Positions 1 to 64,000 of a DNA stretch of 64,000 bases are shown here, one piece after another (position 1 is the first letter of the stretch; every line of letters starts with the position of its first letter). The notes below the pieces were generated by a model. The model did no database searches and was not told where the DNA came from. It was given only the letters and a program-made list of their open reading frames with translations. The position numbers were made by a program, and so were the translations under genes. Origin of the DNA: an uncultured Bacilli bacterium (lineage in GTDB: Bacteria; Bacillota_I; Bacilli_A; RF39; UBA660); the NCBI GenBank assembly GCA_947627675.1, contig CANQWY010000001.1:5334-69333 (forward strand), in the 5' to 3' direction.

Positions 1-147
1 GATGCTAGCTGGAGAAGTTCTTCCGAATTTAATAAAAATCAGTATACTTATGATGGAAGCCACGGTTGTGTTAATATGAAAACATTGGATGCTAAAAAGT
101 TATATGAAAATATATTAAATGATACTGCAGTTATAATTCAAAATTAA
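1..147 (+). CDS. L,D-transpeptidase (YkuD family), C-terminal fragment; the gene starts upstream of the window
   Basis: Frame-1 translation DASWRSSSEFNKNQYTYDGSHGCVNMKTLDAKKLYENILNDTAVIIQN* contains the SHGC(V/I) catalytic motif of YkuD L,D-transpeptidases. The stop is TAA at about 145-147. Confidence 0.55.
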   Translation, partial: DASWRSSSEFNKNQYTYDGSHGCVNMKTLDAKKLYENILNDTAVIIQN

Positions 148-164
148 TTAAAATATATTTATTA

Positions 165-190
165 GAAACTGATTTGTTATCAGTTTTTTT
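165..190 (+). terminator. Intrinsic terminator downstream of the ldt fragment
   Basis: GAAACTGAT-ttgtt-ATCAGTTTC hairpin followed by a T run (cagtttttttg). Confidence 0.65.
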
Positions 191-332
191 GTTGCTTATT
201 GTAAAATTTTGTAAATATTAGGAAGGGTTGTTTACAATTTTTATTATTGATGATAAACTTGTAATGTAAGAATATAAATATGGTAGGAAGATGTATGTTC
301 TTACTTCTAGAATATTAATAGGAGGTGTTAAT

Positions 333-632
333 ATGGCAAGTGGTAATGGAACTTTTATGATGGATCCTGCAGCAGTTCAGCAAAGTGGAACAAATTTCCA
401 AAATTTTTCGATTAGATATAGCACAGAGATGAATAATTTACGCAATGTAATAGAAGATTTAGGCCGTTGCTGGAAATCCGAAGATTATAATCAGTTTCTT
501 CAAATTTATCAACAAAATGCTGAAGTTATTCAACAAATGAGTAAGGCATTTGCATCTTTTGGTGAAGTTTTAACAACAACTGGTACTAATGCAGTACAAA
601 AAAGTGAAGATTTAAGAGCTTCATTTAAATAA
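333..632 (+). CDS. WXG100 (ESAT-6/EsxA/YukE-like) family small helical protein, 99 aa
   Basis: Start revised to the ATG at 333, preceded by the AGGAGG RBS; the track start at 291 has no RBS. The length is about 100 aa. The central segment DLGRCWKSEDYNQF aligns with the DLKSMWEGASSEAF core of YukE/EsxA, with WXG degenerated to WKS. The N-terminus FMMDPAAVQQSG resembles the conserved I-V-PEEL region. Confidence 0.55.
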   Translation: MASGNGTFMMDPAAVQQSGTNFQNFSIRYSTEMNNLRNVIEDLGRCWKSEDYNQFLQIYQQNAEVIQQMSKAFASFGEVLTTTGTNAVQKSEDLRASFK

Positions 633-652
633 TTTTATAGGAGGAATAATAT

Positions 653-973
653 ATGAATGGTACATCATTTGACCATGGTAAGGCAGTTAGCGATGCTGAA
701 CAAATTTTATCTATTGCTAATAGAGTAGAGTCTTTATTTGGAGAAACTGATACAGAAATCGCAAAGATACAGCAATATTGGCAATCATCTACATCTCAAG
801 ATAGTGCAGGCAATGCCATTGCTCTTTATAATAGCTATAAGGCTAATTTTACAAGCTTTATAAATCAAATAAAGACAAAAGCAAATGAAATATATCGATC
901 TAGTGAAACTTATACAGAGGTTGAAAATCAAGCTAATAAAAATGTTGAATCTGGTTATCGTATTAATAGTTAA
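653..973 (+). CDS. WXG100-like / Lap-like small helical protein, 106 aa
   Basis: Strong RBS (TAGGAGGAATAATAT-ATG). About 100 aa, with a central Trp (QQYWQSSTSQDSAG) in a predicted helix-turn-helix. It forms a tandem pair with the preceding WXG100-like gene. Confidence 0.45.
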   Translation: MNGTSFDHGKAVSDAEQILSIANRVESLFGETDTEIAKIQQYWQSSTSQDSAGNAIALYNSYKANFTSFINQIKTKANEIYRSSETYTEVENQANKNVESGYRINS

Positions 974-1061
974 TATATTGCATTCTATGCAATATATTGT
1001 AAATAAAAGAAATATTTCTTTTATTTACAATATATTTACATAGTATTAATAGGAGGAAAAA

Positions 1062-1550
1062 ATGGCACAAATTACAAGCTTATTGCAATGTTTTGATGTT
1101 AATATCGCAAATAAATATATATCTAGTTTAGATCAAGTTATATCTGAATTAAAATATAATAAAGAAAATATATCATCAAAGTGGGAATATTTTGGAAAAG
1201 ATACATTTTATTTTGGAAATTGTACTCCAATACAAGATAAAATGACAAATATTTCTAGTAAAATAGATGAAACTATTAAGAAAATTCAAAATATTGAAGA
1301 TAGCATTATGAAAAATTGTTTGATACAAAGAAGACAAGATTTGCAAAGCTATATTGTTTATTGTGACGAAATGATAAAATCATTAAATGGAAAAACAAAA
1401 AATACTACTACTCTTATAGGTTCCAATAGCGATTACCAAACTTTTTTAAGTTCTATAGAGAGAAAAAAACAATCGTGGGCAGATAAAAAAAGAATAGCCG
1501 AAGAAGAACTTACAGCAGTAAGAAAAGAAGTAGCAAAATATTATGCATAG
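1062..1550 (+). CDS. Hypothetical helical protein, 162 aa, in the size range of T7SS adaptors/chaperones (LapA2/EsaE-like position)
   Basis: Strong RBS (AATAGGAGGAAAAA-ATG). The sequence is largely predicted helical/coiled-coil. I recognise no motif; placement in the operon is the main evidence for a role. Confidence 0.5.
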   Translation: MAQITSLLQCFDVNIANKYISSLDQVISELKYNKENISSKWEYFGKDTFYFGNCTPIQDKMTNISSKIDETIKKIQNIEDSIMKNCLIQRRQDLQSYIVYCDEMIKSLNGKTKNTTTLIGSNSDYQTFLSSIERKKQSWADKKRIAEEELTAVRKEVAKYYA

Positions 1551-1573
1551 ATTTTATGGGAGGAGTTGTTAAA

Positions 1574-3385
1574 ATGAGTTTAGGGAATGATTATATTTGG
1601 TATTATAATAGTAACAATATTGAAGAATGTAGCAGCATAGTAGAAGAACTACAAAAGAAAATGATTGATCTAACTAGTGAAAATTATAGTGTTTCTGATA
1701 TTTTGAAAAATATAACGAGAGATTTATCTAATATAAATGATTTTAGTAGTATTGCTAATAATTTTAATGTAGCGATTACTTCATTAGATGAATTAAAAAA
1801 AGATTTTGATACTACAGTAGCGTTAATTGATGATATAAGAACTAAAAATATTGAATTAGAAAAAAGTGCTAATTCAAATATTGACAATGCTTATAATTTA
1901 AGTGCTAATTTTTCTTTTGATAAAACAAATATTCAAAAAATAACACTAGATGCAACTGAATATAGCAAGCTGAAAAATTTTTTTGGAGTTAATAACACAA
2001 GCAATAGCAGTTCTGCTTCAACAGTTGCTACGCCTTTAGTAGCGGGTGCTACAAATCTTAATAATTATTTTTCTAATGGGAATATTAGTTTACCTAAATC
2101 TTCAAATAATAATTTAAAAAGTTCTAGTGTTACAAGTGCAGGAACTATTTCTTTAGCTGCTGGAATTTTAGATCCTACCACTGGAAAGATTGAAACATTT
2201 ACTCCAAATAAAGAAGCAGTATTTAGTAATAATAATGATAATAAAAATAATACTCCTAAAAGTACAAATACTAATAATATTTCATCCAAAAAGGAAATGA
2301 CATCTGACAATAAAAATACAAAAGATAGTACTACAAAAGTAGTAAATAAAAGTACTAATTCTATTAATAATATTACCAGTAGTACTAATAATATCTCAAG
2401 TAATACCAAGAGCAAAACTTCTCCTTCTGTTGCTGCCGTTATCACAACAAGTGGTGCTACTAGTTCAAAGGCTGTTAAAAAAGCAGTTTCTAATATTTCA
2501 CAAAAAAGCATAAAGAAAGAATTTTCTTCTAGTGAGGTTATAGAACCTAAAATAAAGGATACTTCAACAGTTAGCAGAGTTCCTAATTTTGATAATAAAG
2601 ATAAGTTGTTTGAAGAATTAAAACCAAATACAAGTGACAGAAATGATACAATTAAAGATTTTATTAATAAAAATAATATTAATTTTTCTTCTAATAGTAG
2701 CACTAGTCCATCTAAACCTTCTCAAGATAATAATTCTAATACAGTATCTAATAATGTGACTGACTCTAATAATTCTACTTCTAATTATTATACTAATTCT
2801 GGTTTTACCGGCAATACAAATGCTTCAGCTAGTAGTAATGTCAATTCTTCTAATTTAAATAATAACAATGGATATTATAAAATGAACAATCAGCCAGCTG
2901 CTTCTTCTGGTGAAACTCAGACTACAGTTATACCAGAAGTTGATAGTAGTACTAATGTTGATGTTCCAGATACTTCAACTGATAATTTATTTAATGTTGA
3001 TTCTAATCTTGATGATTATATTGATGTTGATATAGATAAATCAGCAGATATTGGCAAAGCTTCAGGTATTGGTGGAGTTATTCCAATTGTGGCAGGAGTT
3101 GGAGCCGCAACAGCTGCTGGAATTGGCGCTAAAATATATAAAGACAGAAAAGAAAATAATGAATTTGATTTAGATGAAGATAGATTATCAAATGAAAATA
3201 AATTTTGGACAGACGAAGATGCTTCAGTAATTCATAGTGAAAAAGAAATATACTCTGATGATGCAGATGGTAATGTTAATTCTACGTATCAAGCTACTTC
3301 TAATGATTTGGATGATAATGATACTTGGAGTATGCCTGATGAAGTTGATAAAAATAGTACCATTGATTTACTAGAAGGCAATTAG
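1574..3385 (+). CDS. Large low-complexity protein with an N-terminal helical domain and a C-terminal Gly/Ala-zipper transmembrane helix; candidate LXG-like/TspA-TelE-like effector
   Basis: Start revised to the ATG at 1574, with the RBS GGGAGGAG 9 nt upstream. The N-terminal ~150 aa are helical. About 330 aa are rich in Ser/Asn/Thr/Lys. A single TM helix GIGGVIPIVAGVGAATAAGIGA has small-xxx-small periodicity. An acidic ~85-aa tail follows. No known catalytic toxin motif was recognised. Confidence 0.5.
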   Translation: MSLGNDYIWYYNSNNIEECSSIVEELQKKMIDLTSENYSVSDILKNITRDLSNINDFSSIANNFNVAITSLDELKKDFDTTVALIDDIRTKNIELEKSANSNIDNAYNLSANFSFDKTNIQKITLDATEYSKLKNFFGVNNTSNSSSASTVATPLVAGATNLNNYFSNGNISLPKSSNNNLKSSSVTSAGTISLAAGILDPTTGKIETFTPNKEAVFSNNNDNKNNTPKSTNTNNISSKKEMTSDNKNTKDSTTKVVNKSTNSINNITSSTNNISSNTKSKTSPSVAAVITTSGATSSKAVKKAVSNISQKSIKKEFSSSEVIEPKIKDTSTVSRVPNFDNKDKLFEELKPNTSDRNDTIKDFINKNNINFSSNSSTSPSKPSQDNNSNTVSNNVTDSNNSTSNYYTNSGFTGNTNASASSNVNSSNLNNNNGYYKMNNQPAASSGETQTTVIPEVDSSTNVDVPDTSTDNLFNVDSNLDDYIDVDIDKSADIGKASGIGGVIPIVAGVGAATAAGIGAKIYKDRKENNEFDLDEDRLSNENKFWTDEDASVIHSEKEIYSDDADGNVNSTYQATSNDLDDNDTWSMPDEVDKNSTIDLLEGN

Positions 3386-3395
3386 GAGAATAAAT

Positions 3396-3785
3396 ATGGA
3401 AAATAGAGAATTTTTACCTATAGGATCAGTTGTTTTATTAAAAGGTGGAGAAAAAAAAGTTATGATTACTGGTTTTTGTATGACACCGAATGAAAATAAA
3501 CATAAGATATACGATTATAGTGGCTGCTTATATCCTGAAGGAATCGTTAATTCTAATGAAATATTTTTATTTGATAATAAGCAAATAGCTGAGGTGTATT
3601 TTAAAGGATACATTGATGAAGAAGAGTCTGATTTTAAAAGTGAACTTAAAGAGACTATTAAAGAATTAAAGGTAGATGATGATAATAATATAGTTAGTGA
3701 AAATTTATCTGACACCATTTCAGTTATAGAAAATCCATTTGATCTTAATCAAACATTTGAACCTAAAATTAATATCTTTGAGTAA
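3396..3785 (+). CDS. DUF4176-like protein, 129 aa
   Basis: RBS TTAGGAGAATAAAT-ATG. The N-terminal LPIGSVVLLKGGEKKVMITG matches, from memory, the conserved start of DUF4176 proteins, a family commonly encoded next to T7SSb/LXG genes. An HMM search is needed. Confidence 0.5.
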   Translation: MENREFLPIGSVVLLKGGEKKVMITGFCMTPNENKHKIYDYSGCLYPEGIVNSNEIFLFDNKQIAEVYFKGYIDEEESDFKSELKETIKELKVDDDNNIVSENLSDTISVIENPFDLNQTFEPKINIFE

Positions 3786-3788
3786 GTG

Positions 3789-3823
3789 AAAATTATATAA
3801 TATAAGTTATATAATTTTTTTTT
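3789..3823 (+). terminator. Intrinsic terminator of the five-gene operon
   Basis: AAAATTATATAA-tataag-TTATATAATTTT hairpin followed by a run of 9 T. Confidence 0.7.
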
Positions 3824-3921
3824 AAATATTCATATAAATAATTTAGTCTTCTAATAAATCTTTGAGATATTTACTTTTTTTGATATACTATATATATATT
3901 ATTCATTAGGAGCTGGTTAAT

Positions 3922-5730
3922 ATGGAACAAAAAAATATTAGAAATTTTTCAATAATTGCTCATATAGATCATGGTAAAAGTACATTAGCTGATAGATTAT
4001 TAGAAGAATGTGGTTCTATTAGTGAGCATGAGGCTAAAAGTCAAATCCTTGATTCAATGGATATTGAAAGAGAGAGAGGAATTACTATAAAACTTAATAC
4101 AGCTACAATGAAATATAAATATAAAAATAAAGAATATACCCTTAATTTAATTGATACCCCAGGTCATGTTGATTTTTCATATGAAGTTAGTAGAAGTCTT
4201 GCAGCTAGTGATGGGGCTATTCTTGTAGTTGATGCTAGCCAAGGAATAGAAGCTCAAACTATTGCAAATTTATATCTTGCGATGGAGAATGATCTTACAA
4301 TAATTCCGGTTATAAATAAAATAGATTTACCCAATGCAGATGTCTTAAAAGTAAAAAATGAGTTGAAAGAGCTAGTTGGCTTTAGTGATGAAGAAATCAT
4401 TTTAACTAGTGCTAAAACAGGGGTAGGAATTAAAGAACTGTTGTGTGCAATAATTGATAGAATTCCATCTCCAAAAGGTGATAAAAATAATAAATTACAA
4501 GCTCTTATTTTTGATAGTATATTTGATAGTTACAGAGGAGTAGTAATCTCTTGCCGTATTTTTAATGGAATACTAAATGTTTCAGATACAATAAAAATGC
4601 ATAATAGTGATAAGGAATATATTGTAACAGAACTTTTTATTACAACTCCCAAAGAAGTCAAAGTTAAATCATTATCTAGTGGCGAAGTTGGCCATATTGT
4701 AGCCTCAATTAAGGATATTTCAACTGTAAGAGTTGGTGATACTATTACTTCAAAAGAAAACTATACTAATAAGGCATTAGCAGGATATAAACCAATGAAA
4801 CCTATGGTTTTTTGTGGACTTTATCCTATTGATAGTGGTAAATTTGAAAGTTTGAGAGATGCTTTAAATAAATTAAAGCTTAATGATGCTTCTTTAGAAT
4901 TTACTCCTGAAACTTCTTCTGCATTAGGATATGGGTTTAGATGTGGTTTTTTAGGTCTTTTACATATGGATATAATTAAGGAAAGAATATCTCGTGAATT
5001 TGGTATTGATATAATAACAACAGCGCCTAGTGTTATATATGAAGTCTTATATACTAATTTAGAAAAAGAAGAGATATCATCACCTAGTTTAATGCCTGAT
5101 AAAAGCCGAATTAAAGAGATTAGAGAACCATTTGTTAAGACGAATATTTTTACTCCAACGGAATATATAGGTCCAATTATGGAACTTTGTCAAGAAAGAA
5201 GAGGGAAATATATTTCTATGGATTATATTGATAAAACTCGAGTAAATATACATTACGAAATGCCTCTTTCTGAAATTGTATATAATTTTTTTGATAAATT
5301 AAAATCAAATACAAAGGGCTACGCTTCATTTGACTATGAATACGTCGGAAATAAAGCTAGTGATTTAGTAAAAATGGATATTTTGCTTAATGGTGAAATT
5401 ATTGATGCATTATCAACCATTGTTCATAAAGATTTTAGTTATACTAGAGGCAAAATGATAGTTGAGCAACTAAAAGAGGCTATACCTAGGCAGTTATTCG
5501 AAATACCTATTCAAGCTTCTATCTATAATCATGTGATTGCTCGAAGTACAGTTAAAGCATTAAGAAAAGATGTTTTAGCAAAATGCTATGGTGGAGATGT
5601 TACCCGTAAGAAAAAATTATTAGAAAAGCAAAAAGCTGGTAAAAAAAGAATGAAAAAAATAGGGAGTGTTGAACTTCCACAAGAAGCATTTATGAGTGTA
5701 TTGAGTGTAGATAGTAAAAATAATATCTAG
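3922..5730 (+). CDS. lepA: Elongation factor 4 (translational GTPase LepA)
   Basis: N-terminal [23 protein letters not shown]1 motif, [12 protein letters not shown], and a LepA-specific C-terminus. 602 aa. Confidence 0.95.
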
Positions 5731-5763
5731 ACTAATTAATCGCATGTAAAGGTGGTAGAAAAA

Positions 5764-6846
5764 ATGGTTAAATCTGTTTATATACATATTCCTTTTTGTA
5801 AAAATATATGTTCTTATTGTAATTTTTGTAAGATGTATTATAACGAAAAAATGGCATCTATTTATTTAGATGCTTTATATTTAGAAATTGTTAATAATTA
5901 TAAAGGAGAAAAAGTATCAACAATTTATATAGGTGGAGGAACACCGAGTGATTTAAGTATTAGCAATTTAAAAAAATTATTTAAAATTATAGAAATTTTT
6001 AATAAAGATGAAAAATGCGAATTTAGTTTTGAGTGTAATGTTGATATAGAAAAAGAAAAATTAATATTACTTAAAGATAATCAAGTTAATAGACTTAGTT
6101 TTGGAATTGAAACTATTAGTAAAAAAAATTTAAAGATAATTGATAGAAACCATAATAAAAAGATAATTAATGATAAAATAAAATTATGTAGAGATATTGG
6201 CTTTAGTAATATAAATGGTGATTTAATGTATGCTTTTGATAATGAAACTATGGAAGAGTTGAAAAATGATATTAATTTTATGTTAAGCCTTAATTTAGAG
6301 CATATTTCAACATATTCTCTTATAATAGAAAAGCATACTAAACTATACTTAAATGGAGCTAAAAACTGTGATGAAGATTTAGACTATAAAATGTATAAGA
6401 CAATTCATAATTTATTACTAAAAAATGGATATATTCATTATGAAGTAAGTAACTTTTCTAAAAATAATTTTTCTTCCTTACATAACCTGACATATTGGAA
6501 AAATGAAGAATATTATGGTTTTGGTTTATCTGCGAGTGGTTATATAGATAATATTAGATATACTAATACTAAAAGTTTTAACAATTATATTCAGGGAATA
6601 TACAAATATGAGGTTGAAAAATTGGATAAATATGATAAAATTAATTATGAGATAATTTTAGGATTGAGGCTAAGGAATGGTGTTAACCTAAAAAATTTTT
6701 TTCATAAATATAATGTTAATATTGAAGATTTATTTTTTATTAATGATTATTTATCTTTGGGTTATCTTATTAAGAATGATAATCTTTATATTCCTTACAA
6801 TAAGTGGTATGTAATGAATAGTATTTTAGAGAGGTTTGTGAAGTAA
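5764..6846 (+). CDS. hemW: Radical SAM heme chaperone HemW (coproporphyrinogen III oxidase-like)
   Basis: CKNICSYC radical-SAM CxxxCxxC motif. It lies immediately downstream of lepA, as is typical in Firmicutes. The start is probably the ATG at 5764; the track uses the GTG at 5752. Confidence 0.8.
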   Translation: MVKSVYIHIPFCKNICSYCNFCKMYYNEKMASIYLDALYLEIVNNYKGEKVSTIYIGGGTPSDLSISNLKKLFKIIEIFNKDEKCEFSFECNVDIEKEKLILLKDNQVNRLSFGIETISKKNLKIIDRNHNKKIINDKIKLCRDIGFSNINGDLMYAFDNETMEELKNDINFMLSLNLEHISTYSLIIEKHTKLYLNGAKNCDEDLDYKMYKTIHNLLLKNGYIHYEVSNFSKNNFSSLHNLTYWKNEEYYGFGLSASGYIDNIRYTNTKSFNNYIQGIYKYEVEKLDKYDKINYEIILGLRLRNGVNLKNFFHKYNVNIEDLFFINDYLSLGYLIKNDNLYIPYNKWYVMNSILERFVK

Positions 6847-7430
6847 TGATGGATAAAGTACAAGTATTTAAAACAGAAATAGGGTACATTGAAGATAAAA
6901 ATATAAGATTAAGTTTAGAGAATATGATTAATAAATTACCAGACTATTTTTTTAATATTGAAGCATCATCAACTGGTAAATATCATCCCTCTTATACTTT
7001 AGGAGAGGGCGGCTTAGTTAGGCACACTAAAGCTGCAGTTAGAATCGCCTATGAACTTTTATGTGATCCTTTAATAGGTGATAAATATACTCCTAAAGAA
7101 AAAGATTTAATGATTATGGGTTTAGTATTACATGATGGATTAAAACACGGTCTTGATATGGACAAGTATACTAAATTTGATCATCCACTTATAATGGCTA
7201 AATATATTGAAGATAATAAAAGCGACCTTTTTTTAGAAAATAATGAGGTGGAATTTTTAAAAGAAGTTATTTCTAGCCATATGGGTCCTTGGACAATAAA
7301 TTATAAAGGTGAAGATGTATTGCCAAGACCTAAAAATAAGTTTCAGAATTTTGTTCATATGTGTGATTATTTAGCAAGTAGGAAATGTATTTTATTTGAA
7401 TTTGATAGTGACAACAACATAATTAATTAA
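6846..7430 (+). CDS. HD-domain phosphohydrolase
   Basis: H...HD motif (LVLHDGLKHG) and length 194 aa. Confidence 0.65.
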   Translation: MMDKVQVFKTEIGYIEDKNIRLSLENMINKLPDYFFNIEASSTGKYHPSYTLGEGGLVRHTKAAVRIAYELLCDPLIGDKYTPKEKDLMIMGLVLHDGLKHGLDMDKYTKFDHPLIMAKYIEDNKSDLFLENNEVEFLKEVISSHMGPWTINYKGEDVLPRPKNKFQNFVHMCDYLASRKCILFEFDSDNNIIN

Positions 7431-7461
7431 TTTCTTTTATATAATAAGAAAAGAGGATAAA

Positions 7462-8124
7462 ATGAAAGGTAAAATTATTGTTATAGAAGGAAATGATTGT
7501 TCTGGTAAAGAAACTCAATCAAAAATGTTAGAACAGTCTCTTTTAAGTAAAGGTCTTAAGTGTATGAGAATGGATTTTCCTAATTATAATTCACCAACAG
7601 GTAAAATCATTAGTGATTGCTACCTAGGCAAAAGTGGGAAAAGTTATTTTCCAGAAGGTGCTAATAATGTAGATCCTTTTATTGCATCTTTATATTATGC
7701 TGCAGATAGAAAATATAATATTTCTAAAAATATTATAGATTGCTATAATGACGGATATTACATTATATTAGATAGATATACGAGTTCAAATCAAGCTCAT
7801 CAAGGTGCCAAAATAAAAGATAAAGATGAAAGATTTAATATGTATCAATGGATTGATAAACTTGAATATTGGCTTTTAAAATTACATAAGCCAGATATTA
7901 CTATTTATTTACATGTTCCATATGATTATGTTTCTCTTTTAATAGAAGATAGGGGACTTTCTACTGAAAATAAAAAGGATATAGCTTATTTGAAAAAAAG
8001 TGAAGAAGCTTATGTCGAACTTTCAGAACTTTATTTTTGGAAAAGAGTAGATTGTGTTTCTGATAATAAGTTAAAATCAATAGATGAAATTCATAAAGAA
8101 ATTATTGATATTGTATACAAATAA
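7462..8124 (+). CDS. Thymidylate kinase-like (dTMP kinase family) P-loop protein with a degenerate Walker A
   Basis: IVIEGNDCSGKETQ resembles the Tmk P-loop (EGxDGxGKTT), but the residue after the Lys is Glu. About 220 aa. Confidence 0.5.
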   Translation: MKGKIIVIEGNDCSGKETQSKMLEQSLLSKGLKCMRMDFPNYNSPTGKIISDCYLGKSGKSYFPEGANNVDPFIASLYYAADRKYNISKNIIDCYNDGYYIILDRYTSSNQAHQGAKIKDKDERFNMYQWIDKLEYWLLKLHKPDITIYLHVPYDYVSLLIEDRGLSTENKKDIAYLKKSEEAYVELSELYFWKRVDCVSDNKLKSIDEIHKEIIDIVYK

Positions 8125-8153
8125 AAGAAACAAGTTAATTTAGCTTGTTTCTT
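8125..8153. terminator. Hairpin between convergent genes, probably a bidirectional terminator
   Basis: AAGAAACAAG-ttaatttag-CTTGTTTCTT; there is a T run on the minus-strand side. Confidence 0.4.
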
Positions 8154-8907
8154 CTTCAATTAATAGCCTATTTTTGTAAATATATGCTGATATAATAGAA
8201 GTTATGGGTATTATTATAATGCAGCCCAATCCACTAGAAAGAATTTTAATAAATTCGCTTGCAAAAACTTTGGCATTTAAAATATCTCCAAGGCTATATT
8301 TACTTATTTTAAACCATATTAATAAAGTCATAAAGTCACATAGATAAGCGAAAAACAATGTATTAATAGTTGTAGTTAAAATATCTTTTCCAATACTCAT
8401 TCCTGATTTAATTAAATTTTTTGTTGATAAGTCAGGATTATTATAATATACTTCGTAAAGTGCAGATGATATTGCAATGGATGAATCTATAGTAGCTCCA
8501 ATTAATCCTATTATAATAAGTGAAATTTCAATTGTAATCATATTTATATTTATATCATATGAAAACATATTAATTTCTTCACTTGACTCACTGCCAAAAC
8601 CACCTAATTTGGCTTTTATTACAATAATATAAATGAATAATAACATTAATAATAGAACTATAAATATTGCTATAAATGATGTTTTAGTTTTTTGGTTTTT
8701 ACCATTGATATAAAATAAAACAATATAACTTGTTATAAGACAAAAAATAATGGAAACAAATATAGGATTTAAACCTAATGCTATTAGATAAAAAGTTATT
8801 ATTAATAAAATGAAATTGATAATTATTGAGAAAAATATTTTTATACCTTTTTTTCTTGATATTATAACTAATAATATAAAAAGTATTATCGCTAAAAATA
8901 TATTCAT
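8140..8907 (-). CDS. Polytopic membrane protein, YibE/F-like
   Basis: Highly hydrophobic with multiple TM segments. It is paired with an upstream similar membrane protein, with stop and start overlapping. The family call is tentative. Confidence 0.4.
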   Translation of the reverse strand: MNIFLAIILFILLVIISRKKGIKIFFSIIINFILLIITFYLIALGLNPIFVSIIFCLITSYIVLFYINGKNQKTKTSFIAIFIVLLLMLLFIYIIVIKAKLGGFGSESSEEINMFSYDININMITIEISLIIIGLIGATIDSSIAISSALYEVYYNNPDLSTKNLIKSGMSIGKDILTTTINTLFFAYLCDFMTLLIWFKISKYSLGDILNAKVFASEFIKILSSGLGCIIIIPITSIISAYIYKNRLLIEEETS

Positions 8908-9968
8908 TATTTTGCCTCCTTTTTATATATATATAAACAACTATATGTTGATACTATAATTGTCAAAGTTATTCCAATACTACCTATTAAAAATCTTGTT
9001 AATTCTAAGCTGTAATTGCTTGTTATATAGTTTTTTAAAGTGAATCCGTTTCTTAATGCTAATATAAGTGTTGGTAAAGCACTACTTAAATATGTAAAAA
9101 ATAGGACATTTATCATAGTCGAAGTAATATCTTGGGATATATTTTTTGCAGATTCTTTTAAAGCCTCACAACTTATTTTTTTATTTTTTTTAACTAGTTC
9201 ATCAAAACTAGATGATAATGTTATAGCAACATCCATGATAGCACCAAGACCACCAATAATGATTTCTGCTGTAAAAACGTCTTCTGGAGGAGTAGTTAAA
9301 AAACTCATACCATTAAAATTTATACCATTATATTTTGTTATTATTTTTACTAGCATAATTAATCCAATTAAAACAAAAATAGATATTAAAGATGAAATTA
9401 TAGCTGATTTTGTCTTTTTATTATAACCGTTTGTTATTAATAAAGATACTATTGTAAATATAACAGTTTCAAATATAATCAATAATATTAGATTAATTCC
9501 TTTTTGATATAGTGTTAAACCTATTGTAAAAATAGTTATATTTATAATAAGGCTAGCAAGAGAAATTAATCCAACTTTGTTTCCTATTATTGAGATAAAA
9601 ATAACAAAAATTATAATAGCATATATTATATATTTATCTCTTTTTAACCCTATAATCGTATTGTCTTTAATAAAAACAATATCGTTTTTAGAATATTTTT
9701 CTGTTACAACATTTGATGTAGTATATGTATTTTCTACAGTAATAGTTTTATTTTTATCTTTTGTATTAAGTAATTTTCCTGTGATTATTTGCTTGTAATA
9801 TTTTTCTTCCAGACCAAAAGGGGACTTTTCAACTGTTTCAAGTTTATTTTTAACATTACTAATTTTAATTATTTTTTCTTTATAGAAATTATAGTTATTA
9901 TTAACTATATATATACTAATTATAGATAGTATTAGTAATAAAAATAATATAATTTTTCTTTTTTTCAT
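8907..9968 (-). CDS. Polytopic membrane protein, YibE/F-like, with an N-terminal extracytoplasmic segment
   Basis: N-terminal signal/TM segment, a ~100-aa soluble region, then 6-7 TM segments. It is translationally coupled to the downstream membrane protein. Confidence 0.4.
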   Translation of the reverse strand: MKKRKIILFLLLILSIISIYIVNNNYNFYKEKIIKISNVKNKLETVEKSPFGLEEKYYKQIITGKLLNTKDKNKTITVENTYTTSNVVTEKYSKNDIVFIKDNTIIGLKRDKYIIYAIIIFVIFISIIGNKVGLISLASLIINITIFTIGLTLYQKGINLILLIIFETVIFTIVSLLITNGYNKKTKSAIISSLISIFVLIGLIMLVKIITKYNGINFNGMSFLTTPPEDVFTAEIIIGGLGAIMDVAITLSSSFDELVKKNKKISCEALKESAKNISQDITSTMINVLFFTYLSSALPTLILALRNGFTLKNYITSNYSLELTRFLIGSIGITLTIIVSTYSCLYIYKKEAK

Positions 9969-10010
9969 ATTTTCACCTTCTTTTATTAAATATTATACTT
10001 TATAATTATA

Positions 10011-10038
10011 AAAAGAAAAAGCACCGATTTGTGCTTTT
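10011..10038 (-). terminator. Intrinsic terminator downstream of the pilB-like ATPase gene
   Basis: On the minus strand, an AAAAGCAC-aaatcg-GTGCTTTT hairpin is followed by TTTTTCTTTTT. Confidence 0.6.
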
Positions 10039-10039
10039 A

Positions 10040-12631
<2,592 letters not shown>

Positions 12632-12654
12632 TAAAAAATCACCCTTTTTTATTC

Positions 12655-12683
12655 TTTACAAGTTTCTCCTATTTTAATATAAT
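12655..12683 (+). promoter_or_regulatory. Sigma-A-like promoter for the pilin gene pair
   Basis: TTTACA, a 17-nt spacer, then TATAAT, about 50 nt upstream of the pilin RBS (AAGGAAAG). It lies in the divergent intergenic region shared with the ATPase gene. Confidence 0.5.
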
Positions 12684-12731
12684 AAATTATATAATAGATT
12701 TTGAACATTTTCAAGAAGGAAAGTTGAGTTT

Positions 12732-13400
12732 ATGAAAAAAAGAATGAAAAAAAACGGTTTTGCTATGGTTGAAGTTTTAATCGCGGCAGTTAGTGTGATT
12801 TCAATTTTTGCTCTTTTATACAATACAACGTATCCAATAATAGGTAGTTATAATACTATTGAAAAGTATGATGATCTTGATAGTAAGTATGTGGCTTTTT
12901 ATATAAAAGAAATGTTAGAAACAGATAGTAATTTTTCTGTTGGAAGTATATCTTTTAATAATCCAGATTGTGCTAATACTTGTAGTATATATAAAACATA
13001 TGCTTATAAAGTAGATAGTGCCGGCATAGACATAAAGATTAATGATGTTGATACTATAAATGATCATTATCTATATAAAAATGAGCTTTGTAATCAATTA
13101 ACAGAGTCAAACAATACAAAAAATAATCAATATTTTTGCAATAAATATATTACAGGTGCTGAAGTTACTAATATTTATGTTACTAAGTACGATGTTTCTG
13201 AATTTAAAGGAGCAGTAAAAAATAGCTCTAGATTCTCCAGAGGTTTTAAAAATTATGTTAGTTATATGCCAAGTCATACTGCTGCTAGTTCTACTAAAAA
13301 AAATAATTATTATAGAATAATAGTTGAGATAGAGCATGATTCTTATAATACAGCGGATGATATTTATTATACTTATTCATCAATCGAGGTGAAAAAATAG
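12732..13400 (+). CDS. Type IV pilin-like / pseudopilin protein (class III signal peptide)
   Basis: N-terminus MKKRMKKNG|FAMVEVLIAAVSVISIFALL has a basic leader, Gly at -1, Phe at +1, Glu at +5 and a hydrophobic helix. Confidence 0.75.
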   Translation: MKKRMKKNGFAMVEVLIAAVSVISIFALLYNTTYPIIGSYNTIEKYDDLDSKYVAFYIKEMLETDSNFSVGSISFNNPDCANTCSIYKTYAYKVDSAGIDIKINDVDTINDHYLYKNELCNQLTESNNTKNNQYFCNKYITGAEVTNIYVTKYDVSEFKGAVKNSSRFSRGFKNYVSYMPSHTAASSTKKNNYYRIIVEIEHDSYNTADDIYYTYSSIEVKK

Positions 13401-14113
13401 TGAAAAAATTAAACAATAAAGGGATGACTTTAATCGAATTATTAGTCTCTTTTTCGATTGCTGCTACAATAGTTGTTTCAATGTTTAATGTCGTTATAAA
13501 CTATCAAAAAGAAGAATCTATTCAAGCAATTAAAAACGATATTATATCATATAAAAATACAATTACAAAAATAATTCAAACCGATATAATAAAAGGGGGC
13601 TTAAGAAGTGTACATTTAGATGTTAGAAATGTAAATAGTGGAGGTAATAATTCTACAGTTTATGAAATGATTTTTAGATTTAATAATAGATTGCCATATT
13701 GTAGTGGTAGTGATAATTATTGTAAATATAAGAATTTGACAATTGTTGCTAGTAATACTTCAGAAAACTATATTATGTATCAGGATATTAATATACGTGG
13801 GCAAAAACAAGACGTAAAATATTCTTTAATGGATGCTTCTAAAGGCTGCTTATTTGAAAAAGAAAGTGATACTTGTATTAGTTTGCAAAATATCTTAAAA
13901 TTTTCGTCTATCACAACTAATATAAATGTTACAACATCAGGAGATCCTTCTCTAAACAGTAATAATAATGCTGTTAAATATTCTGATGGAACAATAGGAG
14001 ATAATATTGCTAGATATTTTAAGCTTGATATTGCTATTAGTCACCCTGATCTTGGAGGAGAGTATCATATTAATCTAGTGACTCCCTTAAACTATCCCTA
14101 TTGCAAACCATAA
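13400..14113 (+). CDS. Type IV pilin-like / pseudopilin protein (class III signal peptide)
   Basis: The GTG start overlaps the upstream stop (TAGTG), with a GAGGTG RBS. N-terminus MKKLNNKG|MTLIELLVSFSIAATIVV has Glu at +5. Confidence 0.75.
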   Translation: MKKLNNKGMTLIELLVSFSIAATIVVSMFNVVINYQKEESIQAIKNDIISYKNTITKIIQTDIIKGGLRSVHLDVRNVNSGGNNSTVYEMIFRFNNRLPYCSGSDNYCKYKNLTIVASNTSENYIMYQDINIRGQKQDVKYSLMDASKGCLFEKESDTCISLQNILKFSSITTNINVTTSGDPSLNSNNNAVKYSDGTIGDNIARYFKLDIAISHPDLGGEYHINLVTPLNYPYCKP

Positions 14114-15010
14114 AATTAATAATACTATACAAATAGAAAGACTAGCTATTCTTCCTAATAAGAAATAACTATAATTTAATTTCTCTTTTTTTATAATTTC
14201 TTTGACTTGAAAATGAACACTTATTCCTCCAAAACTTAGGAAAGATGTTATTAAAAATACTTTGAAAAAAAGGCTAACATTTAAATTTTTTAGTGTAATT
14301 ATTCCTTTTGTCAAGTCAAATATTCCATAAATTATAGTTTTTATTAAACTGTTATCTATAAAGCTTACTAAAATATCTGAAAATGTAAAGAAAAAAATAG
14401 TATTTCCTAATATTAAAAGCATAACTTTAGCGCTATTGTAAAAAGAATTGGCAAGTGCAGATGAAAAACTTTCCTTATTTATAGTAGGAGGTATTTTTTC
14501 TATTTCAATTTGTTTCGGCCTTATTATAAATGCTAAAATAAAATTAGATAAATAGTGACAAAGTAATACGATATATGCAACTTTCTTACCATATAATATT
14601 GCAATAGTTCCCATTATAAATAGGGGATTAGAAAAATGAGTAAAAGTAAGAAGAAAATTAGCTTGATTTTTACTAATTACTTTCTTCTCTAAAAAAGATG
14701 TTGTATATTTAGCCCCGCTTGGGAATCCAGATAAAATACTCATTATAAGTATAAAGGAACTAGATCCAGATATATGAAAAACTTTTAAGAATAATTTATT
14801 AAATAAAGACCCTAATAATTTTATAAAACCATAATTTATTAATAAATCAGAAATAGTATAAAAGAAGAAAATAGCAGGAAATAGATTATTCTTAAATATA
14901 TTAATAGCTTCTAGAATATCTTGAAAAATATAATTTGGATTTAATATTGTATACATCAAACATATTAATAAAATAAATATGATTATAAAAGATTTTATTT
15001 TTTTTAACAT
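14087..15010 (-). CDS. Polytopic membrane protein, YlbJ-like (sporulation integral membrane protein / nucleoside-recognition Gate-domain family)
   Basis: About 8 TM segments. It is divergent from a ylbL-like gene, mirroring the Bacillus subtilis ylbJ/ylbL neighbourhood. It has no prepilin-peptidase zinc or Asp motifs. Confidence 0.4.
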   Translation of the reverse strand: MLKKIKSFIIIFILLICLMYTILNPNYIFQDILEAINIFKNNLFPAIFFFYTISDLLINYGFIKLLGSLFNKLFLKVFHISGSSSFILIMSILSGFPSGAKYTTSFLEKKVISKNQANFLLTFTHFSNPLFIMGTIAILYGKKVAYIVLLCHYLSNFILAFIIRPKQIEIEKIPPTINKESFSSALANSFYNSAKVMLLILGNTIFFFTFSDILVSFIDNSLIKTIIYGIFDLTKGIITLKNLNVSLFFKVFLITSFLSFGGISVHFQVKEIIKKEKLNYSYFLLGRIASLSICIVLLILWFAIGIV

Positions 15011-15055
15011 ATTTTACCTCTTTTTTGCTATAATTAAACATAAAGGAATGATTTT

Positions 15056-16069
15056 ATGCTTAGTAAAATATATAATTATTTAAAGAAAAGTATTCGAGAA
15101 AATATTGTAGCAATTTGTATCTATATTTTTTGCCTTTTTATTATTCTCTTTCCAGTTGATTATTATATAATAACTGGAGGTGGAAGTTTTGATGCTAAAG
15201 ATAAGGTTAGCATTAAAACAAACAAAAAAATTAAAGGTAGTTTTAATATGGCATATGTTTCTGAAATTAGAGGTACTATTTTTACTTATTTACTTAGTTA
15301 TGTAATACCGAGTTATGAAAGAGAAAGTATGGATGATTATAGAAGTAATAATAACGAAAATATAGCAGATATAGAATTTAGAAATACTTTATGGCTAAAT
15401 GAAACTAATAATAATAGTATATTTGTTGCCTATAGCAAAGCTAAAAAAGATATATCTATTAAATCTTTAAAAAATTACATTTTTTATATTGATGATAAAA
15501 GTAACACAAACTTAAAAATTGGAGATGAAATAATTAGTGTTGGAAATACTCAAATAAAAGATTTAGATTCTTTAAAAAATATAATAAATAGTTATCATGA
15601 TAAAGAGAAAGTTCCTATTAAAGTCATACGAAACAATAAAGAATATGATAAATATGCTTATATTTATACAATTGATGGAGTTAAGTATATTGGAATTAGT
15701 TTATTAGAAGATATTATATATAATACAGTACCAAAAGTTAAATTTAATTTTAAAAAGGGTGAATCTGGTCCAAGTGGTGGGCTTATAATGGCTCTACAGA
15801 TTTACAATATGTTAGTTGATAAAGATATTACTAATGGTAAAAAAATAGTTGGTACTGGTACTATTGATAAAGATGGCACAGTTGGAGAAATTGATGGAGT
15901 TAAATATAAGTTAGCCGGAGCAGTAAAAAATAAAGCTGATATATTTTTAGTACCTGCAGGTAGAAATTATAAAGAAGCAATAAAAGAAAAGGAAAAGAAT
16001 AATTATAATATCAAAATTATAAAAGTTAATAATTTTGATGATGCATTAAAAAAGCTTAATAAGAATTAA
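15056..16069 (+). CDS. SepM/YlbL-family PDZ-Lon-like serine protease
   Basis: N-terminal TM, a PDZ-like middle region, and a C-terminal Lon-type S16 motif (ESGPSGGLIMALQIYN ... GTGTIDKDGTVGEIDGVKYKLAGAVK). Confidence 0.7.
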   Translation: MLSKIYNYLKKSIRENIVAICIYIFCLFIILFPVDYYIITGGGSFDAKDKVSIKTNKKIKGSFNMAYVSEIRGTIFTYLLSYVIPSYERESMDDYRSNNNENIADIEFRNTLWLNETNNNSIFVAYSKAKKDISIKSLKNYIFYIDDKSNTNLKIGDEIISVGNTQIKDLDSLKNIINSYHDKEKVPIKVIRNNKEYDKYAYIYTIDGVKYIGISLLEDIIYNTVPKVKFNFKKGESGPSGGLIMALQIYNMLVDKDITNGKKIVGTGTIDKDGTVGEIDGVKYKLAGAVKNKADIFLVPAGRNYKEAIKEKEKNNYNIKIIKVNNFDDALKKLNKN

Positions 16070-16180
16070 TTATGCTAAAATCTAAACATGAATAGCTTAA
16101 AAAAGTTATCTATATACGATTTTAGTCTTTTTATTATGAGTTTATAGTATTAAAATAAGTTAAATTTATTTTATTTTAAG

Positions 16181-16210
16181 TTGACGGGTTACTAATTAAT
16201 ATATTATAAT
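16181..16210 (+). promoter_or_regulatory. Sigma-A-like promoter for the giant pilin gene
   Basis: TTGACG, an 18-nt spacer, then TATAAT, about 30 nt upstream of the GGTGG RBS. Confidence 0.5.
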
Positions 16211-16239
16211 TTTCTTATAAAATATGGTGGTTAGATAAT

Positions 16240-19158
16240 ATGGAAAAGTATAATAAAATTAATAATAAAGGTTTTACATTGATTGAGGTTATTGCAGCAG
16301 TTGCAATATTAGGAATTTTAAGTGGTACAGCAATTACGGGTGTTTCTCGATATGTTAGTAATTCACATGAGGAATATTGTACGTCCCAAGCTGATATGCT
16401 AGAAATAGCAGGACGTGACTATTTTAATGATAATAATACATTGCTTCCATTAACAATGGGCGGAAGAAATTGTGTTAGCCTCCAAACATTGATTAATAAT
16501 AAATATATAGAGACAATGAAAGACTACAGTGATAGTGTTTGTAATGTAAATAATAGTAAAGTATGTACGATGAAACATATAGCAAGTGGCTATATATATT
16601 CAACATACTTAGATTGTAATAGATGTAACAATTATAATAAAAGCAGCCAAGATGATTTAAATGAAAGTAATGTAAGCACACCAACAATTTCTTATATTGC
16701 AGATACAACTCCAGCTGGAAGCTGTACCAATGCAGTAAATAAAGATATAACAGTAACAATAAAATTTAGTGATAGTAAACATAAAATAGTAAGTTATTCA
16801 TATACAGTTTACCAAAAAACAAATTCAGGTGATGTGGCAGTAGAAACAATAGATTATAGAGAATACAAAAATAAAGATATAAAAGTAAAACTAAATAGAA
16901 AGGGAACTTACTATATAGTAGCAACAGCATATAATTCAATAGGGAAAAAAGGAGAAGAGAAAAGTTGCGACTATGTACTTAGATATAATTTAAATTGTAG
17001 CAGTCAAATTGAAATAAGTGCTAAGAAAAAAGAAACAGGAGCCAATCTTTCTAGACAAACATGGATGAAAGGGACATTACAAATTACTGTTAAAAAAAGT
17101 GGTGATGTTGAAAGTTATGATGTGTACATAAGTAAAAGTAATGGAACTTCTGGAGCCTCATTTGGAGCATATCAAAAAGTAATATCACTGGCAACTGCTC
17201 AAAGTAGAACTATAACCTATAGTAGTAGTGAGACAGGAAAATATAGAGTAAAAGTAGTTGCTTATAATGATCAAGGTGATACATGTACAAAAGGAGGAGA
17301 TTCAACATTTGAATATTGGCAAGATAATACAGATCCTACTTGTACAACTGTGGGAGCACCAGGTCGCTGGGTGAATTACAATGTTACATTAACAGGAAGA
17401 TGTTCAGATCCTCATAGTGGATGTGATAATTCTAAACCTGCTTCTAATTATCTTTCCTATGAGTATGATGGCTATGCTAGTGCTGGGCGAGTATATGATA
17501 ATGTAGGTAATGTTGGTTATTGTAATGATGTGTGGATTGGAATTGATAAAACACCTCCAACATGTGAAATAGAGCTTGATGGAGATGAAGGAAATAATGA
17601 TTACTATATAAGTGATGTTACTGCAAATCTAAGTTTTGAAGATCCAGGTGAAATAACAAGTGAAGCAGAAAACTATGGAATTTCAACTTCAAGTTCACCA
17701 ACTTATAACGGCAGTCAAACTTATACTCATAGTTCTAATACAAATAATTATGTTAATGTTTATGGATATATTAAAGATAATGCCGGTAATACTGGAAAAT
17801 GTAGTGAAAAATTTAAGTTAGATAAAACACCTCCAACATATAGAAAAAATTCTGTTCAGGGAACAAGAGTTGGTAGTGGTTATGCCGATGGTTCAATGTT
17901 ATCAGTTACTTGTAGTGATGTTGGTAGTGGACCTATAAATACTAGTGATCAAGTTTATTTTTACGGTTCTGAAGCAACATTAAATGGGTATTGTGAGGAT
18001 AAGGCTGGTAATGTCTCAGATGAATATGATATAACATATCATAATTGTCCAAATAGCTTGTGTGGTTATGACGTAGATTATAATATAAGATGGAATTGCT
18101 ATAATTCTTATGGGAATCTAATATCTTCTCCATGTGAGTCAAGTAGCAATTATTTTCCAGCATGTTGTATGCAAGCTGAGAATTACTGTAGTGGAGAGTC
18201 GAGTTCATCATGCGGAGTAAAATCTAGAACAAAAAAAACATGCTGGCATCAAAGTAGTTGTCAAAGCAATACTACCACTTCCCCACCTAAAGTTAATGAC
18301 AAAACACCTCCAGGCTGTCCTAGTGTTTCTTCAGATTATTCGCCTAATTCAAAAGGTTGGACCAATAAAAATGTGAAATTAACATTTTCATTTACATCAG
18401 ATACAAAAAAATATACATTCTATACTAAAGAACAAAGCAGCTCATCTTGGAAGAATAATGGTACTAAAAATGTTTCCACAAAAAGACAAACTATATCACA
18501 AGAAGGAATTATAAGTACAAAAGTTGATGTATATGATGCTAGTGGAAATAAAAAGACTTGTACTTTTACAGATAAATATAAAATTGATAAGACAGCTCCT
18601 TACACTCCCTACATTGATAAAAATGACACAAAAAATATTGATGGTGAGACAGTAAAAGTAAACTATTATGGGGATTGTGATAAAGCTTGTGCTAGCGCAA
18701 ACCCTGGTAATAAGAATAGTGCTTCATTGCAAAGTAGTGGTAAAACCTGTTTTACTGACTTAAAATGTAGTGTTGGTGCAAAATCAAAAGTGGCTGCAGA
18801 ATGCGTTTATAGTAAAGATTATTCTTGCGGTACTGTAAAAGTTGTTAAAAAAGATAGTACTGATAATACTCCTAATGTTTCTGGTATTTGTACAGATAAT
18901 TCAGATACATATGGATATCAATACTATAATTGTGTTAGAAAAGAAGGCTCAACAACTTTTTCAGATCATACTATTAGAAAAGTTCAAATTACAGATTGTG
19001 CTGGCAATAAAAGTAAAGTACTTACTATTTCTGAATTAGGTGCCCACATTTATGGAATAGGCTTAAAATCTTATTATCAAATTTCAAATAATAAATGGAC
19101 ACTCAGAAGTGGAAAAACAAGACCTAGTAGCTTCACCTCTAGTTGTTATTTAAACTGA
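16240..19158 (+). CDS. Giant modular type IV pilin-like protein (972 aa), Cys-rich with repeated Ig-like modules
   Basis: N-terminus MEKYNKINNKG|FTLIEVIAAVAILGILSG is a class III signal with Glu at +5. About 950 aa of Cys/Ser/Thr/Asn-rich sequence follow, with four recurring DKTPP/DKTAP module boundaries (IDKTPPTC, LDKTPPTY, NDKTPPGC, IDKTAPYTPY). Confidence 0.75.
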   Translation: MEKYNKINNKGFTLIEVIAAVAILGILSGTAITGVSRYVSNSHEEYCTSQADMLEIAGRDYFNDNNTLLPLTMGGRNCVSLQTLINNKYIETMKDYSDSVCNVNNSKVCTMKHIASGYIYSTYLDCNRCNNYNKSSQDDLNESNVSTPTISYIADTTPAGSCTNAVNKDITVTIKFSDSKHKIVSYSYTVYQKTNSGDVAVETIDYREYKNKDIKVKLNRKGTYYIVATAYNSIGKKGEEKSCDYVLRYNLNCSSQIEISAKKKETGANLSRQTWMKGTLQITVKKSGDVESYDVYISKSNGTSGASFGAYQKVISLATAQSRTITYSSSETGKYRVKVVAYNDQGDTCTKGGDSTFEYWQDNTDPTCTTVGAPGRWVNYNVTLTGRCSDPHSGCDNSKPASNYLSYEYDGYASAGRVYDNVGNVGYCNDVWIGIDKTPPTCEIELDGDEGNNDYYISDVTANLSFEDPGEITSEAENYGISTSSSPTYNGSQTYTHSSNTNNYVNVYGYIKDNAGNTGKCSEKFKLDKTPPTYRKNSVQGTRVGSGYADGSMLSVTCSDVGSGPINTSDQVYFYGSEATLNGYCEDKAGNVSDEYDITYHNCPNSLCGYDVDYNIRWNCYNSYGNLISSPCESSSNYFPACCMQAENYCSGESSSSCGVKSRTKKTCWHQSSCQSNTTTSPPKVNDKTPPGCPSVSSDYSPNSKGWTNKNVKLTFSFTSDTKKYTFYTKEQSSSSWKNNGTKNVSTKRQTISQEGIISTKVDVYDASGNKKTCTFTDKYKIDKTAPYTPYIDKNDTKNIDGETVKVNYYGDCDKACASANPGNKNSASLQSSGKTCFTDLKCSVGAKSKVAAECVYSKDYSCGTVKVVKKDSTDNTPNVSGICTDNSDTYGYQYYNCVRKEGSTTFSDHTIRKVQITDCAGNKSKVLTISELGAHIYGIGLKSYYQISNNKWTLRSGKTRPSSFTSSCYLN

Positions 19159-19185
19159 GAGATTTATATCTTTCAGTTTTTTGTT
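19152..19185 (+). terminator. Intrinsic terminator after the giant pilin gene
   Basis: AAACTGAGAGAT-ttat-ATCTTTCAGTTT hairpin (one mismatch) followed by TTTTGTTATTTTTT. Confidence 0.6.
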
Positions 19186-19252
19186 ATTTTTTCTGTTACA
19201 TAGACTTTTTATTGTAAATTTGATACAATTATATTAGCAAGAGGAGTAGTAT

Positions 19253-21811
19253 ATGAGAAGATGTGAAGTTGATTATGAGAAATTAAGCCCTATGATGAAA
19301 CAATATGTGGATATTAAAGATAAATATGATGATTCTATTTTATTTTTTAGGCTGGGCGATTTTTATGAAATGTTTTTTGATGATGCTATTTTAGCAAGTA
19401 GAGAACTTGAACTTACACTAACTGGTAAAAATGCAGGTCTTGAAGAAAGAGTTCCTATGTGTGGAGTCCCACATCATGCTTATTCTTCATATGTTGATGC
19501 CTTAATTGATAAAGGTTATAAAGTTGCAATATGTGAACAGTTAGAAGATCCTAAGACTGTTAAAGGAATGGTTAAAAGAGATGTAATTCAAATTGTTACT
19601 AAAGGAACTAGGCTTGATAATAGAGTAGATAGCAAAAGTAATAACTTTATTGCCAATATTTATGATTTTAATACTTGCTATGGTATTAGTTATGCTGATA
19701 TTTCAACAGGAGAAATTTTTTGTAAAATAATTTTAAATGAAGAAAGAGAAATTATACGAGAAGTAGTTAAAAATTCTTTTAATGAGGTTATTGTTAGTGA
19801 AAATGTAGATAGAGGCCTTATTAATACTTTAAGAAGTGTCTATAATATAATAGTGACTATTACTAAAGATTTGTATGATAATGATATATATTCATATATA
19901 TATTCTGAAATAGAAGATGACAGATTAATTACTACTATAAAACATTTATTAAGTTATATAATTGATACTAAGAAAAAGGATTTAATACACTTACAAAAAG
20001 CTGAAGTTGTACATAACAGTGATACTTTGTTATTTGATGTTAATACTAAAAGAAACTTAGAGCTTACAGAGACTATTCGAAATAAAGATAGAATGTATTC
20101 TCTTTTATGGTTATTAGATAAAAATAAAACAGCTATGGGAAGCAGATATTTAAAATATAATATTGAAAACCCACTGACTAATAAAAAAGAAATAGAAAGA
20201 CGCTATAATTTTGTAGAAAAGTTATCAACCGAATTTATATTAAGAGACGATTTGATGAAATATCTAGATAAAGTATATGATCTTGAAAGATTAGTTGGAC
20301 GTATTAGCTATGGAAATTTAAATGCTAAAGATTTAATTCAATTAAAAACATCTATTAGTGTCTTACCAGATATAAAGAATGTTTTAGAAACTATTGGGTA
20401 TGATAAGGAAATAGAAGTATTTCCAGATTTGTATAACTTACTTGATAAATCAATTAATGAAGATAGCCCTCTTACTTTACATGAAGGAGGTTTAATAAAA
20501 GATTTATATAATGATGAACTTGATGAATTACGAAAAATTAGAAGCGGTTCTAAAGATTTTATTTTAGAGATGGAACAAGAAGAAAAAATACGTACAGGTA
20601 TAAAAAATTTAAAAGTTGGATATAATAAAATTTTTGGTTATTATATTGAAGTTAGTAAGGGTAATATTGGTTTAATAAAAGATGAGTTTGGTTGGGATAG
20701 AAAACAGACGCTTGCAAATTGTGAAAGATTCACAACCCCTTTACTTAAAGAAAAAGAGAATATAATACTTGGTGCCGAGGAAAAAATAATTAATTTAGAA
20801 TACAAATTATTTATGGATATTAGAGAGGTTGTAAAAAGGTATATTGTACCATTACAAAATGTTAGTAAAATAATAAGTGAAGTTGATATGTTACAATCTT
20901 TTTCTGTTGTAAGCGATGAAAATAAATATGTTAGACCAAAATTAATTGATGATAAATCTATCAAAATGTTAGATGCAAGGCATCCTGTTGTTGAAAAAGT
21001 TATGAAAGATAAATATATTTCTAATGACATAATTATGGATAAACAGACCAATATTCTTCTTATTACTGGGCCAAATATGGCAGGCAAATCTACTTATATG
21101 AGGCAATGTGCTATTATAGTAATTATGGCACAAATAGGATGTTTTGTCCCTTGCAAAAGCTGTGAAATGCCTATTTTTGATAAAATTTTCACAAGAATTG
21201 GAGCAAGTGATGATTTAGTTAGTGGAGAGTCTACTTTTATGGTTGAAATGAAAGAGGCAGAATATGCAATTAAAGAAGCAACATGTGATAGTTTGATTTT
21301 ATTTGATGAATTAGGAAGGGGTACTGCGACTTATGATGGAATGGCGTTGGCTCAAGCTATACTAGAATATATTCACGATAATATTAAAGCAAAAACAATG
21401 TTTTCAACTCATTATCATGAATTAACTGATTTGAAAAATAGTTTAAAATATTTAAAAAATATTCATGTATCTGCCATTGAAGAAGATGGAAAAATTACCT
21501 TTTTACATAAAGTTAAAAATGGAGCGGTTGATAAAAGTTATGGTATTCATGTTGCAAGTCTTGCCGGGCTACCTAAATCTTTAATTGATAGAAGTATAAA
21601 TATTTTAAGTATTTATGAAAGTAAAGAAAAAAATAACATGAAATTTGAACAGACTTCTCTTTTTGACGGAGAGATAAAAAAAGAGGAACCTAAAAAAAGT
21701 GTAATAGAAGAGGAGTTAAAAAAAGTAAATGTTGTTGAAATGACACCGATGGATGCTATTAATTTCTTATATAAACTTAAAAATGAACTAAAAGCAGATA
21801 CTAGGAATTAG
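19253..21811 (+). CDS. mutS: DNA mismatch repair protein MutS
   Basis: 852 aa with mismatch-binding N-terminus GDFYEMFFDDA, Walker A GPNMAGKST, and ST(F)MVEM and DELGRGT motifs. No mutL follows. Confidence 0.95.
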   Translation: MRRCEVDYEKLSPMMKQYVDIKDKYDDSILFFRLGDFYEMFFDDAILASRELELTLTGKNAGLEERVPMCGVPHHAYSSYVDALIDKGYKVAICEQLEDPKTVKGMVKRDVIQIVTKGTRLDNRVDSKSNNFIANIYDFNTCYGISYADISTGEIFCKIILNEEREIIREVVKNSFNEVIVSENVDRGLINTLRSVYNIIVTITKDLYDNDIYSYIYSEIEDDRLITTIKHLLSYIIDTKKKDLIHLQKAEVVHNSDTLLFDVNTKRNLELTETIRNKDRMYSLLWLLDKNKTAMGSRYLKYNIENPLTNKKEIERRYNFVEKLSTEFILRDDLMKYLDKVYDLERLVGRISYGNLNAKDLIQLKTSISVLPDIKNVLETIGYDKEIEVFPDLYNLLDKSINEDSPLTLHEGGLIKDLYNDELDELRKIRSGSKDFILEMEQEEKIRTGIKNLKVGYNKIFGYYIEVSKGNIGLIKDEFGWDRKQTLANCERFTTPLLKEKENIILGAEEKIINLEYKLFMDIREVVKRYIVPLQNVSKIISEVDMLQSFSVVSDENKYVRPKLIDDKSIKMLDARHPVVEKVMKDKYISNDIIMDKQTNILLITGPNMAGKSTYMRQCAIIVIMAQIGCFVPCKSCEMPIFDKIFTRIGASDDLVSGESTFMVEMKEAEYAIKEATCDSLILFDELGRGTATYDGMALAQAILEYIHDNIKAKTMFSTHYHELTDLKNSLKYLKNIHVSAIEEDGKITFLHKVKNGAVDKSYGIHVASLAGLPKSLIDRSINILSIYESKEKNNMKFEQTSLFDGEIKKEEPKKSVIEEELKKVNVVEMTPMDAINFLYKLKNELKADTRN

Positions 21812-21877
21812 TTTTAATTTACTATATTTTTACTGACATTTTCTTTTACATATGATAAACTTAAGTAGGTGATAATT

Positions 21878-22285
21878 ATGAAGAATAGAAGTGAACTAAG
21901 AGAAATAATAATGAAAGTCTTGTATCAGGTTTTTATATTGAAAAGTGCTAATTTAGACTATGATTTAGATGAAATTATTCATGAACAATTAGAAGTAGAA
22001 AATGACTTTGTAATAACAGTTACTAATGGAATAATTAATAAGTATTCAGATATTATAAAACTTGCTAATAAATATTTAATAGATTGGAGTATTGATAGAT
22101 TTAATTATGTTGATCAAGCTATTATTTGTATTGGAATATTTGAGCTTAAATATACTGATACTCCTAGTATTGTTGCAATTAATGAAGCAGTGGAACTTGC
22201 TAAAAAATATTCAGATGACTCTGTTGTTAAAATAGTTAATGCCCTTTTAGATAATATTTATCATAGTGAGGAAAATAATGGATAG
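21878..22285 (+). CDS. nusB: Transcription antitermination factor NusB
   Basis: About 135 aa, all helical and NusB-like, in the conserved position before xseA. The start is taken at the ATG with a GGTGA RBS. Confidence 0.65.
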   Translation: MKNRSELREIIMKVLYQVFILKSANLDYDLDEIIHEQLEVENDFVITVTNGIINKYSDIIKLANKYLIDWSIDRFNYVDQAIICIGIFELKYTDTPSIVAINEAVELAKKYSDDSVVKIVNALLDNIYHSEENNG

Positions 22286-23531
22286 TAGGTATATTAGTGT
22301 TAGTCAATTAACTAGATATATCAAATATAAAATTGATAATGATGTTAATTTACAGGAAGTTTATATTAAAGGTGAAATATCTAATTTCAAGGCTCATACA
22401 AGAGGACATTTTTATTTTACTTTGAAAGATTCAGAGGCTAGAATTAATGCAGTAATGTTTCAAAGTAGTGCAAGTAAAGTTAAGTTTATTCCACAAGATG
22501 GAATGAAAGTTTTGCTTACTGGTAAAATCAGTGTATATCCGGCTAATGGAGGTTATCAGATTTATGTCTCTGATATGCTGGAAGATGGAGTAGGTAATCT
22601 GTACATAGCATTTGAGCAATTAAAGAAAAAATTACAGGATGAAGGCCTTTTTAATGATAGTCATAAGAAGAAAATACCTAAAATTCCTTCTAAAATAGGA
22701 GTTGTTACTGCACCAACAGGAGCTGCTATTAGAGACATAACATCTACAATAAAAAGAAGATGGCCTCTAGCAGAAGTTATTTTATTTCCTGCTCTTGTTC
22801 AAGGAGAAAATTCTAAAGAAAGTGTAGTAGAACAAATAAAAAAAGCTGATACATATAATTTGGATGTTTTAATAGTTGGAAGGGGTGGAGGTAGTATCGA
22901 GGATTTATGGTGTTTTAATGAAGAAATAGTGGCTCGTGCAATTTATAATGCTGAAACCCCTATTATTAGTGCGGTAGGTCATGAGATTGATTTTACAATA
23001 GCAGATTTTGTGGCTGATATGAGAGCTCCAACACCAACAGGAGCTGCTGAAATGGCAGTTCCTAGTAAAAGTGATATAGATAATTTTATTAATCAGTTAA
23101 ATATTCGACTTAATAAATTTATGCAAAATAAAATAAAGATATATAAGCAAAAGCTTATGAATATAAATTCTAGACCAATATTAAAAACTCCTATTAATAT
23201 TTATGAAATAAAAGAACAACAGTTTTCAACTATTTTAGAAAAATTAAAGTATAATATTGTAAATTTATATAATAATAAAAATAATAAATATGAAAAAATA
23301 AAAGAAAGTATAATTTTTAAAAATCCAAGCAAACTTATAGATAAGGATAGAAATTCTTATTTAATGTTATTAGGAAAGCTAGAAACTCTTAACCCAGTTC
23401 TTACGCTTAAAAGAGGTTATGCTATTGCAAGAGTTAATGGCAAAATTATAAGTACAATTAAAGATGTAAAAACAAAAGAAAAGCTAGAAATAGAAGTTAG
23501 TGATGGAAAGATTTTAACGGAGGTAATATAG
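22278..23531 (+). CDS. xseA: Exodeoxyribonuclease VII large subunit
   Basis: OB-fold N-terminus (HTRGHFYFTLKD), a catalytic core with GRGGGS, and a long C-terminal coiled coil. The start is probably the ATG at about 22278. Confidence 0.9.
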   Translation: MDSRYISVSQLTRYIKYKIDNDVNLQEVYIKGEISNFKAHTRGHFYFTLKDSEARINAVMFQSSASKVKFIPQDGMKVLLTGKISVYPANGGYQIYVSDMLEDGVGNLYIAFEQLKKKLQDEGLFNDSHKKKIPKIPSKIGVVTAPTGAAIRDITSTIKRRWPLAEVILFPALVQGENSKESVVEQIKKADTYNLDVLIVGRGGGSIEDLWCFNEEIVARAIYNAETPIISAVGHEIDFTIADFVADMRAPTPTGAAEMAVPSKSDIDNFINQLNIRLNKFMQNKIKIYKQKLMNINSRPILKTPINIYEIKEQQFSTILEKLKYNIVNLYNNKNNKYEKIKESIIFKNPSKLIDKDRNSYLMLLGKLETLNPVLTLKRGYAIARVNGKIISTIKDVKTKEKLEIEVSDGKILTEVI

Positions 23532-23532
23532 T

Positions 23533-23757
23533 ATGGAAAAAAAATTTGAAGAAAACTTAAAAGAACTTGAAAATATCGTGAATGATTTAGAAAGTGGCGA
23601 AGTTCCTCTTGATGATGCAATAGAGAAATATACTAAAGCAATGGAGCTTTCTAAAATTTGTAGTGAAAAATTAAAGAATGCAGAAGAAACGATAAATAAA
23701 ATCGTAAAAGAAGATGGTAGCATTGAAAATTTCAATAATATATCTGAAGTTGAATAA
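23533..23757 (+). CDS. xseB: Exodeoxyribonuclease VII small subunit
   Basis: 74 aa, helical, FEENLKELENIVNDLESGEVPLDDAIEKY. It is immediately downstream of xseA. Confidence 0.85.
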   Translation: MEKKFEENLKELENIVNDLESGEVPLDDAIEKYTKAMELSKICSEKLKNAEETINKIVKEDGSIENFNNISEVE

Positions 23758-23774
23758 AGAAAAGGAGAATAAAA

Positions 23775-24998
23775 ATGCAATTTACTAAACTTACTGAAGA
23801 AGAATTTAGAAATTTTTATAATACAAGAGATGAAAGAACATTTCTACAGACTGTTGAAATTGCTAAGTTAAGAGAAAGAGCAGGCTGGGAAAGTCATTTT
23901 GTCGGTGTTAAAAAAAATAATAATATTATTGCAGCAGCAATGCTCGTTTCTAAAAAGCGTCATTTCGGTAAAAAAGAGTTTTATTCACCTAGAGGTTTTC
24001 TCCTAGACTATAATGATTTTTCCTTACTTAATTTTTTTACGAATGAATTAAAAAAATATGTAAAAAATAATAATGGTTATCAGTTTAGAATGGACCCATA
24101 TATTATAAATGTTCAAAGAGATAGTACAGGTGCCGAAGTAAAAGATGGTCTAAATAACTTAAAGATTAAAAAAAGTTTAGATAAATTAGGATACAAAAGA
24201 GTTCCCAATAAAGAAATGGAACAAGTTTTATGGATGTATGTATTAGATGTTTATAATAAAAGTGAGGAAGATATTTTAAAAAATATGAAACCAAATACTC
24301 GAAATACTATAAGAAAAACTTTAAAAAATGGAATAGAAATTAAAGAATTAAAAAAAGAGGATTTAAAGGAATTTTATAAAATAATGGTAGAAACAGGCAA
24401 AAGAAAAGGATTTTCAGTTAGAAATTTAAAGTATTATGAAGATATGTATGATTTATTTAATAAAAGAGGAGAGATTAAATATTTAATTACAAAGCTTGAT
24501 TTAAAAAAACATATAAATTTATTAGAAAAAGAGAAAAATAAATGTATAGAAGAAAAAAATAATTTAAATGAAGCAAAATACAATGACGGAAAGAAAAAAG
24601 CTCTAGATAAGCAAATTGAAGGTATAAATAAACGTATAAAGCAAGCAGAAGAAATTATTAAAAAAGATGGGAGTATTATTACATTATCTGGTTCTATGTT
24701 TATGTTGACTCAACCTGAAGTTGTCTATTTATCTAGTGGAAATTACGAAGAATATATGTCGTATAATTCTCAATATTTAATTCAATGGGAAATGATTAAA
24801 TATGCTATTAAAAATGGATTTAAACGATATAATTTTTATGGTATAACTGGCAATTTTGATAAAAATGATAAAGATTATGGAATATATGAATTTAAAACTG
24901 GTTTTAATGGTTATTGTGAAGAGTTAATAGGAGAATATGTTATGCCTACATCTATTTTTTACTATATTTTTAATATTATTCATAAACTAAAAAAGTAA
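23775..24998 (+). CDS. FemAB-family peptidoglycan interpeptide-bridge aminoacyltransferase
   Basis: 407 aa with Fem family architecture: two GNAT-like lobes around a coiled-coil insert, and the motifs SPRGFLLDY and YNFYGITG. Confidence 0.75.
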   Translation: MQFTKLTEEEFRNFYNTRDERTFLQTVEIAKLRERAGWESHFVGVKKNNNIIAAAMLVSKKRHFGKKEFYSPRGFLLDYNDFSLLNFFTNELKKYVKNNNGYQFRMDPYIINVQRDSTGAEVKDGLNNLKIKKSLDKLGYKRVPNKEMEQVLWMYVLDVYNKSEEDILKNMKPNTRNTIRKTLKNGIEIKELKKEDLKEFYKIMVETGKRKGFSVRNLKYYEDMYDLFNKRGEIKYLITKLDLKKHINLLEKEKNKCIEEKNNLNEAKYNDGKKKALDKQIEGINKRIKQAEEIIKKDGSIITLSGSMFMLTQPEVVYLSSGNYEEYMSYNSQYLIQWEMIKYAIKNGFKRYNFYGITGNFDKNDKDYGIYEFKTGFNGYCEELIGEYVMPTSIFYYIFNIIHKLKK

Positions 24999-25104
24999 TT
25001 TTTTAATTAAAAATTTTAAAAAGTATTTAATGTAAAAAATTACTAAGTTAAAAATTAAATAATAGCTCATAATATTAGTGTAGTTTGTTTAGGAGATGAT
25101 TTTA

Positions 25105-26088
25105 ATGAAAAAAAGATGCAAACTACTTGTATTATGGGCTTTTCTTCTTTTTATAGTACCTATAAATATTTTTGCATACTCTGATTACATAGTTCCTGGT
25201 GGTGAAAATGTTGGAATAGAAGTAAGATCAAAAGGTGTTTTAGTAGTAGGTTTTTATAAGGTTGATGATAGCTTTGTTGCTAGAGATAGTGGTTTTTTGG
25301 TTGGCGATTCTATTACTAAAATAAATAATAAAGAAATAAATTCTATTGATGAGATGGTTAATGTAATTAAAGAAAATAAAAGCAAGAATATTAAATTTAC
25401 TGTAGATAGAGATGGTATTGAGAAAGTTATTGAAATGAATATGAATTTTGATAATGATGGGATATACAAAACCGGTATGTATGTTAAAGACAGAATTGTA
25501 GGTTTAGGTACATTGACATATATAGATCCTAATACAAAAAAATTTGGTGCTTTAGGGCATGAAATAGATGAAAAAACAACAGCTGAAAAATTTGAAATTA
25601 AAGATGGGAAAATATTTAAATCTGATGTCACAGGAATAGAAAGAAGTGAAAATGGTAATGCAGGTGAAAAAAACGCCACATATGATTCAAATACAGTATA
25701 TGGGAAAATAATTGAAAATAAAACATCAGGAATATTTGGTGATTATATTGACGATATTCCAACAGAAGGAACTCTTAAAGTTGCAAGAAGTGATGAGGTT
25801 AGGACGGGAGAGGCGACTATTAGAACAGTTATAGAAGATAATAAGGTTGAAGAATTTAATATTAATATACTTAAATTAGATAATAACAGTGATACTAAAA
25901 ATATATTATTTGAAATAACTGATAAAAAGCTTCTTTCAAAAACAGGTGGTGTAGTTCAGGGAATGAGTGGATCTCCAATTATTCAAAATAATATGATTGT
26001 CGGAGCAGTTACCCATGTTATTGTAAATGATACAACTAGAGGATATGGTATTTTTATTACAACAATGCTTAAGGAAGGAGAAAATTAA
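25105..26088 (+). CDS. spoIVB: SpoIVB-like peptidase (S55) with PDZ domain
   Basis: Signal/TM N-terminus, a PDZ region, and a C-terminal GMSGSPIIQNNMIVGAVTHVIVND segment matching the SpoIVB catalytic Ser region. The start is moved to the ATG at 25105 (RBS AGGAG). Confidence 0.65.
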   Translation: MKKRCKLLVLWAFLLFIVPINIFAYSDYIVPGGENVGIEVRSKGVLVVGFYKVDDSFVARDSGFLVGDSITKINNKEINSIDEMVNVIKENKSKNIKFTVDRDGIEKVIEMNMNFDNDGIYKTGMYVKDRIVGLGTLTYIDPNTKKFGALGHEIDEKTTAEKFEIKDGKIFKSDVTGIERSENGNAGEKNATYDSNTVYGKIIENKTSGIFGDYIDDIPTEGTLKVARSDEVRTGEATIRTVIEDNKVEEFNINILKLDNNSDTKNILFEITDKKLLSKTGGVVQGMSGSPIIQNNMIVGAVTHVIVNDTTRGYGIFITTMLKEGEN

Positions 26089-26357
26089 TTTATATTTTGA
26101 GAAGAAAGAGTATAATCTTTTTCTTTTTTCTTAAAAATAATATATCTTGTGTGGATTTTTTATAAGGTTTTAAATGTTGTTATATCCTTATTTATAATTG
26201 TATATATCATATTTATATTTAGAAGATATTACATATTTTTTTCAAAAATAGTAAATTGGTAGTAAAAATTATAGAACCAATTTCTTATATATTGATATAC
26301 TATAAATTTTTTAGTATAAAATAATTTAAATCAACAATAATAATAATGGTGATATAT

Positions 26358-27071
26358 ATGGATATTAATGAGATTTTAACGCTAATTTTTAAATGTATTT
26401 TCTCAATAATCGTGTTATTTTTTGTTACAAAAATTATTGGTAAAAAACAAGTTTCTCAACTTAGTCTTTTTGATTATGTTATAGGCATTTCAATTGGTAA
26501 TTTTATTGCTGAAATGGTTTTAAATAGTGAAGTAAAATATAGTGATGGCATTCTTGCCATGTTTGTTTTTGGAGTGGTTTCCTACATTGTTTCTTATATA
26601 ACTATGAAAAGTATTAATATTAGGCGTTTAATTATAGGGGTACCTACAATAATAGTTGAAAATGGAAAAATAATTGAAGAGGCTCTTAGAAAAACAAATA
26701 TTGATATAAATGATTTCTTAGAGCAATGTAGAATTCAAGGATACTTCAATATAGATGACATAAGTTATGCTATAATGGAAGCTAGTGGTGATATTAGTAT
26801 TTTACCTAAAGGAAAAGCTACTCCCGTTACTAGAAGTGACATGAAAATTAAATCTAAAAAAGAAACATTAACTGCAAATTTAATAATTGATGGGAAGTTT
26901 TTATCTAAAAATATTAAAGACTGTAATTTAACTATTAATAAAGTAAAAGATGAAATTAGAAAGCAAGGATATGACAGTGAAAATGAAATATTATTAGGAA
27001 TATATTCAGATAATAAAATTATTTTATATAAGAAAGATGTTTCATCTAAAAATTATTCTTTACTAGAATAA
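26358..27071 (+). CDS. DUF421 (YetF/YdfS family) membrane protein
   Basis: N-terminal 3 TM segments, then a soluble C-terminal domain with the FLxQxRIQGYFNIDDISYAIMEASGDISILPK pattern typical of DUF421/DUF1657 proteins. Confidence 0.65.
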   Translation: MDINEILTLIFKCIFSIIVLFFVTKIIGKKQVSQLSLFDYVIGISIGNFIAEMVLNSEVKYSDGILAMFVFGVVSYIVSYITMKSINIRRLIIGVPTIIVENGKIIEEALRKTNIDINDFLEQCRIQGYFNIDDISYAIMEASGDISILPKGKATPVTRSDMKIKSKKETLTANLIIDGKFLSKNIKDCNLTINKVKDEIRKQGYDSENEILLGIYSDNKIILYKKDVSSKNYSLLE

Positions 27072-27109
27072 TTTTTTCATTATATAATTAAGTTATAGGA
27101 GTTTTATAA

Positions 27110-27733
27110 ATGAAAACAAAGAATCTTAAAGTTGAAAAAAATATGTTAGGTTTAGCCTGTCTTACCTTAATACTAGTAACAAATAGTTTTGAAAATAATT
27201 TAAAAGACAATTGTTTAATCATGTATGATCATCTTCATAAATATACAGATGATAATGGTTTTAACATCTATAAACAAAGTGAAGAAGAAACTATTGAAGG
27301 ATTTCATAAGACTAATAGTATTATCAAAAAAAGTGAGGAAGCTATTTTAATAGACGAATTAAATTTATTAAAAATCACTGATAATATTAGTACTTTAACA
27401 AATATAATGGAAAAAAATAAAGACTTTATTCAATATGAATATAAGTATAAAAGATACTTTGAGGTTAGAAATAATAAGTATATTATTATTGATGATTACT
27501 CTTTTTCAAATGATATTAATCATGAAAATCTAACTGGTAGAATTAGAAATGTAAAATACAAATATAAAGCTTATAAAATAGTAGATAACAATGGTGAAAA
27601 AGAACTTGTTGAAAGTCCTTTAGTAGATAATATTATTGATATAAAAGATAGTTATCCTTATTTTAAAATATGTACTTATAAAGTAAAAACTTACTCTGAT
27701 CCATATATTTTAGGTTATCAGAAAACAAAATAA
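27110..27733 (+). CDS. Hypothetical secreted/lipoprotein-like protein
   Basis: N-terminal hydrophobic segment with a Cys (LGLACLTLILVTNS). I recognise no domain. Confidence 0.4.
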   Translation: MKTKNLKVEKNMLGLACLTLILVTNSFENNLKDNCLIMYDHLHKYTDDNGFNIYKQSEEETIEGFHKTNSIIKKSEEAILIDELNLLKITDNISTLTNIMEKNKDFIQYEYKYKRYFEVRNNKYIIIDDYSFSNDINHENLTGRIRNVKYKYKAYKIVDNNGEKELVESPLVDNIIDIKDSYPYFKICTYKVKTYSDPYILGYQKTK

Positions 27734-27763
27734 AAAAATTAGATTTTGATTCTAATTTTTATT

Positions 27764-27856
27764 TTAAATAAAATAAATTGCTATCATTCCAAAAAAACCT
27801 ATAAACATAATAAGTAATAATATCAATGATATTATTTTAACTATCTTTTTATTCAT
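27764..27856 (-). CDS. Small hydrophobic peptide (30 aa), not in the ORF track
   Basis: The minus strand reads ATG AAT AAA AAG ... TAA = MNKKIVKIISLILLLIMFIGFFGMIAIYFI, with a GAGGTG RBS 7 nt upstream. It has a single predicted TM helix. Confidence 0.35.
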   Translation of the reverse strand: MNKKIVKIISLILLLIMFIGFFGMIAIYFI

Positions 27857-27957
27857 TGTTACACCTCATAACAATTATAAAATAATTGTTAAAAAAAGTA
27901 AAAGAAAATATTTAATAAATAATAAAATAATTTCATAATATTTGATAGGTGATAATA

Positions 27958-28584
27958 ATGAATACAACAAAATATAAAGTAGAATATAGTAAAAATAAAA
28001 GAAGAAAATTATTTAAATTACTTGTTTATATTACTTTAATTAGTGTTATTATAGGTATATTTTATGTTGCAGTAATATCAAAGAACGAAAGAGACCTAAT
28101 AAAAATAAGTTTTGATAATTTCTTTAAAAACATTAATAATAACAAAATTGATTCTTTAAATATGTTAATAAACAATATTTTATCTAATATTGTTGTTACA
28201 GTTTTAGTTTGGATACTTGGCATTTCTATTATAGGAATTCCAATTAGTATTATTTATCTTATCATTAAAAGTTTTGTCCTTGGTTTTACAATTAGTAGTT
28301 TATTATATACATATTCAATCAAAGGTATTATTATTATGCTTATTTACAGTATACCTTTTCTTATTAATTTATTTATTATATTTATTTTAACTTTTTATGC
28401 TATAAATTTCTCTAAAATGCTTTATTTAAATTTATTTAAAAAAGAAGAATTTAATTTAAGAAAAATGGCTATTACATATTCAAAACTTTTATGTATAATG
28501 ATAGTTATTTTATTAATTAGTTCAATATTTTCTAGTTATTTAATGCCTATTTTATTAAAGTCTTTTACAAACTTAGTCATTTAG
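27958..28584 (+). CDS. spoIIM: Stage II sporulation protein M-like (SpoIIM/DUF95) membrane protein
   Basis: About 210 aa with 5 TM segments and a charged cytoplasmic N-terminus, SpoIIM-like in length and topology. The family call is tentative. Confidence 0.4.
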   Translation: MNTTKYKVEYSKNKRRKLFKLLVYITLISVIIGIFYVAVISKNERDLIKISFDNFFKNINNNKIDSLNMLINNILSNIVVTVLVWILGISIIGIPISIIYLIIKSFVLGFTISSLLYTYSIKGIIIMLIYSIPFLINLFIIFILTFYAINFSKMLYLNLFKKEEFNLRKMAITYSKLLCIMIVILLISSIFSSYLMPILLKSFTNLVI

Positions 28585-28614
28585 AGTATAATTTAACTAG
28601 TAGAGGTGGTTGTT

Positions 28615-29733
28615 ATGAACAATAAAACTGTTGTTATTGGAATGAGTGGGGGAGTAGACTCATCAGTTGCAGCAATTTTATTAAAAAATAGTGGTTATAA
28701 TGTAATAGGTCTTTTTATGCGAAATTGGGATAGTTCTATAAATAATGATTTTTTAGGTAATCCTAACATCAATAATAAAGATATATGTCCCCAAGAAAAA
28801 GATTATAATGATGCATTATCAGTATGTAAAAAAATAGGTATTCCCTTATATAGAACTGACTTTGTAAAAGAATATTGGGATTATGTTTTTAAATATTTTT
28901 TAGATGAATTAAAAAAAGGAAGAACACCAAACCCTGATATTATGTGCAATAAATATATTAAATTTGATCTTTTTATAAAAGAAGCGGAGAAATTAGGAGC
29001 TGATTATATTGCAACAGGACATTATGCTAAAATGGAAGATGGTTATTTAAAAAAAAGTATGGATACTAATAAAGATCAAACATATTTTCTGTCACAAGTA
29101 CCAGCTGATAAGCTTAAGAATGTTTTGTTTCCTTTAGGCAATATTTTAAAATCTGAAGTTAGGAAAATTGCTAGTGAATATAACTTAATAACTGCAACAA
29201 AAAAGGATTCGACAGGTATTTGCTTTATTGGGGAAAGAAATTTTAAACAATTTTTAAAAAATTATTTGCCTAATTTATCTGGAGATATTATTAATATTGA
29301 AACTAATGAGAAGTTAGGAACTCATATTGGTCTTATGTATTATACAATAGGTCAAAGAAAAGGTCTTGAAATTGGTGGTTTTAAGGATAAACTTTTTGTT
29401 GTAGGGAAAAGTTTGAAAGAAAATGTATTGTATGTTTGTGAAGGCGAAAATAACCCATATTTATATTCTGATAGTTGCATTGTTGAAGACATCAATTTTA
29501 ATTGCGAACTAAGGCCTAATAAATGTAATGCCAAGTTTAGATATCGTCAAGATGATAATGAGGTAACAGTTGAATATTTAGAAAATGGTAATTTATTAAT
29601 TAAATATAACAATCCAATTAAAAGTGTTACTCCTGGACAAGCTTGTGTTTTATATGTATCTGATATCTGTATTGGTGGAGGTGTTATTAAAGAAGTAAGA
29701 CGTGACGATAAAAAATTATGGTATGTTTTATAG
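28615..29733 (+). CDS. mnmA: tRNA-specific 2-thiouridylase MnmA
   Basis: PP-loop VVIGMSGGVDSSVAA, catalytic Cys residues, and a MnmA-like C-terminal barrel. The start is at the ATG after the GAGGTGG RBS. Confidence 0.9.
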   Translation: MNNKTVVIGMSGGVDSSVAAILLKNSGYNVIGLFMRNWDSSINNDFLGNPNINNKDICPQEKDYNDALSVCKKIGIPLYRTDFVKEYWDYVFKYFLDELKKGRTPNPDIMCNKYIKFDLFIKEAEKLGADYIATGHYAKMEDGYLKKSMDTNKDQTYFLSQVPADKLKNVLFPLGNILKSEVRKIASEYNLITATKKDSTGICFIGERNFKQFLKNYLPNLSGDIINIETNEKLGTHIGLMYYTIGQRKGLEIGGFKDKLFVVGKSLKENVLYVCEGENNPYLYSDSCIVEDINFNCELRPNKCNAKFRYRQDDNEVTVEYLENGNLLIKYNNPIKSVTPGQACVLYVSDICIGGGVIKEVRRDDKKLWYVL

Positions 29734-29833
29734 ATTGTTGATAATACTTTATTTTATTATATTGAAAAATCTGTCAATTTACACTTGACTATTCATGTAA
29801 AACTGCTAAAATTAACTATAGGAGGGTATTTAC

Positions 29834-30604
29834 ATGAAGGAATTAAACAGATTATTAAATGAAATTGGAATATCTAAGGTTAGACTTTCTAAGTATTTAG
29901 GTGTCTCTAGACAAATGCTTTATAATTATTTAGCACTCAATTCTTTAGAAGAATGGCCTAAGGAAAAAAAATTAAAAGTTCTTGATTTGCTCGAAGTTTC
30001 TTCTGAGGATGAATTTAAAAATATAATTGTAGATAGTAATTATATTACTTCAATTGAAAAGAAAATTAGTGAAGGAGTAAAAGTATCTACTAATAGGGGA
30101 GAAATACTTTCTGATTTAAAAGGTTTCAATCGTAAAGAACAAGAAATACTTTCTGATATTATTAACCTTTTAAAAGAAAAATTATCAAGTGATAAAACTA
30201 AAAAAACATATAATGCTTATGTATACTTATATCATTATATACAGTCTATGGATACGACAGATGAACTTAAGTATATTTTAGCATATATGTCTAAATCATT
30301 AGGTTTTACTGATCCTCTAGAATTTGTTTTTAATCAAGATAAACAATTTATTTTTGAAAGTATTATGTTTAGTGCTATGAATTTATATAATAACGGGGGA
30401 GCTTCTCGTAATAAGATTAGTGAATCTCATAAAAGGTTTGTTGAAGATATTAATCATAAGAAAGAAGAAAAATTAAGTAGAACTCAAGAATTAAATACTG
30501 CTAAAATCCAAGCTTTAAAAGAACTTGGATATACAGAGATTAATGAAAAAAATGCCAAAGAAGTTTTAGAGAAAATAGCAGAAATACAATCTAGAAAGGT
30601 ATAG
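29834..30604 (+). CDS. Hypothetical protein with an N-terminal helix-turn-helix
   Basis: ISKVRLSKYLGVSRQMLYNY is an HTH-like segment. The rest is helical with no recognised domain. Confidence 0.45.
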   Translation: MKELNRLLNEIGISKVRLSKYLGVSRQMLYNYLALNSLEEWPKEKKLKVLDLLEVSSEDEFKNIIVDSNYITSIEKKISEGVKVSTNRGEILSDLKGFNRKEQEILSDIINLLKEKLSSDKTKKTYNAYVYLYHYIQSMDTTDELKYILAYMSKSLGFTDPLEFVFNQDKQFIFESIMFSAMNLYNNGGASRNKISESHKRFVEDINHKKEEKLSRTQELNTAKIQALKELGYTEINEKNAKEVLEKIAEIQSRKV

Positions 30605-30608
30605 AAAT

Positions 30609-31139
30609 ATGAGGGCAGATAAAAAAATTATTGTAATTAATGGTACTGGTGGAAGTGGTAAAGATTCTTTTGTTGAATTAACGTCGAAATATGCCAAAAT
30701 TTATAATTTTTCATCAGTAGATAAAGTAAAGGAAATAGCTAGAATGATAGGGTGGCATGGTGAAAAAGATGATAAATCTAGGAAATTTTTGAGTGATTTG
30801 AAGAAAATAACTACCGAATATAATGATCTGTCATATGAAAGCATTAAAGATGCTATTAATTATTTTGAAAAATCTGATTTCGAAATAATGTTTATCCATA
30901 TTCGTGAACCTAATGAAATTGCAAGAGTTGTGTCTGCATTTGGTGCAAAAACTTTGTTGATAAAAAGACAAAATTATAGTTTGATAACGTCTAATTATTC
31001 TGATGCTAACGTAGAAAATTATTCTTATGACTATGTAATTGAAAATACAACATTAGAAGAATTAGATCATCAGGCATGTGACTTTATTAATGAATTAAGT
31101 AATTCAGATAAGAAAATGATAACCAAAGTGAAGAGATAG
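30609..31139 (+). CDS. Small P-loop NTPase/kinase-like protein
   Basis: Walker A IVINGTGGSGKDS. 176 aa. Translationally close to the upstream HTH gene. Confidence 0.45.
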   Translation: MRADKKIIVINGTGGSGKDSFVELTSKYAKIYNFSSVDKVKEIARMIGWHGEKDDKSRKFLSDLKKITTEYNDLSYESIKDAINYFEKSDFEIMFIHIREPNEIARVVSAFGAKTLLIKRQNYSLITSNYSDANVENYSYDYVIENTTLEELDHQACDFINELSNSDKKMITKVKR

Positions 31140-31474
31140 TTTTAGCTATCTATTCCAAAAATAAGAAGTTAACATAATATTAATTATAGGAAATTATTTA
31201 AAATAAACAAAACGTATAATAACATGAATACATGCGTACATATCTTTTCAAATTTAAATATTAGAAAGTGTTATTATTCTAACTTAATTCTATCTTACAT
31301 AGATTAGATTATTTATTATTTCTATAATTATAACATTATAATAAGGATTTTATTATCACTTAGTTAATAATAAATAAATAAATCTTGATATATAATATAC
31401 ATTTATTTTTATTTATTATGGTTATATGTATAAAATTATAAAAAGTTTCTCATAATAGTATTGGGAGGAAAATA

Positions 31475-31687
31475 ATGAAAAAAGATAAAAATAAAGAAAT
31501 TAATAATTCTATAAAATGCAATGTAGAAAGTTGCAAATATAATGATTGTGAAGAGGGGAATTGTACATTAGAAGAAATTGAAGTGGATTGTACATGTAAT
31601 AATGAAGATTGTAAAGAAACAAAAGAAACAATATGTAAATCATTTGATTGTGATGATAAATATTCTTCTGATGCTGATGGTGAATAA
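31475..31687 (+). CDS. DUF1540-like small Cys-rich protein
   Basis: 70 aa. CNVESCKYNDCEEGNCTLEEIEV matches the C-x-V-x2-C-x-YN...C...IEV pattern of DUF1540. Strong RBS GGGAGG. Confidence 0.5.
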   Translation: MKKDKNKEINNSIKCNVESCKYNDCEEGNCTLEEIEVDCTCNNEDCKETKETICKSFDCDDKYSSDADGE

Positions 31688-31724
31688 TAAATTTATAAGC
31701 AATTTCTGGTAAATAGCAAAATTT

Positions 31725-31768
31725 AAGGATTGTAATCTGTAAATTTACAGAGAACAGTCCTTTTAATT
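31725..31768. terminator. Long imperfect hairpin with a T tract between convergent genes (DUF1540 gene and deoB)
   Basis: AAGGATTGTAATCTGTAAA / TTTACAGAGAACAGTCCTT followed by TTTTAATTT. Confidence 0.55.
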
Positions 31769-31784
31769 TATAAAATTAACACTT

Positions 31785-31804
31785 CTCTACTCTACTCTAC
31801 TCTA
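31785..31804. repeat. (CTCTA)4 pentanucleotide tandem repeat overlapping the deoB stop codon
   Basis: ctctactctactctactcta is read directly. Confidence 0.8.
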
Positions 31805-32966
31805 AATTATCTAGAAATGATTTTCCTATTTCAGGATTAGAAACGTCAAAATTATCTGCAATAGTAGCACCAATATCAGCTAATGTATTTAAAACAGGTA
31901 ATCTTTTTGGTGATATAAAATTTCGGCTATATATAATAACAGGTACATTTTCTCTAGTATGATCGTTTCCTTTGAAAGTTGGATCATTTCCATGATCTGC
32001 TGTAATTATAAGTAAATCATCAGTTTCTAATTTATTTAGAATAATAGGGATATTAACATCAAATTCTTCAAGTGCTTTAGCATAACCATCAATATCTCTA
32101 ATGTGCCCATATAAAGTATCAAAGTCACTTAAATTAGCCATACATAATCCAGTAAATCTTTTATCCATTATATTAGTTAGCTTATTTATTACTTCATTAT
32201 TATTAGAGGCCTTAATAGTTTTATTAATTCCTTCTTTATCAAAAATGTCATTTATTTTACCAATACCTATTACATTGTAACTATTTTCATTTAAAAAATC
32301 CAAAACAGTTTTTTTAGGTGGTTTAATTGCATAATCTTTTCTACCAAGCTGATTTAATTTAAAATTACCAGGTTTGCCAGAAAAAGGTCTAGCGATTACC
32401 CTACCTACCCTCCAGTCTTCTCTTAAAGTAATTTCTCTTATCTTTTCACAATACTCATGAAGTGTAGAAATTGGTATAACATCCTCATGAGCTGCAACCT
32501 GTAAATCAGAATCTGCTGATGTATATATTATTAAAGAACCATAATTAGCTGCTATTTCGCCCAATTCATTTATAATATCAATGCTATTATTACAACATTT
32601 ATTGCCAATAGCTCGCCTACCAGTTACATATTCAATGCTATTTAATATTTCTATAGGGAATCCATCATTAAATGTCTTAAATGGTATATCTGATATAATA
32701 CCCATTATTTCGTAATGTCCATTCAAACTATCTTTTCCTGGATTATTAGGCTTTGCAATTGTATAATAAGCATCTATATTATCAGTTTCACTCATTGTTA
32801 GAGTATTTAAAAAACCAATTTTTTTAAGATTTGGAACAAATAAATTAGTGTTTTCTATAATATGTCCCAAAGTATTTGAACCAATATCATCATATTTTAA
32901 AGCATCTTCCGCGCAACCGACTCCAACTGAGTCTAATACTATTAAAAATACTCTTTTATATCGCAT
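31797..32966 (-). CDS. deoB: Phosphopentomutase
   Basis: N-terminal VFLIVLDSVGVG metal-binding motif, length 389 aa, adjacent to xerD as in B. subtilis (ripX-drm). Confidence 0.9.
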   Translation of the reverse strand: MRYKRVFLIVLDSVGVGCAEDALKYDDIGSNTLGHIIENTNLFVPNLKKIGFLNTLTMSETDNIDAYYTIAKPNNPGKDSLNGHYEIMGIISDIPFKTFNDGFPIEILNSIEYVTGRRAIGNKCCNNSIDIINELGEIAANYGSLIIYTSADSDLQVAAHEDVIPISTLHEYCEKIREITLREDWRVGRVIARPFSGKPGNFKLNQLGRKDYAIKPPKKTVLDFLNENSYNVIGIGKINDIFDKEGINKTIKASNNNEVINKLTNIMDKRFTGLCMANLSDFDTLYGHIRDIDGYAKALEEFDVNIPIILNKLETDDLLIITADHGNDPTFKGNDHTRENVPVIIYSRNFISPKRLPVLNTLADIGATIADNFDVSNPEIGKSFLDNLE

Positions 32967-32976
32967 AAAATCCTCC

Positions 32977-33876
32977 TTATTTTTTCCTTCTAGGATGATA
33001 ATTATTATAATCGTTTGTTACTTTATCCTTGCTTATGTGAGTGTATATTCTGGTTGTTGATATATCAGCATGGCCCAACATTTCTTGAATACTTCTAAGA
33101 TCAGCTCCTCTATTTAATAAATGGGTCGCAAATGAATGCCTTAGAGTATGAGGAGATATATCTTCATTTAAATCTTTTTCTTTTAATATTCTTTTTAATA
33201 TTTTAAAAAAACCTTGTCTTGTTATTCTTTTACCATGATTATTTAAAAATAGAAATTCTTCATTATTCTTTTTCAGTAAACTACTTCTTTTTTCTAAATA
33301 TAGATTCAAATAATACATAGAATATTCCCCTAATGGAATAATTCTTTCCTTATTGCCTTTACCTATTATCCGTATTACACAATTTGTAAAATCTAAATTA
33401 TTTATAGTAATATTTATTAATTCACTAACTCTTAAACCTGATGAATACATAAGTTCTAGCATTGCCTTATTACGATAATCATAGGCTGTTACTAAATTTA
33501 TGTCTAGTAATTTATCGATATCTTCTTCACTTAATGTTTTTGGTAATTTCTTAATTAATTTTGGCCTCTTAATTGCAACTGATACATCTTTTTTTATAAT
33601 TTTCTCTTTTTCTAAATAAGAATGAAAACTTTTAATAGTCGTAAGTTTATGTGCTATTGTAGTAGTTTTATCTTCCAATAAAATCTGATTTTTTAAAAAG
33701 TTTTCAATATCTTTTTCTTTTATTTTATTTATATTAAAATTATTTCCATATATATTTTTTAAAAAAAAATAATATACTTTTAAATCATTTTGATAAGATT
33801 CTTTGGTCCTAGTAGAAAGACCTTTTTCAAAAACACAATAATTTAAGAAGTCTGAAACAGCAGTCTTATAATCCAT
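32977..33876 (-). CDS. xerD: Site-specific tyrosine recombinase XerD
   Basis: C-terminal HTLRHSFATHLLNRGADLRSIQEMLGHADISTTRIYTH with the catalytic R-H-R-Y, and the ripX-deoB synteny. Confidence 0.75.
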   Translation of the reverse strand: MDYKTAVSDFLNYCVFEKGLSTRTKESYQNDLKVYYFFLKNIYGNNFNINKIKEKDIENFLKNQILLEDKTTTIAHKLTTIKSFHSYLEKEKIIKKDVSVAIKRPKLIKKLPKTLSEEDIDKLLDINLVTAYDYRNKAMLELMYSSGLRVSELINITINNLDFTNCVIRIIGKGNKERIIPLGEYSMYYLNLYLEKRSSLLKKNNEEFLFLNNHGKRITRQGFFKILKRILKEKDLNEDISPHTLRHSFATHLLNRGADLRSIQEMLGHADISTTRIYTHISKDKVTNDYNNYHPRRKK

Positions 33877-34032
33877 AATTAACCACCTATTAATATTATA
33901 TATTATTTTTTCTAAATTTACAACTTATCATTGACATTATAATTACTAGAATATATCATAAAAGCGAAAAGGTATTATAAGGAAATTAATATAAATAAGA
34001 TATTTATGTAAATTATTATAGGAGGATTTTCT

Positions 34033-35253
34033 ATGGAAAAACCACTTGCATTTAAAATGGCTCCAAAATCATTAAAGGATGTAGTTGGCCAAAATCATAT
34101 AATCGGAAAAAATAAAATAATTACTAATTTAGTCAAAAATAAGAAAATATTTTCTATGATCTTATATGGTAAACCTGGTATAGGAAAAACTAGTATAAGT
34201 CAAGCTATAGTAAATGAACTTGGAGTAAAATATCGTTTTTTAAATGCATCAATTAATTTAAAAAAGGACATAGATATTGTAATAGAAGAAGCAAAAATGT
34301 ATAATGGCCTTATTTTAATTATGGATGAAATACATGGTCTCCATAAAGATAAGCAAGATATTTTATTACCTCATCTTGAGAGTGGATTAATTACACTTAT
34401 CGGTATGACTACTACTAATCCATACCATTCTATTAATCCTGCAATTAGAAGTAGATGTCAATTATTTGAACTTAAAGATTTAGAAACTAAAGATATTATT
34501 AAAGCATTAAATAGAGCTATTAATAGTGAATATTTAAAAGGAATAAATATAGATAAAAAAAGCATTAATTTAATTGCAAAACTATCAGGAACAGATTTAC
34601 GTTTTGCCTATAATCTTTTAGAAATTGCCTATTATTCTACAACTGATAAAGTCGTCAATGAAAAAGTTATTAAAAAAATAAATTCAAAACCTGTTTTCTT
34701 TAGTGATAGAAACGGTAATGGGCACTTTGAAGTTTTAAGTGGATTACAAAAATCAATAAGAGGAAGTGATGTTGATGCAAGTCTCCATTATCTAGCTCGC
34801 CTTATAAATGAAGGTGATTTGGAATCAGTTTATAGAAGATTATGTGTTATTTGTTATGAAGATATAGGACTTGCTAATCCTTCTATGGGGCCTAAATTAG
34901 ATGCTGCCATTAATGCATGCGAACGAGTTGGGCTTCCAGAGGCAAGAATAATTTTAGGAAGCATTGTTTGTGAAATGGCACTTTCACCTAAAAGTAATAC
35001 GGCCCATATAGCTTTTGACTTGGCCTTTGATGATATATTAGCAGGTGATTGTGGTAGTATCCCAGAACATCTTCGCCCTAATAATCCAAAGTACAAATAT
35101 CCTCATAACTATCCTAATGGCTATGTTGTTCAACAATATATGCCAGATAAATTAAAAAATAAAAAATATTATATGCCAAAAAATATTGGCTATGAAAGCC
35201 AATTAAAACAGATTTATGATAAAATTCAAAATATAAAAAATAAAAATCAATAA
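34033..35253 (+). CDS. rarA: Recombination factor protein RarA (MgsA, AAA+ ATPase)
   Basis: N-terminal VVGQNHIIGK, Walker A GKPGIGKTS, Walker B LIMDEIH, and a C-terminal MgsA helical domain. 406 aa. Confidence 0.85.
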   Translation: MEKPLAFKMAPKSLKDVVGQNHIIGKNKIITNLVKNKKIFSMILYGKPGIGKTSISQAIVNELGVKYRFLNASINLKKDIDIVIEEAKMYNGLILIMDEIHGLHKDKQDILLPHLESGLITLIGMTTTNPYHSINPAIRSRCQLFELKDLETKDIIKALNRAINSEYLKGINIDKKSINLIAKLSGTDLRFAYNLLEIAYYSTTDKVVNEKVIKKINSKPVFFSDRNGNGHFEVLSGLQKSIRGSDVDASLHYLARLINEGDLESVYRRLCVICYEDIGLANPSMGPKLDAAINACERVGLPEARIILGSIVCEMALSPKSNTAHIAFDLAFDDILAGDCGSIPEHLRPNNPKYKYPHNYPNGYVVQQYMPDKLKNKKYYMPKNIGYESQLKQIYDKIQNIKNKNQ

Positions 35254-35272
35254 ATATCCATTGATTCTTATT

Positions 35273-36199
35273 TTATAGATTTAAAAGAAAAATTTCAAGT
35301 GGTTTCTTCATATCATATATACCACTTTTTATTTTATAATCAATTTCTCCTATTTTTTTTATTAATTCATTAATTTCAGTATCAGATACTTTACTTAATA
35401 ATTCCATTGTCTTTTCTATTCTATATGGATGAATATCTAAAATAGTTGCAATATCGTTTTTTCTTTTGCTTTTTTTCATCAGTAAGCTTACTTGCTTTAA
35501 TAGCCTTAATTGGCTTTCTAGAAGGCTAATTACACCAATATCATCTATACTATCGCTAAGCTCTTGATAGGCTAATATTGCACTTTTCTTATTATTTGAT
35601 GAGATATATCTCACTAAATCAAATACTAAATTACTTTTATCATTAAGATGCTTAAAACATAGGCTTTTTATATCTTCAACTGTAATTTCGGTATCTATAT
35701 CTTTGTATTGCCTTAATTTGTCACATTCCGTTTTTATTGAATCGATATTACTATTTGTATATTCTATTAATAAATTAATTGCCTTTAAGGTAATATCATA
35801 TCCCTTAAGTTCTTCTTTAATGATATTTATTGGATTATCTTCTAATAAAGTATAGTTGCAATTTATTTTTAATTCTTTAGTAATTTTTTTTCTACTATCT
35901 AAATTATTTGATATCATTATCAATAATTTATTAGTATCCGGATTTTTTAAATATTTAAAAAAGTGTTTAGTTATTTCTTTATTAATATCTAATAATTCAA
36001 TGTTTTTAATTATAATTACCTTTTTTTCTGTTAAGAACGAATATGTATCAAGAGACTCTAAAATATCGTCTAATGAAGTTTCTTCTAATGTATATTCAAA
36101 TATTTCAGCCTTTTCAAAGCCAAGCTTTTTAATTAGTTCTTCCTTTCTTTTAATATAGGACAAGTTATTTTTATATTCAAATAAATAATTATATTCCAT
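35273..36199 (-). CDS. holA: DNA polymerase III delta subunit (HolA)-like
   Basis: 308 aa with an N-terminal clamp-loader delta fold signature (sensor arginine ...KKVIIIKNIELL). It sits directly downstream of alaS with an 11-nt overlap. Confidence 0.5.
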   Translation of the reverse strand: MEYNYLFEYKNNLSYIKRKEELIKKLGFEKAEIFEYTLEETSLDDILESLDTYSFLTEKKVIIIKNIELLDINKEITKHFFKYLKNPDTNKLLIMISNNLDSRKKITKELKINCNYTLLEDNPINIIKEELKGYDITLKAINLLIEYTNSNIDSIKTECDKLRQYKDIDTEITVEDIKSLCFKHLNDKSNLVFDLVRYISSNNKKSAILAYQELSDSIDDIGVISLLESQLRLLKQVSLLMKKSKRKNDIATILDIHPYRIEKTMELLSKVSDTEINELIKKIGEIDYKIKSGIYDMKKPLEIFLLNL

Positions 36200-38882
36200 T
36201 TTTTACTTCTTTCTCTATGTATTCCAAAATGTTATATAAATTATTTATATCTTTTCCCCCACCTTGAGCGAATGTTGGGCTTCCTCCCCCATTACCATCA
36301 GATTTTAAGGCCGCTTGTTTAATTAGATATGCTGCATTTAAATTACTATTACTTCTACATATATAATTTATAGAATTATCTGATTTTATATTTGCAAAGA
36401 AAACAATAGATAAATTTTCTTCATTAACAAGTTTATCAGCAATAGCTTTCAATAAATTATTTTCTATATTGCTTGTTTTCATAACTAAATATTGAATAGA
36501 ATTCTCAGTTTTAATATTTTTCTTATATTCATTTAAATTATTTAAAACATTTTTTTCTCGCAATTCCATATATTTTTTCTCTAACATTTTTACTTCATTT
36601 TGGACATAAGAAAGTTCATTTTGATTAAAAACAACATCTTTATAACTAGTTGGCTTAGAATTATCTATATTTATATCAAAGTCTAACGAAATACCAATTT
36701 TATTAGCTTCATCAATAATATTCTTGGCTTTTAATAAAAGTTTTATCATTTCATCATTGTATGGTTTTATTACCCCAAATAATGTTTGGTCAATTTTTGA
36801 ATTTGTAACCGCTTCTATTCTATACGTATCACTTCCTTTGGATTCGTATGAAAAGATTGCAAACTTTTTTATATTTTTTGTGTTAGTAGTATGAGTACCT
36901 CCACATAATTCTATAGATTTTCCCATTTTTACTACTCTAACAAGATCTTTATACTTCTCTGTAAATAATGCCATGGCACCCAATTTTTTAGCCTTATCAA
37001 GAGGCATTATTTCTGTAGAAACTATTAAACTTTTACTAATAAGGTCATTTACCTTATTTTCTACTTTTATTATATCTTCATCTGTTAATTTTGATGAATA
37101 AGTAAAGTCAAAACGTAATCTTTCACTATCAACATAACTTCCAGCTTGTCTTATTTCTTCGTTTACTACGGTTCGTAAAGCATAATGAAGTAAATGGACA
37201 CTACTATGATTCATTTCAGTCATTACTCTTTTTTCTTTATCTACAATAACCTCACATTCATCTCCTACAGATAATGATCCATCTAATAATTTAATTTTAT
37301 GAATATTTTGCCCATTAGGCCCTTTAAATACTTCTATTACTCTAGCTTTAAAATTTTTACCTATAATCATACCAGTATCACTAACTTGACCTCCTGATGT
37401 TGCATACAAACATGTTCTTTCTAGAGCAATATAGCCATCGTGATTTAATTTAGGTAATAAAGTATCTTTAGAAAATATTGCTAATATTTTTGTTTTTAAA
37501 CGGTATATTCCATATACAAATGTTGACTTATCTTTAAAATCTAGTAATACTTGTTTTTGGGTAGCCATTGATGACTTAGTACGAGATGATTTTCTTGCTA
37601 ACTCTTTTTGAGAATTCATATATTTATCAAATTCTTCTTTATTAGTAGTATAACCCATCTCATGCAAATACTCTAATGTAAGCTCAAAAGGAAAACCATA
37701 AGTATCATAAAGTTTGAAAGCATCTGCACCACTCAAAATTCCATCTGTTGATTTTTTTAGCATTTCTTTTAAAATCTTTTCTCCATCATTTAATGTTAAA
37801 AGAAATAATTTCTCTTCTTCTAAGATTTTTGTTTCAACATTAACTTGTTTTTCTCTTAAGTATGGATAAGCATCTTCCATAATTTTTACAACTGTCCCTA
37901 CTAATTTATATAAAAAGCAATCATTAATACCTAATTTTTTACCAGATCTAATACTTCTTCTAAGAAGTCTTCTTAAAACATATCCTCGACCAGAATTGGA
38001 AAAAGATGCTCCATCACTTAATGCAAATGTAAGAGCTCTTATGTGATCGGCTATTATTTTAAAATCTGTTTGATCGTGATATTTAATATTCGTAAGTTGT
38101 TCAATATGTTCTATAATTGGTAAAAATAAATCTGTCTCAAAAGTATTATCAACATCTTGAAATATTAAACACCATCTTTCAAGTCCTGCTCCAGTATCAA
38201 TATTTTTGTGAGGTAATTCTTTATAATTATCTCTACTTGTATTTTCAGTAGCGTTATATTGACTAAATACATTATTCCATATCTCGATATAACGTTCTTG
38301 TTCTTCATCATTTTTAAACTTTTCTAATGCAGTTTTATCTTTATCGTATTTTTCTCCTCTATCATAGAAAATTTCACTATCTGGCCCACAAGGACCGTTT
38401 CCAATTTCCCAAAAATTTTCTTCTAGTTTAATAATATGGTCTTCTAGCATTCCTACTTCTAACCATTTATTATAGGCCGTAGAGTCTTTAGGATATACAG
38501 TTACATATAATTTCTCTTTTTCGATTGCAAAAAAATCCTTGTTTGTTAGTAAATCCCAAGCAAATTCAATCGCTTCATTTTTAAAATAGTCGCCAATTGA
38601 AAAATTACCCATCATTTCAAAAAAAGTTTGATGTCTTTTAGTTATTCCTACATTTTCAATATCATTAGTTCTAATACATTTTTGGATATTTACAATCCTT
38701 TTAGATATGGGAATTTCTGTTCCATCAAAATATTTTTTTAGTGGAGCAACACCAGCATTTATCCATAATAAAGAATTATCATTTATGGGTATTAAAGATG
38801 CACTTTCTACTATTTTATGATTTTTACTAGAAAAATAGTTTAGCCACATATTTCTAATTTCCATATGAGTCATTTTTCTCAT
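36189..38882 (-). CDS. alaS: Alanine--tRNA ligase
   Basis: The class II AlaRS N-terminus MTHMEIRNMWLNYF, editing-domain HxxxH motifs (HSSVHLLHYAL; CGGTH) and a C-terminal DHH-like domain. The start is assigned to the ATG 1 nt after the upstream gene's TAA, with an AAGGAAG RBS. Confidence 0.9.
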   Translation of the reverse strand: MRKMTHMEIRNMWLNYFSSKNHKIVESASLIPINDNSLLWINAGVAPLKKYFDGTEIPISKRIVNIQKCIRTNDIENVGITKRHQTFFEMMGNFSIGDYFKNEAIEFAWDLLTNKDFFAIEKEKLYVTVYPKDSTAYNKWLEVGMLEDHIIKLEENFWEIGNGPCGPDSEIFYDRGEKYDKDKTALEKFKNDEEQERYIEIWNNVFSQYNATENTSRDNYKELPHKNIDTGAGLERWCLIFQDVDNTFETDLFLPIIEHIEQLTNIKYHDQTDFKIIADHIRALTFALSDGASFSNSGRGYVLRRLLRRSIRSGKKLGINDCFLYKLVGTVVKIMEDAYPYLREKQVNVETKILEEEKLFLLTLNDGEKILKEMLKKSTDGILSGADAFKLYDTYGFPFELTLEYLHEMGYTTNKEEFDKYMNSQKELARKSSRTKSSMATQKQVLLDFKDKSTFVYGIYRLKTKILAIFSKDTLLPKLNHDGYIALERTCLYATSGGQVSDTGMIIGKNFKARVIEVFKGPNGQNIHKIKLLDGSLSVGDECEVIVDKEKRVMTEMNHSSVHLLHYALRTVVNEEIRQAGSYVDSERLRFDFTYSSKLTDEDIIKVENKVNDLISKSLIVSTEIMPLDKAKKLGAMALFTEKYKDLVRVVKMGKSIELCGGTHTTNTKNIKKFAIFSYESKGSDTYRIEAVTNSKIDQTLFGVIKPYNDEMIKLLLKAKNIIDEANKIGISLDFDINIDNSKPTSYKDVVFNQNELSYVQNEVKMLEKKYMELREKNVLNNLNEYKKNIKTENSIQYLVMKTSNIENNLLKAIADKLVNEENLSIVFFANIKSDNSINYICRSNSNLNAAYLIKQAALKSDGNGGGSPTFAQGGGKDINNLYNILEYIEKEVKNGI

Positions 38883-38883
38883 T

Positions 38884-39438
38884 TTAGTCACTTCCTTTTT
38901 CAATTTTTGTTATTACATCTATTAATTGAATTTTATATTCATCTAGTCCTTTATTATTTAAAATATAAAAATCAGCATAGGCTATAGGGCCACCTTTAGC
39001 AGAATTTTCTATTTCTGAAATGTCCCGTTTTATGATATCATCTGTAGAAAATGGTCTATCTTTTCTACTAGCTATTCTCTTATAGCGAATATCTTTATCT
39101 GCTATAATTGAAATTAATTTTAATTGAGGAAATTTATCTTTTAATATTTTATATTCATCCCATGAATATAATCCATCTAATACTACATTATTATTTTTAT
39201 ATAGCTCCGCAATTTTATCTAAAAGAAGCATTGCTACTACACCCATTCCATATTTTTTTCTTAAATTTTCTCTAAATTCTTTTTGACTATCTGGAGTAAT
39301 TTCTATATTATTCTCATGCATTTTATCGTATATTACTCCACCAAAATAAACATTTTTGTATCCTTTTTCTTCAAAAAAATTGCAAGCTAAAGATTTACCA
39401 CTCCCAGCCATTCCTACAATAGCAATAATATTATTCAT
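38884..39438 (-). CDS. P-loop nucleotide kinase-like protein (dephospho-CoA/adenylate kinase-like fold), first gene of the alaS operon
   Basis: Walker A IAIVGMAGSGKS. 184 aa with an AGGAGGA RBS. Its stop abuts the alaS start. Confidence 0.55.
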   Translation of the reverse strand: MNNIIAIVGMAGSGKSLACNFFEEKGYKNVYFGGVIYDKMHENNIEITPDSQKEFRENLRKKYGMGVVAMLLLDKIAELYKNNNVVLDGLYSWDEYKILKDKFPQLKLISIIADKDIRYKRIASRKDRPFSTDDIIKRDISEIENSAKGGPIAYADFYILNNKGLDEYKIQLIDVITKIEKGSD

Positions 39439-39444
39439 AAAATC

Positions 39445-39640
39445 CTCCTTTTTATATACAAATAAAAGACCGTTTTAGGAGGACAAAAATGCCCGGTACC
39501 ATCCTAAATTTGGTCTTATTTATTATAACGGTTATTTACCGTAAAAACTCAAAAGTAGCTTTCCTAAAAATTATTAGCTTTCACCATTTACTAACTCTCT
39601 ATAGTTATTTTAGTACTTTTCTTTATCACAGTTTTTTAAA
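39445..39640 (-). promoter_or_regulatory. T-box riboswitch leader (Ala specifier) controlling the kinase-like gene plus alaS
   Basis: The minus-strand RNA contains AAUUUAGGAUGGUACCGGG, matching the T-box consensus AAUUAGGGUGGNACCGCG. The overlapping terminator hairpin AAGACCAAAUUUAGGA...UCCUAAAACGGUCUU is followed by UUUU. The upstream candidate specifier loop GAAAGCUAA has the GCU Ala codon followed by A, and there is an AGAGAG Stem-I-like element. Confidence 0.6.
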
Positions 39641-39646
39641 TATTAA

Positions 39647-40822
39647 TCATGCAAAATAATCCATTTTTAATTTGATTTTATCTAATATATTTAGCTTTTC
39701 ATTTATAAACGTAAAAATTATTTTCAATATAGCAACAAGTGGTGTTGCAAATATCATACCCATTATACCGAAAAAGTGTCCAAAAATCAAGAGACCTAAC
39801 ATAATAATAACAGGATGTAATTTCATTGTATGCCCCATAATAAGTGGTTGATAAAAATTATTTTCTAATGTTTGAACTATTAATATTGAAGCAATAGTAA
39901 AAATACCTGTAAGAGGAGATATTGTGAAGCCAACAATTATTGCAGGAATCGCTCCAATCCAAGGGCCAAAATATGGTATTATATCAGTTATAGCACAAAA
40001 TAATGCAAAAATTAGAGGTGCTTTTAATCCAGCTAAAGTTAATCCGATTGCTTGGCTTATAAAAACTAGTAACATTACAATTAATAGTCCTTGTACATAA
40101 CTTCTCAATGATGAATTTATTCTATTTGATAAATCTTTTAGTTCGTCATGATATTTTTTAGGAGTTAAATCATATATTCTTTTGGTAATTTTATGATAAT
40201 CAAATGCTAAGTAAAAACTTATCATAATTCCTAGTACTAAGGTAGTTATTACTGAAATTAAACTTTTTGTTCCCCCTATTAATGTTTCAGGGATACCACC
40301 AGATAAGCTATCACTAATATTTCCAATGGCTTTAAATATATTTTTCCTAATATTTTCAATAGATGAAATATCATTATTTTTAAATATATCATCGATAATT
40401 TCTTCTAATTGATCTAAAATATTAGGTAATGCAGCAATTAAATCTTTAATTTGACTAACTAAATTTGGAATAACTATAGATAATATTAAAAATATTACTC
40501 CAATGATTACTACATACATAATAATACAAGACAATATTCTAGGTATCTTTTTCTTAGTTAGTTTATCAATAGTAGGAGACAAAAACCATGCAATAATGAA
40601 ACCTATAAAAAGAGGAATTAAAACTTTAAAAATATCTCCAATAACATTAAATAAATGAAGCTTATTTAAAATATATATGCCTAAGCAAAACATTATAATT
40701 ATTACTAAATTGTTAAGTAAATATCCTAATTTTTTGTATTCATTTATACATCTATTTAAATTTTTAATATTTAATTTTTCATTCGTTTTATTTTCTTTCA
40801 TAAAATTCCCCTCGTCTTTCAT
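39647..40822 (-). CDS. AI-2E family transporter (PerM/UPF0118)
   Basis: 391 aa, 7-8 TM segments, and a charged N-terminus, matching AI-2E topology. Confidence 0.55.
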   Translation of the reverse strand: MKDEGNFMKENKTNEKLNIKNLNRCINEYKKLGYLLNNLVIIIMFCLGIYILNKLHLFNVIGDIFKVLIPLFIGFIIAWFLSPTIDKLTKKKIPRILSCIIMYVVIIGVIFLILSIVIPNLVSQIKDLIAALPNILDQLEEIIDDIFKNNDISSIENIRKNIFKAIGNISDSLSGGIPETLIGGTKSLISVITTLVLGIMISFYLAFDYHKITKRIYDLTPKKYHDELKDLSNRINSSLRSYVQGLLIVMLLVFISQAIGLTLAGLKAPLIFALFCAITDIIPYFGPWIGAIPAIIVGFTISPLTGIFTIASILIVQTLENNFYQPLIMGHTMKLHPVIIMLGLLIFGHFFGIMGMIFATPLVAILKIIFTFINEKLNILDKIKLKMDYFA

Positions 40823-40911
40823 AACTATTATAATTATATCAAAATTATTTCTATAATAAAAGGAGTTTGTAGTTAAAAAATTTTTTTGATATAATGTTTT
40901 TGGTGATTTTC

Positions 40912-41493
40912 ATGAATGTTATTAAAGAAAATGTCGAAAATGAAATTATAATTAAAAATTCTAGATTTATTTGTTCATTATTTTTCGTTAATGATATTAA
41001 TGATGTAGAAAACTATTTGAATACAACAAAAAATAAATATCCTAGAGCAAATCACTATTGTTATTCATATATTATTGGGCCTAATAAAAAAACAAGTGAT
41101 GATGGGGAACCTAATAAAACAGCAGGCTTACCAATTTTAAATGTTTTAGGAAATAATAAAATTAACAATTGTTTATGTATTGTAACTAGATATTTTGGGG
41201 GTATAAAATTAGGAGCGTCTGGACTTGTTAGAGCATATTCAAATAGTGTTGTCGAATGTTTAAAAAAGACAGAAATTTTAAAATTAATTGATGGATACTT
41301 AATAAAAATCAATACTAGTTATGCTAAATTAAGAGAACTTGACTATATTTTAAATAATTATGAAATAATTAATAAAATATTTTTAGATAAAGTATATTAT
41401 GAAGTAAAAGTAGATAAAAAGCTTATAAATATATTGAAAAAACAGAATTTTTCTTATGAAATCATTGATAATATCTACATAAAAATAAAATAA
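40912..41493 (+). CDS. yigZ: YigZ/IMPACT family protein
   Basis: IKNSRFICSLFFV ... EPNKTAGLPILNVL ... IVTRYFGGIKLGASGLVRAYS is the signature of UPF0029/IMPACT. The start is at the ATG after the GGTGA RBS. Confidence 0.8.
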   Translation: MNVIKENVENEIIIKNSRFICSLFFVNDINDVENYLNTTKNKYPRANHYCYSYIIGPNKKTSDDGEPNKTAGLPILNVLGNNKINNCLCIVTRYFGGIKLGASGLVRAYSNSVVECLKKTEILKLIDGYLIKINTSYAKLRELDYILNNYEIINKIFLDKVYYEVKVDKKLINILKKQNFSYEIIDNIYIKIK

Positions 41494-41518
41494 GAAAACA
41501 CTTGTAATGTGCTTTCTA
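41494..41518. terminator. Weak hairpin between the convergent yigZ and trxA
   Basis: AGAAAACAC-ttgtaat-GTGCTTTCT with one mismatch. Confidence 0.3.
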
Positions 41519-41818
41519 CTTAGTCAATTCATATAATTCTTCTTTATTTTTAAAACCAACTTCCTTTTTTTCAAGGTTTCCATCTTTAAATAGTAAAAGA
41601 GTTGGTACACTCATAATAGTATATTTTCTGGCTATATCCGGAAATTTATCAACATCAATTTTTAATATTTCTATATCCTTATTTTCTTCTGTAAATGCTT
41701 CCAAAACAGTGCTTAACATTTTACATGGTCCACACCAAGTAGCATAAAAATCAACTATAACTAATTTTTTAGTAATTTCTAAATTAAAATCTTCTTCTTT
41801 TTCTAGATATTTTATCAT
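41516..41818 (-). CDS. trxA: Thioredoxin
   Basis: WCGPCK active site and about 100 aa. Confidence 0.9.
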   Translation of the reverse strand: MIKYLEKEEDFNLEITKKLVIVDFYATWCGPCKMLSTVLEAFTEENKDIEILKIDVDKFPDIARKYTIMSVPTLLLFKDGNLEKKEVGFKNKEELYELTK

Positions 41819-41828
41819 ATTTCTTCTC

Positions 41829-42563
41829 CTATCTATATTTATTTAATACTTTATTTATATTTTTTATATCACCTAATTTACCTTGTTCAATTAAATTATC
41901 AATTGTCTCAACACTAATTAATTTATGTTTAAGCATAATATCTAAAACTTCTAAATTATATTGATTAGAATTTTTTATTCTTTGATTATCATTTTTTATT
42001 GTATTTGCTAAACTATATATTTCTTTTGTTGTATTTCTAATGTTCGTTGTTAAAGATGCAAATATTGGTGTTTTTTCTAGAATAAAATTGCCAATTGAAG
42101 AACTATAAAATGTGTTATTTGTACTAAAAGGAATCGATAGTATTAATAATATTATAAAAGTTATTACATATCCACTTATAAATCCTACTATCATTCCTAA
42201 AAAAGATGATACTGGTCTTATAATTACTAAGGCATTAATTAATTTATCAATTATATTTGTAAGTGAAATAATAATTCTTAATATAGCATTTAATATAAAG
42301 TAAATAATACCAAAAGAAATTATTTGATATACTAAAATGTTTAAGGCAGATAAACTAATGTCAAGTAATCCTAAATTTATAAATGGTAAAAATTGATATA
42401 AAATAGTTGCTAAACTATTCATAAATAAAAAAGAAATTATTAATATTACAACATTCCCAACTACATTTACTGTTTCCTTTATAAATCCTCTTTTTAAACC
42501 CGTAACCATACATAGTAGTATAAACAGTATTATTATTACATTTAATAAATTCATATAAATCAT
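41829..42563 (-). CDS. cvpA: CvpA family membrane protein
   Basis: N-terminal ILFILLCMVTGLKRGFIKE is CvpA-like, with 4 TM segments. It sits next to rnhC as in Firmicutes. Confidence 0.7.
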   Translation of the reverse strand: MIYMNLLNVIIILFILLCMVTGLKRGFIKETVNVVGNVVILIISFLFMNSLATILYQFLPFINLGLLDISLSALNILVYQIISFGIIYFILNAILRIIISLTNIIDKLINALVIIRPVSSFLGMIVGFISGYVITFIILLILSIPFSTNNTFYSSSIGNFILEKTPIFASLTTNIRNTTKEIYSLANTIKNDNQRIKNSNQYNLEVLDIMLKHKLISVETIDNLIEQGKLGDIKNINKVLNKYR

Positions 42564-42630
42564 TTTCCTCCTTATTTTTTATTATAGCACAAATAAAAAA
42601 AATAAGTTATAATATTTTAGAGGTGGAGAT

Positions 42631-43530
42631 ATGAATGTTGTTTTTAAAGTAAATGATGATATTAAAGAAAAAATGATAAAATATTACGCAGATAAGAAAA
42701 AAGATAAAGAAATACCTTATGTTATTTTTCAAGCTGTCGATAATGATACCGTTATAACTTTATATACTTCTAATAAGGTTATGTTTCAAGGAGTTAGCGC
42801 TGATGTTGATGCTAGCATGTGGAAAGAAATGATGGGGCTCTCTGATAAACCTAAAGAAGACTTTAGCAAATATTATAATTGTAATAGTGTTGGAAGCGAT
42901 GAAGTTGGGACGGGAGATTGGTTTGGACCAATTGTTGTTACTGCATCATATGTTCAAAAAGAGGATATTCCTTTTTTAGAAAGTTTAGGTGTTGGTGATT
43001 CCAAAAAAATAAGTGACGATAAAATACTTAAAATTGCTCCTCAAATTGCTAAAAAGATTAAATACAGAAGTCTAATATTAAGTAATAAGGAATACAATGA
43101 AAAATATTCAAAAGATGTTAATATGAATAAAATTAAAGCCATTATGCATAATAAAGTACTATATCAATTAATTCAAGAAGAAAATCCTAAATATGATTAT
43201 ATTATAGTAGACGAATTTGCAAGAGAAAAAAGGTATTATGAATATATTAAAGAAGATACGAATAAGCAAAAAGGTATTACTTTCATGACTAAAGCTGAAG
43301 ATAAAAATTTAGCAGTTGCTAGTTCATCAATTATCAGTAGATATATCTTTTTAAAGGAATTCGATAAATTGAGTGATAGCTTAGGTATTCCACTTTTAAA
43401 GGGGGCCTCAAAAGAAGTTGACAAAATTGGAGAAGAAATCGTTCAGAAATTCGGCGAAGAAAAACTAGAAGAAATTGCAAAGCTTAATTTTGCTAATACA
43501 ACTAGGGTATTAAAAACCATGATTTTTTAA
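42631..43530 (+). CDS. rnhC: Ribonuclease HIII
   Basis: N-terminal DUF3378-like domain and a catalytic GSDEVGTGDWFGPIVV motif. 299 aa. Confidence 0.85.
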   Translation: MNVVFKVNDDIKEKMIKYYADKKKDKEIPYVIFQAVDNDTVITLYTSNKVMFQGVSADVDASMWKEMMGLSDKPKEDFSKYYNCNSVGSDEVGTGDWFGPIVVTASYVQKEDIPFLESLGVGDSKKISDDKILKIAPQIAKKIKYRSLILSNKEYNEKYSKDVNMNKIKAIMHNKVLYQLIQEENPKYDYIIVDEFAREKRYYEYIKEDTNKQKGITFMTKAEDKNLAVASSSIISRYIFLKEFDKLSDSLGIPLLKGASKEVDKIGEEIVQKFGEEKLEEIAKLNFANTTRVLKTMIF

Positions 43531-43545
43531 ATTTAGTTAAGAAGA

Positions 43546-43573
43546 AAAACACTTTTATATAACAAAGTGTTTT
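43546..43573. terminator. Bidirectional intrinsic terminator between rnhC and dnaJ
   Basis: A perfect AAAACACTTT-tatataac-AAAGTGTTTT hairpin flanked by T/A runs. Confidence 0.6.
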
Positions 43574-44722
43574 TTAATAATTTTCTATTATAAAATCTCT
43601 AAACTCATTAATTTCAGCATCATCTAAATCAGTTTTAGCAAGTGCTTCTATTAATTTTTTCTGATCTCTATTTAAATGTTTAGGAGTAATGACTTTAATA
43701 GTAATATACATATTTCCTTTACTATGTTTTACTTTGTTATCAACTCCTTTACCTCTAATTCTTTGAATATCACCACTATTAGTACCAGCAGGTATATTTA
43801 ATTTTACAGAACCATACAAGGTTGGGATTTCTTTTTTACAGCCCAATATAGCCTCAGTTATGTTTATTGGAACATCTAAATAGATATCATCATTTTCTCT
43901 CTTGAAGTACTTATGTTCACCAACATAAAATTCTAAATATAAGTCTCCAGGTTCTCCCCCATTTGAGCCAGCAGCCCCTTTCTTAGCAAGTCTAAGTCTA
44001 TCACCTGTTGAAATTCCTGCTGGAACATTTACTGTTATCGTTTTATGTTTCGTTGTTTGACCATCACCATGGCAATCTGGACATCTTTTTTCGTATATTT
44101 TCCCACTACCATGACATTCTGGACACGTTGTCTTTGACAAAAATGACCCCAATATAGTATGCTGCTCTGTCGTTATAGTTCCACTACCATGACATTTATT
44201 ACAAGTTTTTGGATTTATTCCACCTTCTCCTGAACATGTATTACATACTTCCACCACATCTAAATCTAAATCTTTTTCACAGCCATATATTGCCTCTTGG
44301 AAAGTAATATTAATTTTTTTCAAGAGATCGGTTCCATTTCTCTTTCTATTACTAGAACTTGATTTAGTAGAAAAACCACTACTAAAGCCTCCGCCAAAGA
44401 AAGAATCAAAAATATCACCTAAATCTATATCGCTAGCATCAAATCCATATGATGATCCAAAACCACCAAAGCCTCCTCCAGCAGAGGCATTACCGCTAAC
44501 TCCTGCATGGCCAAACTTATCATATCGGCTTCTTTTAGCATCATCTGATAATACCTCATAAGCCTCTTGAACTTCTTTGAATTTGTCAGCTGCTGTAGGA
44601 TCATCTTTATTTAAATCAGGATGATATTTTTTAGCAAGTTTTCTGAAAGCACTTTTTATTTCTTGAGCTGTTGCTGTCTTAGAAACTCCAAGTACCTCAT
44701 AATAATCTCTTTTGTCTGACAT
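43574..44722 (-). CDS. dnaJ: Molecular chaperone DnaJ
   Basis: J-domain with HPD (KKYHPDLN), a Gly/Phe-rich region, and four CxxCxGxG zinc-finger repeats. Confidence 0.95.
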
Positions 44723-44734
44723 AATCTCACCTCA

Positions 44735-46534
44735 CTACTCTTTATAATAAACTTTTTTGAATTCTTCTATAGTATTTTTAAATAATTTAATTGCACTTTC
44801 GAATATTTCAGTATTCGTTAAATCTATATCAATTATCTTTAATACTTCTAATGGATAATTTCTTCCTCCAGATTTTAGAAATTCAATATACTTTTCTTTA
44901 AAACCAGGGGTTTTATTAATAATATTTTCGGCAATATAACACGAAATTGAAAGACTTGTTGCATACTGATAAACATAAAACGGTGTATAAAAATGTGGGA
45001 TCCTTAACCATTCGTATTTTATTTCATCATCAACTATAACATTATCTCCAAAGTAATCTTTATTTAATTTATAGTACATATCACATAGATAATCGCTCGT
45101 CAAAATATTTTTATCTTCAACATATTCGTGAGCATTTTTTTCAAATTCAGCAAACATAGTCTGTCTAAATATAGTTGCTTTAAATAAATCCAATTTTTCA
45201 TTTAAAATATCTAGCTTTTCTTCTTTTGTACTACTATTTAGATACATATAATTACTTAATAATAATTCGTTTGTAGTTGATGCTATTTCTGCTAAGAAGA
45301 TGGGGTAACCAGAATTTATATATGGATTATATTTATTAGAATAATATGTATGCATTGAGTGCCCTAGTTCATGAGCTAATGTGCTTATATCATTATAGGT
45401 ATTAGTATAATTTAACAAAACATATGGTAAAGTATCATAACTGCCTGTTGAATAAGCTCCTGTTCTCTTACCTATATTTGGATATTTATCAACCCATCCT
45501 TCAGTAAATGCAGTTTCTAATACTCTAATATAGTCATCTCCTAAAATATTCAATGCTTTTAAAACTATTTCTTTAGCCTCATCATAGGAATATTTCTTCT
45601 CATTATCCTTTATTACTTTAACATATCCATCATATAAATGAAATTCAGTTAAACCTAGAATATCTTTTTTTAAAGCGTAATAATCATATAGTACATCAAT
45701 ATTTGATCTCACAGTTTTTATTAAGTTATTATATAGTTCTATTGGTATTTTTTTTGAACTTAAATACATTTCTATCGAACTAGTATAATTTCTTAATCTT
45801 GCTGTTATAGTATCATAATTAATAGCTCCCGAATAAGATGAAGTTAAGGTGTTTTTAAAATTACCATAGGTATTTAACATAGTTTTGAATGCTTGTTTTC
45901 TAACATCCCTATTTTTGCTTTTTAAAAATATTGAGTAATTTGATTCTGTTAATTCAACTTTATTTTTATTTTCATCTTCAATAAAACCAAATTTTATATC
46001 TGCATTTGTCAAATATGAAGATATTTCACTAGGAGCTGATAAAACAGGCAAATATGATGATAACACTTTTTCAACTTGTTCATCTAAAATATGTTCTTTT
46101 TTTAAGAAAATTACATCAAAATAGTATTTATATGGTTCTAATTCTTTTTGTTCTTCTATGTACTTGTCAATTATCTTCTTATCTAGTTTTAAAATTTCTG
46201 GAATTACTGATGATGTTTTTTCATTATATAAAGAATATAAATTAGTAATTTTGCCAGAAAGTTCTTGATATTTTGCTTCTCTTTTATCTTCATCATTTCT
46301 ACAATTTGCATATACCGATAATTTTTCAATCATTCTAGATGTCTTTTCATCTTGCATTAAGAATTCTTTGAATTTTTCAGAACTAGTTAAAAAATCAGTT
46401 TGCATATTCTCTAATATATCTATTTCCTTTAAAGTTTTTTCCATATCAGCATTAAAGCTATCTATATCTTTATATACTAATTCTATATTCCATTTATCAC
46501 TGCTATTAACTTCTTCCCTTTTTTTATTATCCAT
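44735..46534 (-). CDS. pepF: Oligoendopeptidase F (M3B family)
   Basis: HELGH zinc motif (AHELGHSMH) and length 599 aa. It is located between dnaK and dnaJ. Confidence 0.85.
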   Translation of the reverse strand: MDNKKREEVNSSDKWNIELVYKDIDSFNADMEKTLKEIDILENMQTDFLTSSEKFKEFLMQDEKTSRMIEKLSVYANCRNDEDKREAKYQELSGKITNLYSLYNEKTSSVIPEILKLDKKIIDKYIEEQKELEPYKYYFDVIFLKKEHILDEQVEKVLSSYLPVLSAPSEISSYLTNADIKFGFIEDENKNKVELTESNYSIFLKSKNRDVRKQAFKTMLNTYGNFKNTLTSSYSGAINYDTITARLRNYTSSIEMYLSSKKIPIELYNNLIKTVRSNIDVLYDYYALKKDILGLTEFHLYDGYVKVIKDNEKKYSYDEAKEIVLKALNILGDDYIRVLETAFTEGWVDKYPNIGKRTGAYSTGSYDTLPYVLLNYTNTYNDISTLAHELGHSMHTYYSNKYNPYINSGYPIFLAEIASTTNELLLSNYMYLNSSTKEEKLDILNEKLDLFKATIFRQTMFAEFEKNAHEYVEDKNILTSDYLCDMYYKLNKDYFGDNVIVDDEIKYEWLRIPHFYTPFYVYQYATSLSISCYIAENIINKTPGFKEKYIEFLKSGGRNYPLEVLKIIDIDLTNTEIFESAIKLFKNTIEEFKKVYYKE

Positions 46535-46591
46535 TTTCTCTCCTATTAATATGAAGAAGCAGTCCTAGTGACTACTTCTAATTTATAATTA

Positions 46592-49075
<2,484 letters not shown>

Positions 49076-49086
<11 letters not shown>

Positions 49087-50068
49087 TATTTTTTTTGATA
49101 AACTCTAACAAATTTATGACTCTATTATATTCCATACGCTTTGGACCAATAATAGCAATTGTTCCCTCATCTGTCTTTGTTTTATATTTAGTTTTTATTA
49201 CAGTAACATTGTCATCAATTTGGTTTTCTTCTCCAATATATATTTCTATATCATGAGAGTCACTTTTATTAACTATTTTTCTCAATATATCTTTATTATC
49301 AAGTTTGCTATTTATTCCTTTTATTTTTTCTAAATCATAAAACTCAGGTTGCTCTAAAAATTTGTTTTTGCCAACTATATTTACATTATTACTTTCAGTA
49401 AAATCGGTAAATACATGATAGAATGCATTATAAATTTGTTCGTGTTGATTTACATATTTACCTATAATTGGTTTAACTTCATATTCAAGTTTAGTACTTA
49501 CCTCATCAATTGGAGTACCAATAATAAGGTTATTAATCAAAGAAACAGTTTTCTTAACTTCTTCTAAACTAACGTTTTTAAGATTAATAATTTTATGTTT
49601 TACATTTCCTTTATCTGTTATAACAATAACTGTCATATTATCTTCATCTATTGGGACCACTTCAATTTGTTTTAGCAAATTTTCATGTGAGGTAGATCCT
49701 AAGATAACACTTACATAATTTGTCATGTCCGAAACCAATTGTAGACTCTTAGTAATACAATCAGATAATGCTAATTGTTGATTACTGAATATTATTTCTA
49801 ACTTTTTCATATCGGTTTCTTTCATTTTCCTTTTGTCCATCAAATTATCAACGTAATATCGATAACCAGCTTCACTTGGAATTCTACCACTTGATGTATG
49901 AGTTTTTTCGATTAGTCCTGAAAGTTCTAATGATTGCATGTCATTTCTAATTGTTGCAGGTGAACATTTTAATCTTTTACTTATTAATTTAGAACTCACA
50001 GGTTTTGCAAAAGGAATGTATTCTTCCACTATTAATTTTAGAATACTATTTTCTCTTTTGGTAAGCAT
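49076..50068 (-). CDS. hrcA: Heat-inducible transcription repressor HrcA
   Basis: N-terminal winged helix MLTKRENSILKLIVEEY, about 330 aa, and position before grpE. The start is assigned to the ATG after AGGAGG, downstream of the CIRCE element. Confidence 0.9.
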
Positions 50069-50079
50069 GCTATTACCTC

Positions 50080-50106
50080 CTAGCACTATAAATATCGGAG
50101 TGCTAA
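50080..50106. promoter_or_regulatory. CIRCE operator (HrcA binding site) upstream of hrcA
   Basis: cTAGCACTa-TAAATATCG-GAGTGCTAA fits TTAGCACTC-N9-GAGTGCTAA with two mismatches in the left arm. Confidence 0.8.
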
Positions 50107-50176
50107 TATCATTATATGTCTATAATTATCACTTGTCAACTTATTTTGCTAATTTTTTTTAGACATTTTTTTACTT

Positions 50177-50371
50177 TTAACTACATATACTGTTATTTCT
50201 GCTATTTGCAAATTCAAGTAATTCCTTCTCCGTTTGTTCTACAAAATCATTTGTAGTTTTTTTGCTAAATGCTGATAAACTAATAATCATAAAAATAACT
50301 AGAACTGATATTATTAAAAGCCCATACAATAAAGTTGAAATAGCAAAAGCATTACTATTTAATTTTTGCAT
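50177..50371 (-). CDS. Small membrane protein (64 aa)
   Basis: One TM helix and an AGGTG RBS. Confidence 0.4.
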   Translation of the reverse strand: MQKLNSNAFAISTLLYGLLIISVLVIFMIISLSAFSKKTTNDFVEQTEKELLEFANSRNNSICS

Positions 50372-50406
50372 TATATCACCTACTTTTATAGATATATTTG
50401 ATTATA

Positions 50407-50958
50407 TCATTTTCTTTTTAAAATAACTATATATTTATCACCATATTTTTTTGATTTTATTTGACAATAATTTTCGTAATATATAATTTTTTCTAAATTA
50501 TCACTTTCACAAATAATTAACCCATCGCTATTTAATATATTATAATCATTTATTAACTCTATAGATTTTTTTATATAATTTGTCTTATAAGGTGGGTCTA
50601 AAAAAATTATATCTAATTTTATATTTCTATCTTTTATTTCCAATAATGCTTTTTGATAATCTTTATTTATAATTAAATATTTATCAGCTTCTACTTGTAA
50701 TTTATTTAAGTTATTCCTTATGCATGATATTGCTTTTTTATTATTATCTACAAAATACACTTTTTTAGATCCCATACTTAATGCCTCAATACCTAAATTG
50801 CCACTACCAGAAAATAAATCTAAAATATTTTTATCTTTTATATTAAATTGAATCATTGCAAACAAAGATTCCTTTACTCTATCCATGGTTGGTCTAGTAC
50901 CCTCTAAATTATATCCTAATAATATATGGCCCCTATATTTGCCACTTATTACTTTCAT
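50407..50958 (-). CDS. rsmD: 16S rRNA (guanine966-N2)-methyltransferase RsmD
   Basis: MKVISGKYRG start, DLFSGSGNLGIEALS SAM motif, and FLDPPY. It matches the ylbH position after ylbD/ylbE-like genes. Confidence 0.85.
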   Translation of the reverse strand: MKVISGKYRGHILLGYNLEGTRPTMDRVKESLFAMIQFNIKDKNILDLFSGSGNLGIEALSMGSKKVYFVDNNKKAISCIRNNLNKLQVEADKYLIINKDYQKALLEIKDRNIKLDIIFLDPPYKTNYIKKSIELINDYNILNSDGLIICESDNLEKIIYYENYCQIKSKKYGDKYIVILKRK

Positions 50959-50959
50959 A

Positions 50960-51238
50960 TTATACATCCCCATTTTTACATAAATTATTTAATTCTTGGT
51001 TAATCTCTAAAATCATTAAATTCAAATTAGCTTCTAAGCGTCTAACTACTTTATAAGAATCGTTATTTTCTATTTCTTCCTTTAATTTTAAATCTTTAGA
51101 TATTTGATATTTTCTTATTTTCTCAATTAATTTGTTGTCTTTTCTTATTGTAATATAACATTTATTTAATTCCTTTATTATTTCTTCATTATTTAATTTA
51201 TCTTCAAAATTTATTATTAATTTATATAAAATATCCAT
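50960..51238 (-). CDS. Small helical protein (92 aa), possibly a YlbF/YmcA-like (Ric) family member
   Basis: Helical, with AAGGAG RBS. It occupies the ylbF/ylbG slot between ylbE-like and rsmD. Sequence similarity is only suggestive. Confidence 0.35.
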   Translation of the reverse strand: MDILYKLIINFEDKLNNEEIIKELNKCYITIRKDNKLIEKIRKYQISKDLKLKEEIENNDSYKVVRRLEANLNLMILEINQELNNLCKNGDV

Positions 51239-51242
51239 TTTT

Positions 51243-51275
51243 CTCCTTAAAAAAGCATTCGAATATATTCGAATG
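51243..51275 (-). terminator. Perfect 26-nt palindrome/hairpin with a U tract immediately upstream of the 92-aa gene RBS; a terminator or operator
   Basis: AAGCATTCGAATA|TATTCGAATGCTT is followed, on the minus strand, by TTTTTT, then AAGGAGAAAA-ATG. Confidence 0.45.
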
Positions 51276-51507
51276 CTTAGAAGGTGATACGCACAAACAA
51301 GTATCGCCTTATGAACAATAATTGTTCATATCTATTATATAACAAATTTCGACAAAATTTGCAATATATTTTTTAAAAAAAATAATTTTTTTTCGTAGAT
51401 ATTAGGATCCAACCTTATCAAAAATCTTATTCTTTCTTATCATTATAAGTAATAATAATAGATTTAATTTTTCTATTTTTCAAATATAGTTTAAAAGTAA
51501 TTTTGAA

Positions 51508-51729
51508 TTATTTTAATACTGATAATAGATTAGATACTAAATTTATACTTTCGCCAATTTTTTCTATTCTGTCTTCTGTTGTTAATTTATATTCTTTCTT
51601 CATTTCTTCCTCCATCTTTTTTAAAAATCTAACATCTCTATTTAAATATTTATACCATGTTGAATGCTCTTTTAAATACTTTTTTAGATTGGGATTACTA
51701 TTAATTATTATTCTAGCTTCTACTTGCAT
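51508..51729 (-). CDS. YlbE-like protein
   Basis: 73 aa. MQVEARIIINSNPNLKKYLKEHSTWYKYLNRD resembles the B. subtilis YlbE N-terminus. It lies in ylb synteny. Confidence 0.5.
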   Translation of the reverse strand: MQVEARIIINSNPNLKKYLKEHSTWYKYLNRDVRFLKKMEEEMKKEYKLTTEDRIEKIGESINLVSNLLSVLK

Positions 51730-52115
51730 TAGTCCTCAAAATACTTATACATAGGTCGAGGTTCATATGATGGAGTTACATTTTTAGAATTTCCTAATCC
51801 CATATCTTGTAGTAATCCTATTGTTTTTTGAATATTATTAATACCCTTTTGAACTGTTTCTAAATCAATATTTTTAATTGTATTCATAAAATCAGAAATG
51901 GTTACATCTTTAAGATTTTTATTTTCATACACAGTAGAATTATTTGTGATGGATGGTACAGTAGTATTTTTAAAATAATTATCCCAAACTGAACTATTTT
52001 CACCATAAATATCATATAATTCATATAATTTTTGCCATGTAGTATTGTTAGAATTAACTTGGCTTGCTAATGATGGATGAAGACGAGCAAAATTTTTAAA
52101 ATCTTCTTTAGACAT
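51729..52115 (-). CDS. YlbD-like putative coat protein
   Basis: 128 aa. N-terminal FKNFARLHPSLASQVNSNNTTWQKLYELYDIYGE resembles YlbD (KEFKAFVKKHPGMIKEVRSEKKSWQEVYEDW). It is upstream of the ylbE-like gene. Confidence 0.45.
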   Translation of the reverse strand: MSKEDFKNFARLHPSLASQVNSNNTTWQKLYELYDIYGENSSVWDNYFKNTTVPSITNNSTVYENKNLKDVTISDFMNTIKNIDLETVQKGINNIQKTIGLLQDMGLGNSKNVTPSYEPRPMYKYFED

Positions 52116-52169
52116 ATTATCACCTACATAATTATATGCTAAAACAAATAAATTATTAAAAAAAAAGAC

Positions 52170-54692
52170 CTAATTTATAAAGTCATCTATTGTTAATAAT
52201 CTATTATCAATTTCATCTAGGTCTATTTGCTCCTTTTTTGGAATTTCCTCTATTATTTTTATTGTTTCTAATTTTTTCTCCAAATCTTTAATAATAAAAG
52301 CGTTAGTAGGTTCTTTTTTTAATAATTCTTTACCTGTTGAGTATCTATCCAAAATAGGTAGTTCTGTTATTTTAAATTCTTTTATTGAATCGGATTTTAT
52401 TCCAATATAATTTTTAGAATCGGTTATAAATGTTTTTAAAATTTTATAAGGTTTCGTTTTTACTTCTCTTATCATCAAAAGCCCTTTTCTTGTTCTGGTA
52501 GATAAATCAAATTCTTTCAATTTTACTCTTTTAGCTGTTCCATTCTTAGTAATAACAGTTAAATACTCATCAAAATCATATGAGAAATTATTTATACTAA
52601 CTACTTCATCCTCCTTTAAGGTTATTGCCTTAACACCAGCTGCTTTAATACCAATCATAGGAATTTCTTCTGCTCTAAATGCTAATCCATATCCATTATT
52701 AGTACTTATAAAAACATTTTCTTTAGTTTGTACTATAGCATCTATTAATCTATCACCATCTTTTAATTTCATACAACTAGCTGGTTTTGAATAACGACTT
52801 AATTTAAAATTAGCAAGCTCACATCTTTTAATCATACCATTTTTGGTTGCTAAAATTATATTTTTATTAACCTCGAAATTATATGCAGGAATGCAAGAGA
52901 TAATTTCTTCGCCTTCTTCTACTAATATTAAATTTGATATATGTTTTCCCATATCTTTCCACTTTGTATCAAAAATAATATGAACTGGAATATGTAGATA
53001 ATTCCCCAAAGATGTAAATACTAATAGTGTATCTAAAGTACTTAACTCATATAAGCCTATTATAAAATCATTTTCTTTTAATGCAGGCATATCAGTTGAT
53101 GATTGATAACTTCTAATGCTTGTTCTTTTTATGTATCCATCTTTTGTTAGCATGACAATTACGTCTTCTTTAGAAATCATTTCAGTTGTATCTATTTTTG
53201 TATCTGTTATTTCATCTCTAATTTCTGTTAATCTTTCAGATGAATATTCTTCTTTTATCTTAGCTAAATCTTGCTTCATAACTTTTTTAAGAGCAGTATC
53301 ACTATTAAGTATTTTTGTTAATCCAGCAACAATTTTTGTTAATTTCTTAAGTTCTTCTTCTAATTCAACAACATCTGTATTAGTCAAGCGATATAATTGT
53401 AATACAACAATAGCTTCAGCTTGTTCATAAGAAAAAGCAAATTCTTTTACTAAATTATCTTTAGCATCACTTTTATTTTTACTAGCTCGTATTACTTTTA
53501 TAACATCATCTAATATAGAAAGACATTTAATTAATCCTTCTACGATATGAAGACGTTTTTTAGCAGTCAATAAATCAAAATTTGTTCTTCTAGTAACAAC
53601 TTCTTTTTGATGTTTAATAAAAGCATCTAATAACCCTTCTAATCCTAATTGTTTAGGACATTTATTAACTATAGAAATCATATTAAAACTATAGCTAGAT
53701 TGCATGTCAGTATTTTTAAATAAATAATTTAAGATTAAATCCTTATTAGCATCTTTTTTCAAATCAATTGCAATACGAATATCACTAGCAGATTCATCTC
53801 TTACTTCAGCAATTCCTTCTACTTTTTTATCTATCCTAATATCATCAATCTTTTTTACTAATAAAGCTTTATTAACTTCAAACGGTATCTCTGTAATAAT
53901 TATTGAATACTTACCAGCTTTTTCTTCAAATTCAGTTTTTGCTCTAACAACTATTTTACCTTTACCTGTTGTATATGCATCTATTAATCCTTGCTTACCT
54001 TCTACTATAGCACCAGTTGGGAAATCTGGTCCTTTTATAAATCTCATTAACTCCTCTAATGTACTGTTAGGATTATCTATTCGATAAATAGTAGCATCTA
54101 TAACTTCATTTAAATTATGAGGTGGTATATTAGTAGCATATCCAGCTGATATACCAGTTGCCCCGTTTACAAGTAAAGCGGGAAATCTAGCAGGCATAAC
54201 TGTTGGTTCTAGACGAGAATCATCAAAGTTAGGAGCAAATTCAACAGTATTTTTATCTAAGTCTCTTACCATTTCATTACTAATTTTAGAAAGCCTAGCT
54301 TCGGTGTAACGATATGCTGCAGGACTATCACCATCTATACTACCATTATTACCATGCATATCAATATATGGAATACGGGCTTTCCAGTTTTGACTCATAC
54401 GAACCATTGCATCATAAATAGAAGTATCGCCATGTGGATGATACTTTCCAATTACATCTCCAACTGTAGATGCACTTTTCTTATATGGCCTATCATATGT
54501 ATTTTTTTCATGGAACATCGAATATAAAATTCTTCTTTGAACGGGTTTTAGCCCATCTCGAGCATCTGGAATAGCTCTTTCTTGAATAATATATTTGGAG
54601 TAACTTCCAAAACGTTCTCCCATTATGTCTTCCAATGTATATTCTTTTATTTTTTCTATAATCTCTTCTGTTTCAGTTTTTTTTGCCATCAT
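52170..54692 (-). CDS. parC: DNA topoisomerase IV subunit A
   Basis: N-terminal LEDIMGERFGSYSKYIIQERAIPDARDGLKPVQRRILYSM is ParC-type, with the catalytic Tyr region AAYRYTEARL. It follows the parE-like gene and is not at the origin. Confidence 0.8.
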   Translation of the reverse strand: MMAKKTETEEIIEKIKEYTLEDIMGERFGSYSKYIIQERAIPDARDGLKPVQRRILYSMFHEKNTYDRPYKKSASTVGDVIGKYHPHGDTSIYDAMVRMSQNWKARIPYIDMHGNNGSIDGDSPAAYRYTEARLSKISNEMVRDLDKNTVEFAPNFDDSRLEPTVMPARFPALLVNGATGISAGYATNIPPHNLNEVIDATIYRIDNPNSTLEELMRFIKGPDFPTGAIVEGKQGLIDAYTTGKGKIVVRAKTEFEEKAGKYSIIITEIPFEVNKALLVKKIDDIRIDKKVEGIAEVRDESASDIRIAIDLKKDANKDLILNYLFKNTDMQSSYSFNMISIVNKCPKQLGLEGLLDAFIKHQKEVVTRRTNFDLLTAKKRLHIVEGLIKCLSILDDVIKVIRASKNKSDAKDNLVKEFAFSYEQAEAIVVLQLYRLTNTDVVELEEELKKLTKIVAGLTKILNSDTALKKVMKQDLAKIKEEYSSERLTEIRDEITDTKIDTTEMISKEDVIVMLTKDGYIKRTSIRSYQSSTDMPALKENDFIIGLYELSTLDTLLVFTSLGNYLHIPVHIIFDTKWKDMGKHISNLILVEEGEEIISCIPAYNFEVNKNIILATKNGMIKRCELANFKLSRYSKPASCMKLKDGDRLIDAIVQTKENVFISTNNGYGLAFRAEEIPMIGIKAAGVKAITLKEDEVVSINNFSYDFDEYLTVITKNGTAKRVKLKEFDLSTRTRKGLLMIREVKTKPYKILKTFITDSKNYIGIKSDSIKEFKITELPILDRYSTGKELLKKEPTNAFIIKDLEKKLETIKIIEEIPKKEQIDLDEIDNRLLTIDDFIN

Positions 54693-54703
54693 TACACCTA
54701 CTT

Positions 54704-56614
54704 TTATTCTACTTTATAATCATCTTCTAATGAAAATTCAACATTTTCTTCAATCCATTCTTTACGAGGAGCAACCTCATCTCCCATTAGAACACTTACT
54801 CTTTTTTCTGCTAATTGAGCATCCTCTATATTTACTCTAATCAAAGTTCTAGTACCTGGTTTCATTGTTGTCTCACAAAGTTGATCTGCATTCATTTCAC
54901 CAAGTCCTTTATATCTTTGTACTTCACATTTTTTGCCTTTTACTTTTTCTTGCATTTCCTCAATAGTATATGCATATTCTACTTCTTTATTTTTACCATA
55001 ATCAATTTTAAAAAGAGGAGGTAATGCAATGTATAATCTGCCATCTTCTATTAATGGCCTCATAAAACGATAGAAAAATGTTAAAAGTAAGCACTGTATA
55101 TGGCCTCCATCTTCATCTGCATCACTCATTATAATTACTTTATTATATTCACAATCTTTAATATCAAAACTTGCCCCACAACCAGCACCAATAGTATAAA
55201 TCATTGTATTTATTTCTTCATTTTTTAAAATATCATCCATTTTAGCTTTTTCTGTATTTATTACTTTACCTCGTAAAGGAAGAATTGCTTGGTATTTTCT
55301 ATCTCTACCTTGTTTTGCAGAACCGCCTGCTGAATCTCCTTCTACCAAAAATAATTCTTTTTTATTTTTGTCTTTCGATTGAGCTGGAGTAAGCTTTCCA
55401 GATAGAGCTTTTTCTTTAGGGCTATTTTTCTTCCCTTTTCTAGCCTCTTCTCTGGCTTTTCTGGCAGCTTCTCTGGCTACTTTACTTTTTAACGATTTAT
55501 TAATAATTTCTGTTGCAATTATCTTATTTTCTTCTAAAAATAGTTTTAATTGTTCACTTGTAATAGCATCAACTACATTTCTTGCCTCTGGAGTACCCAA
55601 TTTTGATTTTGTTTGACCCTCAAACTGTAATAAATCTTCTGGTATTTTCAATGAAATTACAGCTGTTAAGCCTTCTCTTACATCACTGCCATCAAGAGAT
55701 GTATCTTTACTCTTTAAATATCCATTATTTTTGGCATATTCATTAAAGACTCTAGTTAAGGCTGTTTTAAAGCCAACTTCATGTGAACCACCATCAATAG
55801 TTTTTACATTATTTACAAATGATACTATAGTTTCACTATAAGTATCAGTATATTGCATTGCTATTTCAACTTCAATTCTTTCTTTATTCCCAGCTAAATT
55901 AAGAACTTTATTAATAGTATTTTTCCCCTTATTTAAATATTCAACAAATTCTTCTACCCCACGTTCATAACAAAATTTAGACTGTCTTTTTGAGTCTTCA
56001 TCTATAACTTCTATAGTAAGTCCTTTAATTAAAAAAGCTGCTTCTTGCATTCTTTCACAAATCGTTGTATATGATATATTCGTTGATTGAAAAATTTCGC
56101 TGTCTGGTAAAAACCTTATAGTTGTACCAGTCCTGTTTGTAGTACCGATTTTTTTTAGAGGAACTGTAACATTGCCACCATTCTCGCATCGCATATAATA
56201 TATGCCTTTATCACGATAAATAGTAGCTTCTAAATATTTAGATAGTGCATTAACAACACTTGAACCTACTCCATGTAAGCCTCCTGAAACTTTATAACCA
56301 TCGTTTTCAAATTTACCACCTGCATGAAGTATAGTCAAAATAACTTCAGGAGTAGGCTTACCAGATGAATGCATACCAACAGGCATACCACGTCCATGAT
56401 CTTCTACGCTTATTGACTTATCGTTATGAATAGTTATTTTTATATAGTTACCAAAACCATTTATTGATTCATCAATGGAATTATCAACTATTTCCCAAAC
56501 TAAGTGATGCAATCCTCTTTTATCGGTTGAGCCAATATACATACCAGGTCTTTTTCTAACTGCCTCTAGGCCTTCTAATATTTTTATAGACTCATCATCA
56601 TATTTTAATGCCAC
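54704..56614 (-). CDS. parE: DNA topoisomerase IV subunit B
   Basis: GHKL ATPase and Toprim domains, EGDSAGGSAKQGRDR, and a PLRGKVIN motif. It is paired with parC. Confidence 0.8.
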   Translation of the reverse strand: MALKYDDESIKILEGLEAVRKRPGMYIGSTDKRGLHHLVWEIVDNSIDESINGFGNYIKITIHNDKSISVEDHGRGMPVGMHSSGKPTPEVILTILHAGGKFENDGYKVSGGLHGVGSSVVNALSKYLEATIYRDKGIYYMRCENGGNVTVPLKKIGTTNRTGTTIRFLPDSEIFQSTNISYTTICERMQEAAFLIKGLTIEVIDEDSKRQSKFCYERGVEEFVEYLNKGKNTINKVLNLAGNKERIEVEIAMQYTDTYSETIVSFVNNVKTIDGGSHEVGFKTALTRVFNEYAKNNGYLKSKDTSLDGSDVREGLTAVISLKIPEDLLQFEGQTKSKLGTPEARNVVDAITSEQLKLFLEENKIIATEIINKSLKSKVAREAARKAREEARKGKKNSPKEKALSGKLTPAQSKDKNKKELFLVEGDSAGGSAKQGRDRKYQAILPLRGKVINTEKAKMDDILKNEEINTMIYTIGAGCGASFDIKDCEYNKVIIMSDADEDGGHIQCLLLTFFYRFMRPLIEDGRLYIALPPLFKIDYGKNKEVEYAYTIEEMQEKVKGKKCEVQRYKGLGEMNADQLCETTMKPGTRTLIRVNIEDAQLAEKRVSVLMGDEVAPRKEWIEENVEFSLEDDYKVE

Positions 56615-56707
56615 TTTTATTCCTCCTATCTATTTTAATTATATATTAAAAATTAGTAAAATTAATTATTTTTACATTTTTTTACATATTAATAATCCTA
56701 ATAATAC

Positions 56708-56938
56708 TTAATAATTTTTAATATAGTCCTCTAATAATTTATAATTAACGTTTAAAATTTTATTAACAATATCTGAAAGAGTTAGTTTATACGCATTTTT
56801 AAAGAAATTTTCAATTAAAAATTGCCAAAGTTCATATTCAGTAATACTAATATTAAAATAACTTAATTCTTTTTTCTTGATTTTCAACGCAATCCATATT
56901 TTTTCATATAATTCTTCTTTTGTATTAAATTTTTTCAT
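56708..56938 (-). CDS. Small hypothetical protein (76 aa)
   Basis: An ORF with a plausible context between xerC and parE. No motif recognised. Confidence 0.3.
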   Translation of the reverse strand: MKKFNTKEELYEKIWIALKIKKKELSYFNISITEYELWQFLIENFFKNAYKLTLSDIVNKILNVNYKLLEDYIKNY

Positions 56939-56944
56939 AATAAC

Positions 56945-57838
56945 CTACTTATTCATTTTTGCTCTTTTAAATTTATTATAATAAACTTCTTTTAAATGTT
57001 CTGTTGTAACATGAGTATATATTTGAGTAGCTGATATCGATTCATGCCCTAATAGCTTTTGAACACTTAAAATATCACATCCCTCATTTAAAAGATGAGT
57101 CGCAAAAGAATGCCTAAGCATATGAGGAGAAATATTTTTAGTTATAGTTGTCTTTTTTATAATTCTATTTAAAATATCTCTTACTCCTCTTTCAGTTAAT
57201 TTTGTTCTTTTATTATTTATAAATAAATATTCTAAATTATTAACATTTATTTTCTTATAACCATCTTTTAAATATATATCTAGTATATCTTCAGCATATT
57301 CTCCATAATGGGCAATTCGCTCTTTGTTTCCTTTTCCTAATACTACTATAGTTCTTTCACTTCTATTTATATCTTTTACTTTTATATTTACTAATTCACC
57401 TACACGCAATCCTGTTGCATAAAGCATTTCTAATATTAATGAATCCCTTTGGCCAAAACTAGTTCCAACATCTGGAGTTTTAAATAATTCTTCCAATTCA
57501 TTATATTCAAAATATCTAGGTAACAGCTTTTCTTTTTTGGGTCCTGATACATAATTAAATGGATTTTTCTCTATCATATTATTAACAATTAAATAATTGT
57601 AAAATGTTCTTAAAGCTGATAAATTCCTACAAATAGATGAATTCTTTTCTTTTTTATTCTCTTTTAAATACATTAAATAAAACCTAATATCGGAATATTC
57701 TAGTTTTAAATAATCTAACCCTTCTCTTTTTAAATATTCTAAATAAGTATTTAAATCTTTTTCATAACTTATAATTGTATATTTAGAATAATTTCTTTGG
57801 TATGTTAAATAATCAATAAAATCATCTACTTGCGCCAT
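56945..57838 (-). CDS. xerC: Site-specific tyrosine recombinase XerC
   Basis: HMLRHSFATHLLNEGCDILSVQKLLGHESISATQIYTH catalytic region and position near topA. Confidence 0.7.
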   Translation of the reverse strand: MAQVDDFIDYLTYQRNYSKYTIISYEKDLNTYLEYLKREGLDYLKLEYSDIRFYLMYLKENKKEKNSSICRNLSALRTFYNYLIVNNMIEKNPFNYVSGPKKEKLLPRYFEYNELEELFKTPDVGTSFGQRDSLILEMLYATGLRVGELVNIKVKDINRSERTIVVLGKGNKERIAHYGEYAEDILDIYLKDGYKKINVNNLEYLFINNKRTKLTERGVRDILNRIIKKTTITKNISPHMLRHSFATHLLNEGCDILSVQKLLGHESISATQIYTHVTTEHLKEVYYNKFKRAKMNK

Positions 57839-58620
57839 ACTTTTTCACCATCATTATAATAATCTAGAAAATAATCGCCCATTCCATGATATTCATCTTT
57901 TCTAGCCTTTTTACTTATTTTTTTTGAATTATTATTTTTATTACTTACATGATATTTTTTTTGTGATGAAATATTATCACTTATTAATAAATTATTTATA
58001 TATCGTTTTTGTTTTTTCATTAAGTCATATACTATTCTTATTCGATAATAGTTTACTTCTTGATTTTCATCATATTTTTTTGATAACTCTTCTTTTAAAA
58101 TTTTTATTAATTTTAAATAATGTTTTTTTGTATTTGGAACTATTCCATAATTTAATATTAAATTTTTTGACTGTCCTATTTTATTATAAACATAGTTATA
58201 CTCAGTTCCTAGGAAAAAGTCACATTCTTTATATATTTTTAATATTAAATTTTTATCTTCACATTTTTTAAGTTCTTCTTCTATTTTATTTATAATATAT
58301 AAAGTATTAGTTATGTCTTGATCACTTTGATATAAGACACTTAAATTATTAAATTTATTTTCTCTATCATAACATATGATTTCTAAATTGCCTATTTTAT
58401 CCTCTGCTTTTTTTATACTTTCTCTATATTTAGAGTATCTGAAATAAAATTCATTTACTTTTCCTATAAATTGATCAGAAGTAAGAAGAGCTGTTTTGTT
58501 TAAATATCTTAAAGTTATATTATCTACTTCTTGTAGCTCTACTTCTTTAAGCAAATCTATATAAATATCTTTTGAATATGAAAGTCTTAAATTTACTAGC
58601 ATATTACTACCTGCTTTCAA
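57826..58620 (-). CDS. Hypothetical protein (264 aa) in the slot usually occupied by trmFO
   Basis: An ORF with a 13-nt overlap with xerC. No recognised domain. Lys/Asn-rich C-terminus. Confidence 0.4.
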   Translation of the reverse strand: MKAGSNMLVNLRLSYSKDIYIDLLKEVELQEVDNITLRYLNKTALLTSDQFIGKVNEFYFRYSKYRESIKKAEDKIGNLEIICYDRENKFNNLSVLYQSDQDITNTLYIINKIEEELKKCEDKNLILKIYKECDFFLGTEYNYVYNKIGQSKNLILNYGIVPNTKKHYLKLIKILKEELSKKYDENQEVNYYRIRIVYDLMKKQKRYINNLLISDNISSQKKYHVSNKNNNSKKISKKARKDEYHGMGDYFLDYYNDGEKVWRK

Positions 58621-58628
58621 AATATAAT

Positions 58629-60662
58629 TTATTCATCTTTTGTATAATCACATTTACTACATTTTACTTTATTATTATGCTCTACTAAATAACTATCACA
58701 TAAAGGGCATTTTTCTGGCAGTGGTTTATCCCATGATGCAAATTTACATTTAGGATAATTATTACATCCATAAAATAATTTACCTTTTCTTGTCTTTTTT
58801 TCCACTACTATTCCGTCACATTCAGGGCAAGGCATTACCTCTTCTAATTTTTTTTCTTCTTTTTTTATGTATTTGCACTCTGGATAATTAGAACATGCTA
58901 CAAATTCACCATATTTACCTTTTCTAATTACTAGCTTATTTCCGCATTCTGGACAAATTTCTCCTGTTTCCGTTGGAGCCTTCTTCTCCATATCTTGAAA
59001 GGCCTCTTTAACTCTTGGTTCAAATAAACTATAAAATTCTCCTAATACCTTGTTCCAAATTAAATCTCCATCAGCAATTTTATCTAAATCATTTTCCATA
59101 TCTGCTGTATATTTTACATTAATTAAATCTGAGAAAAATTCCTGTAATTTATCCGTTGTTTCAATTCCAACCTCTGTTGGAATAAATTTTTTCTCACTTA
59201 CTTCAACATAGTTTCTTTCCTTTAAAGTATCTATTATTTTAGCATAAGTGGATGGTCGTCCTATTCCCAACTCTTCCATTTCTTGAATTAATTTTGCTTC
59301 ACTATATCTAGCAGGTGGTTTTGTAAAATGCTGCTCTTTTAGTATTTCTTCAGTGTTATAGCTTTCATTTTCGCTTATATCCGGCAAAATTTTATCTTCA
59401 CTTGTTTCATACTTTTCGTATACTTTTAAATATCCAGGGAATACTAAAGTTTGGCCTGTAACTTTAAATTTATATCCATTATTATCTAGTATTATTGTTG
59501 TTTTATCAACTTTTGCAGGACTCATAAGAGATGCTAAAGTTCTAATATATATTAAACTATATAGTTTATACTCATCATTTGTTAAAAACTCTTTAACCTC
59601 TTCTGGAGTTCTGTTTATACTAGTAGGTCTAATAGCTTCATGAGCATCTTGAACATTATCTGTTTTCTTACTTTTCTTTATATAGCCAATATATTCCTTG
59701 CCATAATTTTTTTCTATATATTTAAATGCACTTTTAGTATATTCATCACTCAATCTATATGAGTCAGTACGCATATAGGTAATAAGACCAACAGTTTCAT
59801 TTTTTAAATCTATTCCTTCATATAGTTTTTGAGCTATTGACATAGTTTTTTTTGCAGGAAAATTTAATTTATTTGAAGCTTCTTGCTGCAAAGTACTAGT
59901 TATAAATGGAAACTTACTATTTTTAGATTGATTCTTTTTAGTGATGTTTTCAACTAAAAATTCTTTAGAAAGTTTTTTTAATATTTCATCTGCTTCTATT
60001 TCATTTTTTATCTCAATATCTTCTTTTTGATATTTAAAAAGCTCAGCGCTAAATTCTGGCTTTTTAAAATTAGCGGTAATAGTCCAATATTCTTCTTTCT
60101 GAAATTTTTCAATTTCACGTTCTCTATCAACAATTAATTTTAAAGCAACGCTTTGAACACGTCCAGCAGATTTTGCTCCTGTTTTAGATTGTAATAATTT
60201 ACTAAGTCTAAAACCAATAATACGATCTAATATTCTCCTTGTTTCCTGACTTCTAACTAAATTTTCATCTATAATAGTTGGTTTTTTTATAGCTTCCAGA
60301 ACCTTATCATGAGTAATTTCATTAAATAAAACTCTTTTATAATGATCTTCTTTAATATTCAAAGCATCTTTTAAATGCCATGCAATTGCTTCTCCTTCAC
60401 GGTCTGGGTCTGATGCTAAATACACCATTTTGCTTTCATCTACATCTTTTTTTAATTCCTTTATTAATTTATTTTTCCCTTTTACATTAATATATGTTGG
60501 TATAAATCCATTATCTACATCAACACCTAGACCATATTTACCACTCGTAGCAAGATCTCTAATATGACCAACACTAGATACTACTTTATAATCATTGCCT
60601 AAATATTTTCCAATAGTTTTACTTTTACTGGGGCTTTCTACAATAACTAAATTTTTTTTCAT
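58629..60662 (-). CDS. topA: DNA topoisomerase I
   Basis: N-terminal Toprim LVIVESPSKSKTIGKYLG, catalytic Tyr region, and C-terminal C4 zinc ribbons (CPECGNKL...C..C). Confidence 0.95.
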   Translation of the reverse strand: MKKNLVIVESPSKSKTIGKYLGNDYKVVSSVGHIRDLATSGKYGLGVDVDNGFIPTYINVKGKNKLIKELKKDVDESKMVYLASDPDREGEAIAWHLKDALNIKEDHYKRVLFNEITHDKVLEAIKKPTIIDENLVRSQETRRILDRIIGFRLSKLLQSKTGAKSAGRVQSVALKLIVDREREIEKFQKEEYWTITANFKKPEFSAELFKYQKEDIEIKNEIEADEILKKLSKEFLVENITKKNQSKNSKFPFITSTLQQEASNKLNFPAKKTMSIAQKLYEGIDLKNETVGLITYMRTDSYRLSDEYTKSAFKYIEKNYGKEYIGYIKKSKKTDNVQDAHEAIRPTSINRTPEEVKEFLTNDEYKLYSLIYIRTLASLMSPAKVDKTTIILDNNGYKFKVTGQTLVFPGYLKVYEKYETSEDKILPDISENESYNTEEILKEQHFTKPPARYSEAKLIQEMEELGIGRPSTYAKIIDTLKERNYVEVSEKKFIPTEVGIETTDKLQEFFSDLINVKYTADMENDLDKIADGDLIWNKVLGEFYSLFEPRVKEAFQDMEKKAPTETGEICPECGNKLVIRKGKYGEFVACSNYPECKYIKKEEKKLEEVMPCPECDGIVVEKKTRKGKLFYGCNNYPKCKFASWDKPLPEKCPLCDSYLVEHNNKVKCSKCDYTKDE

Positions 60663-60725
60663 ATAACTCTCCTCATTAATATTTTTATATTATTAATAAA
60701 ATAAATGCAACCACCTTTATTAATA

Positions 60726-61385
60726 TTATAAGGATATTTTTTTAATTTTTGTATTTTTTTTACCTATATAATCACTAACTGGTTTATAACTTCTCCTATG
60801 TTCTTTTATAATACCATATTTATTAATAGCTTCAATATGTTTTTTAGTTGGATATCCTTTATTGTTTTTAAAATCATACATAGGGTATTTTTTATCTAAT
60901 TTGTAAAGCATAGCATCTCTTGTTACTTTCGCTATCACACTAGCAGCTGCTATTGTTATACTTTTTAAATCACCCTTTATAATTGATGTAGTTGGTATAT
61001 CGATATCTAATGGCATAGCATCTATTAAAATATGTTCTGGCTTTATTTTGCAATTATTAATGGCATCAATCATCGCTAATTTAGTTGCCTCATATATATT
61101 TACTTCATCAATTTTCTTTTCATCAATTATTCCAATTCCAATAGCAAGTGCTTGATCATAAATTTTTTCATAAAACAAATTTCTCTTTTTTTCACTAAGT
61201 TTTTTAGAATCCGTTAACCCAGATAATGAAAATTTTTCTGGCAAAATTACACAAGCTGCAACAACTGGTCCAACTAGGGGCCCTCTTCCAACTTCATCTA
61301 CACCTGCTATTAAATTAATATTTTTATTTCTTAATTCTCTTTCATAATAATAGTTGTCAATATTTTCAATATCAGATTTTTTCAT
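60726..61385 (-). CDS. rnhB: Ribonuclease HII
   Basis: GVDEVGRGPLVGPVV catalytic motif. 219 aa. Confidence 0.9.
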   Translation of the reverse strand: MKKSDIENIDNYYYERELRNKNINLIAGVDEVGRGPLVGPVVAACVILPEKFSLSGLTDSKKLSEKKRNLFYEKIYDQALAIGIGIIDEKKIDEVNIYEATKLAMIDAINNCKIKPEHILIDAMPLDIDIPTTSIIKGDLKSITIAAASVIAKVTRDAMLYKLDKKYPMYDFKNNKGYPTKKHIEAINKYGIIKEHRRSYKPVSDYIGKKNTKIKKISL

Positions 61386-61478
61386 ATTAACTCACCTACT
61401 ATAGTATATATCGATATTTTATTTAATTGCAAGAAAAAAAGACAAGAAAAATTTACGGATTAACTCTCTAATCTTTTT

Positions 61479-62369
61479 TTACTTTAGTCTATCAAAAGTA
61501 ATTTTTCCTAGTTTACCAGATTGTAAATCACTTATAATAATTTTACTAACTTTTTCATAATCTGGTAAACCTCCTCTTTTTAATGCCCCTCTTTTTTTAG
61601 CAATTTGATTATATTCATCTACTAAGTCTTCACTTAAACTTGTTATATCATATCTTTCCTTTAGATTGCCCTTATATAGCTTAAACATTATTCTAAGAAT
61701 AAAATTACTTATTTCATAAGAATTCACTACCTCTTCTTTAATTGAGGATAGAGAGGCTAATATTTTTGCTTCTTCTTGTGATTCAATTTTTGGCCATAAT
61801 ATTCCAGGAGAATCTAATAATTCTATATTTTTATCAATTTTAATCCAATTTAATTGCTTAGTAAAACCGGGCTTACTTGCAACACCAGCTTTGGCTTTCC
61901 CAGCGATTTTATTTATAAGTGTTGATTTACCAGCATTTGGTACTCCTATTACTAATACTCTAATATTTCTTCTTTGCAATCCTTTTTCTTTTTGCTTCAT
62001 AAAGTAATCATTCATTAAATTATTAGTTTCCAATATTATTTTTTTAATATTTGTATTATTTAATTCAGAAGTGATTACTGTATATTTCATATCTTGGTAA
62101 TATTTTATAAACTTGTTAGTTTCTTCTTTGTCACAAAGATCATATTTACTAAAGATAATAATCTTTTTTTTATCTTTAACGATATTATCTATATCTTTTA
62201 TTTTTGATGATACTGGCATTCTAGAATCTACTACTTCATAAATAACATCTATCAAATTAAGTTTTTCCTTTATTTCTCTTTTAGTTCTAGCCATATGCCC
62301 AGGATACCAGTTAATTCCGACTTTAGTTAATTTTTCTTCATTTGACATTTTAATCACTACCTTTTTCAT
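61479..62369 (-). CDS. rbgA: Ribosome biogenesis GTPase A (YlqF/RbgA)
   Basis: Circularly permuted GTPase with INWYPGHMAR, NKxD-like DLCD, and Walker A GVPNAGKST. The true start may be the internal ATG MSNEEK. Confidence 0.85.
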   Translation of the reverse strand: MKKVVIKMSNEEKLTKVGINWYPGHMARTKREIKEKLNLIDVIYEVVDSRMPVSSKIKDIDNIVKDKKKIIIFSKYDLCDKEETNKFIKYYQDMKYTVITSELNNTNIKKIILETNNLMNDYFMKQKEKGLQRRNIRVLVIGVPNAGKSTLINKIAGKAKAGVASKPGFTKQLNWIKIDKNIELLDSPGILWPKIESQEEAKILASLSSIKEEVVNSYEISNFILRIMFKLYKGNLKERYDITSLSEDLVDEYNQIAKKRGALKRGGLPDYEKVSKIIISDLQSGKLGKITFDRLK

Positions 62370-63216
62370 TTAATAATTTAATTTTTTCTGCATTATTTAA
62401 AATATCTAATTGATATTTACATATATCACTTAATATTTCAAATCTTTCTTCTTTTGATTTTCCTTCTTTAATTAACTCAGCATTATGTGATTCTAAATTG
62501 GATAAAACAGTTAATTCATTAATTGTTGCATAATCTCTTACATTTGAATTTTTTGCTAACTCTGGATTTAATTCTCTCCATTTCTTAGCAGTAGTATGAA
62601 ACAGTATTACATTAAGGATATCAGCTTCTTCTGCATATTTTAACCATTCTTTATTTTTATAAAAATCATTATCAGGTAATATGTATTTTTTAATTGCATC
62701 TGTATGAATTAAATAATTATTCTTTGTAAGTATTCTTTTTACATCCCACTCTCTATTTTGATTTTCTAACTCTTTTAATCTTTCAAATTCTTTTATTAAA
62801 TATAATTTAAATACAGGACTTATTGCAGATGCAAATTCAAATGCTATGTCTTTATGTGCATATGTTCCACCATATTTACCACGTTTTGAATATATGCCAA
62901 TAGCATTTGTTTTCTCACACCATTCAGTAACACTTAAAGTAAATGTATGAAGTCCAGCACTTTTTCTAAACCCGTCGAATTCGACGGAATTAAAATTTGG
63001 ATTATAAATAGATTCCCCTGTTCCTAAAAACTCTAGAGTAATTCTATTCCTTAACCAATTTCTAATCACATCATCAGCTTTTGATTTTCCTTCTTTAAAT
63101 TTACCAAAATCAGAAATGCAAATATAATCATTATCATATATATTTGTAACATTTATTTTAATATTTTGGACTTCTAAAATTTTATTAGACATATATTCAC
63201 CTCTAATTTCAATCAA
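62350..63216 (-). CDS. KilA-N domain-containing protein (phage-related)
   Basis: ICISDFGKFKEGKSKADDVIRNWLRNRITLEFLG and GTYAHKDIAFEFASAISPVFKLYLIKEFERLKE are hallmark KilA-N segments. Confidence 0.65.
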   Translation of the reverse strand: MIEIRGEYMSNKILEVQNIKINVTNIYDNDYICISDFGKFKEGKSKADDVIRNWLRNRITLEFLGTGESIYNPNFNSVEFDGFRKSAGLHTFTLSVTEWCEKTNAIGIYSKRGKYGGTYAHKDIAFEFASAISPVFKLYLIKEFERLKELENQNREWDVKRILTKNNYLIHTDAIKKYILPDNDFYKNKEWLKYAEEADILNVILFHTTAKKWRELNPELAKNSNVRDYATINELTVLSNLESHNAELIKEGKSKEERFEILSDICKYQLDILNNAEKIKLLNEKGSD

Positions 63217-63512
63217 ACATATTTGGAATATAACATTTTTTTCAAAAATGTTATAGCATTTAAATTATATATTTTTGTTTTATATTTTTTTCCATCAGAA
63301 GCAGTTACCGAGGAATCCTCGACAACTGAATTTTCATCAAGTTCATTATCCTTAAAAATATTTTTTAAGTGCAATGATATATTGTCAGTAGAGCAATCAA
63401 AAACTTTTGTCATTCCTTTTTGTGTAAGCCATAACGTTTCATCTTTAAATATAGCATCTACTATTATATTTCCATCACTATTTTTATAGATTATTAAATT
63501 ATTGTCATTCAT
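63213..63512 (-). pseudogene. RhuM-family protein, N-terminal fragment only (99 aa; full-length is about 330 aa)
   Basis: IIYKNSDGNIIVDAIFKDETLWLTQKGMTKVFDCSTDNISLHLKNIFKDNELDE ... IYNLNAI matches the conserved N-terminal region of RhuM-family proteins. The ORF then terminates, with a 4-nt overlap into the KilA-N gene. Confidence 0.45.
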
Positions 63513-63736
63513 TTAAAATTTTCCTTCCTTTCAGTTTTTGTTAACTTATGTCGGAACTACCTATTTTTTTCATAATTTATATTTTATTTATTACAACAAA
63601 ATGTAAAAAGTAAATTCATTAAAATCCTCTATTTATAAGCATTTTGTAAATAGTTAACTAAAGTCGGTATATACCAGTTGATATTTGCCTGATTTTGTCG
63701 ATTTTCCATTTAAATCACTTCCTAACTGAATTAATC

Positions 63737-64000
63737 TTATTTCATTTTTTCTAATTCACTTAATGCTTTCGATTTTTTTATAGTTTCATTTGATATCTCA
63801 ATTAAATTATTATCCACAGCAACATAGTGAATTATTTTTATATTGCTTATATCCATAGCTTTTCTTATTTCATTTTCTATGTAGTGTAATTGTACACAAT
63901 GAGGAGATTTGTCTACAGAAGCAAATACTATTTTATCAATATTTGTCCTACAAATCATTCCTATAATTTTAGTTATTACCATATTTATATGAGTTTCTTC
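63737..64000 (-). CDS. Hypothetical protein, C-terminal part; the gene may start beyond the window edge
   Basis: The ORF runs to the window end. No recognised motif. Confidence 0.3.
   Translation of the reverse strand, partial: EETHINMVITKIIGMICRTNIDKIVFASVDKSPHCVQLHYIENEIRKAMDISNIKIIHYVAVDNNLIEISNETIKKSKALSELEKMK

What the first reader, a model, noticed from the sequence alone, without database searches (positions are those of the whole stretch)
62350..63700. Phage-derived insertion (KilA-N gene plus truncated RhuM-family gene) wedged upstream of rbgA, with nearby imperfect direct repeats
The conserved Firmicute block rbgA-rnhB-topA is preceded by a KilA-N domain protein and a 99-aa ORF. 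The 99-aa ORF matches only the N-terminal third of RhuM-family proteins before stopping, with a 4-nt overlap into the KilA-N gene. Both families are typical of prophages and genomic islands. In the spacer 3' of them, two related 22-nt elements, TTAACTTATGTCGGAACTACC and TTAACTAAAGTCGGTATATACC, occur about 110 nt apart as direct repeats. These are possible attachment or insertion scars. The KilA-N stop abuts the probable rbgA start. So the insert may now supply the promoter context of an essential ribosome-biogenesis gene.
Basis: partly seen in the sequence, partly recalled or inferred. Interest (0 to 1): 0.5.

Follow-up and report, generated by a model that had tools for sequence, protein, structure and literature searches.

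The report
Recombinase-less mobile insert rewriting rbgA start
The KilA-N gene and the truncated RhuM gene form a 1.37-kb remnant of a small mobile element that inserted by site-specific recombination into the first codons of the essential ribosome-assembly gene rbgA, a shared insertion hot spot in uncultured gut Bacilli, and that now supplies rbgA's ribosome-binding site, start codon and N-terminus.

Summary
KilA-N (62350-63192, minus strand) is confirmed by Pfam. The 99-aa ORF (63213-63512) is the first ~87 residues of a 334-348-aa RhuM protein. The two 22-nt repeats exist.

The repeats are one arm (P') of a recombination site. A third, inverted copy (P) lies inside rbgA codons 6-13. A degenerate copy of an older rbgA ribosome-binding site, start and N-terminus sits 1,367 bp upstream. 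The insert is therefore bounded by attL (63723-63650) and attR (62330-62304), with the crossover at the TG of AAC-TG-G (codons N-W of INWYPGHM).

Five related species have empty lepB-rbgA sites. Others carry 0.9 to >10 kb of inserts there. Eleven loci have a large serine recombinase (LSR) gene at this position. One 4.1-kb element (L069) is complete.

The window's unit lost its LSR and two thirds of RhuM in one deletion. It recurs with the same deletion junction in two other hosts, with different flanks or arms.

No phage structural genes or tyrosine integrases were seen. rbgA's 5' end is already known as the target of streptococcal Tn5253-type ICEs. This is best filed as a new LSR-based variant with tandem accretion. 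Interest is moderate.

The parts
63675..63723 (-). Relic of an earlier rbgA 5' end (the B arm of attL). It holds the RBS AGGAAGTGAT (63723-63714), an ATG (63709-63707), the codons MENRQNQANINW and the core AACTG (63679-63675).
   Evidence: Direct repeats D1 and D20 against the present rbgA 5' end. It is 80-90% identical to the functional rbgA 5' ends of L027, L008, L066, L079 and L023. Alignment by eye.
63653..63674 (-). P' arm of attL, GTATATACCGACTTTAGTTAAC.
   Evidence: Perfect 14-bp inverted repeat with 62317-62330 (I7, 15). The same arm follows five different rbgA relics in L001, L086, L168, L169 and L170.
63563..63652 (-). Left-end leader. It contains the conserved box CTTATAAATA (63639-63630) and TTTTTACA.
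   Evidence: The box recurs 35-45 nt inside nearly all attL-type junctions found. A promoter role is inference only.
63541..63562 (-). Second P'-like copy, GGTAGTTCCGACATAAGTTAAC. Its role is unknown.
   Evidence: The same doubled arrangement is conserved in L086 and in L170, where it sits in front of a full-length RhuM. A similar doubling occurs in the L001 DUF6870 cassette.
63213..63512 (-). RhuM' ORF of 99 aa: the N-terminal ~87 residues of a RhuM-family protein plus a 12-residue foreign tail, TFLKKMLYSKYV.
   Evidence: The same junction and tail occur in L083 and L086.
63203..63254 (.). Deletion junction, with ~45 nt of filler of unknown origin. It includes a perfect 11-bp hairpin, ATAACATTTTT-TTC-AAAAATGTTAT (63230-63254).
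   Evidence: RhuM homology ends at 63252 and KilA-N module homology starts at about 63202. The filler is found only in the same RhuM'-KilA-N units.
62350..63192 (-). KilA-N domain protein, 280 aa, intact.
   Evidence: Pfam PF04383. It is 84-99% identical upstream of rbgA in L008, L018, L025, L049, L050, L083 and L086, where RbgA is 50-57% identical in the five scored loci and visibly divergent in L083 and L086. dN/dS is 0.08-0.16.
62308..62363 (-). Element-supplied rbgA translation start. The RBS AAAGGTAGTGAT lies within the KilA-N 3' end. The ATG is at 62348-62346. The codons are MSNEEKLTKVGIN.
   Evidence: The KilA-N 3' end plus ATGTCAAATGAA travel together in L018, L025, L049, L050, L083 and L086. 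Empty-site species have only 2-3 residues before NWYPGHM.
62304..62330 (-). attR: the P arm TTAACTAAAGTCGGAATT plus the core AACTG(GTAT). The inferred crossover dinucleotide TG is at 62309-62308.
   Evidence: The dyad centre of P+P' falls on TG here and in the complete element L069. Several other relics (SWIM, AF_0155 and DUF6870 cassettes, L069) end exactly at AACTG.
61479..62348 (-). rbgA (ylqF), the target gene.
   Evidence: TIGR03596, E 9.8e-91.

Best explanation
**What it is.** Window 63674-62308 (1,367 bp) is a recombinase-less remnant of a small integrative element. It inserted by site-specific recombination into rbgA at the codons for N-W of the conserved INWYPGHM motif.

**What the sequence shows.**
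- The element is bounded by hybrid sites. attL is an old rbgA RBS, start and N-terminus fused to the element arm P'. attR is the element arm P fused to the rest of rbgA.
- P and P' are inverted repeats placed symmetrically around a TG dinucleotide.
- The P arm doubles as coding sequence. The element therefore gives rbgA a new RBS (embedded in the KilA-N 3' end), a new start codon and a new N-terminal peptide (MSNEEKLTKVGI).

**What is inferred.**
- The recombinase is a large serine recombinase (LSR) of the kind found at this position in related species.
- The ancestor carried P'-leader-RhuM ... LSR-KilA-N-P.
- One internal deletion removed RhuM residues ~88 to the end, together with the LSR.
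- The resulting RhuM'-KilA-N unit was then moved between hosts by an LSR supplied in trans.

**Context.** The unit is the rbgA-proximal, and therefore presumably newest, member of a tandem array of more than 10 kb. That array holds at least five attL-type junctions between similarly scarred cassettes and lies between lepB and rbgA.
For: 1. **Duplicated rbgA 5' end.** A second copy lies 1,361-1,367 bp upstream (D1 and D20). It is 80-90% identical to functional rbgA 5' ends of other species.
2. **Arms.** There is a perfect 14-bp inverted repeat between 63654-63667 and 62317-62330. The motif occurs only three times in 64 kb, and 0 of 100 shuffles reach that count.
3. **Empty sites.** lepB-rbgA is uninterrupted in L033, L035, L044, L077 and L081, with native N-termini of 2-3 residues (up to 10 in L044) before NWYPGHM. 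Inserts of 0.9 to >5.8 kb occur in 12 other loci, and more than 10.8 kb here.
4. **LSR genes.** They are co-oriented with rbgA and within a few kb upstream of it in 11 loci. Four representative LSRs contain Resolvase, Recombinase and Zn_ribbon_recom domains. L069 is a complete 4.1-kb element in the order attL, Bro-N-like gene, 417-aa gene, LSR, attR. Its arms are symmetric, 23 nt on each side of TG.
5. **Junctions.** About 22 attL-type junctions passed a strict scan of the loci searched. rbgA homology breaks at AACTG in some and at AACTGGTAT in others.
6. **The same unit elsewhere.** In L086 the whole P'-to-P unit is 97% identical, yet both flanks differ immediately beyond the cores. L083 has the same deletion junction with different arms. 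The RbgA sequences printed for L083 and L086 are visibly divergent from the window's (identity not computed).
7. **Independent insertions.** The same P' arm follows five different relics.
8. **No rival recombinase found.** XerC-seeded phmmer and jackhmmer searches found no tyrosine recombinase in 270 upstream ORFs. No phage structural family appears in the top 25 Pfam families of either batch, 191 ORFs in all.
Against: - No LSR gene lies in the 64-kb window or in the 10.8 kb upstream. The acting enzyme is therefore inferred from other genomes.
- No circular form or restored attB was observed.
- Every contig of this same species shows the insert, so no within-species polymorphism was seen.
- Most junctions share a 9-bp identity (AACTGGTAT). 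That is more than an LSR needs and would also suit a tyrosine recombinase.
- The known rbgA-targeting ICEs use tyrosine integrases (PMC4701971).
- The role of the second P'-like copy is unexplained.
- The Pfam census lists only the 25 commonest families per batch, so a rare tyrosine integrase could have been missed.
Confidence: 0.75

Rival explanations
1. Decayed prophage. A temperate phage integrated upstream of or into rbgA and eroded to KilA-N plus a RhuM fragment. The repeats are its att scars.
For: KilA-N relatives at 42-66% identity occur in Staphylococcus phage EW, in Streptococcus satellite phages and in faecal 'Bacteriophage sp.' records. IMG/VR lists contigs with a 93% identical KilA-N. 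Bro-N, KilA-N and RhuM are common in phages.
Against: The top 25 Pfam families of 191 ORFs at this hot spot include no capsid, portal, terminase, tail or lysis family. A complete element is only 4.1 kb. The two closest IMG/VR 'viral' contigs are themselves rbgA-upstream islands carrying LSR pseudogenes.
Confidence: 0.1
2. Remnant of a Tn5253-like ICE or IME that uses a tyrosine integrase, as is known for the rbgA 5' end in streptococci and enterococci.
For: Tn5253 integrates after nucleotide 20 of the rbgA CDS, downstream of an 11-bp conserved core. The resulting duplication restores the CDS (PMC8571831). Streptococcal ICEs that insert in the 5' end of rbgA encode tyrosine integrases (PMC4701971). 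The 9-bp shared core seen here would suit a tyrosine recombinase.
Against: XerC-seeded phmmer and jackhmmer searches found no tyrosine recombinase among 270 upstream ORFs. Phage_integrase is not among the top families. LSR domains are the commonest recombinase, in 13-14 ORFs. No conjugation-module family appears in the lists shown. Some junctions share only AACTG.
Confidence: 0.07
3. No dedicated recombinase. The lepB-rbgA interval is a variable region reshuffled by homologous recombination between conserved flanks and repeated genes (RhuM, Bro-N), followed by deletions.
For: The region is strongly mosaic. dS is 0.57 for RhuM' but 0.09 for KilA-N between the same two loci. The same gene body carries different arms in L083. 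There are many truncated RhuM and Bro-N genes and a truncated UDG copy.
Against: Homologous recombination does not explain the serial duplicated rbgA starts that end at the same 5-9 nt, the arms that are dyad-symmetric about TG, or the consistent presence of LSR genes.
Confidence: 0.08

Closest known systems
Tn5253-family ICEs integrating in the 5' end of rbgA (Streptococcus, Enterococcus; PMC8571831, PMC4701971)
   Same: The target gene is the same and the position is essentially the same. Tn5253 inserts after nucleotide 20 of the CDS, a few residues into the protein (PMC8571831); that this lies just before the conserved (Q/N)W(F/Y)PGHM codons is my reading from the B. subtilis RbgA sequence, not the paper's statement. 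The gene's 5' end is duplicated, so the essential CDS is restored. The element can alter the N-terminus and the upstream expression signals.
   Different: Those are 60-kb conjugative elements with tyrosine integrases. Here the elements are 1.4-4 kb, are associated with large serine recombinases, show no conjugation genes, and are stacked in tandem arrays in uncultured gut Bacilli.
SCCmec / SCC composite islands at rlmH (orfX) in staphylococci (own knowledge)
   Same: Large serine recombinases (Ccr) insert elements into the end of a conserved ribosome-related gene. The element replaces the terminal codons. Tandem composite islands form, including recombinase-less pseudo-SCC units bounded by integration-site repeats. 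Mobilisation in trans is presumed.
   Different: SCC elements target the 3' end, not the 5' end. They are much larger (20-60 kb) and carry resistance cargo. Here the element must also supply the RBS and start codon.
CIMEs and site-specific accretion of ICE/IME elements (ICESt1 family); tycheposon arrays (bioRxiv 10.1101/2020.12.28.424599)
   Same: These are att-flanked units without a recombination module. They sit in tandem with autonomous relatives at one hot spot.
   Different: They belong to different recombinase families and use different targets (fda, tRNA genes). Trans-mobilisation has not been demonstrated experimentally here.
Integron cassette arrays
   Same: The units are short, mostly promoter-poor and co-oriented, they lack a recombinase, and they are added at one fixed site so that the newest lies next to it.
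   Different: There is no IntI tyrosine recombinase, no attC hairpin sites and no Pc promoter. The fixed site is an essential gene. Many units are deletion products of larger elements and not designed cassettes.

Membership tests
KilA-N domain proteins (PF04383) | Match to the KilA-N HMM above the gathering score | tested here: met
   65.8 bits against a cut-off of 23.8, residues 19-148.
RhuM family (PF13310) | Presence of the Virulence_RhuM domain (about 250 residues) | tested here: not met
   The 99-aa ORF has no Pfam hit at E<=0.01. In the full-length 348-aa relative the domain spans residues 67-324. The ORF ends at the equivalent of residue ~97.
RhuM family (PF13310) | Homology of the ORF to the N-terminal region of bona fide RhuM proteins | tested here: met
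   59% identity to residues 7-97 of the 348-aa RhuM in L083. 93% identity to residues 1-87 of the 334-aa RhuM in L170. Many homologues carry PF13310.
Large-serine-recombinase integrative element | The element encodes an LSR (Resolvase + Recombinase + Zn_ribbon_recom) | tested here: not met
   There is no LSR in the window or in L001. LSRs are present in related elements at the same site in 11 loci. The window's unit is therefore a remnant, not an autonomous member.
Large-serine-recombinase integrative element | attL and attR hybrid sites whose element-derived arms are imperfect inverted repeats centred on a short crossover | tested here: met
   The P and P' arms are 21-22 nt on each side of TG, with a 14-bp perfect inverted repeat. 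The geometry is the same in the complete element L069.
Large-serine-recombinase integrative element | An unoccupied attB exists in relatives | tested here: met
   lepB is followed by rbgA within 33-72 nt in L033, L035, L044, L077 and L081.
Large-serine-recombinase integrative element | Excision to a circle with attP, and restoration of attB | not testable with these tools
   This needs reads, PCR or in vitro recombination. P-P' junctions that occur inside arrays (for example L003 at 2647) cannot be told apart from true attP.
Tn5253-type ICE at rbgA | Tyrosine integrase and a conjugation module | tested here: not met
   XerC-seeded phmmer and jackhmmer found nothing in 270 ORFs. Neither kind of family is among the top 25 in the Pfam census. 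Sensitivity is limited.
Prophage | Structural, packaging or lysis genes | tested here: not met
   None appear in the window's upstream 10.8 kb or in the top-25 lists of the census of 191 ORFs.
CIME / pseudo-SCC-like non-autonomous unit | Bounded by intact att arms, lacks a recombinase, and is found as the same unit in different contexts | tested here: met
   L086 has a 97% identical unit with different flanks at both cores. L083 has the same deletion junction with other arms. Mobilisation in trans remains inferred.
Integron | IntI tyrosine recombinase, attI and attC | tested here: not met
   No tyrosine recombinase was found. The sites here are LSR-like arms, not attC.

The most novel reading that the evidence does not exclude
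The lepB-rbgA junction of these uncultured gut Bacilli may work as an integron-like capture platform driven by a large serine recombinase. Recombinase-less cassettes (RhuM, KilA-N, Bro-N, SWIM, small enzymes) would be excised and re-inserted in trans, always next to rbgA and always in its orientation. Each newcomer would rewrite the RBS, the start codon and a 7-30-residue N-terminal extension of an essential ribosome-assembly GTPase. rbgA would then be transcribed through, or from, the mobile DNA.
Probability: 0.35. Interest if true: 0.7.

Novelty: new variant of a known kind. Interest (0 to 1): 0.5.

Why it matters
- **Convergent targeting.** The 5' codons of rbgA are an insertion target in a second bacterial lineage, apparently for a different recombinase family. 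This looks like convergent use of the invariant (Q/N)W(F/Y)PGHM codons.
- **Candidate tools.** The data give a set of natural LSR, attP and attB combinations with a conserved essential-gene target. These could become genome-engineering tools for uncultivated gut Bacilli.
- **Assembly breaks.** Thirty of 80 MAG contigs stop within 700 nt of this site, and this hot spot explains why.
- **Tolerance of an essential gene.** The translation start and N-terminus of an essential gene can be replaced repeatedly by mobile DNA.
- **RhuM context.** RhuM, whose function is unknown, is the first gene behind the left arm of the elements with this P' arm (window, L086, L168-L170).

Tried and rejected
- **Pfam and NCBIfam on the 99-aa ORF.** No hit. 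Homology had to come from the large protein search.
- **All top-120 homologues are short (76-171 aa).** I first read this as a possible stand-alone short family. I rejected that because the truncation points differ and many come from contigs of about 1 kb.
- **Promoter and terminator scan.** 14 promoter-like sites against 15.4 expected, and 0 terminators. This is uninformative in such AT-rich DNA.
- **dN/dS of the 99-aa ORF.** The value is 0.11, which looked like selection. However, dS is six times that of the adjacent KilA-N, so the segment is mosaic and the test is not decisive.
- **Single-gene, integron-style cassettes.** The SWIM cassette turned out to be a SWIM-Bro-N element with a deletion in L001. 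Many 'cassettes' are therefore deletion products.
- **Metagenome scan for the arm.** It found three more attL junctions but no autonomous parent carrying an LSR and these exact arms.
- **Same-species contigs found through RnhB.** All show the insert or break inside KilA-N. No empty allele was found.
- **Origin of the 45-nt filler at the deletion junction.** Not found.
- **Rfam on the extended locus.** It gave only a group II intron fragment outside the window.
Full report
**1. Observation**

All genes in 58-64 kb lie on the minus strand. The order is an AF_0155-like gene (ends 63737), a spacer, a 99-aa ORF (63512-63213), a KilA-N gene (63192-62350), rbgA (62348-61479), rnhB, topA and a xerC-like gene.

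- Pfam confirms KilA-N at E 3.6e-18. NCBIfam confirms YlqF/RbgA at E 1e-90.
- The 99-aa ORF has no HMM hit. It has 572 homologues, many carrying PF13310.
- It aligns with residues 7-97 of a 348-aa RhuM, in which PF13310 spans residues 67-324. It is 93% identical to residues 1-87 of a 334-aa RhuM in L170.
- Homology ends at YNL(N/D)AI and is followed by a 12-residue foreign tail.
- The two 22-nt repeats are real. The motif TTAACTNNNGTCGG occurs exactly three times in the window, all in this region, and 0 of 100 shuffles reach three.
- The third copy is inverted and lies inside rbgA codons 6-10.
- The reported 4-nt overlap depends on a TTG start. The RBS and the homologues place the KilA-N start at 63192.

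**2. Anatomy**

On the gene strand the present rbgA start reads AAAGGTAGTGATTAAA-ATG-TCAAATGAAGAAAAATTAACTAAAGTCGGAATT-AACTG-GTATCCTGGGCATATG. A degenerate second copy lies 1,367 bp upstream. It reads AGGAAGTGATTTAA-ATG-GAAAATCGACAAAATCAGGCAAATATC-AACTG-GTAT|ATACCGACTTTAGTTAAC (D1 and D20).

This relic is 80-90% identical to the functional rbgA 5' ends of other species. It is therefore an abandoned rbgA start.

Beyond the shared core the relic continues into an arm (P'). P' is the inverted repeat of the arm (P) that now encodes RbgA residues 6-12. P and P' extend 21-22 nt on either side of the TG of AAC-TG-G. The insert is thus bounded by attL (B-P') and attR (P-B'). The P arm, together with an RBS embedded in the KilA-N 3' end, gives rbgA a new start.

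**3. Comparative evidence**

A scan with RbgA returned 80 species of uncultured gut 'Bacilli', Mollicutes-like MAGs, at 47-71% identity.

- *Empty sites.* The ancestral order is rplS-lepB-rbgA. Five species have empty sites with native N-termini such as M-A-I-NWYPGHM. Twelve have inserts of 0.9 to >5.8 kb. The window species has more than 10.8 kb.
- *Assembly breaks.* Thirty of the 80 contigs end within 700 nt upstream of the NWY codons, and some end within 5-7 nt. Contigs of the window's own species also break inside KilA-N.
- *Mobile cargo.* Accessory genes here are far more conserved than the host gene. KilA-N is 84-99% identical where RbgA is 50-57% identical. SWIM (95.6% DNA identity), DUF6870 (94%) and the ASCH pair (93%) behave likewise, and Bro-N reaches 91%.
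- *Recombinase.* LSR genes sit co-oriented a few kb upstream of rbgA in 11 loci, and four representatives have the full three-domain architecture.
- *A complete element.* L069 holds a complete 4.1-kb element. It runs lepB | relic-AACTG + P' | Bro-N-like gene, 417-aa gene, LSR | P-AACTG | rbgA. Its arms are symmetric, 23 nt on each side of TG.
- *Linked modules.* L018 has LSR-KilA-N-rbgA. L025 has a RhuM fragment, then LSR, KilA-N, a relic, SWIM, Bro-N and rbgA.
- *Junction count.* A strict scan gave about 22 attL-type junctions. Each is RBS-ATG-short peptide-ATHAAYTG, followed by P' and then a conserved CCTTATAAATA box. More are visible by eye.
- *The window's array.* L001 extends the window's locus. 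It holds at least five such junctions between UDG, Bro-N, SWIM, MTase, DUF6870, His_Phos, AF_0155 and the RhuM'-KilA-N unit.

**4. History of the window's unit**

KilA-N module homology to L018 and L025 starts at its RBS (window ~63202). RhuM homology ends at 63252. Between them lie ~45 nt of unknown origin that include a perfect 11-bp hairpin.

The same junction and tail occur in two other hosts.

- In L086 the whole P'-to-P unit is 97% identical. Both flanks differ immediately beyond the cores.
- In L083 the same gene body carries a different pair of arms and follows a full-length RhuM.

The same P' arm follows five different relics, in L001, L086, L168, L169 and L170. In L170 the doubled P' precedes an intact 334-aa RhuM.

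The simplest reading is one deletion that removed the RhuM 3' part and the LSR, followed by spread of the LSR-less unit. That spread is inferred, not observed.

The dN/dS of the 99-aa ORF is 0.11. Its dS (0.57) is six times that of KilA-N (0.09), which indicates mosaicism. Whether the ORF is functional stays open.

**5. What it is not**

- The Pfam census of 191 ORFs at the hot spot is led by LSR domains (13-14 ORFs), RhuM (11), Bro-N (11), GNAT (~9), KilA-N (7), UDG, SWIM, HD and ASCH. No phage structural family and no Phage_integrase is listed.
- XerC-seeded phmmer and jackhmmer found no tyrosine recombinase.
- KilA-N relatives do occur in phages and satellites at 42-66% identity. The two closest IMG/VR 'viral' contigs are themselves rbgA-upstream islands.

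**6. Known relatives and novelty**

The rbgA 5' end is an established attB of Tn5253-family ICEs. They insert after nucleotide 20 of the CDS, have an 11-bp core, and restore the CDS by duplication (PMC8571831). They use tyrosine integrases (PMC4701971).

Tandem accretion with recombinase-less units is known from SCC composite islands, CIMEs and tycheposons. The LSR association at this target, the very small element size, the long co-oriented arrays (262 of 270 upstream ORFs share rbgA's strand) and the element-encoded N-terminal extensions of RbgA appear new. I found no paper that describes them.

**7. Limits**

- No LSR lies near the window's unit.
- Excision was not observed.
- The promoter question is unresolved.
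- The function of the second P'-like copy, and the functions of RhuM and KilA-N, are unknown.

Noticed in passing
Loci L003-L082 (rbgA loci of 80 species): Thirty of 80 contigs end within 700 nt upstream of the NWYPGHM codons of rbgA, and some end 5-7 nt before them. This is a systematic assembly break at the hot spot. The window's own species shows the same break inside KilA-N (L172-L174).
   Followed up: partly
L001 4889-4982 (about 4.2 kb beyond the window's right end): There is a group II intron D1-D4 fragment (RF02001, 34.5 bits, E 5e-4). It lies between an unusually long 511-aa ThyX gene and a duplicated, frameshifted UDG C-terminal fragment.
   Followed up: no
window 63630-63639, and 35-45 nt inside almost every attL junction in other loci: A conserved box C(C/T)TTATAAATA(A)AGG follows the P' arm, often with TTTTTACA(C)ATTTT further in. 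It could be a -10 element or a further protein-binding site.
   Followed up: partly
rbgA 5' ends in L003-L082: The RbgA N-terminus before NWYPGHM ranges from 2-3 residues in four of the five empty sites (10 in L044) to about 30 residues (MDMYQKRKIRAEKKNNNQEEKLTKVGI...). It falls into a few classes shared by distantly related species, as expected if elements supply them.
   Followed up: partly
window 63203-63254: About 45 nt of filler lie at the RhuM'/KilA-N deletion junction and contain a perfect 11-bp hairpin. The filler's origin is unknown. It occurs only in copies of this unit.
   Followed up: partly
L088, L089 (IMG/VR UViG_3300029595_000255 and UViG_3300029106_000323): These contigs are catalogued as viral. 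They carry the same kind of island (LSR pseudogenes, Bro-N, a truncated KilA-N at 93% identity, RhuM) upstream of an rbgA that is only 37% identical. The hot spot therefore reaches more distant hosts, and the viral label may be wrong.
   Followed up: partly
L021 2885-2935: A longer rbgA relic is present (NWYPGHMAKTKRQIKEK, then a stop). It is followed by a 271-aa ORF and then the real rbgA. Here the duplication extends past the usual core, so this may be a different kind of event.
   Followed up: no
Upstream regions of all loci: 262 of 270 ORFs of at least 110 aa upstream of rbgA are on rbgA's strand. No terminator-like hairpin occurs in window 62200-64000.
   Followed up: no
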